Source: Escherichia phage vB_EcoM-BECP11
DNA length: 64,000 bases
Sequence record: MW286157.1
Strand: one strand, 5' to 3'
Shown: positions 1 to 64,000 of the stretch, piece by piece
Layout of the letters: each line of letters begins with the position of its first letter
How positions within the stretch are numbered: the first letter of the stretch is position 1
The notes under the pieces: generated by a model
Told to the model about the DNA's origin: nothing
Databases searched by the model: none
Seen by the model: the letters and a program-made list of their open reading frames with translations, nothing else
Program-made: the position numbers and the translations under genes

Positions 1-215
1 TCATTAATATAGTCTTTTACCGCTTTTTCTAATATACGTTTTGGATAAAGACGTTTATTTCTATTGACGACTTCTGCTTGCATGAATATTCCTTCGATGT
101 ATAAACCAGGTTTTAAACCTAAGTCTTTCCCATCATGGGATTCAAGCATTGGCACACCATCAATAATTTCGCCAGGTTGACCCCAAGTTTCAATTAGCAA
201 TTGGGGTTCATTCAT
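1..215 (-). CDS. 21: prohead core scaffold protein and protease gp21, N-terminal part; gene continues beyond window start
   Basis: Minus-strand frame from ATG at 213-215 translates MNEPQLLIE..., the T4 gp21 N-terminus; start overlaps gene 68 stop by one base. Confidence 0.75.
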   Translation of the reverse strand, partial: MNEPQLLIETWGQPGEIIDGVPMLESHDGKDLGLKPGLYIEGIFMQAEVVNRNKRLYPKRILEKAVKDYIN

Positions 216-640
216 TAGCTTAATCCTAATGCTTTACGGCGTTTAAGAGCTTTTTTACGCTTACGCTGAGCACGAGATTGACCTGCTGGATTGGCAATCT
301 TCGTTTTGGTAGCTTTACGAGCAATTTGTCTACGTTTTGCTTTAGACAACCCGGTAGTTTGAAATGCATTACGTTCGCGGGTTTTGCGATCTTTAGTGCG
401 AGTAATTTCACCACGGGCAGAAACATGTTTAACGATAAATTCATTTAACGGCATATTTTCATTAATAGAAGCTAATGCAACCGCTAAATCAGTTTCATCA
501 TCAAGCATATTCTCGATAATTTTATTTATATCGTCTTTATTTAAAGCAGAAGACAACTCGTCAAAGCGACCCTGTGCTTCAGGAATAAGTGCTTCGACAT
601 TCTCGAGAACTAATTCATGAGTTTCAGGGATTAGAATCAT
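215..640 (-). CDS. 68: prohead core protein gp68
   Basis: 141 aa ORF, same length and position as T4 gene 68 between 67 and 21. Confidence 0.85.
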
Positions 641-875
641 TATTCATCATCCTCGTCTTCATCAGAGTCTTTGTCTTTTTTGTCGTCTTTACCATCATCG
701 CTATCTTCGTCGTCATCCTCGTCATCAGGTTCTTCACCCTCGATTAAGAAATTACGAGCGATAGTGATTTTTTCTTCTTTGATTAAATCAGTCGTTCTTG
801 CAGCCATGGCTTCAGCAAATAATTTACGAGCGGCTACGAGGTCGTTTGATTTAATAGCTTCAATTAAACCTTCCA

Positions 876-876
<1 letters not shown>
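640..876 (-). CDS. 67: prohead core protein gp67 (acidic C-terminus)
   Basis: 78 aa ORF with poly-Asp/Glu tail, between 20 and 68 as in T4. Confidence 0.8.
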
Positions 877-2501
<1,625 letters not shown>

Positions 2502-2533
2502 TTAAGCAGGATGGGGATTTCTCCCCATTCATT

Positions 2534-3025
2534 TTATTCCCAATAATCGAGAGCAAGAGTTACTTCAAATGTTTGGATTTCATTGTTTGAATCCCAATCT
2601 AATTGAAGTTCACCCACGTTAGTAGGCCATAGACCTTTAATTTCAATTTCTTTTGTTACTGTTTTAGCATCACGAGCATATTGGCGAACAATAGCGCTCT
2701 TTTTATACTCTGCAGGTTTTCCACCAGTAATTTCGTTTCCTTGACCAGCAGCAATGCTTTGCCAATCAACAAACTTCTGACGAGCATCATGAGCTTCATC
2801 ATTCATCACTGTAACAGTCCAATCATCGAATGTACGGTCTCCTGCTACATTAATTTTACGGTTCATAAATCCGACTGGAATTTTTTCTACAATACCAGCT
2901 GGTAAAGCAGTAGCTTTACATTGGAACGTAAAATTTTGTCCAAGATAAGAAATTTCTACTTGGAATAAGTTAGGTCGAGCAAAATCACCAGATTCAAACG
3001 CTCGTGTTACATCATCTACAAACAT
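2534..3025 (-). CDS. 19: tail tube protein gp19
   Basis: 163 aa ORF, T4 gp19 length and synteny. Confidence 0.95.
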   Translation of the reverse strand: MFVDDVTRAFESGDFARPNLFQVEISYLGQNFTFQCKATALPAGIVEKIPVGFMNRKINVAGDRTFDDWTVTVMNDEAHDARQKFVDWQSIAAGQGNEITGGKPAEYKKSAIVRQYARDAKTVTKEIEIKGLWPTNVGELQLDWDSNNEIQTFEVTLALDYWE

Positions 3026-3039
3026 ATTAGCCTCTGTAG

Positions 3040-3047
3040 TATTTATA
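3040..3047 (-). promoter_or_regulatory. late promoter TATAAATA for gene 19
   Basis: Exact TATAAATA on minus strand 15 nt upstream of gene 19 ATG. Confidence 0.6.
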
Positions 3048-3098
3048 TCCCTATGTTTAACCTAGGGCATATAGAATTAAAGAATTAAGGATATAGTG

Positions 3099-3106
3099 TA
3101 TTTATA
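3099..3106 (-). promoter_or_regulatory. second late promoter motif upstream of gene 19
   Basis: Exact TATAAATA on minus strand in the 18-19 intergenic region. Confidence 0.5.
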
Positions 3107-3107
3107 T

Positions 3108-3125
3108 GGCCTGCCGAAACAGGCC
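3108..3125 (-). terminator. hairpin GGCCTG-CCGAAA-CAGGCC downstream of gene 18 (weak terminator or RNA-stability element)
   Basis: Perfect 6 bp inverted repeat right after gene 18 stop; no clean U tract. Confidence 0.35.
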
Positions 3126-3141
3126 TTTAGAATGCACCGTA

Positions 3142-5121
3142 TTAACCTGCAAGACCAGTTAACTCATCGAAATCTGCACCAGTAGCAGTTGCTACGAAGT
3201 TTAAGGTAATGTAGTTAATGCTTCTAGCCGGTTGAATGTAGAATGTTGCAACAAACTCATTTCTATCAATTACTGACGGAGTGTTATTTGTTGTATCGCA
3301 AACTACACGATATTCATAAATTCCGCCAAGAGCTTTAATTCCTTGCAAGTACTGAGCAGTTTCTGTACGGAATGAAGAACGAGTAAACGCGTTGTTTAAT
3401 TCGAACAAACGATATTTTGAACTACGTCCGATATTCGTTTTCAACATATTAAACAGACGACGAACGTTAATACGATCAAATGGAGAAGGAACAGAAGTAG
3501 CTGTTTTATCACCATACAATACGTAACCATCACCACCTGTACCAGTTACTGGGTTGATAGCTTCTTGATATAAGCGGTCACGTTGTGCCTGGCGAGTTTC
3601 AATAGCAAGTTTAATAACGTTAAGAATCTGGCCACGATTATAACCAGCTGGTGACATCCAAGTCTGAGATACGTTATCAGTTCTTGCGCATAAACCAGCA
3701 ATATCAGCTGCTAATGGAACCCAACGATTCACATCATTATATTTGTCATACTGATATTTGTAGTTGCCATCGATTGCTGCATAGGTTGAACTGATATTAA
3801 AGTTATTATCAGTGTATGAACCTGCTGCAGTTCTCCAGTTAACTAAATTATCTACTGCACGAGTTACAGGAATTCCAACTACAGTTTCACGTGGTGGTGA
3901 GCACAATACTAAGCAATCTTGGCGAGCATCCCCAATTGAAACGACGTGTTTTTGGACAGTAGATGCTGTTTCTAGAGATTCACCGGCACAAGAACCCGCA
4001 ATAAACAGTTGAACGTCAACAGATTCACGGTCAGCAAAGAAGTCCCAAGCTTCCATCAAATCTCCTGCTGTTACTTCAGCATTTGATGATAATCCACCAG
4101 ACAGAGTTAAAATTCCAGAGAAGCCTTCTGGCCAGTTTTGTGCAGTTGCAAAAATATATTCTGAGCCGCCTTTTGCGAAAAAGTCATCGATATAGATGTT
4201 ACTATCGTAAATATCTTTTTCACCACGCTTAGTTGAAAGAACAACGCTTTGAACAATAGCATCATTACGACGAACTATAATAGCGTACTGTGAATCGGTT
4301 TGTGGTCCATATCCAAACACTGCTTTAGCAGTAGATGCGCGAGTACCACCGCCAGGATAAATTGGGAGTAATGCAGAAGCGCCTTTCGCATAGTCAGCTT
4401 TAGATACGATTTCAATTTCAATTTTATCGCCTAATTCGCCTGGATAGAGAGCTACTACTCCTGGAATTCCATATTTTTCAAGATTTTCCTGAAAATTAAC
4501 TGCTGTCATAGCAGTTTCAGCGCTCTCGATTTCAGCTAATAAAATACCGGAATCAGTAATAATTTTTCCAAGAGTTATTACTGCAGCTAAACCGGAAGAA
4601 GATGAAGAAATTTCTGCAGTCCAGTTAGAACCTAATGTTGGGTATTCGCCAACTTCTTTAGCTTTAGCGATAATTTTTGCAGTAGGAATATTAATTTTCT
4701 TAATTTTTCCATCTGCGTCTACTTCAGTAATTTTACCTTCAGTTTCAATATCATCTGAAACATATTTGACCGTGATTTTATCTCCAACTGCATAGTTACT
4801 ACCTGGGGTAGAAATTGTGTATTCAATATTACCAGCAATTGGCGATGAGTTTTTAGCGGTATCTCTATCAACAGCACGAACTACTCGTAAGTCATTTCCG
4901 TACTGCAAGAAATTCATCGCAGACATAAAATAGTCAGCAGTTTCAGCGGTTGGTTGACCAAAAGTATTAACTAAATCTACTTCATTTGTAACCTGTTTAA
5001 TCTGAAAAGCAGGACCCCACTGGAATTTACCGGCCAAAGCTGCTGTACCAGTAGAGTTATTAACCACGGTGCTTTGAACCGTAGTTTCTTTGAGCTCAAT
5101 GCCCGGAGATAATAAAGTCAT
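3142..5121 (-). CDS. 18: tail sheath protein gp18
   Basis: 659 aa ORF, T4 gp18 length and synteny. Confidence 0.95.
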   Translation of the reverse strand: MTLLSPGIELKETTVQSTVVNNSTGTAALAGKFQWGPAFQIKQVTNEVDLVNTFGQPTAETADYFMSAMNFLQYGNDLRVVRAVDRDTAKNSSPIAGNIEYTISTPGSNYAVGDKITVKYVSDDIETEGKITEVDADGKIKKINIPTAKIIAKAKEVGEYPTLGSNWTAEISSSSSGLAAVITLGKIITDSGILLAEIESAETAMTAVNFQENLEKYGIPGVVALYPGELGDKIEIEIVSKADYAKGASALLPIYPGGGTRASTAKAVFGYGPQTDSQYAIIVRRNDAIVQSVVLSTKRGEKDIYDSNIYIDDFFAKGGSEYIFATAQNWPEGFSGILTLSGGLSSNAEVTAGDLMEAWDFFADRESVDVQLFIAGSCAGESLETASTVQKHVVSIGDARQDCLVLCSPPRETVVGIPVTRAVDNLVNWRTAAGSYTDNNFNISSTYAAIDGNYKYQYDKYNDVNRWVPLAADIAGLCARTDNVSQTWMSPAGYNRGQILNVIKLAIETRQAQRDRLYQEAINPVTGTGGDGYVLYGDKTATSVPSPFDRINVRRLFNMLKTNIGRSSKYRLFELNNAFTRSSFRTETAQYLQGIKALGGIYEYRVVCDTTNNTPSVIDRNEFVATFYIQPARSINYITLNFVATATGADFDELTGLAG

Positions 5122-5149
5122 TTTTAATCCTCTTTAATATGCTTTAATA

Positions 5150-8290
<3,141 letters not shown>

Positions 8291-8331
8291 GATTTCTCCT
8301 AATCTGGGCTTTAATTAGTTTATAATATTTA

Positions 8332-10033
<1,702 letters not shown>

Positions 10034-10039
10034 TTAAAA

Positions 10040-10060
10040 TCCTTTAGGGCCTTGCGGCCC
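10040..10060 (-). terminator. hairpin GGGCC-TTGC-GGCCC between wac and 13
   Basis: 5 bp GC stem directly after wac stop, followed on the minus strand by a short A/U-rich stretch. Confidence 0.4.
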
Positions 10061-10064
10061 CATG

Positions 10065-11522
10065 TTATGCTGGTGATAAAAAGGTAGAAAGCAATACCCA
10101 TTCGCCGTCTTTACGAACGTAAGCTTGACCATCTTTTGGAGCTTCAGGAATATAACCAGCTTCTTGTAAAGTCTGGACATCCCTCTGTAATGAGGACACA
10201 TTACCTTTAATACTACGAATCTCTTGATTAATTGAAGAAATGTTAGTCTCATTAGCTTTTATTGAATTAGTCAATCCGCGTTCTTCGACAGTTGAACCAT
10301 TCGGATTTGTTCCATTTACTAATTTATTTAGTGTTACAACTTGCCCTTTAATTCCGGAATTGTTATTACCAATTTCAACCTGTAAGTTTTGAACATCATT
10401 GTTAAGTCTATTAACAGAGGTTTCAACAGTTGAAACTCTATTTAAAAGAGACCCCGGAGGAGAAGGTTGACCTCCGCTAGAATCAGTTCCAACTATCTGA
10501 TTTAGCCATGAAACGTTAGCTCTTAAACCGGACGAGGTGTTTTCACCTACAATTCCATTTAAAGATTCAATAGAAGTGGTATTATCTTTAATTTGACCTT
10601 TAATACTAGAAGGAATATCATCTGAACCAATCGATGTTTCAATAACAGTTAATCGCTGTTTAACGCCGCCACTTTTATTTAGTTCATCATTTAAAGCTGA
10701 AATTTCTTGACTATTGACATTGACATCTGTGATTATTGAAGTATTTCCTGGATATCCAATAGAAGTTTTGATAGATTTAATTTCGGAACTAAGATTAATC
10801 TGCGATTGATCTAAATTATGCATACGTGAATATATGCTTTCACTAAATGAAGATGGTCTTTGTCCAAGTTCTTGTCTAAGATTTCCAACTTCAATTGTCA
10901 GTGAACCTACATCAGATTCAATAAATTTTTCTTCCAAATCACTTAGACGTATTCCTTGGGAAGTTATAGCATCTGTATTATTAATGATACGGTGCTTCAT
11001 ACCCGTGCTGCTATTTCCTACAACAGGAAGACCATTAATATCTTGTCCAGCATATTGCCCTAATTCTCTTTTAATCCATAACAAATCATTTCGAACTGTT
11101 CTATAAACTGAATTTGCGTGTTCATTAAATGGACCTATATCAGAAAGAATGCGGTCAACAGTGGCATTTGTACCATTTAATATATCAGTGTGTTCATTCG
11201 TAAGCGTCTTTAAATTTGATATGTCATTTTTATTAACGCTAATCTGTGATAGTGCTTCGATATCTCCAGATACATCCAAAATGCCTTGAATTGTTTTAAT
11301 ATCTTCCTGTGATGTTTCAACGGCAGTTTTAAGAATTCCTATATTTTCATCAAGAACCTCAACATTTTTAAATACGGACACAGTTGGTCTATTCATTGAT
11401 CCATCGTTTCCATACTTAGTACTAGCTCCTAGTATTTCTTCACCATTTTTAATCCATGAAATACGCTCCTGACCTTCGTCAGGAACGCTATCAACAAAAG
11501 GTAAATCTTTTAATTCAATCAT
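10065..11522 (-). CDS. wac: fibritin (whisker antigen control)
   Basis: 485 aa coiled-coil protein ending in the foldon sequence [27 protein letters not shown]. Confidence 0.9.
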
Positions 11523-11531
11523 TTGTAATCC

Positions 11532-13082
11532 TTAGTAATGAATTTTAATAATATAGTTTAATGATATATTCCATGGTCTAGTTTCATAACCAATTAATCC
11601 TTCACGATTAAGTGTACCAAGGGCATCTCTCGGTCCACCTAATTCAAATCCATCATTAGTGAAGTATGAAGCATTATCCCAGTCGGCATATTTTCTAGTT
11701 CCAAGATATCCTTGATAAACGGACGCGCCAAATGGAGCTTCATGTCTTTGGTATTCTCCCCAACCACCAGCATGTTTATGGTATGACATCTGTTGTGCTT
11801 GAACACCGCCAACATGCATTCCGTCACATCCTACACCAAGTCTATCCTTCCCGTAACCATCTTGCCCTCGTTGATTTAAAATATGACCGCCCGTGCCAGC
11901 TCCTCTGACGAAAAGACCTCGCATATCAGGAATGCCAGGGTTATTCCAATCACCACCAAATCTTGTTCCAACCGTGTTTCTATAATCAGGATATTGATCT
12001 CCTGACACGGTTCCGCCGTGGCACATAATCCAACCAGGAGGAGCTGAATCTCCAGCAAACATCATAATAGTTCCAACTGGAACCCTTTCGGACGCATATC
12101 TTTCAGTGGCAACAGGTTGATCGCCATTTTTCCACATTCCGCCGCGCGACCAAATTCCATTTGCTGTTAAATGATCTAAATTTAAAGAACCATTAATAGT
12201 TTGTCCACCGCGAGTATTAATTACATCTGCGTTCCATGCTAATGCTCCAGAGCTATCACCTTCAGGGGCAATACCGGCTTGCGTCGTTAATTTTACTACC
12301 CCACGCATAGAACCGGTAGCTCCTCGACCATTTAATGTTTCACCTGTTACTGCAACATCTCCCAAATTACTGTTAATTTCTGATTGTGTTCCTAAACGTA
12401 TAACACCCTTATATTCTTGTGTTGCAACAGAATTCATAAAGGTATACGGAGAAATTGCATATCCTTCGCGGAGAGTTCCTTGACGAGTTTGAGCGACAGT
12501 TGATAACTGAACTACACCTCTAACAGATTCTGATGCTGTGTCTTCTGAAGGAGCTATTTGCGAAATTAATTTTATTGCGAGTTTTTGGGTTTTCAACGGA
12601 GTCATCGCCGTAGTATCATCAACTCCAGCCAAAGCCGCAGGAGTAGATGATATTTTAATAACTCCATTTGATGATTCAGATGAATACCTATTTTGGAATA
12701 CATCGTCAGTATGGTATTTCAGTTTTTGTGGCGTTATTGATGAATTATTATCTGAGCCTTCTAAAGTTTCTTCATTTGTTGAATAGCGTGTTAATCCATA
12801 TTTAGTTTCAGTAGCATTTGGATACAATAATCTTGTTGCTAATGTAGCTGGTGTAACGATTTTAGAATTATTAGTTCCATCTAAAACCTCTTGCTCCGAT
12901 GCAATCATTGCTATTCCTTTAACTTCCATAGTTGCATCAGGAATACCATTTACGCCGATATTACTTATTTTTGATAATGCTGACTGCACTGTCGTGACAG
13001 TGTCAGGAAAATTCGATCCTACAGGATCGAATTTAACGTATTTTGATTCATTTGATACGTGCTGATATGTATTGTTACTCAT
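11532..13082 (-). CDS. 12: short tail fibre gp12
   Basis: 516 aa beginning [13 protein letters not shown] as in T4 gp12 (527 aa there). Confidence 0.9.
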
Positions 13083-13738
13083 GCTATTCTCTCAAAATAA
13101 TAAAATACTGTAGGTTGGGTGTGACTATCTAGCGTAACAGTTTGCGCACCTAATAATTGCCAAGTTCCATACCCAGGTTTAGAAGGAGAAATTATTTCCT
13201 GTTTGAAAGTAATTCCTTTATCAGAGTATTGTTCTAAGATATGTTCTTGGTTATCTAAATACTTAACTTGTATTTTATTTCCTATGGTAGGATGGTCTTC
13301 AAATGAATCAATTGCAATAAATTTTGCAACCATTTCCTGCAGAGCTGTTCTAACGGCACTGGTAAATTCGATTGAAGTCATTCCATTAGTAGCTTTAACA
13401 GGAATGCCAAACATATTAACAATAACTGGGTCACCTGGTTTGGCTGAAGTATCAGTAACAGTTCCTTCAAATGACCAATAGTCTGTTTGCTGCACGCCGG
13501 TAGGAGATACGCCACTTATATTAACTAATACAGCTCCAACCTGTTGCTCTGCCATATTTCTAACATCATTGATAGCAGATTCTACATTTGGGTCATAAAA
13601 ACCTTTTGCTATTTGTGAAATTGTTACAGCACCTACCGGCTGATTATTCATAACCGAAATATCATTTTTCTTAGTTCTAAAACCAAGAAAATCTGCTAAG
13701 CGGGAAATAACTCCCGCTTTATTATTAAGTAAACTCAT
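13079..13738 (-). CDS. 11: baseplate wedge and short-tail-fibre connector gp11
   Basis: 219 aa from ATG at 13736-13738 (MSLLNNKAG...), overlaps gene 10 stop; track ORF extends 6 codons upstream. Confidence 0.85.
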
Positions 13739-15543
13739 TATGCAATCCTTATCCAACGGTATACAGTAATAGACGGTTGAATATTACTAATATTAGCAGG
13801 AGGAGTATGTGAAGAGTTTGTTGTTGCGTAGTCTTCACGATATTTTGTATATATAGGACCAGTTTCATCTGGGTCATATTGGCAACCTCCAATAATAACT
13901 GATCCGTTTTCATCTTCAATTAAAACTTTTTCATCAGTTTTAGTCGCAGGAAGATTTGCGTTCTCAAGTGTCACAGATGTTGTTCCAACTGTTCCACCGG
14001 CAGTATGTGAAGGATTTCCGCTAGAATCTAAATCATTATTGTTTAAAGCAAAGTTTGGATCCGTAACATCATCATTCCATCCTACTAAAACTTGTCCTTT
14101 ACCAAATAATTTCCATGAACCAAATCCCATATAAGTCACCGGATTATTTGGGTTTATAGCATTTTCATAAATTGAACCTACAGGATAAATGCTATCGAAA
14201 ATAGATGATATTGAATTATACGTTCTAGTATAAGAATCAACTTTTTCAACATTTGGCCAACCGATTTTATCAAAATCTGTTAAGGCTACATCACCAGTAA
14301 CTTCGGTAGATGATCCTTTGCTAACATAACGGTCATCAGTCAATTCAATGATGTCATCTTTTTCTAAAAGAGTTCCTAAATCATTATTGAACCACGTTAT
14401 AACGATTATATCGCCTGATTCAAATTTTCTATCAAATAAAAGACTGGTAGGTTTTCCATCTTCATATTCTATAGAATAATCTGTGTTTGATTCTTTCCAT
14501 TCACCACCAAGAGATATACATCCTTCTTGCGTATCTGAACTAGCGCCTTCACACAAAAACAGAGGATATCCAGCTGTTCCAGCTTGTTGTTGTAAAATTC
14601 CATTAAAACGAACTTCAAGAGAATTAGGATTAATAGGTTCTCCTGGAATTAATCCAAATGCGGAAAATGGAATTGATTTCATCGTCGATAAATCAGTAAC
14701 GTAAATACTTCCTTCTAAAGAAGTCTTTGATGTTAGTTTTGAATCCAGTACTTTTATTTGGCGTCTTGTATATGAACTTCTCCATTGTGATACACCATCC
14801 ATAAATGTTTCAATTTGAACAGTGTCACCAATATTACAAGGCTGTCTTAATCGAATATTAAATCCATCAAGAGGAACTAATTCGCCTTCATTTTCTCCAG
14901 GAGAACCAAAGTCGCTATTTTCGCTAAAAACATCGCCGTAATACAATTCATTACCGCGGTGTTTTACTCTGATGTTATTAACATTATAACTAGTTCCACG
15001 GAAAATATCTAAAAAGTCTGTTTGTCCTTGAACTTCGACTAAAAATTCTTTACGAGCTACATTGCTAATGTCTGAACTAATAATTTTGTCAATTTGTTTA
15101 TTTTTGACATATTCCCAACGGCCCGGAGCGCAATAAACTAGCTCTAAATCACTAAATTGAACGTTAATTTCAACCGATGACGATGATCCTTTGATAGTAT
15201 CACCAGAAGCGGCTACTAAAGTAACTGGATTAACATTCCATGTTGCAAATACATCCCTAGCTCTAATTACTTTATTATAATCATTAACAGTTCCTTTAGG
15301 AAGTTGCAGTGTTACTCTTCCAGACGAAGTATTAATAGCGTATGATTTTCCCCATTCAGCTTTTAATGTTTGCCCAGATGAAGCATTATAAGTTTTCCAA
15401 GCACCGGCTGAATATGGAACATTACCATCACCGAGTTCATAATAAAGCTCATCAAAGTTTTCATTTATTTTTATACCACCTTTACGCAGGTAGTCACCGG
15501 TACCATCATCTACAACATTACCGATATTAATATTTTGTTTCAT
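13738..15543 (-). CDS. 10: baseplate wedge protein gp10
   Basis: 601 aa, T4 length and synteny. Confidence 0.9.
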
Positions 15544-16409
15544 TATTGAGCCACCCCGATTTTCTGCGTAGCGATAACTTTAACTGCTGCTCTCATACCG
15601 ACAGTTGAAGAACTTATAGTCGCCGTTACATAATTTTCTTTAACACTAAATGCAATATTAGCGATTTCGTCTTCTTCGGTTTCATTCCCAACTCGCATGA
15701 CAGCATATTCAGAAGAAATGACCTCTGAATTAACAGTATCCACAAGAATATTTATTTCTGCTGTTTTAATTTTTCTTCCATCTATCGATTGGCATGTAAC
15801 TAGCAATTTAGCCATATTGTATTCAGTGCGATGAAATAGTGGAATGTCAACTGATCCAGATGTAGAAATATTCCATGTACCTTCAGCTGGTGATTCCTTT
15901 TGCCCAAACATACTTTCAATAGAATAATTCCAAACCGACGTAGAATTATCAGATGAAATACAACGTAAAGTAACTTTACTATATGGACTAGTTACTACTA
16001 AATTACCTGAAACGCCTTTAATTGAATCAATAGCTTGAATCGTTAAAGGATTAGTAACTGATATTGATCCATTCGAGTTAATAAATTCAACGCAGTCGCC
16101 AAGTTCGCCTCTTTCAATGATAACTTTAACACCTACGGTAGAAGTATCAATATCATGTCTAGTGCCAACTTTTACTGGAGTTGCGTACTCCGCGATAGAG
16201 TGTTTTTGATAATATCCAGTAGCATGGATAATTTGACCATCAGCTCCAGTGCCATTTGCTACTGCCATTTTACGTTGATCGCCAAACGCGTTATAAATTG
16301 CGTTAAAATCACTATTAATTTTATTACCACCGTCGAATAAGATATCACCAGTAGAAGCGTTACCAATTTCGCCGGTATCAATCAATTTCTTTGGTTCTTG
16401 AATGAACAT
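15543..16409 (-). CDS. 9: baseplate wedge, long-tail-fibre socket gp9
   Basis: 288 aa, T4 length and synteny. Confidence 0.9.
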   Translation of the reverse strand: MFIQEPKKLIDTGEIGNASTGDILFDGGNKINSDFNAIYNAFGDQRKMAVANGTGADGQIIHATGYYQKHSIAEYATPVKVGTRHDIDTSTVGVKVIIERGELGDCVEFINSNGSISVTNPLTIQAIDSIKGVSGNLVVTSPYSKVTLRCISSDNSTSVWNYSIESMFGQKESPAEGTWNISTSGSVDIPLFHRTEYNMAKLLVTCQSIDGRKIKTAEINILVDTVNSEVISSEYAVMRVGNETEEDEIANIAFSVKENYVTATISSSTVGMRAAVKVIATQKIGVAQ

Positions 16410-16433
16410 AGCGGTTTCCTTATGAGTTTATAG

Positions 16434-16441
16434 TATTTATA
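16434..16441 (-). promoter_or_regulatory. late promoter TATAAATA for gene 9
   Basis: Exact TATAAATA on minus strand 25 nt upstream of gene 9 ATG. Confidence 0.6.
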
Positions 16442-16467
16442 AAGAAAAAGGGAGCCCATGGGCTCCC
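16441..16467 (-). terminator. intrinsic terminator after gene 8
   Basis: GGGAGCC-CATG-GGCTCCC hairpin followed on minus strand by UUUUUCUUU, immediately after gene 8 stop. Confidence 0.7.
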
Positions 16468-16472
16468 TTAAT

Positions 16473-17477
16473 TTAAAATGTAAACAGAATATTGATTTCT
16501 TCTGTCTGATCCATTGCCATAATAATAGGTGGCCTATTTTCCATATAAATCATTTCACCCGAATGCCTCATTAAATCTTCAGGATCATAATAATCCTTTT
16601 CAGCTTTAACGTTTGGATCATTTGGATGAACTTTAGCTTCAAGAGGATTTGTAATTATCGATATTTGTCTAAATCCTTTATTTCCCGGCAATGCAGCTTC
16701 AGGAAAATAAACTGAATCTAAATATGCTTTAAAACGAATTGTATTAGCTTTAACACGATAAATTAACCCAAAATCATCTTGCTGCCAAGTGAGATTATCT
16801 TCATACCCCCATCTAGTCGGGTCTTCTTTTAATTCCTCAGGCCAAGGAACTACAATATACTCATTCGTGCATCTATTTATAGATACATCAGGCGGAATCT
16901 CAAAAAGATATTCCCATACATATCCATCGCCGGGTTCAATTGTTCCTTCAGCATCTCCTCGGCCTTCAGGCGGAGTCATTGACCTAGCAGAAGGAGTCCA
17001 TTTTCCACCTAATTTGAGGCATTCATCCTTATCAGTTAAAGATGCGATTGAACACATTCCAGTATCAGGAACATCTAAACAACGATATACTAACCAGCCT
17101 GCGCCTGATTCAGTAGCATTGTAAGGAGCTGAGTTACACACTACAATATCATTAATTCTAAATGTGTATGGATCCGGATATCTAGTATCTCCCCAATCTC
17201 GACGAGGAATAACTGCATCAAGCATTGATGGAAGAACTTTTACTGTTCCCATCATATGCGTCCACATGTCAGTTACACCTAATACAGAATCGGTAGGATA
17301 AGGTGGGGCAAAGCCCACCTCATTTTCATTTGATGACCACGGTTCTGATCTTCCAAATGTGATAAAGATAGTGTTTTTATCCGGACCACTTCCAATTGAA
17401 TTATAAAAATTCAACATTTTTTCTGTTCTAAATTTTGAAGTAACTATCGCACGATAGATAACACTTGAATCATTCAT
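16473..17477 (-). CDS. 8: baseplate wedge protein gp8
   Basis: 334 aa, T4 length and synteny. Confidence 0.9.
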   Translation of the reverse strand: MNDSSVIYRAIVTSKFRTEKMLNFYNSIGSGPDKNTIFITFGRSEPWSSNENEVGFAPPYPTDSVLGVTDMWTHMMGTVKVLPSMLDAVIPRRDWGDTRYPDPYTFRINDIVVCNSAPYNATESGAGWLVYRCLDVPDTGMCSIASLTDKDECLKLGGKWTPSARSMTPPEGRGDAEGTIEPGDGYVWEYLFEIPPDVSINRCTNEYIVVPWPEELKEDPTRWGYEDNLTWQQDDFGLIYRVKANTIRFKAYLDSVYFPEAALPGNKGFRQISIITNPLEAKVHPNDPNVKAEKDYYDPEDLMRHSGEMIYMENRPPIIMAMDQTEEINILFTF

Positions 17478-20400
17478 CTATTTTAACCTGTGTTGGATTT
17501 TCAGGGTCTCTTGGATTTCCTATATTATCTTTTAGACGTTTATTAACTAAATTCCTAAATTGTGCAAATGTTGTTCCAGATGCATCAAATAGAGGACTCA
17601 TTAATTTACGTCGTTCAGATGGCAATTGACCTTGAAATATTGAATTATTATTTTCAGCATTATAGTCATCAGGAAGAGGATATTCTACACCAGCCATTGG
17701 GCCAGGTTCATAAATTGCTTCGCCTGTTACTGAATCATGCTCAATTTCACCGGTTGGAGTCAATTTGGCTACTCTATCAGCATATTCAGTAGGCAATCCA
17801 GAATCCCATTTATAGTTTTTGTATTTATTAATTATAGTCTCTGTATGTTTAAGAGTTAAACCAACATTAATAAACATTGTTAAAAGGGTAATTGCTATAA
17901 ATCCAAATCCTACTGGATGAACAAAACGAATAACGTCAGATTTCCAGCGGGAAGAAGGTAAATTGGATTTAATTTTCATTACATAATATGATCTACTTCT
18001 ATTAATATAGTCTATATTATTTTGAAGCAAATCCTTTCCTTTAACCCCACGAATAATTTCGCCTTCAAAACCTGGAAGTCTTTCTGCTTTAACTTCTTGC
18101 CCTGCTATTAAACGCCCCAAAAGATTATGTATAGTCACGGTCCATTGCAATTTACCATTAGAATAGCTTCTTTCTATATAAGTAACATTACATCTTCCTG
18201 TAGCTGTATAAATCGTTTGTCCTACTAAATCTTCTGTAAGAGAATCAGATTGAATGATTACATCATATTCAGTACCTGCTCCCGATTCAATTTCAATTTC
18301 AACTTCTTCATTATAAAGAACTTTAAAAAGAAATTTATATGATGCTTCAATTCCTTTAGTAGAATAAAAATCATAGCTACGTGATTCAAAAAATCTTGCA
18401 ACAGCATCGCGTTTGTCAGCATTTAAATAAATGTTTCTTTTATATATTTCTGACCATAAATATTCCCACGCATGCTCTTCTCGCGGATATTGGTTACGAA
18501 TTAAATTTCGTAAATTGTTATACTGAGTTCCATATCCGTCAGAAAGATATTGAATATATGCTTCACAAAATGCCTCAAAATTAGAATCTTGTAACAAATA
18601 AGAATCAGGCATCATTGTGCCAATCAATGGTCTTAAATCAGGGTCAGCTAATCCACGTTCTTCTTCTGGTGACCAAGGAGTTTCGCGCTCTTGGTTTTGT
18701 AAAAATGCTTTTAAAAATACTTCAGTTGGCTTCCAAATAATTTCTACTGTATCTCTCACACGATAGTTAAAATCATAATAAGAAATTATTTCGCCAGAAG
18801 ATTTGTAGAAAAGCATCCCAGATGCATATTTTTTAAATCCGGTGAATTTAACATTTGGCATTACTATAGTGCAATCGCCATCATCCCAGTATTCATGAAC
18901 TAATCTATCTGGTGATGTTTCCGGAATATTTTCTATAACTTTAGTGTATTTTAAATCAGCATAAACTACTACAGCTTTATCAGAGTTGTTTATCCAACAA
19001 CGAGTGTTAGATTTTTTAGACCAATTAAAGAACGGTTCTGCGTAGTATTTCATCGGTTGAGGAGTAAAAGTCTCCCAATCAGATTTTTCATCCGCTATAA
19101 ACGCCATCATATGATAATGTTTATCAGCTAACCATTCGCGAGGAAATTCATATTTAACAGCACCGATTAACTGGTATTTTACAGCAGTTTCAGGGTCATT
19201 AACAACGTTATCACTTAAAAATTTAAAATTACTCGAAGACAGAGAAACTAATTTACCATCAGTTGACATGTTTGCGTATCCAGGTTGAATACGTCTTCTT
19301 TCTTCTTCGGTATTACCGAAAACTCTTTTCCATGTTTTCGTGTCTTGATTTAAAACATATATTCCTTTATCAGCGGAATCAATTATTTTTGATGTTCTAG
19401 GATTAGCATTTAATGTTTCAACTTCACCAATAATAAGAGCAAAAACTTTATCACCAATAGAATCCATTTTATAGCATACAGCTTTAGGATTTCCAGTTAT
19501 AGTCATTGTATCAGGTTCAAAAAGTCTTTCCGAGTATGTTGGTGATAACGGGTCAGAATCTATAGGTGCATTACTCGTTTTTATATATCTAACTTTATCT
19601 CTGGCAACAACATAGATATAATCATCCGTACAAGTAATAGCCTCAGCTATACGATATACATTCGCTGGTAAAGTCGCATAAGTAGCGAAGATTTCAACAT
19701 CGAATCCTAAATGAAGTTGGTCTCCTAATTTAGCAAATGTTATATCCTGTGAACTGAATCTGACATCATCTGCTGACCATCTAACATCAGTCGATTTACG
19801 GCCATAGAAAATCTTATCGTATCCTAGAACGTATGTTGTGTTTGCAGATTGGTAATATACAGTCTTAGATAAAGGATATCCTACACGGTCATTGAAGAGC
19901 TTTACAGCTTTCCAAGTTTGTCCTTTATCATTTGATACTTTAACTACGGGTTGATAGCGCTCAAAAAGATATAGAATCCCTTCTGATTCCATCAAATAAA
20001 CTCGGTTAATATCCTTACATACTTGCTGAATAGAACCTTGTATTTCATGATACTCGTTTTCACCAATAATAAAATTACTGATTGATGAGACATCAGCATA
20101 CGATGGGCTGAACTGAAATGATTCATTCATTAACGCAGCCATTATTGTGTCATTATTGAAATTGACATAATTAGAATTATTAAGAGTGAACTTTTCCTGA
20201 ATGAATTTATTAGCTAATTGCATTTCAATCATATTTTGAAATGTGTAAGCATTCGTAGCAAAAGTTTCAAACTCTTCTGTATAAATCCAATCAGACTGCT
20301 CAAAATCTTGCGCAGCTGTAGCTACTCTGATAATGTATGATGTCAATGGATCAGCATCATCAAAAAAGAAACTATTATTTGCTGTATATCCTAAATTAAT

Positions 20401-20568
20401 CCAACGATATTGATTACTCGGGAGATTTTCTCCCGAGTTTGATTTTGTCTCAGCGATTTCTACAAAGTAGTAGAAATTAGCACCAACGTCATCCCAGCGT
20501 ACTTGCACCTGATTTGCGGATAACTTGGAAATTCTGAGACTAGTGACTGAAGGTGCTTTTACTGTCAT
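17470..20568 (-). CDS. 7: baseplate wedge protein gp7
   Basis: 1032 aa, T4 length and synteny. Confidence 0.9.
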   Translation of the reverse strand: MTVKAPSVTSLRISKLSANQVQVRWDDVGANFYYFVEIAETKSNSGENLPSNQYRWINLGYTANNSFFFDDADPLTSYIIRVATAAQDFEQSDWIYTEEFETFATNAYTFQNMIEMQLANKFIQEKFTLNNSNYVNFNNDTIMAALMNESFQFSPSYADVSSISNFIIGENEYHEIQGSIQQVCKDINRVYLMESEGILYLFERYQPVVKVSNDKGQTWKAVKLFNDRVGYPLSKTVYYQSANTTYVLGYDKIFYGRKSTDVRWSADDVRFSSQDITFAKLGDQLHLGFDVEIFATYATLPANVYRIAEAITCTDDYIYVVARDKVRYIKTSNAPIDSDPLSPTYSERLFEPDTMTITGNPKAVCYKMDSIGDKVFALIIGEVETLNANPRTSKIIDSADKGIYVLNQDTKTWKRVFGNTEEERRRIQPGYANMSTDGKLVSLSSSNFKFLSDNVVNDPETAVKYQLIGAVKYEFPREWLADKHYHMMAFIADEKSDWETFTPQPMKYYAEPFFNWSKKSNTRCWINNSDKAVVVYADLKYTKVIENIPETSPDRLVHEYWDDGDCTIVMPNVKFTGFKKYASGMLFYKSSGEIISYYDFNYRVRDTVEIIWKPTEVFLKAFLQNQERETPWSPEEERGLADPDLRPLIGTMMPDSYLLQDSNFEAFCEAYIQYLSDGYGTQYNNLRNLIRNQYPREEHAWEYLWSEIYKRNIYLNADKRDAVARFFESRSYDFYSTKGIEASYKFLFKVLYNEEVEIEIESGAGTEYDVIIQSDSLTEDLVGQTIYTATGRCNVTYIERSYSNGKLQWTVTIHNLLGRLIAGQEVKAERLPGFEGEIIRGVKGKDLLQNNIDYINRSRSYYVMKIKSNLPSSRWKSDVIRFVHPVGFGFIAITLLTMFINVGLTLKHTETIINKYKNYKWDSGLPTEYADRVAKLTPTGEIEHDSVTGEAIYEPGPMAGVEYPLPDDYNAENNNSIFQGQLPSERRKLMSPLFDASGTTFAQFRNLVNKRLKDNIGNPRDPENPTQVKIDE

Positions 20569-22547
20569 TGTGATATAGGCTCCAAATCGATAGTTAAGTA
20601 TTGTGGACGTAAGTCATTTTCAAATACAATCAGTGAACCATCGCGAGTAAAGATAACATCATCGGTTGGGTCAGAATATAATTCAATAGTCTGAACTTCA
20701 AATTTTTCAGATGTTAAATTAATTTTAGCGATATTCCAATAAATTGTATCGGCTGGATAGTTTATTTCACCGATAACATAGTATTTGTCGCGTCCATCAG
20801 AATTTGCTAATTTGTTAAAATCGTTGCCTGTATACGGCTGAATGTTTTCATTTTCTGTAACATCGCCAGAAGCAAATGGACCAATAATAACTTTACCAAT
20901 TCCTTTAGAATCTCTGTCAGTTGATACTATACGAACATCGTATAATACATCTTCTTCTAAACCAGTATCAGGATTTACAACTTTTCGTCCAGAATTAAAT
21001 GAAAACGTATTAGATTCCATAGAACGGTCTTTTATTTGATTATTATATTTAATACCCGCTTCAGGTGTTTTATAGAAGTTTTGTACTTCACGAACAATTT
21101 GAATTGTCGCTGATGAACCAATGATAGAATGATCTGCATCATCTACATAAGTTAACATCTTAGACTTAGCGAAAGATGAGTTAAAAATTTCTACATCTTC
21201 AGTATAATAGCGGTCAATTTTATCAATTATTTGACCTTCAAGCCACTGTTCAGATTCTTGCAGCTTATTTAAAGCATATGTGACTTTTAAATTAGTCTTA
21301 ATAAAAAGATAATTAGGAGAAATAATTGATGGTGTAATAGGTGCTAAATTATAATCTTTGAGATAATTTTTAATATCTTCACGCTGCACAGTAGTTAAAT
21401 ACAATCCTGATTTAGGTTTAGCAGCAATAAATGCATAACCAGGTTTAGTAGAATCAGTGAAAGTCTGAACAGCTTGAATAATAGAACCAAATCTTTCTGA
21501 GACAAATGTATCATAATCAGTTGCGGTTACGCAGCGTTGCTGGGTTTCGCGTTTAATAGTACCTAATTCGCGAATACGCTCAATATCTTCTGGATCACCG
21601 CCGCCATCTGCTCCGACAAAATCTGGGTCGTCGTTTGGATTTTCATTAATATTGATGACAGTTATATTTGTTAATGTATCTGCATACGAAAATCCGACTG
21701 CGCCGTTTGCATCTGCACCGTTAGTACTGATGTACTCAATAACAATTGTAGAGTTCTGGGTAGGTTTAAGACCTCCAATATAATTAGCGGTCAATGCTCC
21801 TTCTGCCGCATTAACGGAAATCTCACCTTCACCAAAATAAAATTCAGTATTTCCATCAATAGTTTCACGCATGTAGTAAATTGTTGATGTAGAACCAGCA
21901 TGGACCATTGACTTTCTTGTCCAGTTAATCCATTCTGCTCCATCAACATACAGCTTAACTTGGTTTCTATCAATATTTTTATCATAAATGATAATAGGTG
22001 TTAATTTATCATAAATGATTTCAGTTCTTACTATACGTCCCTGGGCCAATTTTAAACGTGGAAAATATTGGTTATTTTTATCACGAATAGCAATAACGTC
22101 TTCGGTAGAAACGAAGTTATATGGATTAACAGAAGTATCTTTTGCATATGCTAAAAAGCGAGTTCCGCGAGGAATTGTGATGTAATTCCTATTCAATGCG
22201 TCAGTGCATGTTAACATAATTTCGGTCTGCGCAGCGGATTTTGAAGTAGGTAAATATCCGTTATCTTGTGCAGCTTGAACAACTGAACTTCGTAAGTTAG
22301 CAGTACGCATAAAGCTTTCATACACAGCAGCATTACCAAACTGCTGAATGTACAGCGTATTATAAGCCAAAAGGTCACACAGAACGTTTAATCTTGAGCC
22401 TTCAAAATCATAATCCAAAAATTCATTTTGGCCATTAAGCCATTCAATGAGGTTTTGTTTTATTTCAGCAAACGTACCCCCGACGAATATCTCGGGAATA
22501 GCATTTGCTGTTCTTGTTAATTGATAATTTACAGGGGTATTTGCCAT
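20565..22547 (-). CDS. 6: baseplate wedge protein gp6
   Basis: 660 aa, T4 length and synteny. Confidence 0.9.
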   Translation of the reverse strand: MANTPVNYQLTRTANAIPEIFVGGTFAEIKQNLIEWLNGQNEFLDYDFEGSRLNVLCDLLAYNTLYIQQFGNAAVYESFMRTANLRSSVVQAAQDNGYLPTSKSAAQTEIMLTCTDALNRNYITIPRGTRFLAYAKDTSVNPYNFVSTEDVIAIRDKNNQYFPRLKLAQGRIVRTEIIYDKLTPIIIYDKNIDRNQVKLYVDGAEWINWTRKSMVHAGSTSTIYYMRETIDGNTEFYFGEGEISVNAAEGALTANYIGGLKPTQNSTIVIEYISTNGADANGAVGFSYADTLTNITVININENPNDDPDFVGADGGGDPEDIERIRELGTIKRETQQRCVTATDYDTFVSERFGSIIQAVQTFTDSTKPGYAFIAAKPKSGLYLTTVQREDIKNYLKDYNLAPITPSIISPNYLFIKTNLKVTYALNKLQESEQWLEGQIIDKIDRYYTEDVEIFNSSFAKSKMLTYVDDADHSIIGSSATIQIVREVQNFYKTPEAGIKYNNQIKDRSMESNTFSFNSGRKVVNPDTGLEEDVLYDVRIVSTDRDSKGIGKVIIGPFASGDVTENENIQPYTGNDFNKLANSDGRDKYYVIGEINYPADTIYWNIAKINLTSEKFEVQTIELYSDPTDDVIFTRDGSLIVFENDLRPQYLTIDLEPISQ

Positions 22548-22555
22548 TTTAAATC

Positions 22556-22849
22556 CTATTTAATGAATACTTTAGATGATGCCTGAGCCACAGTATCACC
22601 GCATGATATTGGATCAGCCATTTGAACAGCTTTCTTTCCAGTGACATATACCTTAGAAGTTCTAGGTTGTGTCACTCCGCCATGTGTTTCATATGGCTTT
22701 TTAATTTCTGTATGTTCTGTAATTGGATCGCCTGCTACTAGAACAGCAATTCCTCCAGTGAATACTTTACTTTGTGTAGCATTCACAACTGTTGGAGGCC
22801 ACGCTTCATGGCCAGCAGTAACACACTTATCATAACTTAATCCTGACAT
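22556..22849 (-). CDS. 5.4: PAAR-type spike tip protein gp5.4
   Basis: 97 aa Gly/Val-rich protein directly downstream of gene 5 region, as T4 5.4. Confidence 0.8.
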
Positions 22850-23407
22850 TTATGGCCTCTCATATACATAGCTTCTCAGTTTATTAGCCCAACGACTCCA
22901 ATTTCCAACTATAGTTTTAGTATAATTTTTAACGAGAGTTTTTCTTACTGGAGCAGGAGGATCCGTCGGTTCAGTAGTATCAGAAGATGACCTAGAATTA
23001 CTGCCAGAACCCCCAGATTCACTTTGTTCTTGGTAGTCATATATTAATGTTACTTCGTAAGTGAATGTCTTCTGGAGATTTTGAGGAGCTTTCCACAAAT
23101 ACAGCTGAGTATCAGAATCAGTAGGAAGTTCTTCCCATGAAGCAGCAATTTTAAATTCATCGCCTAAACGATATTTCAACGCGTCATTTCCGAAACCAAA
23201 TACAGATTCATATGTTCCATATAAGCGATTTTCTTCTACTAAAACCCCAGGAGTTTCTTCGTAACTAGTTATATTTATAGATACTAACGTTTCACCTGTT
23301 TCTAATTGAGCGGTAAAGGTGACGTCGATAGAAGAACCTTCCATGGATTCTCCTAAATCAGCGCTCATTGGAAGTATATTAGCCAATGTCAATCCTCGAT
23401 CCATCAA
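22850..23407 (-). CDS. 5.1: gp5.1-like protein
   Basis: 185 aa ORF between 5 and 5.4; start not verified. Confidence 0.65.
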
Positions 23408-25106
23408 TTGTGTATTGACCAGATGAAATAGAACTCATAGATGCCATTTTTTCTGTCCAATCACCACCAACGTCCCAATCAACTGTCCCAGCAACTTTCC
23501 AAGAAAGATTTCCATTTACTGTATTAGTCTGATTTCCTTCAACTAAAGTGGTAGCATCTCCTTTAACTGTAATGTCAGCATTACCTTCAACTACAATAGT
23601 AACATTACCTTTAACTAGGATAGTTCCATTACCTTCAACCGTCTTAGTTTCATCGCCACGTACAAATATTGTATTGCTTCCATCGATTTGATGTAAACGA
23701 TTATCCATGTTGTAATAAATTTCTGATCCACCGACGTTAGTCTTTTTATCACCGGCTACCAAAAAATTACCATCAGCATTTGTTATATCATACAAATTAT
23801 CAACAGTTTTTCTTGTTCTTCTTCCTGACGGTGATACTTCTTCATAAGTTCCAGTTGGATGAACTAATCTGTATCGTTCTTGCCCAGGGGTATCATCAAA
23901 TTCTTGGATATGTCCACTTTCAGTTTCCATCGTATGCACATAAGGATACTCACCTTTATATGAAGAAACTGGTTCTTTGAATAAAATTCTCGAGTCATTT
24001 GGAATAGGAGGATCAGCAGGGTCAGAAGATTTAGCTACAGTAGCAGCCATTGCAGATAAAGACCTAGCTGGTGTTTTCACTTCAACACCATATGATTCCA
24101 AATTTCCCGTAAGAATAATCATGGTAACACGGGATGCACGGCCTTTTGTTTGTTGATACCACAATGAATCACGACCTGCTTTATATGCTTTTTCCCAATC
24201 TCCGGCTAACATAGCAGTTAACATTGTGTTAAATTTAGCTACACCGCCAACACCCATCTGAAATGCCATATTTTCTAACGCCATTTGACGAGAACGGTTG
24301 ACAGCTTGCCAGACTGGTCCTACTTTAGAATGCGATTTAATGTCACGTTGCATATCAGCCAAATCACGCTCAAATAAAGTTACCGCTTCTTCCATTGTAA
24401 TAGAACCTGGATTTCCTGTAATTTCACGACCAACTTGTTTTGATAAAACTTTATTAATTTGAGCCATATCACGAACTGGCTGCTTCATGATAAGATGACC
24501 AATACCAATTGTCGGATATCCTTCGGTATCCCAATAAACTTTTAGTCTTAATCCTTCATCACGGCGAAGCATTTCAGCCATTGACATATTTGGATTATCA
24601 TCGGTTGGAATCTCTGATAGTGGTCTATCATCAGGATTTATTGCAGTGTCTAAGTTACTATCTTGAATAACGTTAGAAGAGGAATCATATCCTACTTCTC
24701 CGCCTTGGTTTAGTACGTTAGTATCATTTCCTAAACGTCTAGGATATTGCCCAGTTGGGTCAGAAAATCCTTCAAGTCTATTCGGTTTTTCGCGAACTAT
24801 TCCACCATACGTGCCAAGGACAATTCCGTTAGTTTTCCATTTGTCTAAAAAATGACCATAAACTCTAGTTCCTTCTACCGGACCAGTAACGGAGCCTCCA
24901 ATTCCTGACATTGCTGCAGAAGTTATAGGTTGAATAACTGACATCCATGGTAATTTTTCAGTTGGAATACCCATTACATCACCTTGTGCTCTTTGAGGTG
25001 GATGCAGACCAACAACACGAACACGAACACGACCTAATTTTAATGGGTCCATTCTATCTTCAACAACACCAACAAACCAATTAAGGTTATTACTTATCAT
25101 TTCCAT
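23379..25106 (-). CDS. 5: baseplate hub and cell-puncturing protein gp5 with lysozyme domain
   Basis: 575 aa; internal EGLRLKVYWDTEGYPTIGIGH matches the catalytic region of the e lysozyme in this window; C-terminal VxGxxxxxx beta-helix repeats. Confidence 0.95.
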   Translation of the reverse strand: MEMISNNLNWFVGVVEDRMDPLKLGRVRVRVVGLHPPQRAQGDVMGIPTEKLPWMSVIQPITSAAMSGIGGSVTGPVEGTRVYGHFLDKWKTNGIVLGTYGGIVREKPNRLEGFSDPTGQYPRRLGNDTNVLNQGGEVGYDSSSNVIQDSNLDTAINPDDRPLSEIPTDDNPNMSMAEMLRRDEGLRLKVYWDTEGYPTIGIGHLIMKQPVRDMAQINKVLSKQVGREITGNPGSITMEEAVTLFERDLADMQRDIKSHSKVGPVWQAVNRSRQMALENMAFQMGVGGVAKFNTMLTAMLAGDWEKAYKAGRDSLWYQQTKGRASRVTMIILTGNLESYGVEVKTPARSLSAMAATVAKSSDPADPPIPNDSRILFKEPVSSYKGEYPYVHTMETESGHIQEFDDTPGQERYRLVHPTGTYEEVSPSGRRTRKTVDNLYDITNADGNFLVAGDKKTNVGGSEIYYNMDNRLHQIDGSNTIFVRGDETKTVEGNGTILVKGNVTIVVEGNADITVKGDATTLVEGNQTNTVNGNLSWKVAGTVDWDVGGDWTEKMASMSSISSGQYTIDGSRIDIG

Positions 25107-25680
25107 AAGATTTCTCCATTATACGTATAAGGTCGTTCATAAATGAATTAATGTCTGATTTTGCTATTATTTTTATTTGACGAAGTTTTTCATTTTCAAG
25201 AACAGCAGCTTCATACGTATCGACCGCAGCAAGTGCTCCTTCATATTGAGGATATTTTCTAGCTTTATCACCTTTGTCATACCAAACATATGGATTATCA
25301 TCGTATGATATTAAATTGTAAAATTTTTCACCGTTCTCATTCACATGATATACTATTTGGTCTCCACCTACGTTTTTGTATTTTTGTATAGATGCTTGAT
25401 AAGCAGCTTCTTGCGAAGTAATCCATCCATAATATGGATCATAATTATCATTACACATCAATAAAACCCAATACAACTGTGGATTTCCATATATAGTATT
25501 TGCTAATTCTTCCGGGCGTGGTGAACCTTTGATATAATAAGTACGTAAGCGGTATCCCGCAAGAGCGCGTTTAAAATAGTCTTTATAGTTTCTAAAAATA
25601 TCTGTCATAGGAATAGTCGGCGCGTTTTTATTCACCGTTTTGGCCGCATATTCAATCGGATCAAAAAATGTAAAGAGCAT
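25090..25680 (-). CDS. 53: baseplate wedge protein gp53
   Basis: 196 aa, T4 length and synteny. Confidence 0.9.
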   Translation of the reverse strand: MLFTFFDPIEYAAKTVNKNAPTIPMTDIFRNYKDYFKRALAGYRLRTYYIKGSPRPEELANTIYGNPQLYWVLLMCNDNYDPYYGWITSQEAAYQASIQKYKNVGGDQIVYHVNENGEKFYNLISYDDNPYVWYDKGDKARKYPQYEGALAAVDTYEAAVLENEKLRQIKIIAKSDINSFMNDLIRIMEKSYGNDK

Positions 25681-25693
25681 GGGCCCTCCTGTT

Positions 25694-25701
25694 TATAAAT
25701 A
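25694..25701 (+). promoter_or_regulatory. late promoter TATAAATA for gene 4
   Basis: Exact TATAAATA 27 nt upstream of gene 4 ATG. Confidence 0.6.
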
Positions 25702-25708
25702 TATTATC

Positions 25709-25716
25709 TATTTATA
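25709..25716 (-). promoter_or_regulatory. late promoter TATAAATA for gene 53 (divergent from gene 4 promoter)
   Basis: Exact TATAAATA on minus strand 29 nt upstream of gene 53 ATG. Confidence 0.6.
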
Positions 25717-25727
25717 AGGAGAATCCA

Positions 25728-26180
25728 ATGGCATATTCTGGAAAATGGGTTCCTAAAAATATATCAAAGTATAGAGGTGACCCTAAAAAAATTACGTATA
25801 GATCAAATTGGGAAAAATTCTTTTTTGAATGGTTAGATAAAAATCCAGAAATTATTGCATGGGGTAGTGAAACAGCAGTAATTCCTTATTTTTGTAATGC
25901 AGAAGGGAAAAAACGTAGATACTTCATGGATATTTGGATGAAAGATTCTTCTGGACAAGAATTTTTTATTGAAATAAAACCTAAAAAAGAAACACAACCA
26001 CCAGTTAAACCAACACATCTAACAACCGCAGCGAAGAAAAGATTTATGAATGAAATTTATACCTGGTCTGTGAACACTGACAAATGGAAAGCAGCGCAAG
26101 CTTTAGCTGAAAAGCGTGGAATAAAATTTAGAATTCTAACAGAAGATGGATTACGAGCTCTTGGCTTTAAGGGGGCATAA
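25728..26180 (+). CDS. 4: head completion protein gp4
   Basis: 150 aa, SD AGGAG, T4 length and synteny. Confidence 0.9.
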
Positions 26181-27004
26181 TGGCTATTTTTCAAATAATT
26201 AATGAAAGCACTCCCCAAGTTCCAAAGGTTAAGCAATCATTAAACGAAAAGAAATGGATTCAGATAGGTCTTGAATATAAAAAGGCCAAAGCAAAAGGAA
26301 TGACAGGAAAGCAATTTGCTGAAGAAAGAGGAATCAAATACTCTACGTTTACTTCGGCAATGTCAAAATATGCTTCAGGAATTAAAACAGCTGAAAAGAT
26401 TCAAAAGCTTGAATCAAAACCAATGAATAAGCTCAATAAGCAAGAAAGACAACTGCTTATGATAAATTCATTCAGACAAACATTGCGTGATAAAATTCGT
26501 AATGAAGGCGCAGCAATTAATAATAAAACCAGAAAATGGTTTGCTGAAACTATTAAGCAAGTAAAAGGACATAAAGTTGTTCGCCCGCAGCCGGGACGAA
26601 TATATGCTTTTGCTTATGATGCTAAACACAAGGAAACTCTTCCTTACTGGGATAAATTTCCTTTGATAATTTACCTTGGTTTAGGTAAGCATAATTTAAT
26701 GTACGGATTGAACTTGCACTATATTCCACCTAAAGCTCGTCAGCAATTTCTAGAAGAGCTTTTAAAGCAATATTCAAATACACCTACTATTACTAATAAA
26801 ACGAAATTAAAAATTGATTGGAGTCAAGTGAAAGGATTTAGGGGTGCAGATCAAATGATTAAGGCATATATACCCGGTAATATTATGGGTAGCCTCGTTG
26901 AAATCGCCCCGAAAGACTGGGCGAACGTTGTGTTGATGCCACTTCAGCAGTTCGTTTCAAAAGGAAAACGTTTCTCTGCAAACAAAGTCTGGTCAAATAT
27001 CTAA
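26180..27004 (+). CDS. 2: DNA end protector protein gp2
   Basis: 274 aa, TAATG overlap with gene 4. Confidence 0.9.
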
Positions 27005-27110
27005 TTCTATTATCTTCCATTCTTTTCTGTTGTTTGTTCTAAATGGAATTGAATGGAAGGGACTTAGACCCATTATACCACCAACAGTTATAAAGCATTA
27101 TGAGGAATAT

Positions 27111-27641
27111 ATGTCGCAAGCTCTGCAACAAATTTTTAACCAAGCAAATACAACTAACTTTGTAGTATCAATACCACATAGTAATACTACATCTGCTTTT
27201 ACTTTAAATGCTCAGTCAGTTCCTATTCCAGGAATTAGAATACCTGTTACTGATACCGTGACTGGGCCGTTTGGACTGGGCCGAGCACAACGTCCAGGTG
27301 TTACATTTGAGTATGATCCACTCATTGTGAGATTTATAGTTGATGAAGAACTTAAGTCATGGATAGGAATGTATGAATGGATGCTAGGAACTAGCAACTA
27401 TCTTACAGGTGAAAATACTGCCCAAAAAACAGGTCCTGAGTACATTACGCTTTACATCTTAGATAATAGCAAAACTGAAATCGTGATGTCAATAAATTTT
27501 TATAAGCCTTGGGTTTCTGACCTATCTGAAGTAGAATTTAGCTATACGGAAGATTCAGACCCGGCTTTAGTATGTACTGCAACGATTCCTTACACCTATT
27601 TTCAAGTAGAAAAAGATGGAAAAATTATAGCAGAAGTTTAA
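27111..27641 (+). CDS. 3: tail completion and sheath stabiliser gp3
   Basis: 176 aa from ATG 27111 with SD TGAGGAA; track ORF starts at an upstream ATG with no SD. Confidence 0.85.
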   Translation: MSQALQQIFNQANTTNFVVSIPHSNTTSAFTLNAQSVPIPGIRIPVTDTVTGPFGLGRAQRPGVTFEYDPLIVRFIVDEELKSWIGMYEWMLGTSNYLTGENTAQKTGPEYITLYILDNSKTEIVMSINFYKPWVSDLSEVEFSYTEDSDPALVCTATIPYTYFQVEKDGKIIAEV

Positions 27642-27665
27642 TGCTTCAGTTTTGTGTGTTATAAT
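27641..27665 (+). promoter_or_regulatory. candidate MotA-type middle promoter for gene 1
   Basis: ATGCTTCA MotA-box-like motif followed 11 bp later by TATAAT. Confidence 0.4.
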
Positions 27666-27690
27666 CTTAATTAAATTTGAGGAGAAACAC

Positions 27691-28415
27691 ATGAAACTAA
27701 TCTTTTTAAGCGGTGTAAAGCGTAGTGGAAAAGATACTACTGCTGATTTTATCATGAGCAATTATTCTGCGGTTAAATACCAACTTGCTGGTCCTATTAA
27801 GGATGCATTGGCTTATGCATGGGGAGTATTTGCAGCAAACACCGACTATCCTTGCTTAACTCGTAAAGAGTTTGAAGGAATTGACTATGATCGTGAGACT
27901 AATTTAAATCTGACTAAATTAGAAGTAATCACGATTATGGAACAAGCATTTTGCTATCTTAATGGTAAAAGCCCAATTAAGGGTGTGTTTGTTTTTGATG
28001 ACGAAGGACAAGAATCAGTTAATTCCGTAGCATTTAACAAGATTATTGACGTTATAAATAATATTGAAGATCAATGGTCAGTCCGTCGTCTGATGCAAGC
28101 CCTAGGTACGGATTTGATTGTTAATAACTTCGACCGCATGTACTGGGTAAAATTATTTGCTTTAGATTATCTTGATAAATTTAACTCAGGTTATGATTAT
28201 TATATCGTTCCTGATACCCGTCAAGATCATGAAATGGATGCGGCTAGGGCGATGGGTGCTACAGTAATTCATGTAGTTCGTCCTGGTCAAAAATCCAATG
28301 ATACACATATTACAGAAGCTGGATTGCCAATTCGTGATGGTGATTTAGTAATTACAAACGATGGTTCTCTTGAAGAACTTTTTTCTAAAATTAAAAATAC
28401 ACTAAAGGTACTATA

Positions 28416-28416
<1 letters not shown>
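27691..28416 (+). CDS. 1: deoxynucleoside monophosphate kinase gp1
   Basis: 241 aa from MKLIFLSGVKRSGKDT (P-loop), SD GAGGAG. Confidence 0.9.
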
Positions 28417-29101
<685 letters not shown>

Positions 29102-29113
29102 TTTCACAAAGTT

Positions 29114-29143
29114 GTTTACATGCTGATGAGGTAGTGATACTAT
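29114..29143 (+). promoter_or_regulatory. T4-type early promoter for ipI
   Basis: TTCACAAAGTTGTTTACA then TGATACTAT -10; -10 lies inside an inverted repeat GATGAGGTA...TACCTCATC. Confidence 0.65.
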
Positions 29144-29173
29144 TACCTCATCAAAATTAATTAGGAAAATAAA

Positions 29174-29458
29174 ATGAAAACTTATCAAGAATTCACTTCA
29201 ACCACTAACGCTTCTACTTTGACTGAAGCGACCCTTACTTCTGAAGTTATTAAAGCAAACAAAGGACGTGAAGGTAAACCGATGATTAGCCTGGTTGATG
29301 GCGAAGAAGTCAAAGGTACTGTTTACCTGGGTGATGGATGGTCCGCTAAGAAAGATGGTGCTACAATCGTTATCTCCCCTGCTGAAGAAACTGCTTTGTT
29401 TAAAGCCAAGCATATTTCAGTAGCTCAGCTTAAAATTATTGCTAAAAATCTTTTGTAA
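29174..29458 (+). CDS. ipI: internal protein I (injected anti-restriction protein family)
   Basis: 94 aa starting MKTYQEF capsid-targeting sequence with L-x-E gp21 cleavage motif (LTE). Confidence 0.85.
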   Translation: MKTYQEFTSTTNASTLTEATLTSEVIKANKGREGKPMISLVDGEEVKGTVYLGDGWSAKKDGATIVISPAEETALFKAKHISVAQLKIIAKNLL

Positions 29459-29476
29459 TAAATTTTTCACAAAGTT

Positions 29477-29506
29477 GTTTACATAGGGTTTTAGTTGTGA
29501 TACTAT
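29477..29506 (+). promoter_or_regulatory. T4-type early promoter
   Basis: TTCACAAAGTTGTTTACA ... TGATACTAT, nearly identical to the ipI promoter. Confidence 0.65.
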
Positions 29507-29534
29507 TACCCTATCAACTACTGAGGAGAATAAA

Positions 29535-29720
29535 ATGAAACGTTGTGAATTAATTCGAAATGTTGCTATTGCAATTTCTGCTTCTGCTTTTAGTTTTTCA
29601 ATGTTTGTTGGATTTATATGCGGATTATTAACTACAGCAGAAAATGTATTTTCACTTGTAGTAGCATTTTTAATTGGTTTAATTGCTATCGTTATGGATA
29701 AAATTTCTAAAGGTGAATAG
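29535..29720 (+). CDS. small membrane protein, unknown function
   Basis: 61 aa with two hydrophobic helices, SD GAGGAG. Confidence 0.5.
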   Translation: MKRCELIRNVAIAISASAFSFSMFVGFICGLLTTAENVFSLVVAFLIGLIAIVMDKISKGE

Positions 29721-29721
29721 A

Positions 29722-30102
29722 ATGTATAAAGTGTACGCGGATTATCAGGCTAATCCATCTGAAAAGCCAGATTGCCAAATTGGATGGGCTCATGATACCC
29801 TGCTTGAAGCAGTAGATGCTGCTCAAAAATTAGGATATAAATATGTAGAGATTGTTCAACCGACAGGAAAAGTTATTACTCTTGAAGAGTTCAATAATAT
29901 TAAACCGAACTTTTTACTTTTTGCGGGTGATAATTATTATCCTCGCGGTGGGTATGCTGATTTAATCGCGAAAGCCGCTACTGAAGATGAACTCCGTGAT
30001 ATCATTAAAGAAAATGAGAACAAACCAATGTATGGTTCTAATCGCTTTGATTGGTGGCAAATTGTAAATGCCCACACTCATACTATTGTTGATGAAGGGT
30101 AA
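29722..30102 (+). CDS. hypothetical protein
   Basis: 126 aa from ATG 29722 with SD AGGTGA; track ORF starts upstream. Confidence 0.6.
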   Translation: MYKVYADYQANPSEKPDCQIGWAHDTLLEAVDAAQKLGYKYVEIVQPTGKVITLEEFNNIKPNFLLFAGDNYYPRGGYADLIAKAATEDELRDIIKENENKPMYGSNRFDWWQIVNAHTHTIVDEG

Positions 30103-30104
30103 TA

Positions 30105-30392
30105 ATGATTCTTTATGCTAAAGTATCGTCCATTGAAAATGGATATAAATATGATCAAGACGCGGCTAAATCCTTGATTGATGATTATGGCATTTTAACA
30201 TGTTTTGAAGTTGAAAAGGTTTATGTTGACCGTTCATCTTCTCAAGTTAAATTAGTGAAGGAAGACCGTAAATTTAATACAGTAAATTTTGATTTCTTTA
30301 TTGAAACAGAAAAAGGTCCTCTTGAATATGATATTTTCAGGAATCCTTTGGGCCTTGAATGCATCGTAAATATGTATTATCATAAATGGTAA
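30105..30392 (+). CDS. hypothetical protein
   Basis: 95 aa ORF tightly following previous gene. Confidence 0.6.
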   Translation: MILYAKVSSIENGYKYDQDAAKSLIDDYGILTCFEVEKVYVDRSSSQVKLVKEDRKFNTVNFDFFIETEKGPLEYDIFRNPLGLECIVNMYYHKW

Positions 30393-30395
30393 ATA

Positions 30396-30420
30396 TGCTT
30401 TAAGAATTATTTGTTATTAT
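30396..30420 (+). promoter_or_regulatory. candidate MotA-type middle promoter ahead of tRNA cluster
   Basis: TGCTTTA MotA-box-like motif, 12 bp, then TATTAT. Confidence 0.35.
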
Positions 30421-30489
30421 TAACTCATACCACACTGATTAATACCCTCTATCATCAAGGGTTCTTGTTTGAGAGCCTTTGTTAATAAT

Positions 30490-30562
30490 TGGGAATTAGC
30501 CAAGTTGGTAAGGCACTGGATTTTGATTCCAGGATGCAAAGGTTCAAGTCCTTTATTCCCAG
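30490..30562 (+). tRNA. tRNA-Gln (UUG)
   Basis: Hand-folded cloverleaf: acceptor TGGGAAT/ATTCCCA, anticodon loop TTTTGAT, T-loop TTCAAGT; no encoded CCA. Confidence 0.85.
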
Positions 30563-30563
30563 C

Positions 30564-30650
30564 GCGAGAATGGTCAAATTGGTAAAGGCACAGCACTTAA
30601 AATGCTGCGGAATGATTTCCTTGTGGGTTCGAGTCCCACTTCTCGCACCA
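30564..30650 (+). tRNA. tRNA-Leu (UAA)
   Basis: Acceptor GCGAGAA/TTCTCGC, anticodon loop CTTAAAA, long variable arm, encoded CCA. Confidence 0.85.
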
Positions 30651-30655
30651 AATTT

Positions 30656-30729
<74 letters not shown>

Positions 30730-30739
30730 ATTTAATTTA

Positions 30740-30813
30740 CTCCGTGTAGCTCAGTTTGGTAGAGCGCCTGATTTGGGATCAGGAGGTCCAAGGTTCAAAT
30801 CCTTGTATGGAGA
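30740..30813 (+). tRNA. tRNA-Pro (UGG)
   Basis: Anticodon arm CCTGA-TTTGGGA-TCAGG, T-arm CAAGG-TTCAAAT-CCTTG, acceptor with two G-U pairs. Confidence 0.8.
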
Positions 30814-30815
30814 CT

Positions 30816-30905
30816 GGAGGCGTGGCAGAGTGGTTTAATGCACCGGTCTTGAAAACCGGCAGTCGCTCCGGCGACTCATAGGTTCGAATCCTATCGCCTC
30901 CGCCA
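30816..30905 (+). tRNA. tRNA-Ser (UGA)
   Basis: Acceptor GGAGGCG/CGCCTCC, anticodon loop CTTGAAA, long variable arm, T-loop TTCGAAT, CCA. Confidence 0.85.
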
Positions 30906-30910
30906 GTTTT

Positions 30911-30986
30911 GCTGATTTAGCTCAGTAGGTAGAGCACCTCACTTGTAATGAGGATGTCGGCGGTTCGATTCCGTCAATCAGCACCA
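30911..30986 (+). tRNA. tRNA-Thr (UGU)
   Basis: Acceptor GCTGATT/AATCAGC, anticodon arm CCTCA-CTTGTAA-TGAGG, CCA. Confidence 0.85.
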
Positions 30987-30987
30987 A

Positions 30988-31062
30988 GGCCCTGTAGCTG
31001 GAAGGTTCAAGCAAGCGACTCATAATCGCCAGATGGTGGTTCAATTCCACCCAGGGCCACCA
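30988..31062 (+). tRNA. tRNA with CAU anticodon (Ile2 type as in T4, formally could be Met)
   Basis: Acceptor GGCCCTG/CAGGGCC, anticodon loop CTCATAA, T-arm GGTGG-TTCAATT-CCACC, CCA. Confidence 0.75.
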
Positions 31063-31074
31063 AATTATGAATTA

Positions 31075-31161
31075 GGGGAGTTATCCCGTAGAGGTAGCGG
31101 TGTGGACTGTAAATTCATTGTCATTGCGACTCGGGTGGTTCGACTCCATCACTCCCCACCA
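31075..31161 (+). tRNA. tRNA-Tyr (GUA), type II
   Basis: Perfect acceptor GGGGAGT/ACTCCCC, anticodon loop CTGTAAA with U33 and A37, long variable arm with 3 bp stem, CCA. Confidence 0.7.
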
Positions 31162-31165
31162 ATTT

Positions 31166-31240
31166 GGATGTGTAGCTCAATGGCAGAGCGATCGCCTGTT
31201 AAGCGATTGGTTATAGGTTCGAATCCTATCACGTCCGCCA
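31166..31240 (+). tRNA. tRNA-Asn (GUU)
   Basis: D-arm GCTC/GAGC, anticodon arm ATCGC-CTGTTAA-GCGAT, T-arm ATAGG-TTCGAAT-CCTAT, CCA. Confidence 0.8.
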
Positions 31241-31354
31241 AATTTGTGACAACTGTCACATTAATATCTACTTGACGCGATTATAGGGGTTGAACTGATC
31301 ACTCTTCTCTTAATTTCGTGTGAAGACATCATGATTGTTGGAGTAGGTATTAAT

Positions 31355-31430
31355 GTGGCCGTAGTTCAGTTGGTAGAACTCGAGATTGTGATTCTCGTAG
31401 TCATGGGTTCGACTCCCATCGGTCACCCCA
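31355..31430 (+). tRNA. tRNA-His (GUG) with extra 5' G(-1)
   Basis: 8 bp acceptor including G-1 opposite C73, anticodon arm CGAGA-TTGTGAT-TCTCG, T-loop TTCGACT, CCA. Confidence 0.8.
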
Positions 31431-31434
31431 ATTA

Positions 31435-31510
31435 CGGGGCATAGCTCAGAAGGAAGAGCAAGGACCTTCTAAGTCCTGGGTCGTAGGTTCGATCCCTACT
31501 GCCTCGACCA
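31435..31510 (+). tRNA. tRNA-Arg (UCU)
   Basis: D-arm GCTC/GAGC, anticodon arm AGGAC-CTTCTAA-GTCCT, T-loop TTCGATC, CCA. Confidence 0.85.
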
Positions 31511-31528
31511 ATTATAAGTGAGGAAAAT

Positions 31529-31879
31529 ATGAAAGGTAATGTTTATTTAGTAGTTCATGATTTAACATTCTATTTTAATCATAATGATACTGTTATTTCT
31601 GAACGCGTAATTAATTTGCTTTATCAGCATGCAGATTATGTTTATGTCGAAAACGAATTTGGTCATTGGCAATTTCTCAAAAATCGTTCATTTGGTTTAG
31701 ATGGTTACGAATATTTTGAACGTAAAGACCTTTTAGATAAAATTCCGTTATCTACACAATATCAAAATCACAAGTCTTTATATAAATGCCGTCCAATTCG
31801 AAATGCTGAATCTGCGTATGAAGTAATTGATTTATGGCGTAAACGTCGTGAACAGGTTGATGCTTTAAAAGAATACTAA
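31529..31879 (+). CDS. hypothetical protein
   Basis: 116 aa ORF with SD GAGGAAAA right after tRNA-Arg. Confidence 0.6.
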   Translation: MKGNVYLVVHDLTFYFNHNDTVISERVINLLYQHADYVYVENEFGHWQFLKNRSFGLDGYEYFERKDLLDKIPLSTQYQNHKSLYKCRPIRNAESAYEVIDLWRKRREQVDALKEY

Positions 31880-32186
31880 GAAACCGGGTCGCTACCGGTA
31901 AGTCGTCGGACTGATGTTCCCTGGAGTATAGTTTCCTCCCACAGTTTTACTGTGTTCTGGCTCTTTACTATCACAGCAGAAACGGCGCACCGAATTATCG
32001 ATTCGAGGAAATATCTTTGCCGTAAACCGAGTAGCGTTTTTGACGGAACGTTCGGATATGGTCGAGATATGGCCTTTTAAAAATATTGAGTAGCGTCAAC
32101 TGCTTAATAACCGGGTTCGAATCCCGGCGTTTCGTACAAACACTTGCCTTAGCAGGTGGAACCCCGACAAGGTTGCCGCAAGGCTT
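31880..32186 (+). ncRNA. candidate structured non-coding RNA region (possibly related to the small stable RNAs of the T4 tRNA region)
   Basis: About 300 bp with no credible ORF on either strand, GC-richer than surroundings, contains a T-arm-like hairpin CCGGG-TTCGAAT-CCCGG and ends at a strong terminator. Confidence 0.3.
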
Positions 32187-32215
32187 AGCCCCGACCGAAA
32201 GGTTGGGGCTTTTTA
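32187..32215 (+). terminator. intrinsic terminator, 10 bp stem with GAAA tetraloop
   Basis: AGCCCCGACC-GAAA-GGTTGGGGCT followed by TTTTT. Confidence 0.75.
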
Positions 32216-32260
32216 GTATAAATAAGTATATTAAATCCACGAATTAAAACAGGAAATAAG

Positions 32261-32734
32261 ATGAAATCATATACTCAATTTTTAAATGAAGCGGTGTTAA
32301 ATGAAGCATCTAGCACCGAAATTCAAGCTGTCGCAAAAGCAGCCATTGCAGCGGGTAAATATTCTTACAAAGATGCTTCTGATGAATCGCGATTTCAGTT
32401 CGCACGCGACATGAAAGCGGAAGGATTTACGGGAAATGCAGTTAGTATGGCCTGGAAAAGTTTAGTTGCTACTGGCGCTGCTTTTGCAAAGGCTTCGGGT
32501 AAACCTGCTCCTAAAGCAGATCCTAAAGTCGCACAAGAAAAAAATATCGTTAAAGGAATTATCTCCAAATATGAAGCTATCCTTAAAGAGCTTTTAGTAA
32601 TCAAAACTGAAGGCCAAAAGCTAGCTCGTGCTCATAGCTTTAAAGATAACCCACATGCTCATGACCTAGAGTATGTTGAAGACATCCAAAAAATTATTAA
32701 AGACCGCATTTGGTCTGCTAAACAAATCAAATAA
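32261..32734 (+). CDS. internal-protein-like protein with capsid-targeting sequence
   Basis: 157 aa starting MKSYTQFLNE-AVLNE-A, i.e. the MK-Y-F ten-residue capsid-targeting sequence plus L-x-E gp21 cleavage motifs seen in ipI and the ip gene after e. Confidence 0.65.
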   Translation: MKSYTQFLNEAVLNEASSTEIQAVAKAAIAAGKYSYKDASDESRFQFARDMKAEGFTGNAVSMAWKSLVATGAAFAKASGKPAPKADPKVAQEKNIVKGIISKYEAILKELLVIKTEGQKLARAHSFKDNPHAHDLEYVEDIQKIIKDRIWSAKQIK

Positions 32735-32741
32735 CATTCTT

Positions 32742-32770
32742 AGCCCCGACCAAAAGGTTGGGGCTTTTTG
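32742..32770 (+). terminator. intrinsic terminator, near-duplicate of the one at 32187-32215
   Basis: AGCCCCGACC-AAAA-GGTTGGGGCT followed by TTTTT. Confidence 0.75.
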
Positions 32771-32902
32771 GTATCTAGGCCTTTCCAGGCCTCTCTAGGC
32801 ATCATTTAGTTTCTACCCTTTATAATATATTATCCTATCCTTTGATTTCCCCTCCTTGCCCTAGAATTCCCCAAAACTTTTTAAAAAATTTTTCACAAAA
32901 CT

Positions 32903-32932
32903 GTTTACATCCCTGTTCTTCCATGGTACTAT
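32903..32932 (+). promoter_or_regulatory. T4-type early promoter
   Basis: TTTTTCACAAAACTGTTTACA ... TGGTACTATACAACTATC. Confidence 0.65.
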
Positions 32933-32975
32933 ACAACTATCAACTACTGATACAGAAAACAACTTGGAGAATGAA

Positions 32976-33239
32976 ATGGATAATTACGGCGAACTGTTCA
33001 ACTTCTTTATGAAATGTGTTTCAGAAGATTTTGGTCGTACAGTGAATGATATTAAAGTTATCGGTCCTGATCATCCGATGTTTGAAACTTACGCAGTAAT
33101 GGGTAATGAAGATGGTCAGTGGTATACTGTAAAGGTTGTGATTAACATGTTCACTGCTGAAGGTTATGTTAAACTGTCTTCTAAAGTTTATCATGATAAC
33201 GACGAAATTGCAGAAGAATATTTCAATAATATGAAATAA
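32976..33239 (+). CDS. hypothetical protein
   Basis: 87 aa from ATG 32976, SD GGAGA; track ORF starts at an upstream TTG. Confidence 0.6.
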   Translation: MDNYGELFNFFMKCVSEDFGRTVNDIKVIGPDHPMFETYAVMGNEDGQWYTVKVVINMFTAEGYVKLSSKVYHDNDEIAEEYFNNMK

Positions 33240-33269
33240 GTTTACATAGGCTCATGATTGAGATATTAT
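33240..33269 (+). promoter_or_regulatory. T4-type early promoter
   Basis: GTTTACA then TATTAT inside inverted repeat ATAGGCTCAT...ATGAGCCTAT. Confidence 0.55.
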
Positions 33270-33295
33270 GAGCCTATAATTTGAGGAAAACTGTT

Positions 33296-33814
33296 ATGTC
33301 TCTTTATACCGAACTGAATGAAACTTCCGAAAAATCTTTTGATGGTATCTTATCAATAATGCAAAAGCAGGTATTAGAAGAGCTTAGTGAAGCCGCAAGC
33401 AATGGGTACAAGGCTTGTCGAGTTCAAAGCCCACATCGCCGCATGTATGAACGTCCTCTTATTAATTGGCTAGAAAGCGAAGGTCTTACGGTTAAGATTT
33501 GCCCTGCTAAATTTGATGTCCCGCGTATTCTCAATATTTACTGGGATAAACCGGTTGAGAAAAGTGACACTTGGGTTGTTAATGTAAAAACATGTGATAA
33601 TGGATGCTCACTTGAGGTGTCTGCTGTAATTAAAGGCACTCATGGTGAAAAATCGTGGGGTTGGCCTGGTAAAGATAAAGAAATCGTGTTAAGTGTAAAA
33701 GCTACTAGTATTAGTACTCCTATAGCTAAAAGCATTATCACTGCCGCTGTTGAAGAAGCTGAACGAATTTGTAAAATTAAAAATAGTTTACATCTCTTAA
33801 ATAGCATGATATAA
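33296..33814 (+). CDS. hypothetical protein
   Basis: 172 aa from ATG 33296 with SD GAGGAAAA. Confidence 0.6.
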   Translation: MSLYTELNETSEKSFDGILSIMQKQVLEELSEAASNGYKACRVQSPHRRMYERPLINWLESEGLTVKICPAKFDVPRILNIYWDKPVEKSDTWVVNVKTCDNGCSLEVSAVIKGTHGEKSWGWPGKDKEIVLSVKATSISTPIAKSIITAAVEEAERICKIKNSLHLLNSMI

Positions 33815-33856
33815 TTTTTCTGTGGATTTTAATTTTAATCAACCTAAGGAAATACT

Positions 33857-34450
33857 ATGAACACACTGAAGAAAATTGTTGAGTTTATTCGCACTAAACT
33901 TGGTTCTGTTATGGCTAAAAATCTATCTGTTGAAGAACAGTATACTGCTGCAGCAGCAAAACTACTTGATAAGATTAAAGACCTAAAAACTGCTTCCATT
34001 AAATCTATTAACGAAGAAAAGCGTATTCGTGAACTTATTGTCGAAAAGAATAAGCAGGCCGAATCAAAAGAGCGCGAAATTCGCAAGCTCCTTTCTGAAG
34101 GTCAAGATGTAACAATGCATGCTAAACTCGGTTTACTATATCGTCGAACAGCTGAGCAGCTGACTACTAAAGCTGATGGTTATGCTGAAATGCGAATTGA
34201 AATCGCCAAGAAAGTAGTTGAGTTAGATGATGCTCGCCAAGAACTTGCAGTTAAATTGGAATATATCCGTGAAACTCGCGCCGCGAATGCCCTCGGAATT
34301 AGTACTGCTGATGATGTAGTTGAAATTGCAGCGCTGACTAAGGTTGATATTGAAGATACTCTTGCCCGAGTTGAAACCTTTAATGGCAATATTTCTGGGG
34401 TTGAAACTACCTCTGCCGATGTTCAGGAATATATTAATTCTCTGAAATAA
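33857..34450 (+). CDS. coiled-coil protein, unknown function
   Basis: 197 aa, largely heptad-like Lys/Glu-rich helices, SD AAGGA. Confidence 0.65.
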
Positions 34451-34456
34451 TGATAA

Positions 34457-34475
34457 GGGGCTTCGGCCCCTATTA
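34457..34475 (+). terminator. hairpin GGGGC-TTCG-GCCCC, weak terminator
   Basis: UUCG tetraloop hairpin after stop; U tract poor. Confidence 0.45.
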
Positions 34476-34498
34476 CTTGGAGTAAATAGGAATGAAAA

Positions 34499-35101
34499 AT
34501 GCAAAGTGATTTCAATTCAATGTTTGAAGAATTCCAAAGACAAGTTGATGTTCCAGACCAATTATTAAATGCTCTTAAACGTATGGCAGAAGGACGTAAT
34601 TATTATTGGGGTTCTTCATATGAAACTGATGAAAATCTTTCTGGAAGATTTTCTAGAGGTAAAAAGTCTTTAATACGTCCTGGAATACTTATTAACAGTA
34701 TTGAATCAATTCATTCATTAACATGCGATTTTGACGTTGAATTTACTGATTTTGTTTCTCCTGAATGGACGGTCTGTTATTTAAACGACGATTATGATTA
34801 TCTTGGCGTTTATAGTTTAAGTGATGCATGGTTTAAACGTAATTTACAAAAGTCAAATTTATTCTATATTGATACTACTGTAAAATTTCAGGGCAAGAAA
34901 TATTTCTTTACTCTTATAGTTGATTCTGAAACGAAGCATGAAAATAAGCGTATTCTTAGTAAAAAGAATATCTTAACTATTGTTGATGATCTTTTTGATA
35001 AATTCGTAGAAAATCCCAATTTTGAAAGCGATTTATTATTAGAAAAATTTGTGAAGGAATGTAGAGAATATGTCAAAGCCATCAATGTATCTTCCAAGTA
35101 A
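34499..35101 (+). CDS. hypothetical protein (first of four with C-terminal F-x-x-E/D-C-R motif)
   Basis: 200 aa ending ...EKFVKECREYVKAINVSSK. Confidence 0.6.
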   Translation: MQSDFNSMFEEFQRQVDVPDQLLNALKRMAEGRNYYWGSSYETDENLSGRFSRGKKSLIRPGILINSIESIHSLTCDFDVEFTDFVSPEWTVCYLNDDYDYLGVYSLSDAWFKRNLQKSNLFYIDTTVKFQGKKYFFTLIVDSETKHENKRILSKKNILTIVDDLFDKFVENPNFESDLLLEKFVKECREYVKAINVSSK

Positions 35102-35462
35102 ACCGTTGAAGTATGAATTAAAGCGCCAGCTAATTTCTACTGATGTATTAATAGGTCCTGTAATAGCTGTATCATTTGTAATTCTACTGGGGGTTGGAAT
35201 AGTTATAGATGTTATGACTGATATTGAATCTAATATAATATTTGCGTCAACACTAATTCTTCCAATGATAGTTCCATTTTTATTAGTACCTGTAAATTGG
35301 GTGGGATACTGGTATCAAGGAAGACACTATCGTAAACGTGTACGTGATTGGAAAGCCCAGTGTAAAAAGATTAAAAAGGAACATCAGCTTAAACTTGCTG
35401 CACATGAATTTGATGAAATTATGAAATTTGTTAAGGAATCACGATGCAAAAGCCAAAACTAA
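35070..35462 (+). CDS. membrane protein (C-terminal FVKESRCK motif)
   Basis: 130 aa, two hydrophobic helices, overlaps previous gene. Confidence 0.55.
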   Translation: MSKPSMYLPSKPLKYELKRQLISTDVLIGPVIAVSFVILLGVGIVIDVMTDIESNIIFASTLILPMIVPFLLVPVNWVGYWYQGRHYRKRVRDWKAQCKKIKKEHQLKLAAHEFDEIMKFVKESRCKSQN

Positions 35463-35806
35463 ATAAAGTCAAATATTCTCTTCCTGAGTCATTTTTAATT
35501 TTTGCTGTGGCGTTGGCTGCAGCTCTTGCGGGTAGTCTTTTTGGATTGTTAATTGACTGTATTATTTTAAACATTGACGGCACAGTAAATATAATAGAAG
35601 TTTGGAGTGAACTTCACTATACTAAAATTATTTCATTATTTTCATTCTTTGGTACCATGTTATATTTTCATTATGATAATTTTAAAATAAATTGGCAAAG
35701 AAAAAAGGATTACAAAATACAATTAAAGGAATATAACAGCTACATGTCTTATATTGAAAAAGAATCAATGGAAGAGTTTGTGAGTGATTGTAGGAAAATT
35801 AAATGA
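35444..35806 (+). CDS. membrane protein (C-terminal FVSDCRKIK motif)
   Basis: 120 aa, hydrophobic helices, SD AAGGAA. Confidence 0.55.
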   Translation: MQKPKLNKVKYSLPESFLIFAVALAAALAGSLFGLLIDCIILNIDGTVNIIEVWSELHYTKIISLFSFFGTMLYFHYDNFKINWQRKKDYKIQLKEYNSYMSYIEKESMEEFVSDCRKIK

Positions 35807-36291
35807 TTTTAAAAACTCGCTGGTATGATTTAGATGATGGGGATGATGGCATTTCAGTTAATAGAGTTGACTGGAATGGTTGTTCCGAAGATATGAAAAA
35901 TTTGTTGATTAGGGAGTTTAGAATGGGATATCAAGCAGCTAAGCCATCTATTATAACAGATGATAAATTCGTGTGTATTCATAATGGTCGCGCTAAGTTA
36001 ACGAACGCTGATTGGTTTACAAATAAGATTATGATTCTGTGGTATATCATTAGTCTTCCTGTGTCATCATTTGTATTTTGCTTCTTTGGTGAAAGTCCAA
36101 TAGGCAGAACAGGAGATTGGATTCTTTTAATTATGCTTGTTAATATTTTGACAGCAGCAATATTATCAGGAATATGGTGCGTGTTCATTGAAATGCCATG
36201 GCGTTTACGCAGACAGCAAAAGATTTTTGATGAAAAGAAATATACTCAAAATTTAAATAACTTTATCACTGAATGCAGGAAATTAAAATGA
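35803..36291 (+). CDS. membrane protein (C-terminal FITECRKLK motif)
   Basis: 162 aa, ATGA coupling to previous gene. Confidence 0.55.
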   Translation: MILKTRWYDLDDGDDGISVNRVDWNGCSEDMKNLLIREFRMGYQAAKPSIITDDKFVCIHNGRAKLTNADWFTNKIMILWYIISLPVSSFVFCFFGESPIGRTGDWILLIMLVNILTAAILSGIWCVFIEMPWRLRRQQKIFDEKKYTQNLNNFITECRKLK

Positions 36292-36728
36292 AAACACTAT
36301 CAGCTGGTATTATCTTTATGACAGAAGATAAAGATTTATTTATGGGTCGGGTTACTGGTTCTCGTAAGCCTGGAATGATGGCACATCGTTGGGATATTCC
36401 AAAGGGCCGTGTAGAAAGTTCTGATTTGAATGCACTGGAAGCTGCAAAAAGAGAATGCTTAGAAGAGACCGGTTTTAGCAATTATAATCCAGACCTTCTA
36501 GAAGACCTAGGTGTATTTAAATATTCTAGTAATAAAGACTTACAGTTATTTTATTATACGATTCCAGTAGAGCATGAGATGTTCAGAAATTGCCATTGCG
36601 AGTCTTATTTTGAAAATAAAGATGGCGTTATGATTCCAGAGATGGATGCTTTTGCTCTTATTCCTCGTACTCAGTGGCAATATGTGATGGGTCCTTCACT
36701 TTACCGAATAATGAACAGCCTCTTTTAA
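36288..36728 (+). CDS. nudE: Nudix hydrolase NudE
   Basis: Nudix box GRVESSDLNALEAAKRECLEETGF; ATGA-coupled start at 36288 (an in-frame ATG 15 nt upstream would give 151 aa). Confidence 0.8.
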   Translation: MKTLSAGIIFMTEDKDLFMGRVTGSRKPGMMAHRWDIPKGRVESSDLNALEAAKRECLEETGFSNYNPDLLEDLGVFKYSSNKDLQLFYYTIPVEHEMFRNCHCESYFENKDGVMIPEMDAFALIPRTQWQYVMGPSLYRIMNSLF

Positions 36729-37259
<531 letters not shown>

Positions 37260-37263
37260 AGTT

Positions 37264-37293
37264 GTTTACTTTCTCCTAGAATTGTGATAGTAT
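37264..37293 (+). promoter_or_regulatory. T4-type early promoter
   Basis: GTTGTTTACT ... TGATAGTAT. Confidence 0.6.
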
Positions 37294-37347
37294 ATTCACA
37301 GTTGCTTGAAGAGACAAATTACTAATTAAAATATTTAAAGGAAATAT

Positions 37348-37821
37348 ATGAAAACATATCAAGAATTTATCACTGAAGCAGCTATTAATTCTCAAATTAT
37401 TGCTGAATCTTTTACTGATCTTTTGAAATTTAAAAAAGGTCAAAAAATCACTGCTGTATTGGATGATGGTACAGAAGTTGAGATGGATGTACAGGGATAT
37501 AATTATGCAGTAGATGGAAAATTGTATAATAAATCTCATGCTAAATTTGATTCATTTGACGACTTTGTTAATACAGTTGAAGATGAAAAAACTCGTCGAT
37601 CCATTGCAACTGGTGATGCTAAGGTTCTTATGGCACATGGTCATGAACGCATTCGCGCTAAACAGAATAAAATGGGTGAAGATAATTTCGCATTAGTTGG
37701 TTATCAATCTGGTAAACAAACTTATGGCTATCAACGTACTGCTACCATGTATAATAAAAATGGTAAAATTGCCTTTGTAAATAGTAAAGGTTCTATTCAG
37801 TACGTTAAATCGTTCAAATAA
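37348..37821 (+). CDS. internal protein (ipII/ipIII locus) with capsid-targeting sequence
   Basis: 157 aa starting MKTYQEFITE-AAINSQIIAE-S; sits after e where T4 has ipIII and ipII, but the size differs from both. Confidence 0.75.
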   Translation: MKTYQEFITEAAINSQIIAESFTDLLKFKKGQKITAVLDDGTEVEMDVQGYNYAVDGKLYNKSHAKFDSFDDFVNTVEDEKTRRSIATGDAKVLMAHGHERIRAKQNKMGEDNFALVGYQSGKQTYGYQRTATMYNKNGKIAFVNSKGSIQYVKSFK

Positions 37822-37958
37822 TATGGGAACAGCCTGGACCTCATTTGAGGTATTCCCGCCAACCTGTGATAAGGTCGAGCCAAAGCGCGGTAATGGGTAA
37901 TGCAGGAATGGACAACTCATGTGCCATGGAATGGCCCAAAAACCTTAAGAGAAATAAC

Positions 37959-38501
37959 ATGAGAACATTTTTAACTGGCCCGTATCTATCCTTGATGAAT
38001 GCTTTTACACACCATTCTGATGCTAGAGTAGAAGAACTCTGTAAGAATGATTATCTTCCACCAATGGAAGATGTGCTCAAACAGTACTGCACACTTCGTA
38101 TAGATGGTGGACGTCAATCCGGTAAATCAGTTGCTGTGACTAACTTTGCCGCTAATTGGCTGTATGATGGCGGAACAGTTATTGTTCTTTCTAATACTTC
38201 AGCTTACGCTAAAATTTCTGCTGGCAACATTGAAAAAGAATTTTCTCGTTATTCTAGCGATGATATTCGATTCCGTTTATTTACTGATTCTGTCCGTAGT
38301 TTTATCGGTAATGAAGGTCATAAATTCCGTGGGTTATCGCTTTCTCGTATCTTGTACATAATTGACGAACCTATTAAAGCTCCTGATATGGATAAGATTT
38401 ACAATATCCATATTAAAACGGTACAACACTGTTGTCGAAGCTATAATGCTGAAACAGGTGAAACAGTTCGTCCTCAATTTTTTGTGATTGGAATGCAATG
38501 A
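37959..38501 (+). CDS. small P-loop NTPase-like protein
   Basis: Walker A-like GGRQSGKS and Walker B-like ILYIIDEP; start uncertain (in-frame ATGs at 37893, 37908, 37926, 37959; track ORF begins at TTG 37845). Confidence 0.5.
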   Translation: MRTFLTGPYLSLMNAFTHHSDARVEELCKNDYLPPMEDVLKQYCTLRIDGGRQSGKSVAVTNFAANWLYDGGTVIVLSNTSAYAKISAGNIEKEFSRYSSDDIRFRLFTDSVRSFIGNEGHKFRGLSLSRILYIIDEPIKAPDMDKIYNIHIKTVQHCCRSYNAETGETVRPQFFVIGMQ

Positions 38502-38827
38502 TGACAGACACACAGCTTTTCGAATATCTCTATTTTTCACCAAAAACTATTAAAAATAAATTGGTGAATCATTTTGAAATTTTAGCAAATAATAACATTT
38601 TGAGCGAATTTTATCCCAAGCAATACAAATTACAAAAAGGCGTATTCAAAGGATGCAGAGTTTTGTGTACTGCTCCTAACGCGCAGTTAATGAATAAAAT
38701 TCCATATTTTACCATGGAATTTATTGATGGACCTTTTAAAGGACTAATCACCCAAAGTTTAATGGCATATGATTCTGAGCCATTTTTAATTAAAGAACAA
38801 TCTTGGATAAATTTATTTTCTAATTGA
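38498..38827 (+). CDS. hypothetical protein
   Basis: 109 aa, ATGA coupling. Confidence 0.55.
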
Positions 38828-38834
38828 GGTTTAT

Positions 38835-39197
38835 ATGAAAGCATATCAAATTCTTGAAGGCACACATAAAGGTACTATTTATTTTGAAGATGGTATTCAA
38901 GCACGAATTATTGTCTCTAAAACCTTTAAAGAGGACTCTTTTGTAGACCCAGAAATTTTCTACGGTTTGCATGCCCGTGAAATTGAAATTGAGCAACAAC
39001 CTACAGTTAAAATTGAAGGTGGTCAACACCTGAACGTTAACGTTCTGCGTCGTGAAACTCTGGAAGATGCAGTTAAGCATCCGGAAAAATATCCGCAGCT
39101 GACCATCCGTGTATCAGGTTATGCAGTTCGCTTTAACTCTCTGACTCCGGAACAGCAGCGCGACGTTATCGCTCGTACCTTTACTGAGAGTTTGTAA
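38835..39197 (+). CDS. autonomous glycyl-radical cofactor (GrcA/YfiD-like) protein
   Basis: C-terminus ...[59 protein letters not shown] carries the RVSGY glycyl-radical motif; 3' half uses host-like CTG/CCG/CAG codons. Confidence 0.8.
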
Positions 39198-39418
39198 TGG
39201 CAAAGATAATTATTGAAGGTTCTAAAGATGTGCTAAATGCTTTCGCCGAGTGGTTTAGTAATTCAGGCGAACAGCAATTTAACGAAGCCTGGAATATGGG
39301 TGATATTGATGGAATTTATCCTACGACAGAAATTTCTGTTCAAGGATATGGCATTCATGAACCTATTCGTTTAGTTGAATATGATTTATGTACTGGTGAG
39401 GAAGTCAAATATGATTGA
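39197..39418 (+). CDS. hypothetical protein
   Basis: 73 aa, TAATG coupling. Confidence 0.55.
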   Translation: MAKIIIEGSKDVLNAFAEWFSNSGEQQFNEAWNMGDIDGIYPTTEISVQGYGIHEPIRLVEYDLCTGEEVKYD

Positions 39419-39677
39419 AGACATTAAAGGTTATAAGCCGCATACTGAAGAGAAAATCGGTAAAGTGAATGCTATCAAAGACGCTGAAGTTCGTTTAGGA
39501 CTTATCTTTGATGCTTTATACGATGAATTTTGGGAAGCATTTGATAGCTGTGAAGACTGTGAATTCGCGAAGAATTATGCTGAAAGCCTCGATCAGTTAA
39601 CTATTGCTAAAACGAAACTCAAAGAAGCCAGTATGTGGGCTTGTCGTGCAGTGTTCCAACCAGAGGAAAAATACTAA
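39411..39677 (+). CDS. acb2: likely Acb2 (Vs.4) cyclic-dinucleotide sponge
   Basis: 88 aa from ATG 39411 with SD GGTGAGGAAG; second gene upstream of regB, the T4 vs.4 position. Confidence 0.6.
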
Positions 39678-39955
39678 TGGCTCAATTAAGTGCAGGGTTT
39701 GGTTATGAGTATTATACTGCACCTCGTCGTGTATCTGCCGCTCCTAAGAAAATTCAAAGTCTTGATGACTTCCAGGAAGTAGTCCGTAAAGCTTTTCAGG
39801 ACTATGCACGTTATCTTAAAGAAGATTCACAGGACTGTCTCGAAGAAGATGAAATTGCTTACTATGAGCAGCGTCTTGAACAGCTCAAAAATCTACATGA
39901 GGTTCGTGCAGAAGTTTCAAAGTCTATGAATAAATTGATTAGATTTAAAGAATAA
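39677..39955 (+). CDS. hypothetical protein (vs.3 position)
   Basis: 92 aa from TAATG-coupled ATG 39677, SD GAGGAAAAA. Confidence 0.55.
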
Positions 39956-39957
39956 CT

Positions 39958-39987
39958 GTTTACTTTTCCTCTTGACTGTGGTATAAT
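39958..39987 (+). promoter_or_regulatory. T4-type early promoter for regB
   Basis: CTGTTTACT ... TGTGGTATAAT. Confidence 0.65.
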
Positions 39988-40014
39988 TTTTCTATCAGTT
40001 AAGAGGAGAATAAC

Positions 40015-40476
40015 ATGACTATCAATACAGAAGTTTTTATCCGTCGAAATAAGCTTCGTCGTCACTTTGAGTCGGAGTTTCGTCAAATTAACAATGAGAT
40101 TCGTGAGGCATCAAAAGCAGCAGGGGTCTCATCGTTTCATCTAAAATATTCTCAGCATCTTCTTGATCGTGCAATTCAACGGGAGATTGATGAGACATAT
40201 GTTTTTGAATTATTCCATAAAATAAAAGACCATGTTTTAGAAGTTAATGAATTCCTGAGTATGCCTCCGCGTCCTGACATTGACGAGGATTTTATTGATG
40301 GGGTTGAATATCGTCCTGGACGTTTAGAAATCACAGATGGAAATCTTTGGCTTGGATTTACGGTTTGTAAGCCTAATGAGAAGTTCAAAAACCCGTCACT
40401 TCAATGCAGGATGGCAATTATCAACAGTCGTCGTTTACCAGGAAAGGCTTCTAAAGCAGTAATTAAAACTCAATGA
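40015..40476 (+). CDS. regB: site-specific endoribonuclease RegB
   Basis: 153 aa beginning MTINTEVFIRRNKLRRHFESEF, recognised as T4 RegB. Confidence 0.85.
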   Translation: MTINTEVFIRRNKLRRHFESEFRQINNEIREASKAAGVSSFHLKYSQHLLDRAIQREIDETYVFELFHKIKDHVLEVNEFLSMPPRPDIDEDFIDGVEYRPGRLEITDGNLWLGFTVCKPNEKFKNPSLQCRMAIINSRRLPGKASKAVIKTQ

Positions 40477-40483
40477 GGTAAAC

Positions 40484-41029
40484 ATGAGAAAAGCACTACT
40501 CGCTGGTCTATTGGCCATTTCTATGATGGCACATAGCTCCGAGCATACTTTCAGTAATGTCCAACTCGATAACATGCGTTACGCGTATCAATTCGGGGAA
40601 CAGTTTTCTAAGGATGGAAAATATAAAACACATCAAAATGTTCATAAGAGTGGATTGGGTCATATAATGGCTGCTATTTTATGGCAAGAAAGCTCTGGCG
40701 GAGTTAATTTAAAATCTAAACCAAAGCATCACGCCTACGGAATGTTCCAAAATTATTTGCCTACTATGCGAGCAAGAGTTAAGGAACTTGGTTATAATAT
40801 GACCGATGCTGAAATAAAAAGAATGTTGAATAAACGGTCCAATTCAGCTTCCTGGGCGTACATTGAACTTTCTTATTGGTTAAATATACATAAGGGCGAT
40901 ATAAGAAAAGCAATATCCTCTTATAATTCGGGATGGAATGTTAAAGCAGGTTCTAAATATGCTTCTGAAGTCCTAGAAAAGGCTAATTACCTTAAAAATA
41001 ATAAACTTTTGGAAATAGTAAATGACTAA
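40484..41029 (+). CDS. secreted SLT-domain (lytic transglycosylase-like) protein
   Basis: Signal peptide MRKALLAGLLAISMMAHS; SLT motifs WQESSGG, YGMFQ, SYNSGWN. Confidence 0.7.
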   Translation: MRKALLAGLLAISMMAHSSEHTFSNVQLDNMRYAYQFGEQFSKDGKYKTHQNVHKSGLGHIMAAILWQESSGGVNLKSKPKHHAYGMFQNYLPTMRARVKELGYNMTDAEIKRMLNKRSNSASWAYIELSYWLNIHKGDIRKAISSYNSGWNVKAGSKYASEVLEKANYLKNNKLLEIVND

Positions 41030-41363
41030 AATTTTGGTTTTATGTATAGGATTAATTTCATTTTCTGCGTTAGCAGATACATCATATACTGAAATTAGAG
41101 AGTATGTAAACCGTACTGCAGCGGATTATTGCGGGAAAAATAAAGCATGCCAAGCTGAATTTGCGCAGAAATTAATATATGCATATAAAGACGGAGAAAG
41201 AGATAAATCAAGCAGATACAAAAACGATACATTGTTAAAACGATATGCTAAAAAGTGGAATACCTTAGAATGTTCAGTTGCGGAGGAGAAAGATAAAGCC
41301 GCTTGTCATTCAATGGTTGACCGTTTGGTAGATTCTTATAATCGAGGATTGAGTACTAGATGA
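41022..41363 (+). CDS. secreted protein at the T4 vs position (identity tentative)
   Basis: 113 aa with signal peptide MTKILVLCIGLISFSALA; placement by synteny only. Confidence 0.5.
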   Translation: MTKILVLCIGLISFSALADTSYTEIREYVNRTAADYCGKNKACQAEFAQKLIYAYKDGERDKSSRYKNDTLLKRYAKKWNTLECSVAEEKDKAACHSMVDRLVDSYNRGLSTR

Positions 41364-41839
41364 TTGTAAAATATATCAAGGGCGATATTGTCGCCCTATT
41401 TCTTCAAGGTAATATTATTGCGCACGGGTGCAATTGTTTTCATACTATGGGTTCAGGTGTAGCGGGTCAATTAGCAAGAGCCTATCCCAAAATTTTAGAA
41501 ATAGATAAAACCACTACTGAGTACGGTTCTCGTGATAAATTAGGCGATATGTCTATTGTTTTTAAACATAAACCTAATGGTTTTGGCATATGTTATAACT
41601 TGTACACGCAATACGAACCAGGTCCTAATCTTGATTATGGTGCTTTAGTAAACTGCATGATAGAATTAAATCTACAGGCAGAAACCCTTTTGTTTAAACC
41701 GGTAATTTACATTCCGCGTATAGGTTGTGGTATTGCTGGCGGCGATTGGGATAAGGTTTCTAAATTAATCGACATGTTTACTCCTGATATTGATTTAATA
41801 GTGGTGGATTATGAAAGTACATTACCCACATCCGTTTGA
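41360..41839 (+). CDS. macro-domain protein (ADP-ribose binding or hydrolase fold)
   Basis: 159 aa; N-terminal GDIVALF...NIIAHGCNCFHTMGSGVAGQL resembles macro-domain nucleotide-binding motifs; ATGA coupling. Confidence 0.65.
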   Translation: MIVKYIKGDIVALFLQGNIIAHGCNCFHTMGSGVAGQLARAYPKILEIDKTTTEYGSRDKLGDMSIVFKHKPNGFGICYNLYTQYEPGPNLDYGALVNCMIELNLQAETLLFKPVIYIPRIGCGIAGGDWDKVSKLIDMFTPDIDLIVVDYESTLPTSV

Positions 41840-42023
41840 TCCTAAAAACAAAGCAGTAATTATTCGTCAATGGGAACGCATTTGCCGTACTAAATGCCCA
41901 ATTAATAGTCCACATGATGTAGATAAAGACTACATTGGAACATTCGTTGAATATACCTTTATTGATAAGAAAGGTCGTAAACAACATGTAGAAGAATATT
42001 GCTTAAAGGTTACATGGTTATGA
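41811..42023 (+). CDS. hypothetical protein
   Basis: 70 aa ORF overlapping neighbours. Confidence 0.5.
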   Translation: MKVHYPHPFDPKNKAVIIRQWERICRTKCPINSPHDVDKDYIGTFVEYTFIDKKGRKQHVEEYCLKVTWL

Positions 42024-42226
42024 GCCAAACTAGTATTCTTAAAAATGCCCATTGTGAAAAGTGTAAGTGGCCGGTTGTTTTTGCTTTATGCAACGATGAA
42101 ATGACTTGTGATTTCGATTATTGGTGCTATTGCTCGAACAAGGGTTGTAGCAATCATAAAGGTGAAGGATTTTATTCTGGATTTAATCCTTATCCGGATT
42201 TCGTTAAAGAAGGTGAACCAAAATGA
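42020..42226 (+). CDS. small cysteine-rich (putative zinc-binding) protein
   Basis: 68 aa from ATGA-coupled ATG; CEKC...CNDEMTC...CYCSNKGC. Confidence 0.55.
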   Translation: MSQTSILKNAHCEKCKWPVVFALCNDEMTCDFDYWCYCSNKGCSNHKGEGFYSGFNPYPDFVKEGEPK

Positions 42227-42396
42227 ATAATTTTGAGTTACGCTATGAAGTTTTACGCAATATTGATAATTTAATTGAACTTGCCGTAAATAAGGGTTTT
42301 GCTATTGGAATTGGTCAAAAAGATACTGATCATTTAACGATGGAAATATTTAAGCAAAAGCGAATTATCTTAAAACTTCTAGGATTTAATATATGA
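42223..42396 (+). CDS. small hypothetical protein
   Basis: 57 aa ORF below the track cutoff, ATGA-coupled at both ends. Confidence 0.45.
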   Translation: MNNFELRYEVLRNIDNLIELAVNKGFAIGIGQKDTDHLTMEIFKQKRIILKLLGFNI

Positions 42397-42578
42397 GTCT
42401 GAGTAAAGAACAAAAAGACAAACTCTTTTCTCTTATCCACGAAGTTATGGATAAAAATAGCGAATTGGAAAAAGTTTGTAATGAATGCGGTCCTTTTAGT
42501 GCAAACGAGTACGAAGAACTTTCTAAAGAATTCGATAATAAAGAACAAGAACTCATTGATTATATAAATTCATTATGA
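42393..42578 (+). CDS. small helical protein, paralogue family member
   Basis: 61 aa MSLSKEQKDKLFSLIHEV...ELIDYINSL. Confidence 0.55.
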   Translation: MSLSKEQKDKLFSLIHEVMDKNSELEKVCNECGPFSANEYEELSKEFDNKEQELIDYINSL

Positions 42579-42763
42579 TTACTCGCGAACAAAAGAACGA
42601 AATATTATTTTTAGTTAGTGAAATTGTTAGTTTAGAAAAGGATTTGTCTTTTGAAATATCTTCTGAATATGGAGATGCCGAAACATATTACGAATTAGTA
42701 AAATCTATCGATAAAGCTGAAAATGATTTAGAAACATATTTAGAAAATTTAACTAAGGACTAA
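42575..42763 (+). CDS. small helical protein, paralogue family member
   Basis: 62 aa MITREQKNEILFLVSEIV...DLETYLENL. Confidence 0.55.
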   Translation: MITREQKNEILFLVSEIVSLEKDLSFEISSEYGDAETYYELVKSIDKAENDLETYLENLTKD

Positions 42764-42764
42764 G

Positions 42765-43346
42765 ATGGCGAGTTTAATTTTTACTTATGCAGCAATGAAT
42801 GCTGGAAAATCTGCTTCTCTTTTGACTGCTGCACATAATTATAAAGAACGTGGAATGGGTGTATTAGTTCTTAAGCCTGCTATTGATACTCGCGATTCTG
42901 TCTGCGAAGTCGTTTCTCGCATTGGAATTAAACAGGAAGCGAATATTATTACAGATGATATGGATATTTTCGAGTTCTATAAATGGGCTGAAGCACAAAA
43001 AGATATTCATTGCGTATTTGTAGATGAAGCTCAGTTTTTAAAAACTGAACAGGTGCACCAATTAAGCCGAATTGTTGATACATATAATGTTCCTGTTATG
43101 GCTTATGGATTAAGGACTGATTTCGCTGGAAAATTGTTTGAAGGTTCTAAAGAACTTTTAGCGATTGCAGATAAACTTATTGAACTAAAGGCAGTTTGTC
43201 ATTGCGGCAAAAAAGCGATTATGACAGCTCGATTAATGGAAGATGGAACACCAGTTAAAGAAGGTAATCAAATCTGTATTGGTGATGAAATTTATGTTTC
43301 TTTGTGTAGAAAACACTGGAACGAATTAACTAAAAAGCTCGGTTAG
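42765..43346 (+). CDS. tk: thymidine kinase
   Basis: 193 aa; P-loop NAGKSASL; C-terminal CHCGKKA...C zinc ribbon typical of TK. Confidence 0.9.
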   Translation: MASLIFTYAAMNAGKSASLLTAAHNYKERGMGVLVLKPAIDTRDSVCEVVSRIGIKQEANIITDDMDIFEFYKWAEAQKDIHCVFVDEAQFLKTEQVHQLSRIVDTYNVPVMAYGLRTDFAGKLFEGSKELLAIADKLIELKAVCHCGKKAIMTARLMEDGTPVKEGNQICIGDEIYVSLCRKHWNELTKKLG

Positions 43347-43355
43347 TGCAAAAGT

Positions 43356-43363
43356 TATAAATA
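43356..43363 (+). promoter_or_regulatory. late promoter TATAAATA
   Basis: Exact TATAAATA 26 nt upstream of ATG 43389. Confidence 0.5.
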
Positions 43364-43388
43364 GGTTTATCTAACTAAAGGGGTATAT

Positions 43389-43601
43389 ATGCTACAATTA
43401 ACTGAAAAGCAACTTCGCAATCTTACTGTGCTTCAATTAGATGAAATTCGTAGGGAAGTTGGAAATATCATTTCAGCTTTGCGTCGAGAAGTATCACTCA
43501 ACCAATCTCCGGCAGACTATACTAGATTGCGAAATTTTGAAAAATACCTTGATAAAGTTAAGGCCGTGCATCGGCATAAAGTAAATACAGGACAAAAATG
43601 A
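43389..43601 (+). CDS. hypothetical protein adjacent to rI
   Basis: 70 aa, SD AAAGGGG. Confidence 0.55.
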
Positions 43602-43613
43602 TAGGAGGCCTTT

Positions 43614-43907
43614 ATGGCCTTAAAAGCAACGGCACTTTTTGCCATGCTAGGATTGTCATTTGTTTTATCTCCATCGATTGAAGCGAATGTCGATCCTCAT
43701 TTTGATAAATTTATGGAATCTGGTATTAGGCACGTTTATACACTTTTTGAAAATAAAAGCGTAGAATCGTCTGAACAATTCTATAGTTTTATGAGAACGA
43801 CCTATAAAAATGACCCGTGCTCTTCTGATTTCGAATGTATAGAACGAGGCGCGGAGATGGCACAATCATACGCTAGAATTATGAACATTAAATTGGAGAC
43901 TGAATGA
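43614..43907 (+). CDS. rI: lysis inhibition regulator RI
   Basis: 97 aa with signal-anchor MALKATALFAMLGLSFVLSPSIEA; recognised as T4 RI. Confidence 0.85.
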   Translation: MALKATALFAMLGLSFVLSPSIEANVDPHFDKFMESGIRHVYTLFENKSVESSEQFYSFMRTTYKNDPCSSDFECIERGAEMAQSYARIMNIKLETE

Positions 43908-44290
43908 AATTCAGCGACTTTTCACAAAGTGGAAAACCTTCAAAGGCAGATGAATACTTAGGTTTATTAATGGCTGCACAAGCTTATTTTCATTCTGCAC
44001 ATTTTGAAACTAAAAGTTATGCTAGACACAAAGCATACGATTTTATTTTCTCCGAATTGCCAGATTTGATTGATAAATTTGGTGAGCAATATTTGGGGTA
44101 TTCTGGTAGAAAATACACACCTTCAATTCCAGATGCCAGTAAACTTCCTACCGACACAATTAAAATGATTGATCGCATACTAGACCAATCTAACAGCATT
44201 TATAAAGAAATGCCTCCAGCCATTCAAAGCACGATAGATGATATTACTGGGATGTTTTACCAGAGTAAGTATCTTCTTTCCCTCGAATAA
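43904..44290 (+). CDS. hypothetical protein adjacent to rI
   Basis: 128 aa, ATGA-coupled to rI. Confidence 0.6.
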
Positions 44291-44294
44291 CATT

Positions 44295-44320
44295 AGTCTC
44301 CTTCGGGAGACTTTTTTCAT
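44295..44320 (+). terminator. intrinsic terminator
   Basis: AGTCTCC-TTCG-GGAGACT hairpin then TTTTTTCATTTT. Confidence 0.75.
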
Positions 44321-44327
44321 TTTACCG

Positions 44328-44358
44328 GTTTACTTTCCATTTGAGCTGTGATACTATA
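44328..44358 (+). promoter_or_regulatory. T4-type early promoter
   Basis: GGTTTACT ... TGTGATACTATACAACTATC. Confidence 0.6.
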
Positions 44359-44385
44359 CAACTATCGGATAAAGAGGAGAACATC

Positions 44386-44574
44386 ATGAAAATTGAAGCA
44401 CTCAATCAAGAAGGAAATATCTACGTCATCATTAATGGTGATTTTTTCGTCGACATGGATGAAGTTACTAGTGAAGAACTTGTAGAACTTCTTAAGAAAC
44501 GTTATAATATGTGTGATGAAGTTGCAACTCACATGGCGTGTGCAATATTCTCTCTGTCATATGTGGTGGAATAA
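44386..44574 (+). CDS. small hypothetical protein
   Basis: 62 aa from ATG after SD AGAGGAGAA; track ORF starts inside the promoter. Confidence 0.55.
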
Positions 44575-44777
44575 TGATTAGTATAGAGCAAGCAGATAAA
44601 ATCAAGGAATTAGTGGCTTCAATTCGTAAAGCAGATGAAGAGCTGATTGACTTTGCTTGGTATTCATCGGGTATTTCGAATAAAGGCATTAAAGACTTTG
44701 AAGCTAAAGTTGATAATGCTATAGAAGCGTTAGATATGTTTCTTGATGAAATTATCGATCATAATACGAGAGTTTAA
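44574..44777 (+). CDS. small helical protein, paralogue family member
   Basis: 67 aa [17 protein letters not shown]...ALDMFLDEI, TAATG coupling. Confidence 0.55.
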   Translation: MISIEQADKIKELVASIRKADEELIDFAWYSSGISNKGIKDFEAKVDNAIEALDMFLDEIIDHNTRV

Positions 44778-44779
44778 TT

Positions 44780-44974
44780 ATGTTAACACACGAACAGTTT
44801 GAAAAAATCATTAAATTAGCACGTGATATTGAAATAGATTCATATCAATTAGCAGTTGAGCATTGTGAAGGATATTCATACGACGGTATAGAAACAGCTA
44901 AAAAGGATTTGGATAAATCTAAAGCTAAGTTAGTTCAATATCTTGAAATGATTAGGTGGAATAATGAAAACTGA
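44780..44974 (+). CDS. small helical protein, paralogue family member
   Basis: 64 aa MLTHEQFEKIIKLARDI...KLVQYLEMI. Confidence 0.55.
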   Translation: MLTHEQFEKIIKLARDIEIDSYQLAVEHCEGYSYDGIETAKKDLDKSKAKLVQYLEMIRWNNEN

Positions 44975-45137
44975 AAAGCAGATGTTTTTAATGAAACTAA
45001 TTGAAGAATATGCTAATGCAGTTTCTGACTATGAATGCTCTTCTCGTGAAAGAGGCACAGCTTTCGCTAAAGAAGAATTGAAAATCATGGTTGATGCTCA
45101 TACAAAGCTTCAGAATTTTATCGAAAACGTCATTTAA
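44964..45137 (+). CDS. small helical protein, paralogue family member
   Basis: 57 aa MKTEKQMFLMKLIEEY...KLQNFIENVI; below track cutoff. Confidence 0.5.
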   Translation: MKTEKQMFLMKLIEEYANAVSDYECSSRERGTAFAKEELKIMVDAHTKLQNFIENVI

Positions 45138-45139
45138 TG

Positions 45140-45169
45140 GTTTACAAGTTGGCAAGGTTATGGTATAGT
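45140..45169 (+). promoter_or_regulatory. T4-type early promoter
   Basis: GGTTTACA ... TATGGTATAGT. Confidence 0.6.
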
Positions 45170-45197
45170 AATCTTGTCAACTGCCAAGGAGAAGAGA

Positions 45198-45302
45198 ATG
45201 AAAGTTTTGTTTGTTGTGTATGTGATGATTCAATATAATTACCCAATGTTTACTTATAATTTGGTGAACAACATTATTGATATTATTCAAAGGAGCATGT
45301 AA
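45198..45302 (+). CDS. candidate 34 aa hydrophobic micro-protein
   Basis: MKVLFVVYVMIQYNYPMFTYNLVNNIIDIIQRSM with strong SD AAGGAGAAGAGA, TAATG-coupled to next gene. Confidence 0.3.
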   Translation: MKVLFVVYVMIQYNYPMFTYNLVNNIIDIIQRSM

Positions 45303-45487
45303 TGACAAGTGAGCAGGCTTTTAAATTAAGAGAATTAATTGAGACGTATAGTAAAGCTGTTCATACATCAACAATTATTGATGAATCAGCTTTCTCCGGA
45401 CATGCCAACAAGATTAAATACAAAACTCTTATGGAAGAAGCTAAAGTAAATCTTGATTCTTATATTGAAACTTTAATTGGTGAATAA
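45302..45487 (+). CDS. small helical protein, paralogue family member
   Basis: 61 aa MTSEQAFKLRELIETY...NLDSYIETL. Confidence 0.55.
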   Translation: MTSEQAFKLRELIETYSKAVHTSTIIDESAFSGHANKIKYKTLMEEAKVNLDSYIETLIGE

Positions 45488-45488
45488 C

Positions 45489-45755
45489 ATGGGCTTTCCT
45501 AAATTAGAAGTAGGTGATTTGGTCTTAACAAAATTGTGGAATGGTGTTCAATCAGTAGAAATCTGTCAATATCGTGGAGCAACAGGTAATTTGATGTACA
45601 CGATTTATAATCCAGAAATTTTATTAGAGTGTCATTTGGAACGCTTTATAAAAGACACCGATAGTATGCCGTATAGTGTATCGATTGTACGTAAATCTGA
45701 TACAAAGGAATACTCTAAAATTTTAGAACAAATTCGTGCCAATAAAAAGGATTAA
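45489..45755 (+). CDS. hypothetical protein
   Basis: 88 aa from ATG 45489; track ORF starts at TTG. Confidence 0.55.
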   Translation: MGFPKLEVGDLVLTKLWNGVQSVEICQYRGATGNLMYTIYNPEILLECHLERFIKDTDSMPYSVSIVRKSDTKEYSKILEQIRANKKD

Positions 45756-45756
45756 T

Positions 45757-46308
45757 ATGAAACGATTAGTATTAGAAGATAGTCCACTTTTTGGTGAATT
45801 GGCTGTAGAAAAAGTAAATAACATGTATCGTTTGACGCAAGAAGATGACATGTTATATTTTACGCCTAGCGAAATTGTTCGTTTAACCCAAATTGAATAT
45901 GCTTACACTGATAAAATTGTAAGCATTAATGATGAGCATAAAATTCATTTTTATTCTTCATGCCCAGGATTTAATATTAAAAGCGAGTCAATGTGCTTAT
46001 CAATTAATAATTGGGATAATTTTATAACTTACATTAAATATTTTTATTATTCTAATGAAAGAAAACATAGTTTAAAATGGCTTAAAAATTGCAATGCTAT
46101 TATTACTAACGCTTGCGATCAGTGCGATCAGTGCGATCAGAATGATGAAACTGTTTTAAATGTATCAAAATGTTATGAAGAAGGAGATGTCTTAACTATT
46201 CGTCAAATTGACGATTTTCGATCACATATTGTCACATTTACCAAAGACGAAGCTATTGCACTAAAGACTTATCTTGATTCTGTCATTCCAACTATGATTT
46301 CAAAGTGA
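45757..46308 (+). CDS. hypothetical protein with internal (CDQ)x3 repeat
   Basis: 183 aa; C-terminus ...ALKTYLDSVIPTM resembles that of the next gene. Confidence 0.6.
   Translation: MKRLVLEDSPLFGELAVEKVNNMYRLTQEDDMLYFTPSEIVRLTQIEYAYTDKIVSINDEHKIHFYSSCPGFNIKSESMCLSINNWDNFITYIKYFYYSNERKHSLKWLKNCNAIITNACDQCDQCDQNDETVLNVSKCYEEGDVLTIRQIDDFRSHIVTFTKDEAIALKTYLDSVIPTMISK
46114..46140 (+). repeat. perfect tandem repeat 3 x TGCGATCAG, in frame
   Basis: Three identical 9 nt units encoding CDQCDQCDQ inside the 45757-46308 ORF. Confidence 0.9.
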
Positions 46309-46314
46309 GGAAAT

Positions 46315-46836
46315 ATGTTTATTTCAAGTGGAAGCGGTTTAATTCGTGTTGAATTTAAAAATGACATCTTCCTTAGTCAAGGAGATGATATTATTAAAAT
46401 GAGTTATGACGAAATCAAGAAAATTTGTCATACTCTTGAAAGCCGTGGAAAAGTAAATGCTGTTATTGATATTGGCGATTTATGGGTAACGCTTTATGAA
46501 GTATCCGAAGGATTTAACATTGAAGATGAAAATAACATCTTAGCTATTGATAAAAGAACTGATTTGCTTGATGTATTAAAAGCCTATGAGCAGTCAAATG
46601 GCGGAAGAAAAGCTGTATTGATTTATCAAAAACCGCATTCATGTGGAACTGCTTCAATCATTTCAAATATTGAAGGCGAAGTTGATACTTATATGTGTGT
46701 TTTAAAAGCTGGTGGTGACCGTCATCCGGATTTTATTTCTATTCGTCAAAACAATGAAGAAATTTCATTATCAAAATCAGAAGCTGAAGCTATGATTAAG
46801 TATTTAACAACCGTTACGCCTCCAATGAAAGGATAA
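46315..46836 (+). CDS. hypothetical protein, paralogue of previous gene
   Basis: 173 aa; C-terminus ...AMIKYLTTVTPPM. Confidence 0.6.
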   Translation: MFISSGSGLIRVEFKNDIFLSQGDDIIKMSYDEIKKICHTLESRGKVNAVIDIGDLWVTLYEVSEGFNIEDENNILAIDKRTDLLDVLKAYEQSNGGRKAVLIYQKPHSCGTASIISNIEGEVDTYMCVLKAGGDRHPDFISIRQNNEEISLSKSEAEAMIKYLTTVTPPMKG

Positions 46837-46838
46837 TT

Positions 46839-47300
46839 ATGATTATTAATGAAAACTCTTGGCATTATAAATTATTCAAATTGTTTAACGACGAATGGCA
46901 ACGACCTAAGACGCTATGTGCATACTTTTGGTCTATTGTTATCCCTACATTTTTCGTTTCTATTTTTGGGTGTGCTATACTCGTAGGGCTGACAATTATT
47001 TGTGCAGAAAGTTTACAGCGCTGGCTTATTTTCGGTAGTTTATGGACTCTTCTTCCATCGGCATTTATACTTGCGCTTTTGGTTGTTTTACTTATTATCG
47101 GTTCATTTGTTATTCCTGCACATTTGCGTGAAAAATATAAAGATTATAAATGGAAAAAGGATTATGCTTTACACGTAGAAAATATTGATAGGGTGTATAA
47201 AGGTTTACCTCCTATTCAACCCAAGAAATCGATTATCGTTGAATTTTTAAAAGCTCGTAAAGCTAAAGTATGTCCTGTTATTGAATATAAGGCTGAATGA
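46839..47300 (+). CDS. membrane protein
   Basis: 153 aa with about three hydrophobic helices. Confidence 0.6.
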   Translation: MIINENSWHYKLFKLFNDEWQRPKTLCAYFWSIVIPTFFVSIFGCAILVGLTIICAESLQRWLIFGSLWTLLPSAFILALLVVLLIIGSFVIPAHLREKYKDYKWKKDYALHVENIDRVYKGLPPIQPKKSIIVEFLKARKAKVCPVIEYKAE

Positions 47301-48310
47301 TGAAAACAGTAATGAAAAGCTATTTTGGTAGTCATCTTTATGGAACTTCTACTCCAGAATCTGATGTAGATTTTAAAGAAATCTTTGTTCCTCCTGCTCG
47401 CGATATTCTTATCGGAAATGTTAAAGAGCATATGAGTAAAAATACCAACAACACATCATCTAAAAACACTAAAGATGATATTGACCACGAATTGTATAGT
47501 CTTAAGTATTTCTTTAAATTAGCAGCAGATGGTGAAACTGTAGCATTGGATATGCTTCACACTCCACCTGAACTAGTGGTTAAATCTGATTTGCCTGATG
47601 TGTGGAAGTTTATTCAAGACAACCGTTCTCGTTTTTATACGACGAACATGAAATCCTATTTAGGATATGTTCGCAAGCAAGCTTCTAAATACGGTGTCAA
47701 GGGTTCTCGTTTGGCTGCATTACGCGATGTATTGAAAGTAGTTAATCAAATCCCTGACCAGTGGGTCGACTATCAAGAAGGAATCCCCGATAGACTTCGT
47801 CGTACTAAGGTAGAAGATATCAAACACAGACTCCCTGAAAACGAGTTCTGTGAATGGGTGTTCCATAATCACGAGAAAACAGGCCCGCAAACGTTCTACA
47901 CTGTGTTGGGTCGTAAATATCAGACAACACTTTCTCTTATTGAGCTTAAGCAGTCACTGAACAAATTAGATGCTGAATATGGTGAACGTGCTCGTAAAGC
48001 CGAAGCTAATGAAGGTATTGATTGGAAAGCTCTGAGTCATGCTTGTCGTGGTGGACTTCAACTATTGGAAATTTACAAAACTGGTGACTTGATTTATCCA
48101 CTCCAAGATGCTCCATTTATTCTCGACGTGAAGTTGGGTAAGCATCCATTTAAAACAGTTCAAGAGTTTTTGGAAGATGTGGTCGATCAAGTAGAAGCAG
48201 CATCTACTGAAGCTTCTAAGAACGGTATGCAGCAAAAAGTAGACATGGGTTTCTGGGATGACTTCCTTGAGAAGGTCTATCTTGAAAACCACCGAAGTTA
48301 TTATAAATGA
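47297..48310 (+). CDS. Pol-beta-superfamily nucleotidyltransferase-like protein
   Basis: 337 aa; N-terminal YFGSHLYGTSTPESDVDF fits the G-S-x9-13-D-x-D nucleotidyltransferase motif; ATGA-coupled to membrane protein gene. Confidence 0.6.
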   Translation: MMKTVMKSYFGSHLYGTSTPESDVDFKEIFVPPARDILIGNVKEHMSKNTNNTSSKNTKDDIDHELYSLKYFFKLAADGETVALDMLHTPPELVVKSDLPDVWKFIQDNRSRFYTTNMKSYLGYVRKQASKYGVKGSRLAALRDVLKVVNQIPDQWVDYQEGIPDRLRRTKVEDIKHRLPENEFCEWVFHNHEKTGPQTFYTVLGRKYQTTLSLIELKQSLNKLDAEYGERARKAEANEGIDWKALSHACRGGLQLLEIYKTGDLIYPLQDAPFILDVKLGKHPFKTVQEFLEDVVDQVEAASTEASKNGMQQKVDMGFWDDFLEKVYLENHRSYYK

Positions 48311-48312
48311 TA

Positions 48313-48340
48313 GGGAGCCTTCGGGCTCCCTTTTTTATTT
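48313..48340 (+). terminator. intrinsic terminator
   Basis: GGGAGCC-TTCG-GGCTCCC hairpin followed by TTTTTTATTT. Confidence 0.8.
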
Positions 48341-48362
48341 CAAAAATTTTTTTCGCAAAACT

Positions 48363-48392
48363 GTTTACAAGCATAAAGCTTTATGGTACTAT
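48363..48392 (+). promoter_or_regulatory. T4-type early promoter
   Basis: CGCAAAACTGTTTACA ... TATGGTACTATACAACTATC. Confidence 0.65.
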
Positions 48393-48430
48393 ACAACTAT
48401 CAAAACAAATGAGTAAATTGGAGATACAAA

Positions 48431-48631
48431 ATGACTACTTTGAATAAACGTTTCGGTAAAGCTAAATCTGGTTGTGCAGCTGAACGTCGTTATGTTTTCG
48501 CTCAGTTAGAAGATGTAGAGTATCAGATTAATCAAGTTCACATTACTGGTATCGAGCCTATGTGTGGCCTTGAAGCTCTTCGTGAAGTTCGTGACGGGTA
48601 TCGTCGTGACATCGAAGAAATGTCAAAATAA
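48431..48631 (+). CDS. small hypothetical protein
   Basis: 66 aa, SD TGGAGA, Arg encoded exclusively by CGT. Confidence 0.6.
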   Translation: MTTLNKRFGKAKSGCAAERRYVFAQLEDVEYQINQVHITGIEPMCGLEALREVRDGYRRDIEEMSK

Positions 48632-48661
48632 GTATACAAACTGATAGGACTATGTTATAGT
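48632..48661 (+). promoter_or_regulatory. candidate early promoter within inverted repeat
   Basis: GTATACA (one mismatch to GTTTAC) ... TGTTATAGT, -10 embedded in GATAGGACTA...TAGTCCTATC. Confidence 0.4.
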
Positions 48662-48688
48662 AGTCCTATCAAATCAAAGGAGAATAAA

Positions 48689-49657
48689 ATGAAAACTGTA
48701 ACTATCAATAAGGGTATCTACTTTGGCAAAGAAATCTCTGGAACTTTTGAGCTCTTAGGCGAATGGTTCCCTGATAATGCTCCGGTAGATGCGCAAGGAG
48801 ATGGTAAAGTTTTTGTTGAAATTGACGGTAAACGTCGCGGTGTTTGGGTTTACAAATCAGACATTTCATATGATGGTGTAAAAGTTGAAGAAGTTAAAGA
48901 ATCATATGAAGATATGAAAACCCGCATTAATAAAAGATTTAATGTTATGGGAATGATGACGAATGGTATTATTAACGGAAACATTCGTTCATTAATTATC
49001 TCTGGTGCGGCGGGTATTGGTAAAACGTATTCTTTAGATAAAGCTTTAAATAAAGCAAATGATATTGGATACATTGAATATAAAAGCATTAACGGTAAAA
49101 TCTCCGGTATCGGTCTTTATGAACAGCTTTGGAATAATCGTGAAGAGAATTCTGTCCTTTTGATTGATGATGTGGATGTTTTCTCTGATATGGACATTCT
49201 TAATCTTCTGAAAGCTGCTCTAGACACTGGAGAGACCCGTAAAGTCTGCTGGAGCACCGCATCTTCTTACTTAGAAGAAAAAGGCATTGAGCGTGAGTTT
49301 GAATTTAAAGGAACGATTGTTTTTATCACAAACGTTGACATTGACCGCGAATTAGACCGTGGTACTAAACTTGCTCCACATTTACAAGCATTAGTGTCCC
49401 GCTCAGTTTATTTGGATTTGGGTGTTCACACTAATGAAGAAATTATGGTCAGGGTTGAAGATGTTATTCTTTCAACTGACATGATGCAAAAGCGCGGTCT
49501 TTCTGATGAAGAAACTTATAAAGCATTATCATGGATGAAAGTCAATGTTAATCGTTTACGCAATGTTTCACTGCGTACTGCTCTTTATCTTGCTGACTTT
49601 ATTATGACCGACAAAAACGGTTGGGAAGAAATCGCTGAGGTTACTCTTCTGAAATAA
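48689..49657 (+). CDS. AAA+ type P-loop ATPase
   Basis: 322 aa; Walker A GAAGIGKT, Walker B VLLIDDVD, sensor-1-like TIVFITN. Confidence 0.7.
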   Translation: MKTVTINKGIYFGKEISGTFELLGEWFPDNAPVDAQGDGKVFVEIDGKRRGVWVYKSDISYDGVKVEEVKESYEDMKTRINKRFNVMGMMTNGIINGNIRSLIISGAAGIGKTYSLDKALNKANDIGYIEYKSINGKISGIGLYEQLWNNREENSVLLIDDVDVFSDMDILNLLKAALDTGETRKVCWSTASSYLEEKGIEREFEFKGTIVFITNVDIDRELDRGTKLAPHLQALVSRSVYLDLGVHTNEEIMVRVEDVILSTDMMQKRGLSDEETYKALSWMKVNVNRLRNVSLRTALYLADFIMTDKNGWEEIAEVTLLK

Positions 49658-49755
49658 TTCATAAGAGGCCTTCTAAGATAAAAAGGCAGTTCAGAAATAG
49701 ATTATATGGACTGCCATCAAAAAGATGACTAGAATTAAACTGGTAAATGGAGGTA

Positions 49756-50061
49756 ATGATGTTATACTCAAAGGCTCGTGAAATTTACGAAACTAAAATT
49801 AAAGAAGCAGTATTTCAGTTCGCAACAACGATGCGATGGACAAATGATTGGGAGTATTCAAAAAATCATAAGAAGCCCTTGGTGACAAGAAAGGCTCATA
49901 TGTTAGTGTTAATAGACCGTGAGCAGATTAAAGCCCGAGAAGCCCTCCAGAATCATAAAAAGGCTGCCTTTGAATGGTTTATGGATAACACTGCTCCTGA
50001 GACTAAGAAAGCAGTGAGCGCTTGGTTCAGTGGAAAAAATTGTGAAAGAAGTTTCTTTTAG
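49756..50061 (+). CDS. hypothetical protein
   Basis: 101 aa; start chosen after SD GGAGG (alternative in-frame ATGs at 49747 and 49759). Confidence 0.5.
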   Translation: MMLYSKAREIYETKIKEAVFQFATTMRWTNDWEYSKNHKKPLVTRKAHMLVLIDREQIKAREALQNHKKAAFEWFMDNTAPETKKAVSAWFSGKNCERSFF

Positions 50062-50063
50062 TT

Positions 50064-50093
50064 GTTTACAAGACTGTTCCTCTGTGGTACTAT
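50064..50093 (+). promoter_or_regulatory. T4-type early promoter
   Basis: GTTGTTTACA ... TGTGGTACTATACAACTATC. Confidence 0.65.
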
Positions 50094-50121
50094 ACAACTA
50101 TCAACTACGGAGGAACAGAAA

Positions 50122-50649
50122 ATGAACGCTAAAGATATTTTCAACCTGGTAAATTACAACGATGGTAAATTTAAATCTGAAGTTCAAAGCAAGTTCTTTA
50201 ATGATGTCTCAATCGGTGGTGAAATCACGGTTGATGGAGGACAAATTTACAAATCCCGTTGGAATTGGATCGTTATTATCGATGAGATTGGTATTGTAGA
50301 AATTTACAAGAATACGAATAAAAATCGTACATTACACTGGTCTCGTGATACTAACGAACAGTACAAAAAGGATAAAGCATCTAAATTATCTCGTGTAACT
50401 CAAGAAGATATTGAGTTCATCAAGAAAGATATTTTGATGTATGATAACTTAATTGCTGAAGAGCAAGCTGTTATTGATAAATTTGACGAGATTAAAGCTT
50501 CTCGTGAAATTCCTGATTTTATGAAAGAATCAGTAAATGAACGATACACTCTCATTTCAGAGCGTATTGAAACTTACAAAAAGCAAAGAGCTGAACGCCA
50601 GAATACTCTTCGGAAGTTTGAAGAACGGTTAAAGACGGTACTCGCATAA
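50122..50649 (+). CDS. hypothetical protein with C-terminal coiled coil
   Basis: 175 aa from ATG after SD GGAGGAA; track ORF starts inside the promoter. Confidence 0.6.
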   Translation: MNAKDIFNLVNYNDGKFKSEVQSKFFNDVSIGGEITVDGGQIYKSRWNWIVIIDEIGIVEIYKNTNKNRTLHWSRDTNEQYKKDKASKLSRVTQEDIEFIKKDILMYDNLIAEEQAVIDKFDEIKASREIPDFMKESVNERYTLISERIETYKKQRAERQNTLRKFEERLKTVLA

Positions 50650-50650
50650 C

Positions 50651-50675
50651 CGCTTTATACCAAGGATGGTATAAT
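50651..50675 (+). promoter_or_regulatory. candidate middle promoter
   Basis: CGCTTTA (MotA-box-like), 12 bp, TGGTATAAT. Confidence 0.3.
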
Positions 50676-50704
50676 GGTTCTAAGCCCTTTTAATTGAGAT
50701 TATT

Positions 50705-51112
50705 ATGAAACAGTTGATAATTAAAAGATTGAATTTATTGATATGTTGTTTATGTATAGTAATTGCATATGGTTATTACGCAATTAATGATTATATGCAT
50801 TATAAAGATTATGATGTTACTGTAGTTAATACCCTTACAGGAACTCAAGGAAAGGGGTCTAGTTTATCGTTTATTGCTGTATATGAACTCAATGACGGTT
50901 ATAGATTTAGCGAATATATTTCACCAGAGATGTATTCATCAATAGAAAAAGGCGATAATATTACTGTAAGTTTACGTCCTTTCGACGTAAAACAGACATG
51001 GTTTGATAATATTGTTTGGTTCTTTGGAATGGTATTAGTTCAATCTGTATGCGGTGCTTATATAGTCTTTTCCATCATATTCTGCGTATTTAGTAAAATT
51101 GAAATTGAGTGA
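50705..51112 (+). CDS. membrane protein
   Basis: 135 aa with N- and C-terminal hydrophobic helices. Confidence 0.55.
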   Translation: MKQLIIKRLNLLICCLCIVIAYGYYAINDYMHYKDYDVTVVNTLTGTQGKGSSLSFIAVYELNDGYRFSEYISPEMYSSIEKGDNITVSLRPFDVKQTWFDNIVWFFGMVLVQSVCGAYIVFSIIFCVFSKIEIE

Positions 51113-51119
51113 GGAAAAT

Positions 51120-52007
51120 ATGTCAGTCGTAATTAATAATGTCAATGCAGTAATTAAATCTTTAGTTAATAAAAAATTGAATGAATGGACTGTACTTCGT
51201 CGTGGAGAGCCAGATAAATTTTTTCATAGATTTAACCCAACTTTGGATTTGAATGTTATTGACAGAGATGTTCATGCTGAAATTTTAGATAAATTTAAAG
51301 TTGATATTGGATTTGGATTAGAAAAACATTTACAGCGAACAAACGGATCTGGAATGAGTTTATCTAATCGCATTGTGAAAGCCCTTAATAAAATTGGAGC
51401 ATTGTCTCGTATTAATGCAAGTGAAATTCTTCGCAATTATAATAAAGGCTATGATCTTTACGGTCGACTAATGCCGAAATTATCATTTGACCAAATGATC
51501 GCGGATTTGTGGGAAAATCAACGACGATTATTAGCATTAGGCGCTCGATTAGCTAAAGGTCTAGATAAACAAATGATTTTTAAGACCAATAATACAGAAG
51601 ACCTTAAATGCTTTAAATTTAGTATTCGCGGCGATGATTATTATATCAGAGCTCGCTCTACAGATTATGTTAATATGGGGCATCATCTCTGTTTAGCTTT
51701 TGAAGTTTTAAAAGAAGCCGGAACATTAGAATATGTGTCTGGTGCTAAATGCCCGATTGGTTCAAGTTGTATTTTAATTTATCGCCCGGATGAATCCAGT
51801 TTAACTAAATTGCCTACAAAACCTGTACCAGTTCGCAGTAATGAAAAACATTCTGAGCAAATTGATTATTTTAATAAGCAAATTGAAGAGCTGAATATTT
51901 CTATTCAACAGTATGACGATGAAATTTTCAGACTATCTGGATTGAGTAGTAAAGCTAAATCTGAGCGTGAAAAATTAATTAAAATTGTTGATTTACTTAA
52001 ATCTTAA
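51120..52007 (+). CDS. hypothetical protein with C-terminal coiled-coil tail (1 of 4)
   Basis: 295 aa from ATG after SD GAGGAAAA; ends ...FNKQIEELNISIQQYDDEIFRLSGLSSKAKSEREKLIKIVDLLKS. Confidence 0.6.
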   Translation: MSVVINNVNAVIKSLVNKKLNEWTVLRRGEPDKFFHRFNPTLDLNVIDRDVHAEILDKFKVDIGFGLEKHLQRTNGSGMSLSNRIVKALNKIGALSRINASEILRNYNKGYDLYGRLMPKLSFDQMIADLWENQRRLLALGARLAKGLDKQMIFKTNNTEDLKCFKFSIRGDDYYIRARSTDYVNMGHHLCLAFEVLKEAGTLEYVSGAKCPIGSSCILIYRPDESSLTKLPTKPVPVRSNEKHSEQIDYFNKQIEELNISIQQYDDEIFRLSGLSSKAKSEREKLIKIVDLLKS

Positions 52008-52015
52008 GGAACACT

Positions 52016-53035
52016 ATGAAAACTCGTTCTCAAATTGAAGATATGGTTCGTAATGCCAGCTATACCCGTAATGTTATGACATTTTTGTGCCAAAATAATT
52101 TAGACCCTGATAGAGTTAATAGTTCCATTCACTTTAAATATATGAATAGCAGTGAATGGTTACGTCATTTTGATAAAGCTGGATATATTACACAAATGAC
52201 TGCTCGTGAACAGCTCACCGATTTCTGTAAAACTATTGATTATAAAAATCCTCTATTTGTTCAAGGTGTTGGTCAGAGTAAGGTTGATTTATCATCTGGA
52301 TTTTTCAATCCCAATCATTATCGTATTGAATGGAGATTTATTGCTCTATTCCGTAAACAGTTAAAGCAAATTTTGTCGACAGCTAGTCGATTAAAAGGTT
52401 CTGACATTAACTTAAAGAACCTGAAATTTGATGGTTATACTCTTCAGATGGAAGTAAGACCATTAAAAGAAAATAATAGAACTGCACGAATTAGCTTTAA
52501 ACCTAATACAAAAAATTCTCTTTCAATTTGTGAATGCCTTAAATCACAGTTGACAGAAGCATTTAAGTATATGGATGTTGTTGCCGCTGTTCAGTCTAAG
52601 ATTTTACCTCGTTTTGAACGATTTAAGTTAGATACAACATCATATGAACTTGATATGATCGTTTCATTTAAATACGATTTTTTGAGAAAGGACGAAGTCC
52701 CGCAAGAGAAAAAGCAGGAAGTACAAGATAACTTAAATTTATCCAATTACTTATCAAACGATCCTAAATTTTGGATGTATAGTTCAGGTAATAATGATGC
52801 ATGGAAATTCAATAAAGTGAATTTTCTTCCTGTTGAAAATCCGAGTCTTAAACCTGTTGAAAAATGGCACGCGGATGCGATTGAGAAGTCTATCAAGGCA
52901 GTAGATGATGAACTCGTTAAAGCGACCAATGAAGTGCTAGAAGCTGAAAAGGCGTTAGAACAAGCTCAGTCAAGGGTTCAAAATCTGACAAAGCAACGTT
53001 CTAAACTGAACAATGCATTAAATGCACTGAACTAG
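52016..53035 (+). CDS. hypothetical protein with C-terminal coiled-coil tail (2 of 4)
   Basis: 339 aa; ends ...VKATNEVLEAEKALEQAQSRVQNLTKQRSKLNNALNALN. Confidence 0.6.
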   Translation: MKTRSQIEDMVRNASYTRNVMTFLCQNNLDPDRVNSSIHFKYMNSSEWLRHFDKAGYITQMTAREQLTDFCKTIDYKNPLFVQGVGQSKVDLSSGFFNPNHYRIEWRFIALFRKQLKQILSTASRLKGSDINLKNLKFDGYTLQMEVRPLKENNRTARISFKPNTKNSLSICECLKSQLTEAFKYMDVVAAVQSKILPRFERFKLDTTSYELDMIVSFKYDFLRKDEVPQEKKQEVQDNLNLSNYLSNDPKFWMYSSGNNDAWKFNKVNFLPVENPSLKPVEKWHADAIEKSIKAVDDELVKATNEVLEAEKALEQAQSRVQNLTKQRSKLNNALNALN

Positions 53036-53064
53036 TTTACTTTGCCACAAGGATGTGGTATAAT
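53035..53064 (+). promoter_or_regulatory. T4-type early promoter
   Basis: GTTTACT ... TGTGGTATAAT, overlapping the stop of the upstream gene. Confidence 0.6.
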
Positions 53065-53092
53065 GTTCTTACTTTCTACTGAGGAGATTAAT

Positions 53093-54094
53093 ATGACTCG
53101 TAACGAATATATCAAATCATTCAATAGGGTTATTGATGATAAAGTTAAACCCATGTCTAGTCAGAATGCTGTTCTTTCTATTATCAATCAATGGCTCAGC
53201 AGTATTGATGCAAGTATTGTTTCTTCCAGTAAATTTATTCATGAAGTTCGTGAAATTTCTAGCCGTGTAGATAAAGATGATATTAAGATAATCTTTAAAG
53301 GGTCTCGTCTTCTTTCATATTTAGTTAATCGGGATATTCTTGGTAATTTTGGGAAAGAAATTAAACGAACTAAAGGTGTAATAGGATACAATTGGTTCGG
53401 TGATGTTAATTCTTATCATCTTAATATCAAAGAAGACCCTAAGAATATTTTTACTCGTCGTTGGATTAGTAATTTCAGACTTTTTAAAGGACAAATTCTA
53501 AAATCAGCTTCTAAATTATGTTATGGCGATTATCGTCAAATTCATCCTTTGGCTTCTGATATGATTATCGTAAAAGAATATGAGCTTGATAAAAATAAAG
53601 TAGCTATTTTTGTGAATTATGAATTTTTTACACCAGAAGCTAACCAAAAGAATATTAATAAATTTTTCTCAATTGCTAGCACTATAACTCATCAATTAGA
53701 GACGGCTTTGGATTGTATGGAAACTGTAAAAAGTATTCATACATATCCTTTCAAAAATATTGGTGGTTGGGAAGGATATAAAATTGTAATTAGTCTTCGT
53801 GAAGTGAAATGTGCTTATTCACTAACTGATAAAGAAATTTACCAACAAAAATGCGAAGAAATTGTGAATACTCCTAAAGAAGAAACTACCCTTGAGGAAC
53901 TAATGGATAATCTTGACGATTCACTTGAACCGGTAGAAATTCGTCCAGAAGTTGTTGCACTAGAAAAAGCTTATAAAGAAGTTCTAGAAATTTCTAATAA
54001 AGCGCAGAAAGAATATGAGAAGGCTAAAAAGATTTGGGAAGAATCTGTTAATCGCTTGGATCGTCTTGAACAAGCTTTACAGTTAATTAAGTAA
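53093..54094 (+). CDS. hypothetical protein with C-terminal coiled-coil tail (3 of 4)
   Basis: 333 aa from ATG after SD GAGGAGA; ends ...ALEKAYKEVLEISNKAQKEYEKAKKIWEESVNRLDRLEQALQLIK. Confidence 0.6.
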   Translation: MTRNEYIKSFNRVIDDKVKPMSSQNAVLSIINQWLSSIDASIVSSSKFIHEVREISSRVDKDDIKIIFKGSRLLSYLVNRDILGNFGKEIKRTKGVIGYNWFGDVNSYHLNIKEDPKNIFTRRWISNFRLFKGQILKSASKLCYGDYRQIHPLASDMIIVKEYELDKNKVAIFVNYEFFTPEANQKNINKFFSIASTITHQLETALDCMETVKSIHTYPFKNIGGWEGYKIVISLREVKCAYSLTDKEIYQQKCEEIVNTPKEETTLEELMDNLDDSLEPVEIRPEVVALEKAYKEVLEISNKAQKEYEKAKKIWEESVNRLDRLEQALQLIK

Positions 54095-54145
54095 TTTAAA
54101 GCCAAGGATGGCTCGGAGTATAAATCATTAACAAGTGAGAAGAAC

Positions 54146-55075
54146 ATGAAAACTCGTAAACATTATATTGATTATTTTGACAGTCTTATTACTAAACATC
54201 GTAATTATCAGATCGGACACAGAGCAGTAATCAATAATATTCTTCGTGATTTCCTTCAATATGTTGGCCAGGAAAATCATATCTGTAAAGATACTCAAAA
54301 CGCTTATTCTCATTCGTTAGGCAATTTGCTTGAATGGTTTAAACGTTCTCGTATGTTATCTTCTACTATAGCTCGTGATAACATTAAAAACTTTATGAAG
54401 CCGAGCTTCATTAAATCTGAGACATCTATAACCGATTTGGTTCAATTTACTATTGTTAACGATGTTAAAAAGACCCATTTGGCTGATTGGTTATCTACCA
54501 TTCCTGAAACTAAATTTGCTGATAAATTTGCTTGTCAATTCAATACCCAAGTGAATATGCTTTTTAAGCATGCTCGCAAACTGTTTACCGCGGGCGATGA
54601 TCGTACAAATACAGTTCATGTTAAGGACTGGGTTATTGCTGATGAAGTAACACACAAGCCAGGTGGTTCATCAGTATTAATTAATATCCAGGTTCCTTAT
54701 TATTACTCACGTAATCTCGGCACCATGACAGCTAAAGAAATTAATAAGCACAACAAAACTATTCGTTCGTTGTCTTATAAACTCCGCATGATGTTAAAAA
54801 TTATGGACGTAGTGGAAATGTATGACGAAACCGAAGATAATGGTTCAATGTTATACAGTTCACGCATTCTAATTAAACTGAAGAACCCTAATACATATAA
54901 GACAGTTGTAAAAGAGCCTAAAGTAGAAAAGGTTGATAATCTGGGTGAAGAACGTGAATATCTCAATGCCCGTTTGACTGAAGTTGAAAAACAAATTGAA
55001 GAGCATACTAAAGTTCTTAAGGCTTTAACCGCCAAAGCAAATTGTTTACGTAATGCTATTGAGGTATTGAAATGA
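54146..55075 (+). CDS. hypothetical protein with C-terminal coiled-coil tail (4 of 4)
   Basis: 309 aa; ends ...[42 protein letters not shown]. Confidence 0.6.
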   Translation: MKTRKHYIDYFDSLITKHRNYQIGHRAVINNILRDFLQYVGQENHICKDTQNAYSHSLGNLLEWFKRSRMLSSTIARDNIKNFMKPSFIKSETSITDLVQFTIVNDVKKTHLADWLSTIPETKFADKFACQFNTQVNMLFKHARKLFTAGDDRTNTVHVKDWVIADEVTHKPGGSSVLINIQVPYYYSRNLGTMTAKEINKHNKTIRSLSYKLRMMLKIMDVVEMYDETEDNGSMLYSSRILIKLKNPNTYKTVVKEPKVEKVDNLGEEREYLNARLTEVEKQIEEHTKVLKALTAKANCLRNAIEVLK

Positions 55076-55461
55076 AAAAGCGTTTATTAGAAGACATTGC
55101 AGCTTCAAGTAATTCCAGTTTAATTAAAATTATTATGGCTGGTGAGGAAGATGATATGGAAATGCGTGGAAAGATTCACGGCTGCGACGATTTAGATTTT
55201 AAACCTCCAGCATGGGATGCTATTATGGCTATGGTTGAACGACGTGAAAGAGCTTCTAAAAACGTTCCTAATTGCCCTGAATGCGGTACTGAACAAGTTC
55301 AGTTGATTAACTGGCGTAAACCAGAGCTTGAATATAAATGCCGTCAATGTAAACATAAATTTAATAAGCATGCTCCGGAAATGGTTAAATTGCCTGACTC
55401 TACTGAGTTCTTTAAAGAACTTGTGAGTGTTCAACCAATGCCTAATAATATTTTGGATTAA
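55072..55461 (+). CDS. zinc-ribbon protein
   Basis: 129 aa; CPECG...CRQCKH four-cysteine motif; ATGA coupling. Confidence 0.55.
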
Positions 55462-55463
55462 AA

Positions 55464-55706
55464 ATGACCAAGCGTAAAGAATATATGGAGACTGCTGAAA
55501 AGGCAGTCCGTGAATTAGCAATAGCTTATTATAATGAACATGGTAAATTTCCTGATAGATACAGCGTGCTTAAATCTGCTGTAACTCGTTCATACAAAAA
55601 TATGCTATCAGAAGTAAGTGATATTATATACAAACATAAAGAACAAACGGGCCAAAGTCTTGATTACGACGAGACTTTTAAACAAGTACTAGGAATTAAG
55701 GAATAA
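55464..55706 (+). CDS. hypothetical protein
   Basis: 80 aa ORF immediately upstream of nrdC. Confidence 0.55.
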
Positions 55707-55707
55707 T

Positions 55708-55971
55708 ATGTTTAAAGTATATGGTTATGATAGCAACATCCATAAATGTGTGTATTGCGATAATGCAAAACGTCTTTTGACCGTGAAGAAACAGCCGTTT
55801 GAATTTATCAACATTATGCCGGAAAAAGGTGTTTTTGATGATGAGAAAATCGCTGAGCTTCTGACTAAACTAGGTCGTGATACTCAAATCGGCTTAACAA
55901 TGCCCCAGGTATTTGCTCCTGATGGAAGTCATATTGGTGGATTTGACCAACTGCGAGAATATTTTAAATGA
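55708..55971 (+). CDS. nrdC: thioredoxin NrdC
   Basis: 87 aa MFKVYGYDSNIHKCVYCDNAKRLL..., recognised as T4 NrdC with CVYC active site. Confidence 0.9.
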   Translation: MFKVYGYDSNIHKCVYCDNAKRLLTVKKQPFEFINIMPEKGVFDDEKIAELLTKLGRDTQIGLTMPQVFAPDGSHIGGFDQLREYFK

Positions 55972-56183
55972 TGCTCGAAGGAACTGACTATATTCACGAT
56001 TACCGCGGAAGCGCGGTATATGTAGGTGATGAAGTTGCAGTTTATTATGGGTATGGAACTTTGATGACAGCAAAGGTTATTCAAATTAAAAATAATCGTG
56101 CTAAACTTGAAGTTTATTATTCTAATGGTGAAAAGTCTATTTCTAAGTGGAAATACGGCGATTGTATGGTCAAACTGGGGTAA
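55968..56183 (+). CDS. hypothetical protein
   Basis: 71 aa, ATGA-coupled to nrdC. Confidence 0.55.
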   Translation: MMLEGTDYIHDYRGSAVYVGDEVAVYYGYGTLMTAKVIQIKNNRAKLEVYYSNGEKSISKWKYGDCMVKLG

Positions 56184-56185
56184 AT

Positions 56186-56356
56186 ATGATTTACGATATT
56201 AATGTAGCAAGAGCTCCGTCAATGGTTACTATTCCTGCTGAAGAACTAGATCGTCTTCAGAAAATTGAAGAACTTCTTTGGGAAATTGAATGTGACCTGC
56301 CATCAGGACTAGAATCCTGGATTGATGATGAAGAACTTAATAAGCTTCGGGGTTAA
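56186..56356 (+). CDS. small hypothetical protein
   Basis: 56 aa from ATG 56186; track ORF starts upstream. Confidence 0.45.
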   Translation: MIYDINVARAPSMVTIPAEELDRLQKIEELLWEIECDLPSGLESWIDDEELNKLRG

Positions 56357-56408
56357 ACCTTGGTGGGCGGCTAGATGGGAAACTGTAGAGCCAGAGCCGG
56401 AAGAACCG

Positions 56409-56438
56409 GTTTACACTGATGAAGAAACAGTATATAAT
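56409..56438 (+). promoter_or_regulatory. T4-type early promoter
   Basis: GGTTTACA ... CAGTATATAAT. Confidence 0.55.
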
Positions 56439-56478
56439 GAACCAACGATAAATGACTTAATTGATATGGAGATGGGAC

Positions 56479-56964
56479 ATGATTACAGTAGATAAGTGGT
56501 TTAGAATTAATCGTGCTGATACAGGGCTGTGTAATTACTGGCCGGAACTTAGTGCAGGTACTGTCTTTAAAGTTCGTGAACTTGCAAAAGAATGTGAAGA
56601 TGATATAGAACCTGATACTGGAATTATTGAAATTGAACTTTCTGATGGAAAGATTATTAACATCTACGATAAGCCAATTACGTATTGGTGCTTGTGGAAT
56701 ACTGAATCAGTAGAAAATGGCGAAATTGAAGAAGTTGTAGAGAGAACTAATCAAGTTGTTCAGAAGCCTAAAGCTGATTTTCAAGGTGAACGTATTTCAT
56801 ACGCATTAGCTAAATTAGCTGCACAAGAAAATAACGATGGCTATGAAGGAAATTTGATGCAAGCTGCGGCAGAATATATTGAATGGCTTGAAACCCAAAT
56901 TTCTTTTTCTGACCAAAAGATTCGGCAATATAAGCGATTGAATCAAATGTTTTACAATACTTGA
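56479..56964 (+). CDS. pin: Pin, inhibitor of host Lon protease
   Basis: 161 aa from ATG after SD GGAG; position between nrdC and 49 and length as T4 pin. Confidence 0.75.
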   Translation: MITVDKWFRINRADTGLCNYWPELSAGTVFKVRELAKECEDDIEPDTGIIEIELSDGKIINIYDKPITYWCLWNTESVENGEIEEVVERTNQVVQKPKADFQGERISYALAKLAAQENNDGYEGNLMQAAAEYIEWLETQISFSDQKIRQYKRLNQMFYNT

Positions 56965-56975
56965 AAATAATAAAT

Positions 56976-57005
56976 ACCCTTATCTATTTAAGGTAAGGGT
57001 TTATT
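56976..57005 (+). promoter_or_regulatory. hairpin ACCCTTA...TAAGGGT covering the gene 49 ribosome-binding site
   Basis: 7 bp perfect stem with 11 nt loop; 3' arm contains the AAGGG SD and ends 5 nt before the gene 49 ATG. Confidence 0.5.
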
Positions 57006-57479
57006 ATGTTATTGACTGGCAAATTATATAAAGAAGAAAAACAGAAATTTTATGATGCACAAAACGGTAAATGCTTAATTTGCCAACGAGAACTAAATCC
57101 TGATGTTCAAGCTAATCATCTTGATCATGACCATGAATTAAATGGACCAAAAGCAGGAAAGGTACGTGGATTGCTTTGTAATCTCTGTAATGCCGCAGAA
57201 GGTCAAATGAAGCATAAATTTAATCGTTCTGGCTTAAAGGGGCAAGGTGTTGATTATCTTGAATGGTTAGAAAATTTACTTACTTATTTAAAATCCGATT
57301 ACACCCAAAATAATATTCACCCTAACTTTGTTGGAGATAAATCAAAGGAATTTTCTCGTTTAGGAAAAGAGGAAATGATGGCTGAGATGCTTCAAAGAGG
57401 ATTTGAATATAATGAATCTGACACTAAAACACAATTAATAGCTTCATTTAAGAAGCAGCTTAGAAAGAGTTTAAAATGA
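57006..57479 (+). CDS. 49: recombination endonuclease VII (Holliday junction resolvase)
   Basis: 157 aa; CLIC...HLDHDH...CNLCN zinc and HNH-like motifs; recognised as T4 gp49. Confidence 0.9.
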   Translation: MLLTGKLYKEEKQKFYDAQNGKCLICQRELNPDVQANHLDHDHELNGPKAGKVRGLLCNLCNAAEGQMKHKFNRSGLKGQGVDYLEWLENLLTYLKSDYTQNNIHPNFVGDKSKEFSRLGKEEMMAEMLQRGFEYNESDTKTQLIASFKKQLRKSLK

Positions 57480-59293
57480 CAATTGAAAAAGAAATTGAAG
57501 GATTGATTCATAAAACTAATAAAGACCTTTTAAACGAGAATGCTAATAAAGATTCTCGTGTTTTTCCAACTCAACGGGACCTTATGGCTGGTATTGTGTC
57601 TAAACACATTGCCAAAAATATGGTCCCGTCTTTTATTATGAAAGCGCATGAAAGCGGAATTATCCATTTCCATGATATTGATTATTCCCCTGCTCTTCCA
57701 TTTACTAATTGCTGTTTAGTAGATTTAAAAGGAATGCTTGAAAACGGATTTAAGCTCGGTAATGCACAGATTGAAACTCCTAAATCAATCGGCGTTGCTA
57801 CTGCAATTATGGCACAAATTACTGCACAGGTTGCTTCTCATCAATATGGCGGAACGACTTTTGCGAATGTAGATAAAGTACTTTCTCCTTATGTTAAACG
57901 CACCTATGCAAAACATATTGAGGATGCAGAAAAATGGCAAATCGCTGATGCGTTGAATTATGCTCAATCTAAAACAGAAAAAGACGTATACGATGCATTC
58001 CAAGCTTATGAATATGAAGTAAATACTCTCTTTAGTTCAAACGGACAAACACCTTTTGTAACAATTACATTTGGTACAGGAACTGACTGGACTGAACGAA
58101 TGATTCAGAAAGCAATTCTGAAAAATCGTATTAAAGGTCTTGGTCGTGATGGGATAACTCCTATTTTCCCTAAGCTTGTTATGTTCGTTGAAGAAGGTGT
58201 TAATCTTTATAAAGACGATCCGAACTATGATATTAAACAGCTTGCTCTAGAGTGCGCAAGCAAAAGGATGTATCCTGATATTATTTCAGCTAAGAACAAT
58301 AAAGCTATCACTGGTTCATCTGTTCCTGTTTCTCCAATGGGTTGCCGTAGTTTCTTGAGCGTATGGAAAGATTCGACTGGTAATGAAATTCTTGATGGAC
58401 GTAATAATCTTGGTGTTGTAACACTGAATCTTCCTCGCATCGCGTTAGATTCTTATATTGGAACACAGTTCAATGAACAGAAATTTGCTGAATTATTCAA
58501 TGAACGAATGGATTTATGTTTTGAAGCTTTGATGTGTAGAATTAGTTCCTTAAAAGGAGTTAAAGCTACTGTTGCTCCTATTCTTTACCAAGAAGGTGCA
58601 TTCGGGGTTCGTCTTAAACCTGATGACGACATAATTGAGTTATTTAAAAACGGTAGAAGTTCAGTGTCTCTAGGATACATTGGTATTCATGAATTGAATA
58701 TTCTTGTCGGTCGTGATATTGGACAAGAAATTTTAACTAAAATGAATGCTCATCTTAAACAGTGGACTGAAAGAACTGGATTTGCTTTTAGCTTGTATTC
58801 TACTCCTGCTGAAAACCTTTGTTATCGCTTCTGTAAACTTGATACAGAAAAATATGGAAGTGTAAAAGATGTTACCGATAAAGGTTGGTACACTAACAGT
58901 TTCCATGTTTCAGTAGAAGAAAATATTACTCCGTTTGAAAAGATTTCTCGTGAAGCGCCATATCATTTCATTGCGACAGGCGGTCACATTTCTTATGTTG
59001 AACTTCCTGATATGAAAAATAATCTAAAAGGTCTTGAGGCCGTGTGGGATTATGCTGCACAGCATTTAGATTATTTTGGTGTTAACATGCCAGTAGATAA
59101 ATGTTTTACATGCGGAAGTACCCATGAAATGACTCCTACTGAAAACGGATTTGTTTGTTCTATTTGTGGAGAAACTGATCCTAAAAAGATGAATACCATA
59201 AGAAGAACATGTGGTTATTTGGGAAATCCTAACGAACGCGGATTTAATCTCGGTAAAAATAAAGAAATCATGCATAGGGTTAAACACCAATGA
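57476..59293 (+). CDS. nrdD: anaerobic ribonucleoside-triphosphate reductase NrdD, uninterrupted
   Basis: 605 aa continuous ORF; C-terminal glycyl-radical motif RRTCGYLGNP and CxxC zinc site. Confidence 0.95.
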   Translation: MTIEKEIEGLIHKTNKDLLNENANKDSRVFPTQRDLMAGIVSKHIAKNMVPSFIMKAHESGIIHFHDIDYSPALPFTNCCLVDLKGMLENGFKLGNAQIETPKSIGVATAIMAQITAQVASHQYGGTTFANVDKVLSPYVKRTYAKHIEDAEKWQIADALNYAQSKTEKDVYDAFQAYEYEVNTLFSSNGQTPFVTITFGTGTDWTERMIQKAILKNRIKGLGRDGITPIFPKLVMFVEEGVNLYKDDPNYDIKQLALECASKRMYPDIISAKNNKAITGSSVPVSPMGCRSFLSVWKDSTGNEILDGRNNLGVVTLNLPRIALDSYIGTQFNEQKFAELFNERMDLCFEALMCRISSLKGVKATVAPILYQEGAFGVRLKPDDDIIELFKNGRSSVSLGYIGIHELNILVGRDIGQEILTKMNAHLKQWTERTGFAFSLYSTPAENLCYRFCKLDTEKYGSVKDVTDKGWYTNSFHVSVEENITPFEKISREAPYHFIATGGHISYVELPDMKNNLKGLEAVWDYAAQHLDYFGVNMPVDKCFTCGSTHEMTPTENGFVCSICGETDPKKMNTIRRTCGYLGNPNERGFNLGKNKEIMHRVKHQ

Positions 59294-59760
59294 ATTATGA
59301 TAGATTTTATCCTTGCGATTTTGTTAATGGTCCTGGGTGCAGGACCGTTCTTTTTGTTACTGGATGTTTGCATAAATGCGAAGGGTGTTATAATAAATCA
59401 ACATGGAATGCTAGAAATGGTATTCCATTCACTGGTGAAACATTAGAACAATTAATTGAATGTTTGAATAATGATTATATAGAAGGATTAACTATAACCG
59501 GGGGTGACCCTCTCTATCCTGATAACCGAGATGTTGTTCATTGCATTGTTCAAACAGTAAAAAATCTTTATCCCAATAAAAGCATTTGGTTGTGGACAGG
59601 ATATAAGTTTGAAGATATTAAACAACTAGAAATGCTTAAATATGTTGATGTTATTATTGATGGGAAGTATGAGAAAAATCTTCCGACCAAAAAGCTGTGG
59701 CGAGGATCAGATAATCAGCGACTTTGGTCAAATACCGATGGGGTGTGGACACATGATTAA
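59290..59760 (+). CDS. nrdG: anaerobic RNR activating enzyme NrdG (radical SAM)
   Basis: 156 aa; CxxxCxxC cluster motif CLHKCEGC; ATGA-coupled to nrdD. Confidence 0.9.
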   Translation: MNYDRFYPCDFVNGPGCRTVLFVTGCLHKCEGCYNKSTWNARNGIPFTGETLEQLIECLNNDYIEGLTITGGDPLYPDNRDVVHCIVQTVKNLYPNKSIWLWTGYKFEDIKQLEMLKYVDVIIDGKYEKNLPTKKLWRGSDNQRLWSNTDGVWTHD

Positions 59761-59875
59761 ATTGAATTACATTATGGATACTATAAATGATATGATTTTT
59801 CATTTTGGTCCAGAATTTTATTCACAGTATAGTTTAGTACTTATCAATGCTTGGTTAATCAATTAAGGGTAAAAT

Positions 59876-60088
59876 ATGTATAAATTTCGTAAAGGTTTAG
59901 CTGATTTTCTTACAACTGTAACATTCTTTTTGTTCATGGCAGTTGGAGCTATTTTCCTTATTCCTTTTATTGCTATATTTTTCGTGATTAGCTTAATTTC
60001 TCCAGAAAAAGGCTTATCTTCTAGCGAGTTCAATGCGCGTCTGGATAAAATTACTAACAAACTGAATGCTGCTCTCAGTAAGGAATAG
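59876..60088 (+). CDS. small membrane protein
   Basis: 70 aa with one long hydrophobic segment, SD AAGGG. Confidence 0.55.
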   Translation: MYKFRKGLADFLTTVTFFLFMAVGAIFLIPFIAIFFVISLISPEKGLSSSEFNARLDKITNKLNAALSKE

Positions 60089-60090
60089 TT

Positions 60091-60399
60091 GTGAAACAAA
60101 ATAAGATTGAAGTCTATGGAATTCCAGATGAAGTTGGTCGTTGTCCTGGATGTCAATCAGTTACAAAACTTCTAAAGGAGCTCAATGCTCCTTTTACTTT
60201 CTATAAAGTTCTTACAAATAATGGTAAGATTGAGTATGATCGTCCGCTGATTGTATCTCTTGCTAAACGCGCTGGATTCACATCTCTTAACATTCGTTAT
60301 CCAGTCATTTTCATTAATGATTCTAGACAAAAGAACATTAAACACTTCAAAGAAACTCTCATTTCACTTGGATATGATAGAGATATCATAGAAGACTAA
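60091..60399 (+). CDS. nrdH: NrdH-like glutaredoxin
   Basis: 102 aa, CPGC redox motif, GTG start after SD AAGGAA, position after nrdG as in T4. Confidence 0.75.
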   Translation: MKQNKIEVYGIPDEVGRCPGCQSVTKLLKELNAPFTFYKVLTNNGKIEYDRPLIVSLAKRAGFTSLNIRYPVIFINDSRQKNIKHFKETLISLGYDRDIIED

Positions 60400-60403
60400 G
60401 ACG

Positions 60404-60428
60404 GGCCCTCTGGGCCTTTCTTTCTCGC
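60404..60428 (+). terminator. intrinsic terminator
   Basis: GGCCC-TCT-GGGCC hairpin followed by TTTCTTTCTC. Confidence 0.6.
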
Positions 60429-60497
60429 ATTCTGTATATTACCATTCTAAGCTATCGTTCCCTTCTTGTCATTCCCTAAAATATTTTTCACAAAGTT

Positions 60498-60528
60498 GTT
60501 TACAACAAGTTCAAACCGTGGTATTATT
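60498..60528 (+). promoter_or_regulatory. T4-type early promoter
   Basis: TTCACAAAGTTGTTTACA ... CGTGGTATTAT. Confidence 0.6.
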
Positions 60529-60557
60529 AACATATGAATTGCCTTTGAGGAATTGAT

Positions 60558-60734
60558 ATGGTTGATAAAGAGATTAAAATTGACCAGTACTATCGTGTTA
60601 ACGGACATATCGTTATTGTTACAGCAGTCGATGATTTAGATGTTCATTATACTGTGATTAAATGGAACAAACGTATGATTTGTGATCGTGCTGTATTTAG
60701 TTCAGTTGCTAAGGAAATTAAACTCCATGGGTAA
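60558..60734 (+). CDS. small hypothetical protein
   Basis: 58 aa with SD GAGGAA; below track cutoff. Confidence 0.45.
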   Translation: MVDKEIKIDQYYRVNGHIVIVTAVDDLDVHYTVIKWNKRMICDRAVFSSVAKEIKLHG

Positions 60735-61020
60735 AACATATCGTCGTAAAGACTTGAAAGTTCGTGATTATGACTATTTCGGAAAGCGTAAAGCTCCTGA
60801 TGGTGTAAGTCATAAAGATATGGTTGAAAACATTTTTCGCTCTGATAAATGGCGTAGAATGAAAGGCATTGATTCAGAAGTTAAAGATGAGCTAAATCGT
60901 CAATTACGTGGTGAAGTAAGAAAGTTGAAAAAATCAGTTTACATTGACGATGATTTTGATTACAATACATCTCAACGAGTTGCTAAGCGCAAATCAAACG
61001 AGTGTTATCGTTACAGCTGA
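60727..61020 (+). CDS. basic hypothetical protein
   Basis: 97 aa from ATG 60727 overlapping previous gene; Lys/Arg-rich. Confidence 0.5.
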   Translation: MGKTYRRKDLKVRDYDYFGKRKAPDGVSHKDMVENIFRSDKWRRMKGIDSEVKDELNRQLRGEVRKLKKSVYIDDDFDYNTSQRVAKRKSNECYRYS

Positions 61021-61027
61021 GGAAAAT

Positions 61028-61159
61028 ATGAATATCAAACGAATGCTTTTTAAGCAGGGGTTATACACTTTAAATGTTACTCCAAAAGGCGATACAACTA
61101 AGTGGTCAGTAAATGACTGGATTAAATTCATTGATGAAAACGGTAATTGGAAAATTTAA
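61028..61159 (+). CDS. small hypothetical protein
   Basis: 43 aa with SD GAGGAAAA; track ORF starts upstream. Confidence 0.4.
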   Translation: MNIKRMLFKQGLYTLNVTPKGDTTKWSVNDWIKFIDENGNWKI

Positions 61160-61360
61160 ATGAATCCTGAATCTAAATTATCGCAACGAATTGCTGAAGC
61201 TCGTCGTCAGTTCTTTGAAAATATGATAGCCCAAGGTATTGATGACGAAGTTTTTCTAAACTGGTTTTGGAATCACAAATATTCAAAATGCTCAGGAGCA
61301 ATATTAATATCAGCCGCAATGATGTACGAAGGCTGGAAGGGTGCCAAACAGTTTAGCTAA
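61160..61360 (+). CDS. small hypothetical protein
   Basis: 66 aa, tightly packed after previous ORF. Confidence 0.5.
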   Translation: MNPESKLSQRIAEARRQFFENMIAQGIDDEVFLNWFWNHKYSKCSGAILISAAMMYEGWKGAKQFS

Positions 61361-61378
61361 GGGCTTCGGCCCTTTTTG
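61360..61378 (+). terminator. intrinsic terminator
   Basis: AGGGC-TTCG-GCCCT hairpin followed by TTTTT. Confidence 0.7.
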
Positions 61379-61412
61379 GATAATAAAATTTTAATGTAAT
61401 TGAGGATAATGT

Positions 61413-61739
61413 ATGACTATTCAAATTAAAAACGTCATTAATTCTTACGCATATGATAAAGTAGTTTCTTTGCTAGAAAAAGGCGATATTGTAACTCCTC
61501 AAATTTTGGATAAATGGGAAAAAGAGCTTCATCAGACGATGAAACAGAATGATCAGAAGATTGGACGCAATACTGTCCGTGAATTGTTGGTTCAATATAT
61601 CTTGTCAGAATTTGATGTTAAAGCTTTTGGTGTAGAATCTAAAGCTTATCAAAAGCATGAAATTTCCGATAAAACTATTCGTCGTATGAAAAATCAACGC
61701 AAGAAAAAATTTGCAGACCTGAAAATTACTAAGGTATAA
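61413..61739 (+). CDS. hypothetical protein
   Basis: 108 aa, SD GAGGATAA. Confidence 0.55.
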   Translation: MTIQIKNVINSYAYDKVVSLLEKGDIVTPQILDKWEKELHQTMKQNDQKIGRNTVRELLVQYILSEFDVKAFGVESKAYQKHEISDKTIRRMKNQRKKKFADLKITKV

Positions 61740-61741
61740 TT

Positions 61742-61957
61742 ATGAACGAAGCTCTTATTAACGATTTGCGTCTTGCTGGATATGAAGTAAATACAAATGG
61801 CATTGGTTTAACTCAAATTGAAGGAAATGGATTCATCCTTGAGTATGAATTTAGCCAATGGTGGTTATATGCCAATTATGGCGAATTGATTGAATACGTT
61901 GACCAATTTGATTCACTAGATGCAGCTCTTGAAGCGGCTAAGTTGATGAATGTATGA
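61742..61957 (+). CDS. hypothetical protein
   Basis: 71 aa. Confidence 0.5.
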   Translation: MNEALINDLRLAGYEVNTNGIGLTQIEGNGFILEYEFSQWWLYANYGELIEYVDQFDSLDAALEAAKLMNV

Positions 61958-62223
61958 AATTTATTAATATTTCTATTACTATTGAAAATTATGGCATTTT
62001 CTATGTTGACCAATACATGAAAATTTCATTTTTCCCAAATAAGACTGGTGTTGGATATTGGGAAAGCCATGTTTCTGAATTAAATGAAAGTGAATATGTT
62101 AGTACACATGAAAAGTTTTTAGACTTTTTATATCATGCTGATTTAACTAGTCATTATATAGATATTCATGAATTTAAAAAGATGATGGAAAAAGTGTTCC
62201 AAGCATACTGCTTACTTAGATAA
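61954..62223 (+). CDS. hypothetical protein
   Basis: 89 aa, ATGA coupling. Confidence 0.5.
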   Translation: MKFINISITIENYGIFYVDQYMKISFFPNKTGVGYWESHVSELNESEYVSTHEKFLDFLYHADLTSHYIDIHEFKKMMEKVFQAYCLLR

Positions 62224-62236
62224 CTGATATTCTCTA

Positions 62237-62272
62237 TGCTTTAAGATAGATCTTCAAATATTATGATATAAT
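62237..62272 (+). promoter_or_regulatory. candidate promoter region upstream of gene 55
   Basis: TGCTTTA MotA-box-like motif, TGATATAAT extended -10-like element and AGATCT...AGATCT palindrome. Confidence 0.3.
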
Positions 62273-62301
62273 AGATCTATGAATTGAGCTAAGAGGTGAA
62301 A

Positions 62302-62859
62302 ATGTCAGAAACTAAGCCTAAATATAATTACGTAAACAATAAAGAGCTTTTACAAGCTATTATTGATTGGAAAACAGAATTAGCAAATAATAAAGACCCA
62401 AATAAAGTAGTTCGTCAGAATGATACTATCGGATTAGCCATTATGCTTATTGCAGAAGGCTTATCTAAACGTTTCAACTTTTCAGGATACACCCAATCCT
62501 GGAAACAAGAAATGATTGCAGATGGTATAGAAGCTTCTATTAAGGGGCTTCATAATTTTGATGAAACGAAATATAAAAACCCACATGCATATATAACTCA
62601 AGCTTGTTTTAATGCATTCGTCCAACGTATTAAAAAAGAACGTAAGGAAGTTGCAAAGAAATACAGTTACTTCGTTCACAATGTCTATGACAGTCGTGAC
62701 GACGATATGGTTGCGTTAGTAGATGAAACTTTTATTCAAGACATCTACGATAAAATGACGCATTACGAAGAATCAACCTATAGAACACCGGGGGCTGAAA
62801 AGAAAAGTGTTGTAGACGATTCTCCTAGTTTGGATTTTTTATATGAGGCTAACGATTAA
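62302..62859 (+). CDS. 55: late-transcription sigma factor gp55
   Basis: 185 aa [24 protein letters not shown]..., recognised as T4 gp55. Confidence 0.9.
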
Positions 62860-63061
62860 CCTCTCCGGATTCTTGGAAGAAATACCTGAAGTTGAAGCTA
62901 TTCCCTATTTACTTAAAATGTATCTCAGGGAAGTTTTAGCTCTTGACATTGATATTGATCCAGAAAATCCGTATGATACCGCTTTTAAATCTAATGGTGT
63001 AGAATTAAACTATCGGTATCATTTAACAGATGATGATTTTTATTTTATATTAGAGAAATAA
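62843..63061 (+). CDS. hypothetical protein
   Basis: 72 aa overlapping gene 55 end. Confidence 0.5.
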
Positions 63062-63062
63062 T

Positions 63063-63380
63063 ATGACTGATAAACCCGAAATTAATGATGAAGTGGAAAA
63101 GCTTATTTCTTCTATTGAAGAAAAGAACCGTCTTGAAGCAGAAAGAAAAGCAAATAAGTTATTGTCTAAAAACAAACGTGAACTGAACCGTCTTTATAAG
63201 CACGCTCAGATTGCAGCTGAAAACAATAATTTTGCTCAATACGAATATGCTATCAAGAAAAGTCGGGATATTCTAAAACAGCCATATAACGATGAACTCA
63301 TTAGTATTCTTTGGAAGACTACTAGATCACAGATTGAGGATATGATTGATGCTTACACACGTAAAATTCAAGCGTCTTAA
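63063..63380 (+). CDS. hypothetical coiled-coil protein
   Basis: 105 aa. Confidence 0.55.
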   Translation: MTDKPEINDEVEKLISSIEEKNRLEAERKANKLLSKNKRELNRLYKHAQIAAENNNFAQYEYAIKKSRDILKQPYNDELISILWKTTRSQIEDMIDAYTRKIQAS

Positions 63381-63552
63381 AATTAATGCAGGATTTACTG
63401 AATCTTTGAATGGTCATCTTTGTGTGAAAATTTCTGAAAAAGAATACCATGATAGTTCAATTAAAGAAGTTAATCCTCCTATTGTAAGAGCAGACCCTAA
63501 TATGAAAGTGTGGGTTGATTCTTATCAAGTCAAAAAATGGTGGCAGCTGTGA
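63349..63552 (+). CDS. hypothetical protein
   Basis: 67 aa from ATG 63349; overlaps previous gene; uncertain. Confidence 0.4.
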   Translation: MLTHVKFKRLKINAGFTESLNGHLCVKISEKEYHDSSIKEVNPPIVRADPNMKVWVDSYQVKKWWQL

Positions 63553-63555
63553 AAG

Positions 63556-63735
63556 ATGAACGCCCAGACTTGTGAAATAGATTATGATTATAATAAAATT
63601 CGTTCCTCTAAAGTAGAAATGATGAGGCGCTTTAAAGAGTCTCATGATAAAGCTAAAGCAGAAGGAACTATAACACATAAACGTATAAAATTTAGAAGCT
63701 CTAACGAGCCTCTGTATGGTGTATTATGCGGATAG
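63556..63735 (+). CDS. small hypothetical protein
   Basis: 59 aa ORF below track cutoff. Confidence 0.4.
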   Translation: MNAQTCEIDYDYNKIRSSKVEMMRRFKESHDKAKAEGTITHKRIKFRSSNEPLYGVLCG

Positions 63736-63760
63736 GAGCTTCGGCTCCTATATTGCTTTA
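63734..63760 (+). terminator. hairpin AGGAGC-TTCG-GCTCCT, weak terminator
   Basis: UUCG-loop hairpin; downstream tract ATATTGCTTT is only moderately U-rich. Confidence 0.4.
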
Positions 63761-63801
63761 TAAATTTTTGGTAAAATAAACCAAAACAATGAGGATATTA
63801 A

Positions 63802-64000
63802 ATGAAAGTATGCATTTTTATGGCTCGAGGTCTTGAAGGTTGCGGCGTAACTAAATTTTCTCTTGAGCAGCGTGATTGGTTTATTAAAAATGGTCATGAA
63901 GTAACTTTGGTTTATGCTAAAGATAAATCATTTACCCGTAATTGCGCGCATGATTATAAATCATTTTCAATTCCGGTTTTATTGGCAAAAGAATACGATA
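63802..64000 (+). CDS. agt: alpha-glucosyltransferase, N-terminal part; gene continues beyond window end
   Basis: MKVCIFMARGLEGCGVTKFSLEQRDWFIKNGHEVTLVYAKDK... recognised as the T4 a-gt N-terminus. Confidence 0.85.
   Translation, partial: MKVCIFMARGLEGCGVTKFSLEQRDWFIKNGHEVTLVYAKDKSFTRNCAHDYKSFSIPVLLAKEYD

Follow-up and report, generated by a model that had tools for sequence, protein, structure and literature searches.

Here we report that the repeated promoter and stem-loop blocks in 64,000 nucleotides (nt) of Escherichia phage vB_EcoM-BECP11, a Tequatrovirus (MW286157.1; this whole stretch is the window), are best read, with a probability of roughly 85%, as ordinary T4 early promoters and terminators that serve as passive crossover points, joined by separate, conserved hairpins around the −10 element that would act in read-through RNA. 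The cassette arrangement has already been published as the promoter-early stem-loop (PeSL) or internal-protein (IP) locus model, and there is nothing new in the cassettes. The hairpins, present in about half of the promoters, may merit a closer look.

The ipI locus, early promoters and terminators

Positions 29101–29520 share 99% identity with CAM-21 and 97% with T4, with which they are colinear (the T4 orthologue of the ipI promoter is at T4 position 73938). Across 26065–29724, Megablast identity is 99.2% (CAM-21) and 97% (T4), and the gene order 1, 57A, 57B (acb1), ipI and trna.4 onward is that of T4. The locus contains the following features.

29102–29173, + strand: ipI promoter cassette, with the upstream block TTTCACAAAGTTG followed by a leader and a Shine–Dalgarno (SD) site
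29114–29120 and 29138–29143, + strand: −35 GTTTACA and −10 TACTAT (preceded by TGa) of the ipI promoter
29124–29153, + strand: class A hairpin of the ipI promoter (−17.2 kcal/mol, z −6.4; spacer-shuffle p=0.002)
29174–29458, + strand: ipI, internal protein I, nuclease inhibitor (Pfam IPI_T4, PF11634, E=1.3e-51)
29465–29534, + strand: second copy of the promoter cassette, ahead of trna.4 (−35 at 29477–29483, −10 at 29501–29506)
29483–29514, + strand: hairpin of the trna.4 promoter

The ipI product begins with the capsid-targeting leader MKTYQEF. The gene is a variable cassette gene, replaced by other IP ORFs in six comparators, and the trna.4 promoter cassette is the right-hand breakpoint of these swaps. 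Across 13 loci, the IP1 slot holds one or two IP genes, with a separate promoter copy for each, drawn from at least six different ORFs. In the window, ipI flanked by two promoter copies is the long-known hyperplastic IP1 locus. Neither flanking copy has an upstream stem-loop terminator.

The original prediction listed six promoter blocks, and GTTTACA does begin at each of them (29114, 29477, 32903, 48363, 50064 and 60498). The 18-mer TTCACAAAGTTGTTTACA occurs exactly at 29103, 29466 and 60487 and with 2–3 mismatches at 32892 and 48352, giving 5 matches against 0.21 expected, a total equalled in 0 of 100 shuffles; the 50064 copy has only AGTTGTTTACA in common with it. The full motif, GTTTACW-N14-TGNTANNNT, occurs 12 times (0.02 expected), with every match on the + strand from 29 to 61 kb, and one-off variants at 33241 and 48633 bring the promoters to 14, including those at 33241, 33787, 37265, 39959, 44329, 45141, 48633 and 53036 that were absent from the earlier list. 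The repeats are real, but their description as near-identical was too strong: the ipI-flanking pair is 81% identical over 53 nt, with an exact tract of 20 nt, other copies are 60–76% identical, and the direct-repeat families D1–D5 span 36–78 nt at 60–81% identity.

By their sequence, the blocks are members of the T4 early promoter class. They consist of an A/T-rich UP region (78% A+T in the 24 nt upstream of the −35 element against 65% background), a −35 element GTTTAC(A/T), a 17-nt spacer, TGn and a −10 element TAnnAT, followed by a leader and SD site with the ATG 26–30 nt on; all sites lie 26–54 nt from an ATG on the + strand. About 11 of the 14 are orthologous to T4 promoters ahead of the same genes, the T4-orthologous positions being those of ipI, trna.4, e.8, e.6, regB, mobD.5, nrdC.10, nrdC.8, nrdC.4 and 55.6. 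We infer promoter activity from this orthology, with start sites assumed from the motif and T4; the main job of the promoters would be to express the small accessory genes that follow them at immediate-early times. Homologous sites in the fPS-90 record are annotated as predicted early promoters and terminators. Beyond the ipI locus, the window contains these promoters and terminators, in addition to two described with the hairpins below.

32184–32219, + strand: GAAA-loop intrinsic terminator (hairpin 32187–32210), left copy of a 36-bp direct repeat
32739–32774, + strand: AAAA-loop intrinsic terminator (hairpin 32742–32765), right copy of the 36-bp direct repeat
32892–32932, + strand: e.8 early promoter, without a spanning hairpin
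33240–33277, + strand: early promoter with a 13-bp hairpin across the −10 element; left border of the e.7-slot replacement
33786–33815, + strand: e.6 early promoter; right border of the e.7-slot replacement
37264–37314, + strand: early promoter and hairpin ahead of an IP-like DUF7412 gene
44295–44357, + strand: UUCG-loop terminator (44295–44312) with an early promoter 17 nt on
45140–45182, + strand: early promoter with a 15-bp hairpin across the −10 element
48312–48392, + strand: UUCG-loop terminator (48312–48331) and early promoter (48363–48392)
48632–48671, + strand: early promoter (−35 TATACA at 48633) with a 12-bp hairpin across the −10 element
53035–53064, + strand: nrdC.4 early promoter, with a small hairpin within the spacer
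60403–60527, + strand: weak terminator-like hairpin (60403–60417; 3-nt loop, weak tail) and early promoter with an exact 18-mer copy (60487–60527)

All four terminators listed previously are real, each a hairpin followed by a T-run; the loop is UUCG at 44295 and 48312, AAAA at 32742 and 3 nt long at 60403. The G+C-rich stem, short loop and U-run of an intrinsic terminator are present at 32187, 32742, 44295 and 48312. The 32187 terminator is a paralogue of that at 32742, and the direct repeat that contains them bounds an insertion ORF (32261–32734). The gap from terminator to −35 element is 17 nt at 44295, 33 nt at 48312, 82 nt at 60403 and 139 nt at 32742; an upstream stem-loop is thus clear at the first two, loose at the last two and absent at the other 10 promoters. 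Element 44295–44357 has the canonical PeSL layout. Terminator-like sites numbered 24 and 22 against 10.9 and 8.4 expected; one at 59326, inside nrdG, was not counted as a real element.

Hairpins around the −10 element

Three inverted repeats had been proposed around −10 regions. All are real (z −6.4, −6.7 and −6.5), at coordinates about 2–6 nt from those first given: in addition to 29124–29153 at ipI, they are 33246–33277 (−18.0 kcal/mol, z −6.7) and 48642–48671 (−17.7 kcal/mol, z −6.5), the latter belonging to the previously unlisted 48633 promoter. The ipI hairpin has its 5′ arm within the spacer and the extended −10 element as its loop, and its 3′ arm runs to near +3. The hairpins fall into two classes: in class A, the spacer is complementary to about −6 to +3, and in class B, it is complementary to the SD site of the gene. 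The hairpins of ipI, 33241, 45141 and 48633 belong to class A. Two class B hairpins in the window are as follows.

39958–40010, + strand: regB early promoter, class B hairpin (−21.4 kcal/mol, z −5.7)
50064–50118, + strand: nrdC.8 early promoter, class B hairpin of spacer and SD site (−23.2 kcal/mol, z −6.7)

At regB, the spacer UUUUCCUCUU pairs with the SD site AAGAGGAGAA, and a compensatory variant occurs in L019 and L020.

A spacer-shuffle test gave p≤0.022 for 9 of the 14 promoters (combined p=1.5e-10) and significance for 15 of 33 promoters in T4 (combined p=1.8e-13). Of 140 unique related promoters, taken from 34 loci, 54% had p≤0.05, although these sequences are related by descent and the p-values therefore overstate their independence; 25 of 73 significant hairpins were of the SD-pairing type. 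Compensatory changes maintain the pairing: the covariation score was 0.62, against 0.29 for shuffled and 0.09–0.25 for slid controls, with 59 double-change cells against 20, in an alignment pre-selected on predicted pairing. Furthermore, the two arms of a promoter paired more favourably with each other than with arms of other promoters (z=7.5). Hairpins and upstream terminators were nearly mutually exclusive: over all sequences, hairpins accompanied 1 of 27 promoters with such a terminator and 75 of 113 without (p=8e-10), with p=0.005 in the window, p=0.016 by ortholog groups and p=0.046 in T4 alone.

The hairpins were rejected as intrinsic terminators because they have no U-run, and as the stem-loop of a PeSL because they overlap the promoter rather than precede it and are exclusive with real upstream terminators. 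An Rfam search returned tRNAs only, and no family for the −10 hairpins. Some orthologues have lost the hairpin; for example, it is absent from the e.6 promoter (33787) here and present in its orthologues in other phages.

We infer every functional role of these hairpins. The 5′ arm lies within the −35/−10 spacer, upstream of the assumed start at about +1, so a transcript from the promoter itself would lack this arm and the hairpin could form only in read-through RNA. Class B would then block translation from read-through RNA, confining the production of regB, nrdC.8 and similar gene products to the time when their own early promoter is active. Class A would give the upstream message a hairpin end in place of a terminator, a speculative benefit since these hairpins have no U-tract and make no contact with the SD site. 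Generalized, this becomes the tentative idea, to which we give less than even odds, that about half of the T4-type early promoters carry a selected, spacer-built RNA hairpin that forms only on read-through and serves generally to sense where a transcript originated, either by masking SD sites or by setting a terminator-free hairpin boundary between cistrons. The genes with masked SD sites in such a reading are regB, nrdC.8, motB.2, alt.-3, ndd.4 and denV in relatives. If true, translation or message stability of many T4 early genes would be tied to the promoter that transcribes them, which would help explain why the production of many early proteins falls abruptly and how RegB is kept under tight control. 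A further consequence would concern the engineering of T4-like phages, because genes inserted behind these promoters alter the pairing.

Breakpoints and alternative explanations

A comparison with close relatives (nine phage GenBank genomes and three UViGs) revealed swaps bounded by the elements at five slots.

29193–29207 / 29465–29494: ipI slot
32219 / 32740: slot of the terminator-repeat cassettes
33287–91 / 33824–35: e.7 slot
37248–37379: IP2/3 slot, with a breakpoint cluster at the promoter of the DUF7412 gene
48331–48434 / 48679: slot of a 275-bp insertion, with the 48312–48392 element at its left border and the 48632–48671 promoter at its right

At terminator or promoter repeats, the flanks of some indels overlap. 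IMG/VR scans returned 24 and 26 loci; close relatives were few among them, and several of the contexts were unrelated or due to chance.

The elements had been predicted to mark the borders of non-T4 DNA, with coincidence at synteny breakpoints as the check. The prediction holds only in part. Breakpoint clusters lay within 20 nt of an element in 14 of 60 cases across the 12 genomes (5.8% expected; p=7e-6 against random positions), but with gene junctions as the control the association weakened: breakpoints were found at 10 of 15 element-bearing and 25 of 66 other junctions (Fisher p=0.05 for all elements and 0.14 for promoters alone; range p=0.05–0.26). No element was present at 25 of the 35 breakpoint-bearing junctions, and 5 of the 15 element-bearing junctions had no breakpoint in the 12 genomes. 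The elements do not in general mark the borders of non-T4 DNA: only 4 of 15 discontinuities between the window and T4 have an element at a border, most of the promoters have T4 orthologues, and 29101–29520 itself is colinear with T4. What survives of the overall interpretation is T4-type early promoters, some behind intrinsic terminators, of the kind called PeSL-like in T-even phages, with cassette swaps bounded by them at five slots. The association at junction level is weak, and a role in recombination is inseparable from plain intergenic location.

As dispersed homologies of 50–100 nt in one orientation, the promoter copies would be passive crossover points for T4 homologous recombination, which would swap promoter-plus-gene cassettes; at the IP loci, the homology runs on through the conserved capsid-targeting codons. 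T4 recombination also occurs at homologies of 2–10 bp (PMC9391042). The nrdC.4 deletion in G10400, promoter-mediated at first sight, was rejected as such because its position is between the 5′ ends of nrdC.4 and nrdC.3, which are homologous to each other. Cassette swapping by the elements is one route among several, and most indels in the region end at gene boundaries without an element. The cassettes are a textbook-level feature of T-even phages and account for the shuffling of internal-protein and anti-defence genes between phages, an example here being the anti-restriction gene ipI, which adjoins acb1; measured against gene junctions, the repeated promoters explain only a minority of indels.

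Passive crossover points have an active counterpart, which we consider improbable: dedicated mobile elements, in which PeSLs are active recombination modules with targeted or site-specific exchange, and promoter-plus-ORF mini-circles are excised and reintegrated. Arbiol (2010; PMC2839356) detected PeSL mini-circles in RB49/phi1 and speculated on a stem-loop-binding recombination protein; in the window, three cassettes have the same element on both sides (32184/32739, 33241/33787 and 48364/48633), and every promoter can be said to have a stem-loop, upstream or embedded. Yet most breakpoints have no element, those at elements fall at varied positions in the block (CTS codons, leader or spacer), most promoters are stable orthologues ahead of conserved genes and no recombinase is associated with them. 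Moreover, stem sequences vary between copies, making a site for a sequence-specific protein unlikely. The opposite extreme, a chance likeness among A/T-rich intergenic DNA with no common function, has next to no probability. It would agree with a generic σ70 scan, which gave no enrichment (77 sites against 77.0 in shuffled sequence); that scan is uninformative, and the T4-specific pattern was used instead. Against chance stand the excesses of the specific motifs (5 against 0.21 and 12 against 0.02 expected), their confinement to the + strand at a constant spacing from the start codons and their conservation in T4 and relatives.

For the hairpins, the question is whether the inverted repeats act or arise as DNA: as an extruded cruciform or hairpin that exposes the −10 element and aids melting, as a recombination hotspot or through non-adaptive, templated quasi-palindrome mutation, which would preserve arm complementarity in the absence of RNA-level selection. 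The core stems are perfect Watson–Crick helices of 7–14 bp, both strands of which can also fold as DNA (z −4.4 to −7.3), and the loop coincides with the extended −10 element. The T4 record notes that a 14-nt stretch of one such promoter, Pe133295, had earlier been given as its inverted complement, and templated quasi-palindrome mutation in T4 has reportedly been documented by Ripley and colleagues, which would favour an origin in DNA. The marks of RNA are equivocal: the asymmetry of G·T over A·C, 26:1 overall, is confounded by the −10 consensus, outside which it is 4:1 and not significant for RNA, and the preference for sense over antisense folding is small relative to background (p=0.024) and biased by selection and background strand asymmetry. 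By contrast, class B stems span loops of 10–15 nt with G·U pairs and bulges, which, together with pairing to the SD site, are sensible only in RNA, and the hairpins are exclusive with upstream terminators, which act in RNA. As DNA, the hairpins are weak, at about −8 kcal/mol with loops of 8–12 nt, so extrusion from the duplex would be costly; a mutational mechanism, in turn, accounts for the upkeep of a palindrome but not for its acquisition at the exact position by about half of the promoters. We regard an action or origin as DNA as unlikely and prefer conserved hairpins with a role in read-through RNA.

Comparison with known systems

The window shares its promoters with T4: the UP, −35, TGn and −10 layout is the same as that of T4 early promoters (Liebig & Ruger 1989; Hinton 2010, PMC2988021), with no difference. 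As originally predicted, the promoter and terminator elements correspond to the PeSL-like elements of T-even phages (PMC4122927, PMC2839356). Comeau, Arbiol & Krisch (2014; PMC4122927) treat the elements in T4/PST as PeSL-like, with the same promoter consensus (TTTACW-N17-TAYWAT) in the same genus and in T4 itself. They place the stem-loop just upstream of the promoter, a layout found here in only 2–4 of 14 promoters. The IP-locus elements, credited to Repoila (1994) in PMC2839356, concern the same IP1 locus, from 57B to trna.4, and this T-even work likewise proposes that cassettes are exchanged when repeated promoter/terminator motifs recombine. The PeSLs of RB49/phi1, as Arbiol (2010; PMC2839356) describes them, also lie in hyperplastic regions beside small ORFans, at the borders of indels. 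They differ in having near-consensus TTGACA/TATAAT boxes and stems that are G-run/C-run terminators upstream of the promoter, and the authors hold the T-even elements to be analogues, not homologues, of the RB49 PeSLs.

Hairpins that span the −10 element are undescribed in the accessible parts of the reviews and PeSL papers; an earlier description may exist. Their nearest counterparts are of two kinds. Class B follows the same logic as T4 e, soc, 49 and I-TevI, in which the SD site is paired to an upstream arm that the transcript of an internal promoter lacks; these late cases are the only SD-sequestering hairpins with an internal promoter in the review (PMC3014915). Whereas they use late promoters (TATAAATA) for late-only translation, the promoters here are early and the predicted translation is early-only, and, unlike in those genes, the arm opposite the SD site is supplied by the spacer of the promoter itself. 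Class A resembles REP-type and malE–malF stabilizers and 3′-end-protecting terminator hairpins in placing a stable stem without a U-tract between co-transcribed genes. It is mutually exclusive with terminators and differs from these hairpins in being built from promoter core sequence; a role in forming 3′ ends or in stabilization would be hypothetical.

Early promoters and gene order of the window

A megablast search with window positions 27000–33000 returned 1162 phage records, the top matches all being Tequatrovirus and the best, Escherichia virus CAM-21, sharing 99.2% identity. Positions 26065–29724 are colinear with T4 at 97% identity, and the plus strand is the one used for early transcription in a T4-like genome. 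From 26 kb the T4 gene order runs 2, 3, 1, 57A, 57B (acb1), ipI, trna.4–.2, the tRNA array, e.8–e.2, nudE, e, vs.8–vs, tk, rI, mobD.x, nrdC.x, nrdD and gene 55, and the window ends in the a-gt region. The stretch 29101–29520, between Acb1 (PF23474) and trna.4, contains an internal protein (IP) gene:

29174–29458, ipI (PF11634 IPI_T4, E=1.3e-51)

Exact copies of the 18-mer TTCACAAAGTTGTTTACA lie at 29103, 29466 and 60487, and copies with 2–3 mismatches at 32892 and 48352 (5 matches versus 0.21 expected), and the six GTTTACA positions of the original prediction are all correct. The T4 early-promoter pattern GTTTACW-N14-TGNTANNNT gave 12 matches (0.02 expected), all on the plus strand at 29–61 kb; with the one-off variants at 33241 and 48633, they form our set of 14 promoters. 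The 24 nt upstream are 78% A+T, compared with 65% regionally, and an ATG lies 26–30 nt past the −10 region at 10 of the 14. T4 shares the motif before the same genes (ipI, trna.4, e.8, e.6, ipIII, ipII, regB, mobD.5, mobD.2, nrdC.10, nrdC.8, nrdC.4 and 55.6), and homologous sites in Yersinia phage fPS-90 are annotated as predicted early promoters and terminators. By their sequence, the repeated blocks are thus predicted to be ordinary T4 early promoters. "Near-identical" is too strong a description of them: the copies flanking ipI share 81% identity over 53 nt and the other copies 60–76%. The four terminators said to carry UUCG or GAAA loops are all real, with a UUCG loop at only two:

32742, terminator with an AAAA loop; paralogue at 32187 with a GAAA loop
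44295, terminator with a UUCG loop
48312, terminator with a UUCG loop
60403, terminator with a 3-nt loop

Promoters, terminators and synteny breakpoints

We aligned window 26–64 kb with 12 relatives (T4, CAM-21, F1, slur03, Sfk20, EcNP1, fPS-90, G10400, WL-3 and three IMG/VR genomes) and chained the colinear blocks, which yielded 60 distinct breakpoint clusters. Fourteen of these lie within 20 nt of an element, that is, a promoter block or terminator, these elements jointly occupying 5.8% of the sequence (binomial p=7e-6). Clear examples of such exchanges are:

29193–29207, left border of the ipI swap, within conserved capsid-targeting codons
29465–29494, right border of the ipI swap, within the next promoter copy
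32184–32774, cassette of ORF 32261–32734, with a copy of an intrinsic terminator at either border (36-bp direct repeat, 94%)
Between promoters 33241 and 33787, e.7 slot, differing in nine genomes
37248–37379, IP2/3 slot
Between promoters 48364 and 48633, 275-bp insertion

Another IP gene replaces ipI in 6 genomes, and the IP1 slot is occupied by one IP gene or two, drawn from at least 6 different ORFs and each preceded by a promoter copy of its own. ORF 32261–32734 (157 aa, no Pfam match) is an insertion relative to T4 and is bracketed by terminators, not promoters; five genomes carry a further 634–659-bp cassette with this same terminator repeat at its borders.

A junction-level control weakens the association: breakpoints fall in 10 of 15 element-bearing and 25 of 66 element-free junctions (odds ratio 3.3, p=0.05), with p=0.14 for promoters alone and p=0.26 for junctions with a gap of at least 40 nt. 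Against T4 alone, an element is touched by only 4 of 15 discontinuities, the remainder being homing endonucleases and an intron gained or lost (segB, mobB, mobC, mobD, I-TevII) or exchanges where stop and start codons overlap. T4 recombination is known at homologies of just 2–10 bp (PMC9391042). The proposal that the elements border non-T4-like insertions and coincide with synteny breakpoints holds in part: it is borne out across the 12 genomes by position and clearly in five slots, ipI among them, but not by most T4 discontinuities, and only marginally, if at all, by junction. The elements would be one of the substrates used in cassette exchange and do not mark foreign DNA in general.

The window and its relatives also differ elsewhere. 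The tRNA array (30490–31510) has eleven genes (Gln, Leu, Gly, Pro, Ser, Thr, Met, Tyr, Asn, His, Arg) versus eight in T4 and lacks segB; many breakpoints there correspond to homing-endonuclease insertions in other phages. Between genes 2 and 3, CAM-21, otherwise 99% identical, has a mobB-like homing endonuclease gene of 668 bp. The window lacks this gene (site 26992–27002), as it does T4's mobB, mobC, mobD and nrdD intron with I-TevII. The e/vs.8 slot (37260–37893) holds a single IP-like DUF7412 gene (37348–37821, leader MKTYQEF), where T4 has ipIII-ipII-denV; T4 denV had no tblastn match in the whole 64-kb window, and endonuclease V appears to be missing from its usual place in the phage. In phage G10400, nrdC.4 was lost by a deletion (window 53112 to 54152) that joins the 5′ ends of nrdC.4 and nrdC.3, which are homologous (ATGACTCGTAAC... 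and ATGAAAACTCGTAAAC...); the two genes look like tandem paralogues.

Hairpins spanning the −10 region

The three inverted repeats noticed around −10 regions are real and, as RNA, very stable at −17 to −18 kcal/mol (z about −6.5); the third belongs to promoter 48633, which the original prediction did not list. We shuffled only the 14-nt spacer of each promoter and scored its complementarity to downstream sequence. Nine of the 14 window promoters gave p≤0.022 (Fisher combined p=1.5e-10); of 140 unique sequences running from promoter to ATG, taken from the window and 33 related loci, 54% reached p≤0.05 and 46% p≤0.01; and of the 33 early promoters defined by the motif in three quarters of the T4 genome, 15 were significant (combined p=1.8e-13).

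The 73 significant hairpins have two layouts. Class A (48 hairpins; for example ipI, trna.4, 33241, 45141, 48633, and T4 dmd, motB and ipII) has its 5′ arm in the spacer, the extended −10 as loop and its 3′ arm at about −6 to +3. Class B (25 hairpins; for example regB, nrdC.8, T4 motB.2, alt.-3 and ndd.4, and denV in relatives) has an anti-Shine-Dalgarno run in the spacer, paired with the Shine-Dalgarno (SD) sequence of the gene. In T4 (loci L060, L002 and L061), spacers pair with a downstream SD at ndd.4 (166806), alt.-3 (123092), the 136335 site, 30.8, regB, nrdC.8 and motB.2; 123092 and 136335 share a nearly identical 21-bp stem.

Across orthologous promoters the sequence changes while pairing is kept: the trna.4 arms read GGGTTA/TAACCC, GGGCTA/TAGCCC or TAGGACTA/TAGTCCTA, those of e.6 GAGGAC/GTCCTC, GAGAGC/GCTCTC, GGGAGT/ACTCCC or GGGAAC/GTTCCC, and the regB stem, with its inner half altered in a distant genus, continues to cover the SD. 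In an ungapped alignment of 22 promoters pre-selected on predicted pairing, 85% of cells pair versus 69% in shuffles, double-change cells number 59 versus 20, and the covariation score is 0.62 versus 0.09–0.25 for slid partners. With no selection, the two arms of one promoter pair better than arms drawn from different promoters in three registers (z 7.5, 6.1 and 4.1). One promoter (L050; IMG/VR UViG_3300045988_118042) joins a trna.4-type spacer to an ipI-type downstream arm (ATGGGGT...ACCTCAT) and carries an A-to-G change restoring pairing; it looks like a recombinant that then acquired a compensatory change.

Possible roles and known systems

The transcript of the promoter itself lacks the 5′ arm, and the hairpin is therefore possible only in RNA begun upstream. 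In four samples, hairpins and upstream terminators are mutually exclusive with few exceptions, which suggests that they are alternative means of handling RNA from upstream.

Table. Hairpins at promoters with and without a terminator within 150 nt upstream
All 140 sequences: 1/27 with, 75/113 without, p=8e-10
Window alone: 0/4 with, 9/10 without, p=0.005
39 ortholog groups: 2/8 with, 23/31 without, p=0.016
T4 alone: 1/8 with, 14/25 without, p=0.046

This exclusivity and the geometry of class B favour RNA over the alternative that the pairing acts in DNA. The latter could draw on the fact that the stems fold as DNA too, on both strands, and on quasi-palindrome templated mutation, which is known in T4 and could help to maintain arm complementarity. 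It may also accommodate a database note that the inner 14 nt of T4 promoter Pe133295 were once reported inverted: the T4 RefSeq entry (L061) states that 133300–133313 had formerly been given inverted and complemented ('correcting early promoter Pe133295'), and these nucleotides make up the loop and the inner part of the stem in a hairpin that spans −10, GGTAGAGTTGTG-ATAT-TATAGCTCTACC.

For pairing in RNA, the roles of both classes are ones that we infer throughout. Class B hairpins, by masking the SD in read-through RNA, would limit translation to the immediate-early period, which would agree with the tight control that RegB is known to need. Class A hairpins have no U-run and leave the SD free; our most economical guess is that they would form a boundary that, once the RNA has been cleaved in its A/U-rich leader or at GGAG, guards the upstream message at its 3′ end.

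Promoter-early stem-loops (PeSLs) were defined in RB49/phi1 (PMC2839356) and extended to the T4/PST pair with the very consensus of the window promoters, TTTACW-N17-TAYWAT (PMC4122927); PMC2839356, of 2010, credits Repoila et al. 1994 with PeSL-like promoter-plus-stem-loop repeats at both IP loci of the T-even phages. The PeSL reading in the original prediction is already covered by this work and is therefore a rediscovery of the IP1 locus: the cassettes and their proposed shuffling role are already known, for the genus and for the locus. Neither hairpins spanning −10 nor anti-SD arms of early promoters figure in the reviews of transcription and post-transcriptional control in T4 published in 2010, and an earlier description is possible (Repoila 1994, Liebig & Ruger 1989, Miller 2003). 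The embedded hairpin is the one part of the finding that deserves experiment. In the PeSL papers the stem-loop lies upstream of the promoter, whereas the window hairpins span −10, and class B would be the mirror image of the device of T4 e, soc, 49 and I-TevI, in which long transcripts have a masked SD and the transcript of the promoter itself is the only one with an accessible SD (PMC3014915).

Follow-up and report, generated by a model that had tools for sequence, protein, structure and literature searches.

The closest described relatives of the locus analyzed here are two small stable RNAs of bacteriophage T4, rnaD (species 2, 'band D') and rnaC (species 1, 'band C'), which have been known since the 1970s. 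In the T4 reference genome (NC_000866) they are annotated 3' of tRNA-Arg, rnaD as 'small, stable RNA; species 2 RNA' (119 nt) and rnaC as 'species 1 RNA' (139 nt). Both derive from a ~1.75 kb primary transcript that starts at a promoter upstream of the tRNA cluster, terminates beyond the species I gene, and also gives rise to the eight tRNAs (PMC2330249). They have been seen as discrete stable species in T4-infected cells and are classed as late RNAs, with validation by Northern blot using an RNAC probe (PMC9697503). Reviews and recent omics studies state the function of rnaC and rnaD as unknown (PMC3014915, PMC9697503, PMC12685909) – a puzzle that is now about 50 years old.

We examined a window of 64,000 nucleotides from Escherichia phage vB_EcoM-BECP11 (MW286157.1), within which an earlier note, made from the sequence alone, had described a structured non-coding region of about 300 bp and proposed that it might encode a small stable RNA comparable to T4 band C/D. 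Alignment with T4 bears out that proposal in a specific form: we read 31876–32136 as direct orthologues of T4 rnaD and rnaC themselves, two separate non-coding stable RNAs. What had been taken for one RNA region thus resolves into two RNAs plus a processed 3' trailer. The elements follow one another as in T4 – rnaD, 6-nt spacer, rnaC, trailer, terminator – and, as there, they close the tRNA operon. The features referred to below are as follows.

30490–31510: 11 tRNA genes called by ARAGORN (Gln, Leu, Gly, Pro, Ser, Thr, Met-CAT, Tyr, Asn, His, Arg)
31529–31879: 116-aa ORF (phrog_3355) between tRNA-Arg and rnaD, with its TAA stop at 31877–31879
31876–31991, plus strand: rnaD orthologue (T4 species 2 RNA, ~116 nt), placed by T4 alignment
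31883–31899, plus strand: rnaD 5' hairpin ACCGG-GUCGCUA-CCGGU, a predicted fold
31900–31923, plus strand: rnaD conserved 5' core AAGUCGUCGGACUGAUGUUCCCUG, with AAGUCGUC and GUUCCCUG invariant and the intervening bases almost invariant
31924–31969, plus strand: rnaD variable arm, with the hairpin CACAG-UUUUA-CUGUG at 31940–31954
31970–31991, plus strand: rnaD conserved 3' core AUCACAGCAGAAACGGCGCACC, identical in T4 and W70
31992–31997, plus strand: AU-rich spacer GAAUUA between rnaD and rnaC, where T4 annotates a 6-nt gap
31995–32240, minus strand: 81-aa ORF with no PHROG match
31998–32136, plus strand: rnaC orthologue (T4 species 1 RNA, 139 nt), placed by T4 alignment
31999–32005, plus strand: 5' strand of the acceptor-like stem, CGAUUCG, pairing over seven positions with 32128–32134 (CGUUUCG)
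32006–32075, plus strand: long arm P2, five helical segments with the apical loop UUUGACGG and compensatory change in 15 of 19 pairs
32040–32045, plus strand: loop L2, UUGACG, which is proposed to kiss L3
32076–32083, plus strand: junction J2/3, UUUAAAAA, an A/U-rich 8-nt single strand in which AA.AU is kept, unpaired in the consensus fold
32084–32109, plus strand: arm P3, 9–10 bp with the 6-nt loop CGUCAA and compensatory change in 8 of 9 pairs
32086–32247, plus strand: 53-aa ORF matching phrog_28391 (E = 6.5e-39)
32094–32099, plus strand: loop L3, CGUCAA, a perfect 6-nt complement of L2
32111–32127, plus strand: tRNA-like T-arm CCGGG-UUCGAAU-CCCGG, with no spacer before the acceptor 3' strand
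32128–32136, plus strand: acceptor 3' strand CGUUUCG followed by UA, a 2-nt tail with which the mature RNA ends according to the T4 annotation
32137–32186, plus strand: 3' trailer, conserved with T4 and absent from the mature RNA
32141–32158, plus strand: hairpin CACUUGC-CUUA-GCAGGUG within the 3' trailer
32187–32215, plus strand: intrinsic terminator AGCCCCGACC-GAAA-GGTTGGGGCT followed by a T-run, ending the tRNA/rnaD/rnaC transcription unit

The two genes differ in how closely they follow T4. rnaC matches its T4 counterpart at 136 of 139 positions, ungapped and over its full length. In rnaD (compared with NC_000866 71053–71171) the 5' 40 nt and the 3' 22 nt are identical, whereas the ~50 nt between them bear no relation to the T4 sequence. 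Also retained are the spacer of 6 nt, the trailer of ~50 nt, and the terminator. The setting departs from T4 in that segB is absent, three more tRNAs are present, and the central arm of rnaD is an unrelated hairpin; T4 rnaD begins 1 nt after tRNA-Arg, whereas here the 116-aa ORF intervenes. The first bases of rnaD overlap the TAA stop of this ORF (31877–31879). The T2L-type tRNA region has been described as lacking segB, containing tRNA-Asn and two ORFs with no assigned function, and carrying the species I and II genes (PMC2330249). The window belongs to a Tequatrovirus, and its tRNA region looks like the T2L type.

Conservation and covariation in related phages, to which the earlier note had looked as a check, were both found. 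A total of 817 phage records match the region (679 of them over at least 80% of it), and 27 pairs show compensatory change among 22 rnaC homologues. A 761-base query around the element matches 742 phage records, nearly all from Tequatrovirus and its relatives, and is 100% identical in Phage NBEco003 and Escherichia virus CAM-21. GenBank annotates rnaC/rnaD at the same place in RB68, RB6, ATK48, RB33, Kha5h, and GiZh. The genes themselves are thus already known as textbook T4 features, and their presence in a T4-like phage is expected. What is new is a comparative structure model and a wider distribution, neither of which we met in the literature searched, a literature that largely excludes the older T4 work.

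To place the structure of rnaC on a comparative footing, we aligned 22 distinct homologous sequences drawn from T4-like enterobacterial phages of more than 12 genera. RNAalifold predicted 40 pairs from these sequences, with compensatory changes in 27. When the loop–loop helix described below is included, the resulting 44-pair structure is paired in 97.5% of alignment cells, compared with 37–50% in slid controls in which the 3' partners were shifted by 1–3 columns. Both sides change in 27 of the 44 pairs (119 cells), and none of 500 shuffles reaches any of five measures. The rnaC fold also stands out from shuffles in the window copy itself (z = -3.97), which the covariance model built for rnaC (R1) scores at 164 bits. 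Comparative sequence analysis shows rnaC as a predicted four-way junction, apparently tRNA-derived, with one fold kept across all 22 homologues.

The acceptor-like stem illustrates how this fold is maintained. Two U·U, at positions 4 and 5, are shared by 21 of the 22 sequences, and the T4 group has A-U at pair 3, where other genera have G-C. PM2 has A-U at pair 1 and U-A in place of both U·U. The acceptor stem within rnaC is confirmed by the changes in PM2 and in the T4 group. The 3' end of rnaD carries GAAACG, a 6-nt match to CGUUUC of rnaC; an acceptor stem formed by these two segments was considered and rejected, covariation favoring CGAUUCG/CGUUUCG inside rnaC. The T-arm-like hairpin that the earlier note had picked out is present at 32111–32127 and forms part of this acceptor/T-arm module, in which the acceptor-like stem stacks on the T-arm. 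Its middle pair covaries (U-A, G-C, A-U). The T-loop consensus is lost in Kc304 (UGCAUUC) and Entb_45 (UGCAUGC), so the identity of the T-loop is itself not essential. The genomic bases after the stem are U-ACA here and in most lineages, and U-CCA in Marfa-type phages and PM2.

We observed that the loops L2 and L3 are perfect complements over 6 nt, a match expected between two random loops of these sizes with a probability of ~7e-4. UUGACG and CGUCAA are unchanged in 19 of the 22 homologues. All seven Marfavirus-type sequences (kv_tblp8, Marfa, and five contigs from IMG/VR and metagenomes) instead have UUGGCG and CGCCAA – a joint A-to-G change in L2 and U-to-C change in L3 that retains the six pairs. 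These sequences are close relatives, and the covariation is a single evolutionary event. PM2, in which L2 contains AGACG, keeps four of the six pairs, while complementarity is 6/6 in all other sequences. Predicted energies follow the same pattern, with matched combinations at -6.9 and -7.6 kcal/mol and mismatched combinations at -4.9 and -1.8. From these sequence comparisons we read L2–L3 as a putative 6-bp kissing-loop interaction. At ~25 bp against 10 bp, the long and short arms are unequal, and an intramolecular kiss would therefore need a sharp bend; an intermolecular kiss and an intramolecular one are equally possible. A K-turn in the long arm, considered as an explanation for a fold-back, was rejected, since in our reading it would disrupt a covarying helix. 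TGCTTAA inside rnaC was also considered, as a MotA box, and set aside since T4 does not conserve it.

rnaD is organized differently. The window copy matches the family profile (nhmmer E = 1e-27), and across rnaD copies AAGUCGUC...GUUCCCUG and AUCACAGC...GGCGCA are invariant. Conservation of the 5' core extends from T4-like phages to W70, a member of the Vequintavirinae. Within Tequatro-, Mosig-, Dhaka-, and Gaprivervirus, rnaD hardly varies over its first 47 nt and last 25 nt, and the middle hairpin is lineage-specific. The variable arm of the window copy is unrelated in sequence to the T4 arm; in the fold predicted for it, as in those for most lineages, a conserved CUG/CAG closes the arm. At the 5' end, Mosigvirus replaces an A-U pair of the hairpin with G-C, and W70, Moon, and PM2 have a hairpin of unrelated sequence at the same position, just before AAGUCGUC. 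Both the 5' hairpin and the central arm are predicted in most lineages, with several predictions no better than shuffles; the 5' hairpin of Marfa-like rnaD is weak and not separable from them. We regard rnaD as a separate module, in which an invariant sequence core is flanked by hairpins that are free in sequence.

Helices within the rnaD core are 92–94% paired and nearly invariant, with one or two compensatory pairs. We compared two registers, in both of which the sequences are near-invariant. The GUCGU/ACGGC register is 95.6% paired with no compensatory changes, and the CGUCG (31904–31908)/CGGCG register is paired in 100% of cells with one compensatory change, in Moon. As the helices are almost invariant, covariation neither backs nor refutes them. 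The rnaD part alone folds no better than shuffles (z = -0.24), compared with z = -4.31 for the trailer and terminator (32137–32215). By comparison with shuffles, the earlier description of the region as structured is borne out for its 3' two-thirds, rnaC and the trailer with the terminator. That description also had the region end at a GAAA-tetraloop terminator; the terminator is real, but it lies just past that end, at 32187–32215. Its hairpin (32187–32210) has a 10-bp stem with seven GC pairs and is followed by TTTTT.

We collected rnaC homologues beyond the T4 genus by low-stringency blastn. rnaC-like sequences occur in Winklervirus (Kc304), Moonvirus (Moon), Gelderlandvirus (Melville), Kagamiyamavirus (EcS1), Mosugukvirus (PM2), Karamvirus (PG7, VPA32, RZH, Entb_43, myPSH1140, Pet-CM3-4), Kanagawavirus (KLB31, PEi20, IME523, Entb_45, Kosakonia 305), Marfavirus (Marfa, kv_tblp8), Citrobacter phage Ursula, Mosigvirus, Dhakavirus, and Gaprivervirus. 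Two tRNA genes, as a rule Trp on the upstream and Gly on the downstream side, directly flank rnaC in Moon, PG7, VPA32, Entb_43, Melville, Pet-CM3-4, and EcS1, with a gap of a few bases from its 3' end to the following tRNA. Searching the collected loci with a profile added rnaD copies in Moon, Marfa-type contigs, and PM2, and blastn also indicated rnaD in Karamvirus VPA32 and other Klebsiella phages. A further copy is found in Escherichia phage W70, a phage unrelated to T4, directly after tRNA-Met; rnaD likewise directly follows a tRNA in T4. These placements of rnaC and rnaD next to tRNAs fit maturation of the tRNA kind.

The two RNAs are independent modules. CUA3 and DK-13 have rnaD, the trailer, and the terminator and lack rnaC, while in PG7, where rnaC lies between two tRNAs, we found no rnaD beside it. 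Neither RNA therefore appears to be universally required among these phages.

Blastn against 5,426 complete E. coli genomes and PLSDB plasmids returned no match. GTDB genomes yielded no true match, and the rnaC covariance model was empty on bacterial-genome and unrelated metagenome loci retrieved with a loose pattern. Three IMG/VR loci (L009–L011) retrieved with a first, loop-based pattern were rejected by the covariance model. From IMG/VR and metagenomes, a loop-free pattern recovered no copies other than those of Karam and Marfa type; four matches in bacterial genomes and eight of ten in metagenomes were attributed to chance. Within the databases searched, both RNAs are found in phages only.

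How these RNAs are made can be outlined from the T4 literature and the gene layout. Embedding in a tRNA operon is evident from the present sequences, as are the identity and non-coding nature of both RNAs, the rnaC fold, and its loop complementarity; that they are transcribed together with the tRNAs, that transcription ends after rnaC, and that they accumulate stably is taken from work on T4. Transcription would start upstream of the tRNA cluster, pass through the 11 tRNAs, the 116-aa ORF, rnaD, and rnaC, and stop at 32187–32215. An endonuclease, presumably of the RNase E type, may cut at AU-rich spacers, including GAAUUA at 31992–31997, while RNase P would act on the neighboring tRNAs and a 3' exonuclease would trim rnaC back to two bases past the acceptor-like stem. 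In phages with a tRNA directly ahead of rnaC, an AAYWA-type or short A-rich spacer follows the CCA of that tRNA. The acceptor/T-arm module could give rnaC tRNA-like handling and stability. Both RNAs, lying inside tRNA operons, are probably released by host tRNA-processing enzymes. The 5' end of rnaD, which here follows an ORF rather than a tRNA, may form differently from that of T4. We are confident in this explanation taken as a whole – rnaD and rnaC orthologues, biogenesis within a tRNA operon, and an rnaC junction fold with kissing loops.

rnaC resembles a tRNA (RF00005, clan CL00001) in several respects. A 7-bp acceptor-type stem leads straight into a 5-bp T stem with the UUCRANY-type loop UUCGAAU, the gene lies among tRNAs, and two lineages encode U-CCA after the stem. 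It differs in having no D-arm, no 7-nt anticodon loop, and no cloverleaf, with a long arm and a shorter arm instead, in the two U·U of its acceptor stem, and in the U-ACA, rather than CCA, of most lineages. rnaC is thus not a tRNA. ARAGORN called no tRNA and no tmRNA at the element, and tmRNA had no Rfam match there either. Rfam 15 contains no family for rnaC or rnaD, and the covariance-model search that the earlier note had suggested returned no gathering-level match in 31876–32215; at E ≤ 10 we saw only tRNAs and noise, such as isrK and tRNA-Sec, the latter being the best score of any tRNA-clan model here at 16.6 bits against a threshold of 47. With no Rfam family, both RNAs are poorly curated and are frequently miscalled as 'hypothetical protein', tRNA-Lys, or tRNA-Met, the tRNA labels being applied by automated annotation to part of rnaC.

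Viral RNAs with tRNA-like features are known elsewhere, as plant viruses have tRNA-like ends and some viruses encode tRNA-like RNAs. GOLLD and ROOL are large structured RNAs (roughly 600–800 nt) found near phage tRNA genes that are reported to self-assemble through loop contacts. rnaC shares with them its phage origin, tRNA adjacency, and high degree of structure, and its complementary loops could in principle join copies. It differs in being only 139 nt long and in having no sequence or Rfam match to them, and multimerization of rnaC is pure conjecture.

We next considered what these RNAs might do. Any ranking of functional proposals is speculative; we place a decoy role first, followed by processing or stability in cis and then regulation by base pairing. 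The shape of rnaC, and only its shape, suggests that it could be a tRNA mimic sequestering a host factor that binds tRNA, a tRNA-directed defense nuclease being one example. We favor this tentatively, while judging it on balance unlikely to be correct as stated. In such a model, proteins that bind tRNA would recognize rnaC as substrate or ligand through its tRNA-like handle, and the kissing-loop domain would be the effector. A joint reading, in which rnaC is a kissing-loop tRNA mimic – compact and tRNA-sized, or a dimer or oligomer – that titrates a host factor and rnaD is a second ligand, is improbable in its entirety. If it were true, rnaD, whose single-stranded core is invariant and which has spread to the Vequintavirinae, would be an independent host-factor ligand and a mobile module of phage tRNA operons. 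When the T4-like phage BW-1 was evolved on E. coli ECOR34, all lines shared a single SNP, located in rnaD (PMC12685909). Of the experimental evidence, this convergent mutation alone hints at a host-specific role, and it points to a host in which to seek a phenotype. The comparative rnaC model, for its part, allows precise and cheap mutational tests.

The foremost alternative to a decoy is that the RNAs have no role in trans and are long-lived debris of an element that serves the processing and stability of the tRNA operon in cis, and whose structure would protect the 3' end of the polycistronic precursor and position endonuclease cuts. T4 mutants with deletions in the tRNA region are viable on laboratory hosts. 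Consistent with a role in cis, the region always lies within or ends tRNA operons, and the trailer hairpins and terminator remain where rnaC has been lost, as in CUA3 and DK-13. However, a mere spacer would not need invariant loops, a U·U motif, and 27 covarying pairs over more than 12 genera; rnaC is mid-array rather than 3'-terminal in several genera; and the invariant single-stranded core of rnaD points to sequence-specific recognition. We consider this alternative unlikely, though it remains the strongest competitor of the decoy model.

Regulation of host or phage mRNAs by base pairing of rnaC, rnaD, or both is a more doubtful proposal. The segments available for pairing would be J2/3 (UUUAAAAA), CAGAAA of rnaD, and the two rnaC loops. 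These single-stranded motifs are conserved, and the RNAs have been termed 'small regulatory RNAs' and classed as late (PMC9697503). Yet the two most conserved loops complement and co-vary with each other, leaving no need for an external target, and the E. coli genomes gave no blastn match, albeit by a method that is blind to short antisense sites.

The other two origins that the earlier note had offered, decay of a tRNA or foreign DNA left behind, are rejected here; a decayed tRNA gene or functionless remnant is very improbable. The acceptor/T-arm module, the tRNA-Lys and tRNA-Met labels given to part of rnaC by annotators, and the weak tRNA-Sec match fit a tRNA pseudogene. Strong purifying selection and extensive compensatory change across many phage genera do not, and neither does the detection of stable RNAs in T4 (PMC9697503). 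Outside phages, the bacterial genomes, plasmids, and metagenomes searched yielded no similar DNA.

GC content, which the earlier note had described as higher than in the flanks, is indeed 0.45 in 31850–32149 against 0.31 in the upstream ORF and ~0.33–0.41 further out, but the contrast is modest, the next 600 bp downstream being only slightly lower at 0.41. The same note had found no credible ORF and listed only that on the minus strand; both ORFs are judged non-coding here, although a second, at 32086–32247 on the plus strand, also exists. Among relatives this plus-strand ORF ranges from 21 to 80 aa, being truncated to 21 aa in KIT01; VR7 has lost the start codon, and in HX01, TB004, and mogra the frame is shifted. 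The ORF extends through the terminator hairpin, no ribosome-binding site is evident, and we treat it as a spurious call. That the region encodes a small protein, from either this ORF or the 81-aa ORF, is scarcely credible despite the phrog_28391 match and the 'hypothetical protein' annotated here in many records, as length, start codon, and frame are unstable in close relatives, a tRNA directly follows rnaC in other genera, the minus-strand ORF has no PHROG family, and substitutions in rnaC track RNA pairing rather than codons. phrog_28391 itself appears to have been assembled from spurious ORF calls.

The distribution of rnaD, the orthologue of T4 species 2 RNA, extends beyond T4-like phages and can be separated from that of rnaC, the species 1 RNA orthologue. 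In Escherichia phage W70 (OP778610; Vequintavirinae), we identified an rnaD homologue with an identical core directly 3′ of tRNA-Met (W70 locus positions 1493-1592). This copy and its position next to a tRNA suggest that rnaD has been transferred horizontally between phage families as a component of tRNA clusters. Just 5′ of the W70 tRNA-Met and rnaD lies a 79-nt element (1320-1398), possibly an unusual tRNA or a tRNA-like RNA. The Rfam tRNA model gives this element 35.8 bits, which exceeds the threshold, though ARAGORN makes no call there.

Two further phages, CUA3 (locus positions 700-900) and DK-13 (699-817 and 1300-1400), retain rnaD, the trailer hairpin and the terminator while lacking rnaC. 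The loss in CUA3 is a clean excision, and in DK-13 an ORF occupies the rnaC site.

The flanks of the rnaD–rnaC region also vary. An ORF precedes rnaD in the window:

31529-31879, 116-aa ORF between tRNA-Arg and rnaD, phrog_3355, unknown function

Its stop codon shares bases with the 5′ start of rnaD. T4, by contrast, has no gene at this position and its rnaD begins 1 nt past tRNA-Arg, whereas Mosigvirus mogra carries a similar ORF. Because this ORF rather than tRNA-Arg directly precedes rnaD, formation of the rnaD 5′ end in BECP11 may differ from that in T4. On the other side, near-identical terminators (32187-32215 and 32742-32770) flank a second ORF:

32261-32734, 157-aa ORF, phrog_2280, unknown function

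T4 has a single terminator, and the T4 sequence 3′ of it corresponds to the window sequence 3′ of the second terminator. The interval 32216-32770 thus looks like an inserted gene cassette with a duplicated terminator.

Each end of rnaD carries AGAAAC (31880-31885 and 31979-31984). At the 3′ copy, GAAACG is a perfect complement of CGUUUC in the rnaC acceptor 3′ strand (32128-32133), a match observed only in the clade with both RNAs. It could reflect chance or an alternative pairing within the precursor.

Several public records (G4507, G29, PG7, SonariX) mislabel rnaC as tRNA-Lys(ttt) or tRNA-Met, and the members of phrog_28391 are apparently spurious ORF calls that run over rnaC and the terminator. 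A bioRxiv preprint on H-NS and antiviral immunity (10.64898/2026.09.05.749240), which might be relevant to function, contains a single mention of rnaC, made in connection with a T4-like setting.

Within the window's tRNA cluster, ARAGORN calls a tRNA-Tyr (31075-31161) that is absent from the ten Rfam tRNA matches at gathering threshold. A 114-nt tRNA-free gap (31241-31354), opening with a small hairpin (GTGAC-AACT-GTCAC, 31246-31259), separates tRNA-Asn from tRNA-His.

Follow-up and report, generated by a model that had tools for sequence, protein, structure and literature searches.

Internal head proteins (IPs) that bear a capsid-targeting sequence (CTS) and are encoded in polymorphic cassettes with conserved regulatory flanks are already known from T-even phages. 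IPI, IPII and IPIII of T4 (Ip1-3) start with a decapeptide of the type MKT[YF].EF..E followed by an L/I-x-E↓A site (the arrow marks the scissile bond) for the prohead protease gp21, which cleaves after the Glu of L/I-x-E (PMC9026906). In IPIII, the N-terminal 10 residues are enough for targeting to the head (work summarised by Kuhn and Thomas, PMC9026906), and amber-suppression mapping in the same protein indicated that targeting depends chiefly on positions 4 and 7, and processing on positions 8 and 10 (PMC9026906). Ip1, Ip2 and Ip3 are inhibitors, each of a different GmrSD type IV enzyme (PMC12373910), and Ip3, which is needed on ECOR17, is active in the cytoplasm without its CTS (PMC12373910; Srikant et al. 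preprint, 10.1101/2022.04.14.488369). Further variants, Ip4-Ip10 and IpIV-VI of PST, were identified by their conserved leader, and the conserved regulatory blocks on either side of their genes have been proposed to promote shuffling (Repoila et al. 1994, as cited in later work). Silas et al. assayed Ip4-10 and identified no target (PMC12373910). A comparable arrangement is that of the PeSL (promoter-early stem-loop) cassettes of RB49/phi1, PST and nt-1. There, copies of a regulatory element containing a stem-loop lie on either side of an accessory ORF, and what distinguishes close phages is just that ORF together with one of the copies, as expected if the two copies had recombined.

Here, we describe a cassette in a 64-kb window (the whole stretch of 64,000 nucleotides of Escherichia phage vB_EcoM-BECP11, MW286157.1, that was analysed), a Tequatrovirus (T4-like) segment that is 99.9% identical to Phage NBEco003 across the test region. 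The gene in the cassette, ORF A, is recognised by its leader, as were the variants of Repoila et al. Ip4-Ip10 and the variants reported later were described at the classical loci 57B-trna.4 and e-denV/vs.8 (Arbiol et al.), whereas ORF A lies between rnaC and e.8. We propose that ORF A probably encodes an unnamed T4-type internal head protein that is CTS-targeted, gp21-processed and injected, and that may act on host defence. Like Ip1-3, it would be a small, basic and non-essential protein from a polymorphic cassette of a T-even phage. The mature parts, in contrast, have no sequence or fold in common with Ip1-3, the locus runs from the rnaC terminator to e.8, and the family is far more widely conserved. 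Furthermore, Ip1-3 inhibit specific GmrSD enzymes, whereas neither homology nor fold searches linked the ORF A product to a target.

Gene order and terminator repeats around ORF A

ORF A lies between two known ip genes of the window. Upstream, ipI matches Pfam IPI_T4 (PF11634; E 1.3e-51), and downstream, an ORF at 37348 is 100% identical to PST IpIV and matches Pfam DUF7412 (PF24183; E 5.7e-96). Window positions 31879-32219, which run up to the cassette, align with T4 71168-70825 at 90% identity (blastn), where the T4 annotation places rnaD (71053-71171) and rnaC (70908-71046). The rnaD/rnaC homologue closes the tRNA transcription unit, whose terminator is the first hairpin of the cassette. 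An Rfam search of the cassette gave no match except to the tRNAs upstream. The features are collected in Table 1.

Table 1. Features of the rnaC-e.8 interval and its surroundings, in window coordinates
Feature	Position	Strand	Description
57B, then ipI, then trna.4/.3/.2 ORFs	ipI at 29174	+	
Eleven tRNAs plus a 116-aa ORF	tRNAs 30490-31510		upstream of ORF A
rnaD/rnaC homologue	31879-32183	+	species 2 and species 1 stable RNAs; blastn to T4
Repeat copy 1 (T1)	32184-32219	+	intrinsic-terminator-like; hairpin 32187-32210, GAAA loop, U-run 32211-32215; left cassette boundary
Late-promoter box TATAAATA	32217-32224	+	perfect T4 consensus; ends 36 nt before the ATG
Shine-Dalgarno AGGAA	32251-32255	+	5 nt before the ORF A ATG; read from the sequence
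ORF A	32261-32734	+	157 aa, ATG start; PHROG 2280 member, predicted internal head protein precursor
Leader, residues 1-15	32261-32305	+	CTS-like decapeptide MKSYTQFLNE, then AVLNE; two L-N-E↓A gp21-type motifs
N-terminal helical domain, residues 16-75	32306-32485	+	helices 18-30, 41-53 and 59-71 (AlphaFold2)
Pro/Ala/Lys-rich linker, residues 76-87	32486-32521	+	without regular secondary structure in the model
C-terminal helical domain, residues 88-157	32522-32731	+	long helix 88-124, then 131-135 and 140-154
Repeat copy 2 (T2)	32739-32774	+	hairpin 32742-32765, AAAA loop, U-run; right boundary, terminator of the ORF transcript
Early-promoter block TTTCACAAA..GTTTACAT..GGTACTAT	32891-32943	+	upstream of e.8
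e.8	32976-33239	+	downstream of the cassette; followed by e.x genes, nudE and lysozyme e (36765)

A sequence-only reading of the window had placed two almost identical terminators of 29 bp at 32187 and 32742. Both are indeed there, and the repeat is longer than had been noted, extending over 36 nt with 34/36 identical and the copies 555 bp apart. Copy 1 is AGCCCCGACC-GAAA-GGTTGGGGCT-TTTTT, and copy 2 is identical save for its AAAA loop. In each, a stem of 10 bp, 7 of them G-C, is capped by a tetraloop and followed by TTTTT. The folding energies are −20.3 and −19.5 kcal/mol for copies 1 and 2, respectively (z −3.9 and −4.3 versus shuffled sequences). Even with 3 mismatches allowed, the repeat pattern is found at 2 places in the 64 kb, compared with 0 in 100 shuffles. 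In Mosigvirus and Jiaodavirus, the hairpin is preserved through compensatory changes.

Upstream of ORF A there is a late-promoter box only, whereas ipI is preceded by an early-promoter block. The box TATAAATA, which was absent from the sequence-only reading, shares its first bases with the end of repeat copy 1. Taken alone, TATAAATA occurs at chance frequency in this AT-rich window (16 observed versus 10.4 ± 3.0 expected), and so only its positional conservation counts as evidence: its register after the terminator is conserved in Tequatrovirus and Jiaodavirus, and Mosigvirus has AATAAATA instead. The 53-nt early-promoter block upstream of e.8 contains a promoter-like site (32904-32932), and copies of the block (repeat family D3) flank ipI on both sides (29102 and 29465). 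The PeSL element is a sigma-70-like early promoter plus a stem-loop, whereas the ORF A repeat is a GC-rich terminator with the late box on the 3′ side of its left copy. The right copy is followed by non-promoter sequence, with the early-promoter block found only on this side, about 125 nt further on. The ORF A cassette is analogous to PeSL in role, not homologous to it.

The 157-aa frame that had been read from the letters, starting MKSYTQFLNE-AVLNE-A, is present (Table 1), and ORF A is a genuine gene. This conclusion follows from a dN/dS of 0.08 against the Mosigvirus orthologue (pN 0.12, pS 0.67, with synonymous sites near saturation), from 469 full-length copies among the 511 phage records in which tblastn finds it (at one place per record among the matches listed) and from the profile match to PHROG 2280 (function unknown; E 4.2e-60, residues 1-157). 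The same PHROG also matches the alternative gene of this locus (ORF B, below), the Klebsiella homologue and one distant member. The product is labelled "hypothetical" in about 500 phage records, essentially all of them, and the exception found is a UniRef entry from a Klebsiella phage, named 'Internal head protein'. Beyond that universal label, nothing favours the view that ORF A is a chance ORF between two terminators with no functional gene, whose probability we regard as negligible and which is refuted by the dN/dS at saturating synonymous divergence, the copy number, the PHROG match, the detection of orthologue peptides in phage fD1 and a confident AlphaFold2 model (mean pLDDT 81).

The leader and its predicted processing

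The ORF A leader matches all four of the critical IPIII positions, with Y4, F7, L8 and E10; IPIII likewise has Y4 and F7. Among the known leaders, those of IPII and IPIII read MKTYQEFIAE, that of T4 IPI reads MKTFKEFTST...ITE↓A, and those of PST IpV and IpVI read MKTFKEF.... As sequence motifs, two candidate gp21 sites are found in ORF A, L8-N-E10↓A and L13-N-E15↓A. In six frames of the 64 kb, the strict pattern MK[STA][YF]..[FY][ILVM].E occurs 2 times, at 32261 and 37348, compared with 0 in 200 shuffles, and the looser MK.Y..F adds ipI at 29174 as the sole extra ORF start, plus two non-ORF matches. Within the window, such a leader is specific to ip genes, being found at ORF A and the two known ip genes only. 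A leader common to ORF A and ipI had been claimed, and this is correct for residues 1-7 but not for an L-x-E at the same place, as the ipI site falls at residues 16-18 (MKTYQEFTSTTNASTLTE↓A).

An exhaustive profile search of 1.8 billion representatives returned 13 family proteins only, so the PHROG 2280-type family has few members, all from T4-like phages. In the alignment of these 13 members, M1 and F7 are invariant and L8 is nearly so, with the mature parts down to 24-37% identity. The relatives at 24-37% identity retain the leader, as MLKFNEFLAE, MINFSDFLNE and MKSFSSFLNE. Judged from this retention and from the invariance of M1 and F7, the leader motif is maintained at the protein level and is not just hitchhiking on a DNA module.

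These data bear on the possibility that the ORF A product is made late and stays in the cytoplasm, unpackaged, its leader likeness deriving from a module of RBS, start and first codons spread by recombination. The start-codon region is indeed a repeated DNA module (family D2) that also occurs on a non-IP gene, trna.4, at 29515, and the fD1 proteome considered below is not specific for structural proteins. However, the DNA matches the start region of ipI at only 68% identity, and the pattern at positions 4, 7, 8 and 10 persists down to 24% identity, where codons and residues elsewhere differ. Furthermore, the module copy on trna.4 (MKRCELI...) is without the motif, and the paralogue ORF B also keeps it. 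We consider an unpackaged cytoplasmic product very unlikely.

The predicted mature protein has 142-147 aa, 15.5-16 kDa, a pI of about 9.5 and a net charge of +6 to +7, and is thus basic, as are the other IPs in the window. The N-terminal peptides would be SYTQFLNEAVLNEASSTEIQAVAK for the uncut form and AVLNEASSTEIQAVAK or ASSTEIQAVAK for the cut forms. LC-MS/MS of virion preparations of Yersinia phage fD1 placed the ORF A orthologue g140 (154/157 identical) among the particle-associated proteins at a strict threshold (PMC8309999 Table S3). These preparations were impure: 113/277 phage proteins were flagged, among them Tk, DenV, NudE and lysozyme, and 672 host proteins were present as well (PMC8309999), so the detection of g140 shows expression more than packaging. 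We take it as modest support, consistent with packaging; a second virion proteome covering the ORF A family was not found in the literature. Packaging into the head, as the sequence-only reading had supposed, is supported indirectly by the leader, the late-promoter box and the detection of g140 in these impure preparations, and we consider it probable that the ORF A product is packaged and processed.

In the pathway we propose, transcription of ORF A would be late only, from TATAAATA after the tRNA/rnaC terminator, with the upstream hairpin stopping read-through. MKSYTQFLNE, acting as a CTS, would bring the precursor into the prohead scaffolding core, and gp21 would cut after Glu10 and/or Glu15 (L-N-E↓A), leaving a basic, all-helical protein of 142-147 aa in the head. 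The mature protein would exit with the DNA at infection, and could act ahead of any phage gene expression.

Cassette states across T4-like phages

Comparison of the locus across T-even phages, a check that the sequence-only reading had set, revealed four states, namely empty, A, B and A+B, and every junction lies within the terminator repeat (hairpin/T-run). T4 has no ORF A: window 32740-33291 aligns to T4 70859-70307, and the single T4 terminator (70825-70859) aligns to both window copies. This empty state, with one terminator and no gene, is also that of T2, T6, RB7, RB59 and PST. ORF A is polymorphic and non-essential, being absent from these phages and elsewhere present alone, accompanied by ORF B or replaced by it. 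When 725 matching records were sampled at even spacing, roughly 26 loci carried A only, 10 A+B and 5 B only, and 6 were empty; the T4-type empty state is the minority. Among the records sampled, only A and B were found, and no third alternative cassette.

ORF B (RB14ncORF136c) encodes 187 aa at the same locus, starts MKTYAEFLTE↓A and matches PHROG 2280 (E 1e-53); it is equivalent to RB69ORF148c/149c. It stands alone in RB14, P922, G3F7 and ESh27 and downstream of ORF A in DalCa and pSs-1. Besides the locus, the PHROG and the leader type, it shares with ORF A a similar length, a terminator of its own and a helical C-terminal domain (hhalign E 5.6e-5). In contrast, the N-terminal domains are not alignable, and the B hairpin is TCCCTATC...GATAGGGC.

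Following the left flank, the hairpin and TTTTT, cassette A opens with [A/G]GTATAAATA, cassette B with AGTTTGAATCAC and the e.8 side with GGTATCTAGGCC, and each cassette ends with a hairpin and then GGGCTTTTTGGTAT. Accordingly, all of the rearrangements map to the terminator and T-run. On the aligned junctions, recombination within the 36-nt repeat accounts for both the presence or absence of the cassette and the A/B/A+B polymorphism.

Past the tRNA-cluster terminator and ahead of the e.x genes, Mosigvirus and Klebsiella Jiaodavirus have a homologue at the same position, and in Jiaodavirus the hairpin is followed by the same TTTTTAGTATAAATA as in the window. In every locus examined, ORF A is at the rnaC-e.8 site, outside both classical IP loci. 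Given that this position is shared by Tequatrovirus, Mosigvirus and Jiaodavirus, ORF A is most likely ancestral at this site, and T4, T2 and T6 would have lost the gene by recombination between the repeats. The earlier suggestion of a cassette inserted or exchanged at repeated regulatory elements is thus upheld for exchange, through the four states and their junctions within the repeat, but not for insertion, loss being the likelier event.

The ORF B sequences of Tequatrovirus and Mosigvirus are 95-99% identical, compared with about 76% for ORF A in the same two genera. Between RB14 and ESh27, identity falls from 96% to 61% immediately past the ORF B terminator. The high cross-genus identity and this abrupt drop suggest that ORF B was exchanged recently between genera.

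Predicted fold and possible roles of the ORF A product

Structure prediction, which the sequence-only reading had also set as a check, gave an all-helical two-domain model and no fold lead to function. In this model (AlphaFold2 on the 13-sequence alignment), the leader is disordered, with pLDDT < 50 at residues 8-14, and the block of residues 81-90 has a mean pLDDT of 55; the linker varies in length in the family alignment. Profile searches with Pfam, NCBIfam and PADLOC found no match for ORF A or ORF B, and comparison of ORF A with IPI (PF11634) and IpIV (PF24183, DUF7412) gave no mature-domain match. Pfam profile and Foldseek searches likewise found no similarity of ORF A to IPI*. A profile search of PDB sequences with ORF A returned noise only (E >= 0.08), and Foldseek against BFVD returned own family members only, including one from Serratia phage PS2. 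Ferritin-like helical bundles, hit by Foldseek in the PDB (best E 0.73, TM < 0.3), were discarded as noise.

The two domains evolve at different rates. Against the Mosigvirus orthologue, the N-terminal domain (residues 17-75) has a pN of 0.217 and a pS of 0.83 and is the faster-evolving part, whereas C-terminal residues 94-157 have a pN of 0.026 at a pS of 0.57, which indicates strong purifying selection and not recent transfer.

The main rival to an anti-defence role is a structural or DNA-associated role in the head, in which the protein is packaged but does its job inside the particle, in core building or sizing or in neutralising and organising the packaged DNA, with no specific host target. 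The net charge and pI of the mature protein agree with such a role, as does the C-terminal half, which is strongly constrained and forms a long helical hairpin as in scaffold-like proteins. The broad syntenic conservation in three genera, unlike the patchy and target-specific Ip1-3, points in the same direction. However, T4, T2, T6 and PST have normal heads without the gene, and versions truncated to the N-domain occur in several viable phages. The absence from model phages and these truncations disfavour an essential structural role. Furthermore, all three characterised T4 IPs are inhibitors of host nucleases. We consider it unlikely that the ORF A product works only within the particle.

For the injected internal head protein that we favour, the likeliest task, by analogy with Ip1-3, would be neutralising a host function that attacks incoming DNA, and on this analogy we put forward an anti-defence function as a tentative assignment. 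The breadth of ORF A, which most Tequatrovirus and Mosigvirus records contain and which is syntenic in Jiaodavirus, is unlike that of the strain-specific Ip1-3. Together, the breadth, the synteny and the low pN of the C-terminal domain suggest that a conserved role fits ORF A better than that of an arms-race inhibitor.

What appears to be new is the rnaC-e.8 locus and the PHROG 2280 family as IPs, although the family may already be among Ip4-10 or the '>30 variants'. A bolder possibility, which we hold to be somewhat improbable, is that rnaC-e.8 constitutes a third IP locus, that A and B form a conserved injected class with a near-invariant C-terminal domain and a function other than the strain-specific GmrSD inhibition of Ip1-3, and that the hairpin is the exchange point. 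If so, its oversight in the literature would be explained by T4, T2 and T6 all carrying the deleted form. A and B would then be kept in three or more genera, possibly with different DNA modifications, and might protect or escort the entering DNA end or target a conserved host function. The terminator hairpin would move cassettes within a genus as well as from one genus to another.

With about 500 records for A and 165 for B, this is the most widespread candidate Ip in the T4-like phages of E. coli, Shigella, Yersinia and Klebsiella. Because three model phages are without the gene, gain-of-function tests in T4 would be simple. The ORF A family also touches on host-range prediction for therapeutic T4-like phages, and its cassette offers a clean natural example of gene gain and loss through terminators.

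Layout of the tRNA region and occupants of the rnaC-e.8 site

The tRNA region of the window carries 11 tRNA genes, compared with 8 in T4, with additional genes for Met, Tyr, Asn and His, and the segB homing endonuclease of T4 is absent from the window. In T4, tRNA-Arg directly adjoins rnaD, whereas in the window the two are separated by a 116-aa ORF. In the phage G4507 record, the homologue of rnaC (species 1 RNA) is labeled tRNA-Lys(ttt) (L002:3644-3737); at its approximate counterpart, window 32044-32137, ARAGORN and Rfam both report no tRNA.

A second ORF, ORF B, was found at the rnaC-e.8 site, the interval that houses the ORF A cassette in the window. ORF B encodes 187 aa, bears a capsid-targeting sequence (leader MKTYAEFLTE↓A; arrow, gp21-type cleavage site) and also belongs to PHROG 2280. 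It occupies this site in 165 phage records and is not present in the window. Its Tequatrovirus and Mosigvirus copies are 95-99% identical, including that of RB69, in which it is broken into two (ORF148c and ORF149c).

Coordinates of features in the window and in related phages
Feature	Location	Remark
116-aa ORF	window 31529-31879	PHROG 3355, function unknown
ORF B	L006:636-1199	RB14
ORF B	L007:1263-1826	DalCa
53-nt early-promoter block	window 29102-29154, 29465-29517, 32891-32943	
53-nt early-promoter block, partial	window 33240, 37258	
Shortened ORF A homologue	L005:3495-4030	Klebsiella phage KpV477, in-frame stop
177-aa ORF	window 33281-33814	PHROG 6869, function unknown
Interval holding the single ip gene	window 37260-37850	ip gene 100% identical to PST IpIV

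Chimeric and shortened relatives of ORF A

Two ORF A relatives are chimeric. P0013 (94 aa, from a 2.9-kb Logan contig) joins the N-terminal part of a trna.3-like ORF (window 29683-30102) to the final 32 residues of ORF A, a fusion which implies that the entire tRNA region has been naturally deleted. P0012 (182 aa), a variant from a Klebsiella phage, lacks an internal segment and ends in a read-through tail. In several other phages, the homologue ends early, just past the N-domain or the linker, as in KpV477 and in P0006, P0008, P0018 and P0070 (93-111 aa). Either the N-domain is functional by itself, or some lineages carry a decaying gene.

Early-promoter blocks and gene replacements

A 53-nt early-promoter block (TTTCACAAAGTTGTTTACAT...GATACTAT...TCAA) lies on either side of ipI in the window, and further sites are found ahead of e.8, the ORF at 33281 and IpIV. 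These copies are the conserved elements flanking internal protein genes known from the literature. Between lysozyme e and vs.8, T4 carries ipIII, ipII and denV, whereas the window has one IpIV-type ip gene only; tblastn across the whole 64-kb window found no homologue of denV, ipII or ipIII. Similarly, the e.7 position of T4 is taken by an unrelated 177-aa ORF, and blastn of window 33292-33829 found no T4 match. Here, too, a gene has been replaced, within the same hyperplastic stretch.

What the first reader, a model, noticed from the sequence alone, without database searches (positions are those of the whole stretch)
34499..36291. Four tandem, translationally coupled genes sharing a C-terminal F-[VI]-x-[ED]-[CS]-R motif
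The proteins end FVKECREY, FVKESRCK, FVSDCRKIK and FITECRKLK. The last three have N-terminal transmembrane helices and the first is soluble. This looks like a duplicated membrane-associated module of unknown function just upstream of nudE and lysozyme.
Basis: seen in the sequence. Interest (0 to 1): 0.5.

Follow-up and report, generated by a model that had tools for sequence, protein, structure and literature searches.

The report
Shared tail motif in T4 e.2–e.5
Four neighbouring early genes of a T4-like phage (e.5, e.4, e.3, e.2) really do end in the same short helical peptide, which is kept across many T4-like phage genera on otherwise unrelated proteins that always follow a gene (e.6) resembling the bacterial membrane-repair protein PspA/Vipp1, so it is probably a shared docking tag of a phage membrane module whose function nobody has tested.

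Summary
The window is a Tequatrovirus, and the four ORFs are T4 e.5, e.4, e.3 and e.2, with overlaps of 32, 19 and 4 nt.

- **Specificity.** Its only other six-frame match in the 64 kb is a chance one, in a glutaredoxin.
- **Conservation.** In nine further phage lineages, 1-5 ORFs downstream of e.6 end in Φ-x-x-[FW]-[IV]-x-x-[C/S/M/V/I]-[RK]: 35 of 99 ORFs there against 0 of 185 elsewhere (p≈1e-18). RB43 also has it; Serratia and Morganella phages carry diverged forms.
- **Level of selection.** Codons vary synonymously, so the peptide is selected. Its purine-rich codons often double as the next gene's ribosome-binding site.
- **Homology.** Only e.3 and e.4 look paralogous beyond the tail. e.5 and e.2 share about 13-16 residues with the others.
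- **Architecture.** e.5 is predicted soluble. e.4, e.3 and e.2 are predicted two-helix inner-membrane proteins with cytoplasmic tails.
- **Neighbour.** e.6 is probably PspA/Vipp1-like by profile and fold.

Best explanation, which is inferred: the tail is a docking helix in a phage Psp-like membrane module. In T4 the proteins are expressed and dispensable in the laboratory. No partner has been shown.

The parts
33787..33815 (+). Sigma-70-type promoter-like site (TTTACA-17-TATAAT with TG) upstream of e.6; candidate early promoter of the e.6-e.2 unit
   Evidence: 11 of 12 consensus matches. This is a consensus match only. Early RNA class of the T4 orthologues.
33857..34450 (+). e.6 (197 aa): conserved all-helical protein, probably PspA/Vipp1 (ESCRT-III-like); heads the gene array. 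Its own C-terminus, VQEYINSLK, has the same spacing pattern as the tails
34456..34471 (+). GGGGC-UUCG-GCCCC hairpin between e.6 and e.5, with no T-run after it on the + strand
34499..35101 (+). e.5 (200 aa), no hydrophobic segment. First tail-bearing gene; member of a family found directly after e.6 in 12 of the 13 lineages sampled (in the Morganella phage a thymidylate synthase gene lies between)
   Evidence: invariant columns N96, F184, C188, R189; PF26876 Phage_T4_Y06P.
35048..35065 (+). Tail motif of e.5: F-V-K-E-C-R (TTT GTG AAG GAA TGT AGA). The e.4 ATG lies 5 nt downstream
35070..35462 (+). e.4 (130 aa): predicted N-in, two membrane helices (about aa 31-49 and 56-74), basic cytoplasmic C-terminal tail
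   Evidence: PF26873 Phage_T4_Y06O.
35427..35444 (+). Tail motif of e.4: F-V-K-E-S-R. AAGGAA within it lies 6 nt upstream of the e.3 ATG
35444..35806 (+). e.3 (120 aa): predicted two membrane helices (aa 19-37 clear, about 59-77 weaker) and a cytoplasmic tail; probable paralogue of e.4
35777..35794 (+). Tail motif of e.3: F-V-S-D-C-R. The following AGG AAA serves as the Shine-Dalgarno-like sequence for e.2
35803..36291 (+). e.2 (162 aa): 75-aa soluble N-terminal part, two membrane helices (aa 76-94 and 106-124), cytoplasmic tail. Intact here but broken in the T4 reference sequence
   Evidence: PF26896 Phage_T4_Y06M.
36262..36279 (+). Tail motif of e.2: F-I-T-E-C-R
36288..36728 (+). nudE (Nudix hydrolase), downstream neighbour overlapping e.2 (ATGA). 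Context only
36765..37259 (+). e (T4 lysozyme). Context only

Best explanation
**What was shown**
- The four genes are the T4 early genes e.5, e.4, e.3 and e.2. They lie directly downstream of e.6, with no strong promoter-like site between them.
- Each product ends in a short helix of the form [S/N/D]-x-Φ-x-x-F-[IV]-x-x-C-[RK], with hydrophobic residues at i, i+3, i+4 and i+7. (The helix itself is a low-confidence AF2 call for e.5 and is read from the spacing pattern for the other three.)
- This peptide is selected at the protein level. It is carried by bodies that are otherwise mostly unrelated: a soluble protein (e.5) and predicted two-helix inner-membrane hairpins (e.4, e.3, e.2).
- The positive-inside rule places the tails of the membrane proteins in the cytoplasm.

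**What is inferred**
- The tail is a common docking helix. Through it a variable set of proteins engages one shared partner at the cytoplasmic face of the inner membrane.
- The best candidate partner is e.6, a predicted PspA/Vipp1-like protein with an N-terminal amphipathic helix and a long helical hairpin.
- On this view the e.6-e.2 unit is a phage-borne analogue of bacterial Psp/Lia systems, in which small inner-membrane proteins recruit or regulate a PspA-type membrane-stabilising effector through a cytoplasmic C-terminal segment. It would act early in infection to preserve or reshape the host inner membrane.
- e.3 and e.4 arose by duplication. The tails on e.5 and e.2 reflect either very old common ancestry or transfer of the tail.
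For: **The motif is real and specific**
- genome-wide, the strict form occurs only in this cluster.

**Conservation on diverged and unrelated bodies**
- In Mosig-, Gapriver-, Dhaka-, Kanagawa-, Jiaoda-, Ishiguro-, Moon-, Kagamiyama- and Biquartavirus, 1-5 ORFs downstream of e.6 carry it.
- 35 of 99 ORFs downstream of e.6 have it against 0 of 185 elsewhere, Fisher p=9e-19.
- Columns that were not used for selection are also conserved: position -3 is L/I/V/M/F in 26 of 34, and position -2 is E/D/N in 25 of 34.
- RB43 has LEKFIHSCKK. Serratia and Morganella phages carry diverged forms.
- In the e.5 family, the only invariant residues are N96, F184, C188 and R189.

**Peptide-level selection**
- Arg uses six codons, Phe two and Cys two. 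Three tail genes have no coupled downstream start yet keep the motif.

**No homology beyond the tail, except e.3/e.4**
-.

**Topology**
- N-in, C-in by the positive-inside rule.

**e.6 as PspA/Vipp1-like**
-.
- e.6 has an e.5-type gene downstream in all 13 genus-level lineages sampled, immediately after it in 12; in the Morganella phage a thymidylate synthase gene intervenes.
- e.6's own conserved C-terminus (VQEYINSLK) has the same Φxx[Y]Φxx[L]K spacing.

**Precedent and expression**
- The cytoplasmic C-terminal domain of PspC binds PspA (PMC5596341). Small membrane partners are typical of PSP systems (PMC11237479).
- All five T4 proteins are expressed from early RNA (PMC9697503 supplements).
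Against: - No interaction was tested or modelled.
- The e.5 model failed (pLDDT 37), so it is unknown whether its tail is exposed.
- The e.6-PspA link is moderate, not strong:
  - Pfam PspA_IM30 does not hit any of 30 family members.
  - A profile search of 1.84 billion representatives found only 46 e.6-like proteins and no PspA.
  - hhalign against E. coli PspA alone is not significant.
  - The best PDB profile E-value (5e-5) is only about 50-fold better than coiled-coil noise.
- The four remotest e.6-like proteins examined have no tail-bearing neighbours.
- e.4 orthologues replace the Cys by S, I, V or M, so the Cys is not chemically essential.
- Knock-down of e.2 to e.6 gives no fitness defect in the laboratory. 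The T4 reference strain carries a broken e.2.
- Part of the conservation at the two 'x' positions (K-E) and at R-K can be explained by the overlapping ribosome-binding site of the next gene.
Confidence: 0.4

Rival explanations
1. The tail is a self-association helix. The tail-bearing proteins bundle with one another, as homo- or hetero-oligomers, to build a membrane complex in which e.5 is the peripheral subunit. e.6 is only a neighbour.
For: - The i, i+3, i+4, i+7 hydrophobic pattern suits helix-helix packing.
- Overlapping genes suggest coupled, stoichiometric synthesis.
- e.3 and e.4 share the whole 45-residue cytoplasmic segment.
Against: - Copy number ranges from 1 (Biquartavirus, RB43) to 5, so hetero-oligomers cannot be obligatory.
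- A helix of about 11 residues is short for a stable bundle.
- This does not explain why the e.5 type always accompanies e.6.
Confidence: 0.2
2. The tail addresses a host protein. It is either a docking site on a conserved host membrane or cytoplasmic factor, or a C-terminal recognition tag for a host protease (FtsH, ClpXP or Lon) that times the removal of these early proteins.
For: - The tails are cytoplasmic, C-terminal and end in basic residues.
- The proteins fall into different temporal protein classes despite sharing an early RNA class.
- The host range of the phages carrying the motif covers enterobacteria and Aeromonas.
Against: - No similarity to a known degradation tag was tested or found.
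- In e.5-type proteins the motif lies 4-27 residues from the end (4-15 in the ten aligned families; 27 in RB43), not at it.
- An amphipathic helix with an invariant Phe/Ile/Cys face looks more like a specific binding interface than a degradation tag.
Confidence: 0.12
3. The similarity is inherited only. All are very old paralogues and the tail is simply the slowest-evolving remnant, for example a structural cap, with no shared partner.
For: - e.3 and e.4 are probable paralogues.
- Tandem arrays in T4-like phages often arise by duplication. A second tandem family with its own C-terminal signature sits next to this one in other genera.
Against: - e.5 (soluble, about 200 aa), e.2 (with an N-terminal soluble part) and several small soluble tail-bearers (Kan_D, Moo_D, Ish_C, Jia_E) have unrelated architectures.
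- A remnant under no common constraint would not stay the most conserved part of every family at 14-30% identity.
Confidence: 0.1
4. The motif is a by-product of nucleotide-level signals at gene junctions: the Shine-Dalgarno sequence and start codon of the next overlapping gene, an RNA structure, or a recombination linker.
For: - In 27 of 34 cases the next ATG lies between -6 and +29 nt from the motif end.
- AAG GAA, AAG GAG, AGG AAA and AGA supply AAGGA/GGAG-like sites.
Against: - The conserved residues F, I/V and C are not purine-rich.
- All conserved positions use several synonymous codons.
- The distance to the stop and to the next start varies.
- Mos_D, Ish_C and Moo_D keep the motif without a coupled downstream start.
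- In e.5-type genes the ribosome-binding site of the next gene often lies well downstream of the motif.
Confidence: 0.05

Closest known systems
Enterobacterial Psp system (PspA with the inner-membrane proteins PspB and PspC)
   Same: - A PspA-type helical effector is encoded next to small inner-membrane proteins.
- The cytoplasmic C-terminal domain of PspC binds PspA (PMC5596341).
- Here e.6 is PspA/Vipp1-like. e.4, e.3 and e.2 are small membrane hairpins with cytoplasmic C-terminal helices.
   Different: - No sequence similarity of e.4, e.3 or e.2 to PspB or PspC (no Pfam or NCBIfam hit).
- No PspF-like regulator is present.
- The system is phage-encoded.
- Several partners plus a soluble one all carry the same short tail, which is not known for PspB or PspC.
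- No interaction has been shown.
Bacillus Lia system and other PSP partner sets (LiaH with the small membrane protein LiaI; mycobacterial PspA with PspM)
   Same: A PspA homologue is paired with lineage-specific small transmembrane partners, which the PSP survey describes as a recurrent theme (PMC11237479).
   Different: - The LiaI-LiaF-TM domain has four membrane helices, and no similarity to it was detected here.
- In the term search of that survey, 'virus' and 'bacteriophage' gave no hit and 'viral' two hits I did not read.
ESCRT-III C-terminal helices and MIM-type tails (from my own knowledge, not tested here)
   Same: [quoted passage not shown]
- e.6 ends in a conserved helix, VQEYINSLK, with the same spacing as the e.5-e.2 tails.
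   Different: - No MIT-domain or Vps4-like partner is present nearby.
- The resemblance rests on a pattern of about 9 residues with a background rate of about 1%.
Shared C-terminal clamp-binding tails of T4 replication and late-transcription proteins (from my own knowledge)
   Same: Conceptually the same design: several unrelated T4 proteins carry a similar short C-terminal peptide that docks on one hub, the gp45 clamp.
   Different: - The sequence differs and the cellular location differs (DNA rather than membrane).
- This is an analogy of design only.
Pfam families Phage_T4_Y06P (e.5), Phage_T4_Y06O (e.4), Phage_T4_Y06M (e.2); PHROGs 2607, 2604, 2330, 2203
   Same: The window proteins are members of these families.
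   Different: These are separate families named after T4 ORFs, with no function attached. Their separate listing shows that the shared tail has not been used to link them.

Membership tests
T4 e.5 / e.4 / e.3 / e.2 orthologue groups (PHROGs 2607, 2604, 2330, 2203; Pfam PF26876, PF26873, PF26896) | Full-length profile match and conserved position between e.6 and nudE | tested here: met
   PHROG E-values 1e-108, 4e-69, 2e-60 and 6e-78. 93-100% identity to T4-like records with the same gene order. Precomputed Pfam names.
PspA/IM30/Vipp1 family (ESCRT-III superfamily), for e.6 | N-terminal amphipathic helix followed by a long alpha1-alpha2/3 hairpin and shorter C-terminal helices | tested here: met
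   AF2 model: helices 2-22, 25-80, 86-145, 151-160 and 186-196; pLDDT 84-97 over the hairpin.
PspA/IM30/Vipp1 family (ESCRT-III superfamily), for e.6 | Significant sequence or fold match to family members | tested here: inconclusive
   For: a profile of 44 e.6 relatives against PDB sequences gives Vipp1/PspA as the top 8 hits, E=5e-5 to 2e-3, in register 1-146 to 1-147. The Foldseek top 8 are Vipp1 at probability about 1.0. A phage protein annotated PspA/IM30 ranks 8th in BFVD.

PspA/IM30/Vipp1 family (ESCRT-III superfamily), for e.6 | Oligomeric rings or rods, membrane binding, protection of the proton-motive force | not testable with these tools
   Needs biochemistry or electron microscopy.
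PspB / PspC / LiaI-type membrane partners, for e.4, e.3 and e.2 | Match to the PspB, PspC or LiaI-LiaF-TM profiles | tested here: not met
   No such Pfam or NCBIfam hit at E<=1. Only sub-threshold DUF5418 and Bfi1 hits for e.4.
PspB / PspC / LiaI-type membrane partners, for e.4, e.3 and e.2 | Small inner-membrane protein whose cytoplasmic C-terminal segment binds the PspA-type protein | not testable with these tools
   Topology prediction fits: N-in and C-in, with 9-15 Lys/Arg in the C-terminal tails of e.4 and e.2. Binding was not tested.
Short linear docking motif | Short conserved peptide on otherwise non-homologous proteins, conserved at the protein level rather than the nucleotide level | tested here: met
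Short linear docking motif | An identified binding partner | not testable with these tools
   No complex prediction or experiment was available.
   e.4 versus e.3: E=1.8e-6 over 45 columns with the tail, 3e-3 over 32 columns without it. All other pairs align over only 13-16 tail columns; the bodies give E>0.1. BLASTP of the bodies was not significant within a genome.

The most novel reading that the evidence does not exclude
T4-like phages encode their own PspA/ESCRT-III-type membrane-remodelling protein (e.6) together with a variable set of adaptors (e.5-type soluble proteins and e.4/e.3/e.2-type membrane anchors).

All the adaptors carry one conserved C-terminal helix that mimics e.6's own C-terminal helix. 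It would dock in the same groove, thereby anchoring, nucleating or de-repressing e.6 polymers on the host inner membrane. Possible roles are resealing after DNA injection, holding the proton-motive force during lysis inhibition, or blunting membrane-targeting abortive-infection effectors.
Probability: 0.25. Interest if true: 0.8.

Novelty: new variant of a known kind. Interest (0 to 1): 0.58.

Why it matters
**What is new.** About half of the genes of T4, the best-studied phage, still have no function. e.2 to e.6 are listed as 'Unknown' in a 2025 genome-wide screen.

This analysis links five of them into one unit. The link rests on a shared, deeply conserved tail and a PspA/Vipp1-like neighbour. 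Together they give a concrete, cheap-to-test hypothesis: tail-dependent binding and membrane recruitment.

**Why it would matter if correct.** It would be a phage-encoded counterpart of the bacterial 'phage shock' membrane-protection system, built on a hub-and-tagged-adaptor design. That would bear on how lytic phages keep the host membrane energised until lysis. It could also bear on how they resist defence systems that kill by membrane damage.

**Limits.** The partner and the function are inferred only. The genes are dispensable under laboratory conditions.

Tried and rejected
**Family libraries.** Pfam, NCBIfam and PADLOC scans of the four proteins and e.6 gave nothing above threshold. PHROGs gave only 'unknown function' families.

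**Homologue searches.** A single-sequence search with e.3 reached only relatives at 69% identity or more. The e.5-family profile search returned few lineages.

**Structure.**
- AF2 of e.5 on the resulting 18-sequence alignment failed (pLDDT 37), so no fold search was possible for it.
- Sequence and profile searches of e.5 against PDB found nothing.
- The afdb50 library was unavailable.

**e.6 against PspA.** The e.6 profile against E. coli PspA alone was not significant.

**Remote contexts.** The gene neighbourhoods of the four remotest e.6-like proteins showed no tail-bearing neighbours.

**Literature.** Gene names such as 'e.5' gave only noise. The T4 genome review is not held.

**Rejected readings.**
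- Chance.
- A nucleotide-level cause as the main driver.
- Cleavage by the T4 prohead protease at I/L-x-E: the Glu is not conserved outside enterobacterial lineages.
- A metal or disulphide role for the Cys as essential: it is replaced by S, I, V or M in e.4 orthologues.
- The FINDSR match in the glutaredoxin-like ORF and FIETVK in gp59 as family members: both are chance-level loose matches.
- The 'sulfurtransferase' label on some database homologues has no support from any profile.
Full report
**1. What is there**

The region is 99% identical to Tequatrovirus (T4-like) genomes. By position and sequence the four ORFs are the T4 genes e.5, e.4, e.3 and e.2:

| Gene | Window coordinates | Length |
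|---|---|---|
| e.5 | 34499-35101 | 200 aa |
| e.4 | 35070-35462 | 130 aa |
| e.3 | 35444-35806 | 120 aa |
| e.2 | 35803-36291 | 162 aa |

- Upstream lies e.6 (33857-34450). Downstream lie nudE and the e lysozyme.
- Successive genes overlap by 32, 19 and 4 nt. e.2 overlaps nudE by ATGA.
- A strong promoter-like site lies upstream of e.6 (33787-33815). A UUCG hairpin with no following T-run separates e.6 from e.5. No comparably strong promoter-like site lies between the four genes: the 10-of-12 matches inside them are at the shuffle expectation.

**2. Is the motif more than chance?**

Yes.
- In the six-frame translation of all 64 kb, F[VI]x[ED][CS]R occurs five times. Four are these genes. The fifth sits inside a CxxC glutaredoxin-like ORF, far from its end.
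- A loosened form, [FW][VI]xx[CMVIS][RK] in the last 25 residues, is found in 4 of 102 window genes, exactly these four. Shuffling predicts 1.6 hits per 284 proteins.
- Adding the parts of the T4 genome not covered by the window, F[VI]xxC[RK] near a C-terminus occurs only in e.5, e.3 and e.2. Loose matches in real genes (nrdH, gp59) are at the chance level.

**3. Conservation elsewhere**

e.4 and e.5 have relatives at about 50% identity in Mosigvirus and at 14-30% in Gaprivervirus. The motif persists there (FIMECR, FVKEIR, FIKECR; FIAECR, FIKEVR, FIKECK) although little else does.

I used the well-conserved e.6 as an anchor (1106 phage records) and fetched the downstream region from eleven more genus-level lineages.

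- In Dhaka-, Kanagawa-, Jiaoda-, Ishiguro-, Moon-, Kagamiyama- and Biquartavirus, 1-5 ORFs after e.6 end in the generalised motif.
- The first of these is always a soluble protein of 156-270 aa. Most of the others are two-helix membrane proteins, and a few are small soluble proteins.
- Over the ten loci, 35 of 99 ORFs within 5 kb downstream of e.6 carry the motif against 0 of 185 elsewhere (Fisher p=9e-19).
- Aligning the 34 tails on the Phe shows that columns not used for selection are also conserved: position -3 is L/I/V/M/F in 26 of 34, and position -2 is acidic or Asn in 25 of 34.
The core is Φ-x-x-F-[IV]-x-x-C-[RK].
- RB43 carries LEKFIHSCKK. Serratia and Morganella phages carry diverged forms: IIHQAR and AIHEAR, and FVISCY and FVRDCF.
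- In the e.5 family alignment the only invariant residues are N96, F184, C188 and R189.
- The gene neighbourhoods of the four remotest e.6-like proteins, taken from metagenomes, show no such tails.

**4. Protein signal or nucleotide signal?**

- Every conserved position uses several synonymous codons: Phe TTT 22 / TTC 10, Cys TGT 16 / TGC 10, Arg six codons. Selection therefore acts on the peptide.
- In 27 of 34 cases the next gene's ATG lies between -6 and +29 nt from the motif end.
- The frequent K-E (AAG GAA or AAG GAG) and R-K (AGG AAA) codons supply the Shine-Dalgarno sequence of the next gene.
- Dual coding probably shapes the variable positions, but it cannot explain F, I/V and C.
- Three tail genes lack a coupled downstream start and still keep the motif.

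**5. Are the four genes duplicates?**

- With the tails removed, BLASTP links orthologues across genera but no two families within a genome.
- Profile-profile comparison joins the e.5 family of Tequatro- and Mosigvirus to the first-position proteins of other genera (E=3e-5 without the tail).
- It aligns e.4 with e.3 over the whole 45-residue cytoplasmic segment after the second membrane helix (E=1.8e-6 with the tail, 3e-3 without).
- All other family pairs align only over 13-16 tail columns.
- e.3 and e.4 are thus probable paralogues. e.5 and e.2 share only the tail. Databases keep the four in separate families.

**6. Architecture**

- e.5 has no hydrophobic segment.
- e.4 has helices at about aa 31-49 and 56-74, with a 6-residue loop lacking Lys/Arg and 15 Lys/Arg in its 56-residue C-terminal part.
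- e.2 has a 75-residue soluble N-terminal part, helices at 76-94 and 106-124, and 9 Lys/Arg in its tail.
- e.3 has one clear and one weaker helix, and its orthologues have two.
- The positive-inside rule puts both ends of these proteins, and therefore the tails, in the cytoplasm. This is a prediction.
- The hydrophobic residues of the tail fall at i, i+3, i+4 and i+7, one face of a helix. The otherwise poor e.5 model also makes residues 177-197 helical.

**7. The neighbour e.6**

- The AF2 model (pLDDT 77.5) has an N-terminal helix (2-22), a long hairpin (25-80 and 86-145) and shorter C-terminal helices.
- Foldseek against the PDB returns Vipp1 structures as the eight best hits (probability about 1.0, E from 2e-3), followed by archaeal CdvB2 and E. 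coli PspA.
- A profile of 30 close relatives gave only weak, in-register Vipp1 hits.
- After adding distant family members found in a search of 1.84 billion representatives, the profile's eight best PDB matches are all Vipp1/PspA, at E=5e-5 to 2e-3, aligned 1-146 to 1-147.
- Against this:
  - Pfam's PspA model hits none of 30 members.
  - The large search found no PspA.
  - hhalign against E. coli PspA alone is not significant.
- I rate e.6 as PspA/Vipp1-like at about 0.75.
- Its own conserved C-terminus (VQEYINSLK, stop) has the same spacing as the tails. This holds in 23 of 44 family members, against 3 of 279 other genes. I treat this as a lead, not a result.

**8. What is known experimentally**

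- In T4, e.2 to e.6 are all in the early RNA class and all were detected as proteins (PMC9697503, supplementary files 4 and 6).
- A genome-wide knock-down screen lists their function as unknown and scores all five as not contributing to fitness in the laboratory (PMC11879866, supplementary file 15).
- The T4 reference sequence has e.2 split into three ORFs. The gene is intact in the window and in 539 of 620 phage records.
- In bacterial Psp systems the cytoplasmic C-terminal domain of the small membrane protein PspC binds PspA (PMC5596341).
- A broad survey lists small membrane partners as typical. A term search of its text found no occurrence of 'virus' or 'bacteriophage'; 'viral' occurs twice and I did not read those passages (PMC11237479).

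**9. Interpretation**

Shown:
- a specific, protein-level C-terminal motif, conserved across genera on mostly unrelated bodies;
- its confinement to the gene array that follows e.6;
- expression of the T4 orthologues.

Predicted, not shown: the cytoplasmic location of the tails (positive-inside rule).

Inferred:
- The tail is a docking helix for a shared partner.
- That partner is most likely e.6.
- The unit works like a Psp/Lia system.

Confidence is 0.4 for the docking-helix and e.6-module reading taken together. The rivals and their confidences are:

| Rival | Confidence |
|---|---|
| Self-association of the tail-bearers | 0.2 |
| A host partner or protease tag | 0.12 |
| Mere inheritance | 0.1 |
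| Junction signals | 0.05 |

**10. Novelty and score**

- The genes themselves are known, expressed, unannotated T4 ORFs.
- I found no description of the shared tail, its breadth, or the PspA-like nature of e.6. The literature tools held little on these genes.
- I class the finding as a new variant of a known kind: a Psp-like effector with partners, here phage-encoded and using a common tail tag.
- Interest is 0.58. It is a testable lead in a model phage, but the mechanism is unproven and the genes are dispensable in the laboratory.

Noticed in passing
window 33857-34450 (+): e.6, annotated in databases as 'hypothetical' or 'host specificity protein', is predicted to be a PspA/Vipp1 (ESCRT-III-like) protein. 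It is conserved in about 1100 phage records. Only 46 cluster representatives were found among 1.84 billion.
   Followed up: yes
L002 4781-5575; L003 4691-5951; L004 6522-7766; L005 6710-8315; L008 7078-7846; L011 6931-7745; L013 1963-2518: A second tandem family of 2-6 small soluble genes, all ending in W-[VI]-S-S-S-x-x-C (or W-x-[SP]-S-S-C). In other genera it sits directly after the e.3-type gene. It is absent from this position in the window.
   Followed up: no
L001 (T4 reference) 1973-2461, minus strand, compared with window 35803-36291: The T4 reference genome has e.2 broken into three ORFs (102, 30 and 51 aa). The last piece still ends NNFITECRKLK. The gene is intact in the window and in 539 of 620 phage records.
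   Followed up: partly
database homologues of e.3 and e.5 (for example P0002, P0007; phages ECML-363 and Killian): Some GenBank records call these proteins 'sulfurtransferase', and one calls an e.3 homologue 'DNA primase'. No profile library supports this. It looks like propagated misannotation.
   Followed up: partly
window 34456-34471 (+): A GGGGC-UUCG-GCCCC tetraloop hairpin lies in the 48-nt gap between e.6 and e.5, with no T-run after it. It may be an RNA stability or processing element rather than a terminator.
   Followed up: no
window 32187-32210 and 32742-32765 (+): Two nearly identical terminator-like hairpins (AGCCCCGACC-[GA]AAA-GGTTGGGGCT followed by TTTT) lie 555 nt apart, upstream of the e.8 homologue.
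   Followed up: no
window 33281-33814 (+): The slot of T4 e.7 (111 aa) is occupied by a different 177-aa ORF (PHROG 6869). This position of the array is variable between close relatives.
   Followed up: no
L024 30785-31033, minus strand (T4 rIII): The lysis-inhibition protein RIII ends VRHFVVTLK-stop. This fits the same relaxed Φxx[F/Y]Φxx[L]K pattern as the e.6 C-terminus. It is one of only three such matches outside the cluster and may be chance.
   Followed up: no
L010 5628-6548; L011 5652-6170 and 6167-6745: In RB43 and Serratia phage WSPA, the e.5-position proteins continue after the diverged motif with a further conserved stretch ([KR]-x-V-[ML]-x-[DE]-K-Y-[DN]-P-x-[LI]-x-[YF]-T-[KR]-[IL]). 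Serratia has two tandem copies.
   Followed up: no
window 36273-36291: The start of nudE is ambiguous. The ATG at 36273, used in the T4 annotation, gives a 19-nt overlap with e.2. The ATG at 36288 gives an ATGA overlap and has the AGGAAA of the e.2 tail 7 nt upstream.
   Followed up: no

Follow-up and report, generated by a model that had tools for sequence, protein, structure and literature searches.

The gene following lysozyme in Escherichia phage vB_EcoM-BECP11 encodes the catalogued internal protein Ip4, a putative packaged inhibitor of host defence

Downstream of the lysozyme gene e, phage T4 carries the internal-protein genes ipIII and ipII, followed by denV. In the phage studied here, the same interval is occupied by one ORF of 157 codons, which raises the questions of whether this gene encodes a new protein or a variant of a T4 internal protein, and what such a protein might do during infection. 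We analysed a stretch of 64,000 nucleotides, referred to below as the window, which derives from a Tequatrovirus (T4-like coliphage) and, between 33 and 42 kb, shares 97.8% identity with Escherichia phage vB-Eco-KMB42. The original prediction, which was made from the sequence, described the ORF as a single internal protein with a capsid-targeting leader, located after lysozyme and unlike T4 IPII and IPIII, and its coordinates, length, leader and neighbouring gene proved to be correct.

Identity and distribution of the gene following lysozyme

The ORF begins with an ATG at position 37348, 88 nt downstream of e, and codes for a protein with the N-terminus MKTYQEFITEAAINSQIIAES (ORF list). The features of the locus are as follows:

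36731..36738 (+), T4 late-promoter consensus TATAAATA upstream of e, found by pattern search
36765..37259 (+), lysozyme gene e, the left flank; an ORF annotated as e at the homologous position in T2 and T4
37262..37306 (+), conserved element after e, GTTTAC followed by the imperfect palindrome AATTGTGA-N8-TCACAGTT
37333..37350 (+), conserved cassette head ATTTAAAGGAAAyATATG with RBS and start codon, identified in alignments upstream of ip4, ipIII, ipII and a 105-codon ORF of phage PinkRuby
37348..37821 (+), ip4 (ipIV) coding sequence, 157 codons plus stop, assigned by Pfam, PHROG, identity to T2 and RB32, and synonymous-only differences
37348..37377 (+), capsid-targeting leader MKTYQEFITE, residues 1-10, ending in the protease motif I-T-E and matching the T4 IPII/IPIII leader
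37378..37407 (+), variable linker AAINSQIIAE, residues 11-20, ending in a conserved I-A-E (alignment and motif scan)
37408..37818 (+), residues 21-157, forming the predicted mature globular domain (15.5 kDa, pI 9.3)
37822..37958 (+), right joint and conserved non-coding stretch following the last cassette, which is ip4 here and denV in T4
37959..38501 (+), vs.8 homologue, the right flank, 77% identical to T4 Vs.8; the PHROG 1488 profile starts at the ATG at 37959

The protein matches the Pfam family DUF7412 (PF24183) with an E-value of 5.7e-96 and a score of 319.4 bits against a cut-off of 27, with residues 1-157 aligning to positions 1-158 of the profile and hence over its full length, and no other Pfam family was matched at E-values up to 1. 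It also matches PHROG 3155, annotated 'internal virion protein' (6e-102), and is 100% identical to ipIV of T2 (YP_010073775) and Ip4 of RB32 and 98% identical to Ip4 of K3 (UniProt Q38388). Judged by these matches, the gene following lysozyme is that of the catalogued internal protein Ip4/ipIV and is not new; near-identical genes are annotated as ipIV in T2 and as Ip4 in RB32, RB51 and JK1, and these annotations, together with citations in the literature, are the basis for our use of the name. The Ip4 proteins of T2, RB14, RB32 and K3 are the same protein at the same position after e, with no difference of substance, and the order e-ip4-vs.8 is common to the present phage, T2 and RB14. The implied novelty of the gene could therefore not be upheld, as the protein had already been named in these four phages.

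Members of the Ip4 family are present in 470 of 50,697 phage records (tblastn). Ip4 proteins with at least 99% identity are encoded in 290 of the phage records, including T2, RB32, RB51, JK1 and the Yersinia phage PST, and 160 records from T4-like phages of Klebsiella, Raoultella and Salmonella contain versions that are 60-80% identical (tblastn). The IPIII family was found in only 261 records, which makes Ip4 the commoner occupant of the post-e locus and T4 the less typical phage. Since Ip4 is identical in T2 and hundreds of T4-like phages, the locus of the present phage is an ordinary one. Among 1.84 billion representative proteins, a profile search returned only seven matches, three of which are genuine distant family members, and one match to a repeat protein was set aside as a probable chance match. 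When the widened profile was used in a second, word-indexed search, no further members came to light, and sequence searches against the PDB and NCBIfam gave only noise.

Comparison of ip4 with the genes of related phages revealed six synonymous codon differences in T2, three in JLBYU31 and 18 in PinkRuby, and no non-synonymous difference in any of them (27/0 in total). This pattern indicates that ip4 is under strong purifying selection and that the gene is functional. As all substitutions are synonymous on the plus strand, two overlapping minus-strand ORFs (37276..37539 and 37693..37920) were treated as spurious. In an alignment of 13 family members with 61-82% identity, 64 positions are invariant, including the glutamate residues E10 and E20.

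Leader, predicted processing and relation to the T4 internal proteins

The leader MKTYQEFITE is identical at nine of 10 residues to the leader MKTYQEFIAE of T4 IPII and IPIII, in agreement with the capsid-targeting role that the original prediction had assigned to it. For T4 IPIII, residues -10 to -1 are annotated as a removed signal peptide (record X04567.1). By motif scan, Ip4 contains two L/I-x-E motifs, I-T-E10 (next residue A) and I-A-E20 (next residue S), which are of the type that is cleaved after the glutamate by the T4 prohead protease. E10 does not vary across the family, and E20 is fully conserved in a set of 13 sequences and almost so in a set of 15; I-A-E20 might thus be a possible second cleavage site. 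T4 IPII, which shares the leader and the cassette head with Ip4, likewise has a possible second L/I-x-E site about nine residues past the first. The enzyme that is expected to process the Ip4 leader is encoded at the edge of the window, adjoining the genes for gp68, gp67 and the gp20 portal:

3..215 (-), prohead protease gene 21, of which the N-terminal 71 codons lie within the window (Pfam Peptidase_S77, 3.9e-33)

Ip4 therefore has a leader of the internal-protein type and a gp21 motif, gp21 is encoded in the same phage, and the gene lies after e, one of the two variable ip loci of T-even phages, the other being located after 57B. Based on these properties, Ip4 is very probably a packaged internal protein. 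Our literature search for virion proteomics or cleavage data on Ip4 found none.

Beyond the leader, the similarity to the T4 proteins ends. With the mature part as query, BLASTP gave no significant match to T4 IPI, IPII or IPIII, the best E-value for IPIII being 15, and when alignments of 15 Ip4 and 12 IPIII family members were compared with hhalign, only the 12-13 leader residues could be aligned. T4 IPIII, the inhibitor of GmrSD-ECOR17, shares the leader, the upstream region and the position after e with Ip4, and the routes of packaging, processing and injection are presumably the same; it differs from Ip4 in length (193 versus 157 aa) and in its Pfam family (PF26861 versus PF24183). T4 IPII, the inhibitor of GmrSD/BrxU-ECOR21, has 100 aa versus 157 aa in Ip4 and shows only a weak, non-significant resemblance to it outside the leader (E-value of 0.11 for the mature part). 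T4 IPI (PF11634, IPI*), the inhibitor of GmrSD-CT596, is unrelated in sequence, is encoded at a different locus and has a leader of 19 residues; Ip4 has no Pfam PF11634 hit, and the BLASTP alignment of the two proteins is confined to the leader region. As far as these comparisons reach, Ip4 is unrelated to IPI, IPII or IPIII beyond a leader of 12-13 residues, which bears out the view that the protein is unlike T4 IPII and IPIII; it was not found to be a length or sequence variant of IPIII, either by BLASTP or by profile comparison.

The mature part of Ip4 is basic, with a pI of 9.1-9.3 and 17 lysine residues. An AlphaFold model of the full-length protein made with 13 close homologues was unusable, with a pLDDT of 50.7 and values below 50 for residues 1-20. 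When residues 21-157 were modelled and two distant family members were added, the pLDDT rose to 92.6. The only significant match of this model in a library of viral structures (BFVD) was Ip4 of K3 (Q38388), and a fold search of the PDB returned generic small beta-barrels only. According to the model, mature Ip4 is a confidently predicted folded domain that appears to be without structural precedent. Neither the structure nor the sequence searches revealed an enzyme-like neighbour or a catalytic family, which fits the idea that Ip4 is a binding protein. IPI, likewise small and basic, is processed and injected, has a compact alpha/beta structure and acts as a binding inhibitor (PMC3012670); by analogy, Ip4 probably works in the same manner and inhibits by binding.

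The locus as a probable site of cassette exchange

The flanks of ip4 map to T4 by blastn, with positions 34000-37379 of the window corresponding to T4 69762-66384 (93%) and positions 37821-41998 to T4 64942-60738 (91%), so that only 37380-37820 is unique relative to T4. This segment comprises 441 bp of mature Ip4 coding sequence, versus 1441 bp in T4 for mature ipIII, ipII and denV. On the left, homology with T4 breaks off at codons 11-12, directly after the shared leader codons, and on the right it restarts 4 nt past the ip4 stop codon. No homologues of denV, ipII or ipIII were found anywhere in the 64-kb window; denV is thus missing from the post-e locus, as it is in T2. The classical higher UV sensitivity of T2 is attributed to its missing v gene, denV encoding endonuclease V, a pyrimidine-dimer glycosylase. 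In other phages, denV is found before, between or after the ip cassettes.

To the right of ip4, the stretch of about 137 nt at 37822-37958 is highly conserved among Tequatroviruses, with indels of 1, 6 and 8 nt, and its GGACnnnnCAnGnGCCAnGGAATGGCCC core is kept even in the Jiaodavirus pKp20. As there was no Rfam hit, a fold z-score of -0.25 and no covariation, we do not claim it as a structured RNA. The first 38 codons of vs.8 as annotated in T4 lie in a frame that is broken by these indels, and the ATG annotated as the vs.8 start in T4 is a TTG in the present phage; the real start of vs.8 is probably the conserved ATG at 37959.

A sample of locus architectures, spread across 703 records matching the interval from e to vs.7, contained several arrangements besides e-ip4-vs.8: T4 has e-ipIII-ipII-denV-vs.8, JLBYU31 has e-denV-ip4-vs.8, PinkRuby has e-denV-orf105-ip4-vs.8, and JK08 has e-denV-vs.8 without any ip gene. 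In the Klebsiella Jiaodavirus pKp20, the order is e-Ip4-denV-IPIII, followed by an ORF of 100 aa, the size of IPII, which is annotated as hypothetical, and a vs.8-like gene. In the related Jiaodavirus 311F, the gene after Ip4 is annotated as ipII, and a gene for another internal head protein comes after Ip4 in the Gelderlandvirus STML-198. Overall, at least six locus architectures have the same cassette head in common. We had considered Ip4 as an allelic replacement of ipIII and rejected this idea, since both genes occur in one locus in pKp20, which makes Ip4 an independent cassette rather than an allele of ipIII. The description of ip4 as simply standing in the place of ipIII and ipII is therefore too narrow, as denV is missing as well and Ip4 occurs together with IPIII and IPII in pKp20. 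The 105-aa ORF of PinkRuby (1181-1498 of the examined segment), annotated 'hypothetical protein' and located between denV and ip4, starts with the leader MKTYKEFIAES, and by this leader and its cassette head it is a further internal-protein cassette that is not annotated as such.

The head common to every ip cassette, ATTTAAAGGAAAyATATGAAAACrTATmAAGAATTTAT, combines the RBS with the leader codons and forms a repeat of about 50 nt. Together with the conserved sequence on the right-hand side, this repeat appears to be an obvious substrate for homologous cassette exchange. Such an exchange model fits published work that describes PeSL-like elements at both IP loci and more than 30 IP variants (PMC2839356). 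The element at 37262-37306, which consists of GTTTAC, an 18-nt spacer and TG-n-TAGTAT, the latter overlapped by the palindrome AATTGTGA/TCACAGTT, resembles the PeSL-like elements described at IP loci (PMC2839356). It is nearly identical after e in the window, T2, T4, JLBYU31 and JK08, whatever cassette follows, and a diverged copy precedes T4 ipII. In its layout it resembles a T4 early promoter combined with a stem-loop, and it might function as such. A pattern search for perfect late promoters found none in the spacer between e and ip4, and the region 36600-38100 has no predicted plus-strand terminator. Late read-through into ip4 would probably start from the late promoter of e.

The statement that the phage has a single internal protein is accurate for the post-e locus and does not extend to the window as a whole, in which two further loci are of note:

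29174..29458 (+), IPI orthologue at the 57B-proximal ip locus, 90.5% identical to T4 IPI (Pfam IPI_T4, 1.3e-51)
32261..32734 (+), second 157-aa ORF with the capsid-targeting-like leader MKSYTQFLNE followed by A

The IPI orthologue has a long leader, MKTYQEFTSTTNASTLTE, and because of it the present phage possesses an inhibitor of GmrSD-CT596 besides Ip4. The second 157-aa ORF is an insertion relative to T4, located between rnaC and e.8. It is preceded by the T4 late promoter TATAAATA at 32217 and bracketed by a 36-nt direct repeat (32184-32219 and 32739-32774), which looks like an intrinsic terminator hairpin. The encoded protein belongs to PHROG 2280 ('unknown function') and is found in 511 phage records, with all sampled entries annotated 'hypothetical protein'; given its leader, it may be an unrecognised internal protein. 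Between these two loci lies a tRNA array (30490-31510, +) of 11 genes, versus eight in T4, for Gln, Leu, Gly, Pro, Ser, Thr, Met/Ile (CAU anticodon), Tyr, Asn, His and Arg. The T4 homing endonuclease gene segB is absent from this region, and a 116-aa ORF after tRNA-Arg (31529-31879) has no counterpart in the T4 segments compared.

Possible function of Ip4

Internal-protein loci are known as hypervariable anti-defence hotspots (PMC12373910, PMC3012670, PMC2839356), as had been assumed for the locus described here. Silas et al. (2025) reported that Ip1, Ip2 and Ip3, which are alike only in their leader, each inhibit one GmrSD-type type IV enzyme, with no cross-protection (PMC12373910), and IPIII without its leader still acts in the cytoplasm (Srikant et al., 2022; PMC9391042). 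Plating assays on GmrSD hosts, which had been proposed as a check on Ip4, have largely been performed already: none of the GmrSD variants tested was reproducibly inhibited by 'ip4-10' (PMC12373910, Supp. Fig. 9), where the ip4 gene used may differ in sequence from the present one, and T2, with an identical Ip4, is restricted by both GmrSD-ECOR21 and GmrSD-ECOR17 (PMC12373910). As the restriction of T2 by GmrSD-ECOR17 is relieved when IPIII is supplied, Ip4 does not have the specificity of IPIII. The GmrSD family is very diverse, and of 15 groups that were synthesised, eight were active (PMC12373910). A dCMP hydroxymethylase is encoded in all three genera that carry Ip4, and 136 Klebsiella-phage records contain this enzyme versus 135 with Ip4. 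In the records searched, Ip4 thus appears confined to hydroxymethylcytosine phages, consistent with a role that is tied to modified DNA.

We infer the packaging, cleavage, injection and target of Ip4 from these data and propose the following model. Ip4 would be made late in infection, probably from transcripts that start at the e late promoter and read through into ip4, and its 10-residue leader would direct it into the scaffolding core of the prohead. There, gp21 would cut after I-T-E10 and possibly again after I-A-E20, and the remaining 137-147 residues, a basic protein with a compact alpha/beta structure, would be packaged together with the DNA. Upon infection, Ip4 would enter the cell together with the DNA and act as an immediate, stoichiometric binding inhibitor of a host defence protein. 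By analogy with Ip1-3, the most probable target would be a modification-dependent nuclease of type IV, namely a variant of the GmrSD family outside the tested panel. The cassette itself would move by homologous recombination, using the repeat of about 50 nt with RBS and leader on the left and the conserved sequence on the right. On balance, we favour an anti-defence function for Ip4, and with slightly more reserve the model as a whole, in which Ip4 is a packaged, processed and injected inhibitor of an early host defence, most likely a type IV enzyme. That the target is specifically an enzyme of the GmrSD type is a tentative proposal, and a defence beyond the GmrSD variants tested, either an unsampled GmrSD clade or another class of first-response immunity, seems possible though somewhat unlikely.

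Alternatively, Ip4 could be injected to inhibit or modulate a host system other than GmrSD, such as a different nuclease, an abortive-infection sensor or a housekeeping protein. The negative GmrSD panel, the restriction of T2 by two GmrSD enzymes and a fold that has no precedent among known inhibitors all speak for this possibility, as does the occurrence of Ip4, IPIII and IPII in one locus, since this indicates that the function of Ip4 is not redundant with those of the other two. However, GmrSD enzymes are the targets of all three internal proteins characterised so far, the number of active groups examined is small for so diverse a family, and the limitation of Ip4 to hydroxymethylcytosine phages fits a modification-dependent target, so that we regard a system outside the GmrSD family as rather unlikely.

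It is also conceivable that Ip4 is mainly a structural, DNA-associated filler of the head, which neutralises charge and assists in DNA packing or ejection and has no specific host target. Its basic character would suit such a role, the lysine residues of T4 internal proteins contact the packaged DNA, in which about 1000 internal-protein molecules are embedded (PMC3012670), and the GmrSD panel yielded no target for Ip4. On the other hand, the well-ordered globular domain predicted for Ip4, its many invariant aromatic and glycine residues and the lack of any amino acid change across DNA that is 96-99% identical, point to a constraint beyond what a generic polycation would need. Moreover, Ip4 is a dispensable, shuffled cassette that is missing in T4 and in phages of the JK08 type, and each of the three characterised internal proteins proved to be a specific inhibitor, which makes a purely structural role improbable. 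That Ip4 has diverged from T4 IPIII in length or sequence and kept its specificity, as the shared leader and the position directly after e might suggest, is hardly credible and at the sequence level already refuted, given the negative BLASTP and leader-only hhalign results, the separate Pfam families, the presence of both genes in the pKp20 locus and the restriction of Ip4-carrying T2 by GmrSD-ECOR17 unless IPIII is supplied.

Taken together, the gene, its name, its leader and the exact order of the locus are already present in T2, RB14, RB32 and hundreds of other records, and in this respect the sequence adds nothing new. What remains of value is functional, as Ip4, now favoured as an injected inhibitor of host defence, is the most frequent cassette at this locus and its amino acid sequence is almost frozen in E. 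coli phages. If Ip4 does inhibit a defence beyond the GmrSD variants tested, the commonest internal-protein cassette of the sequenced Tequatroviruses points to an unrecognised, widespread defence against T-even phages in Enterobacteriaceae. Identification of the target of Ip4 would probably reveal another defence that limits the host range of T-even phages, and this would be relevant to the choice of therapeutic phages.
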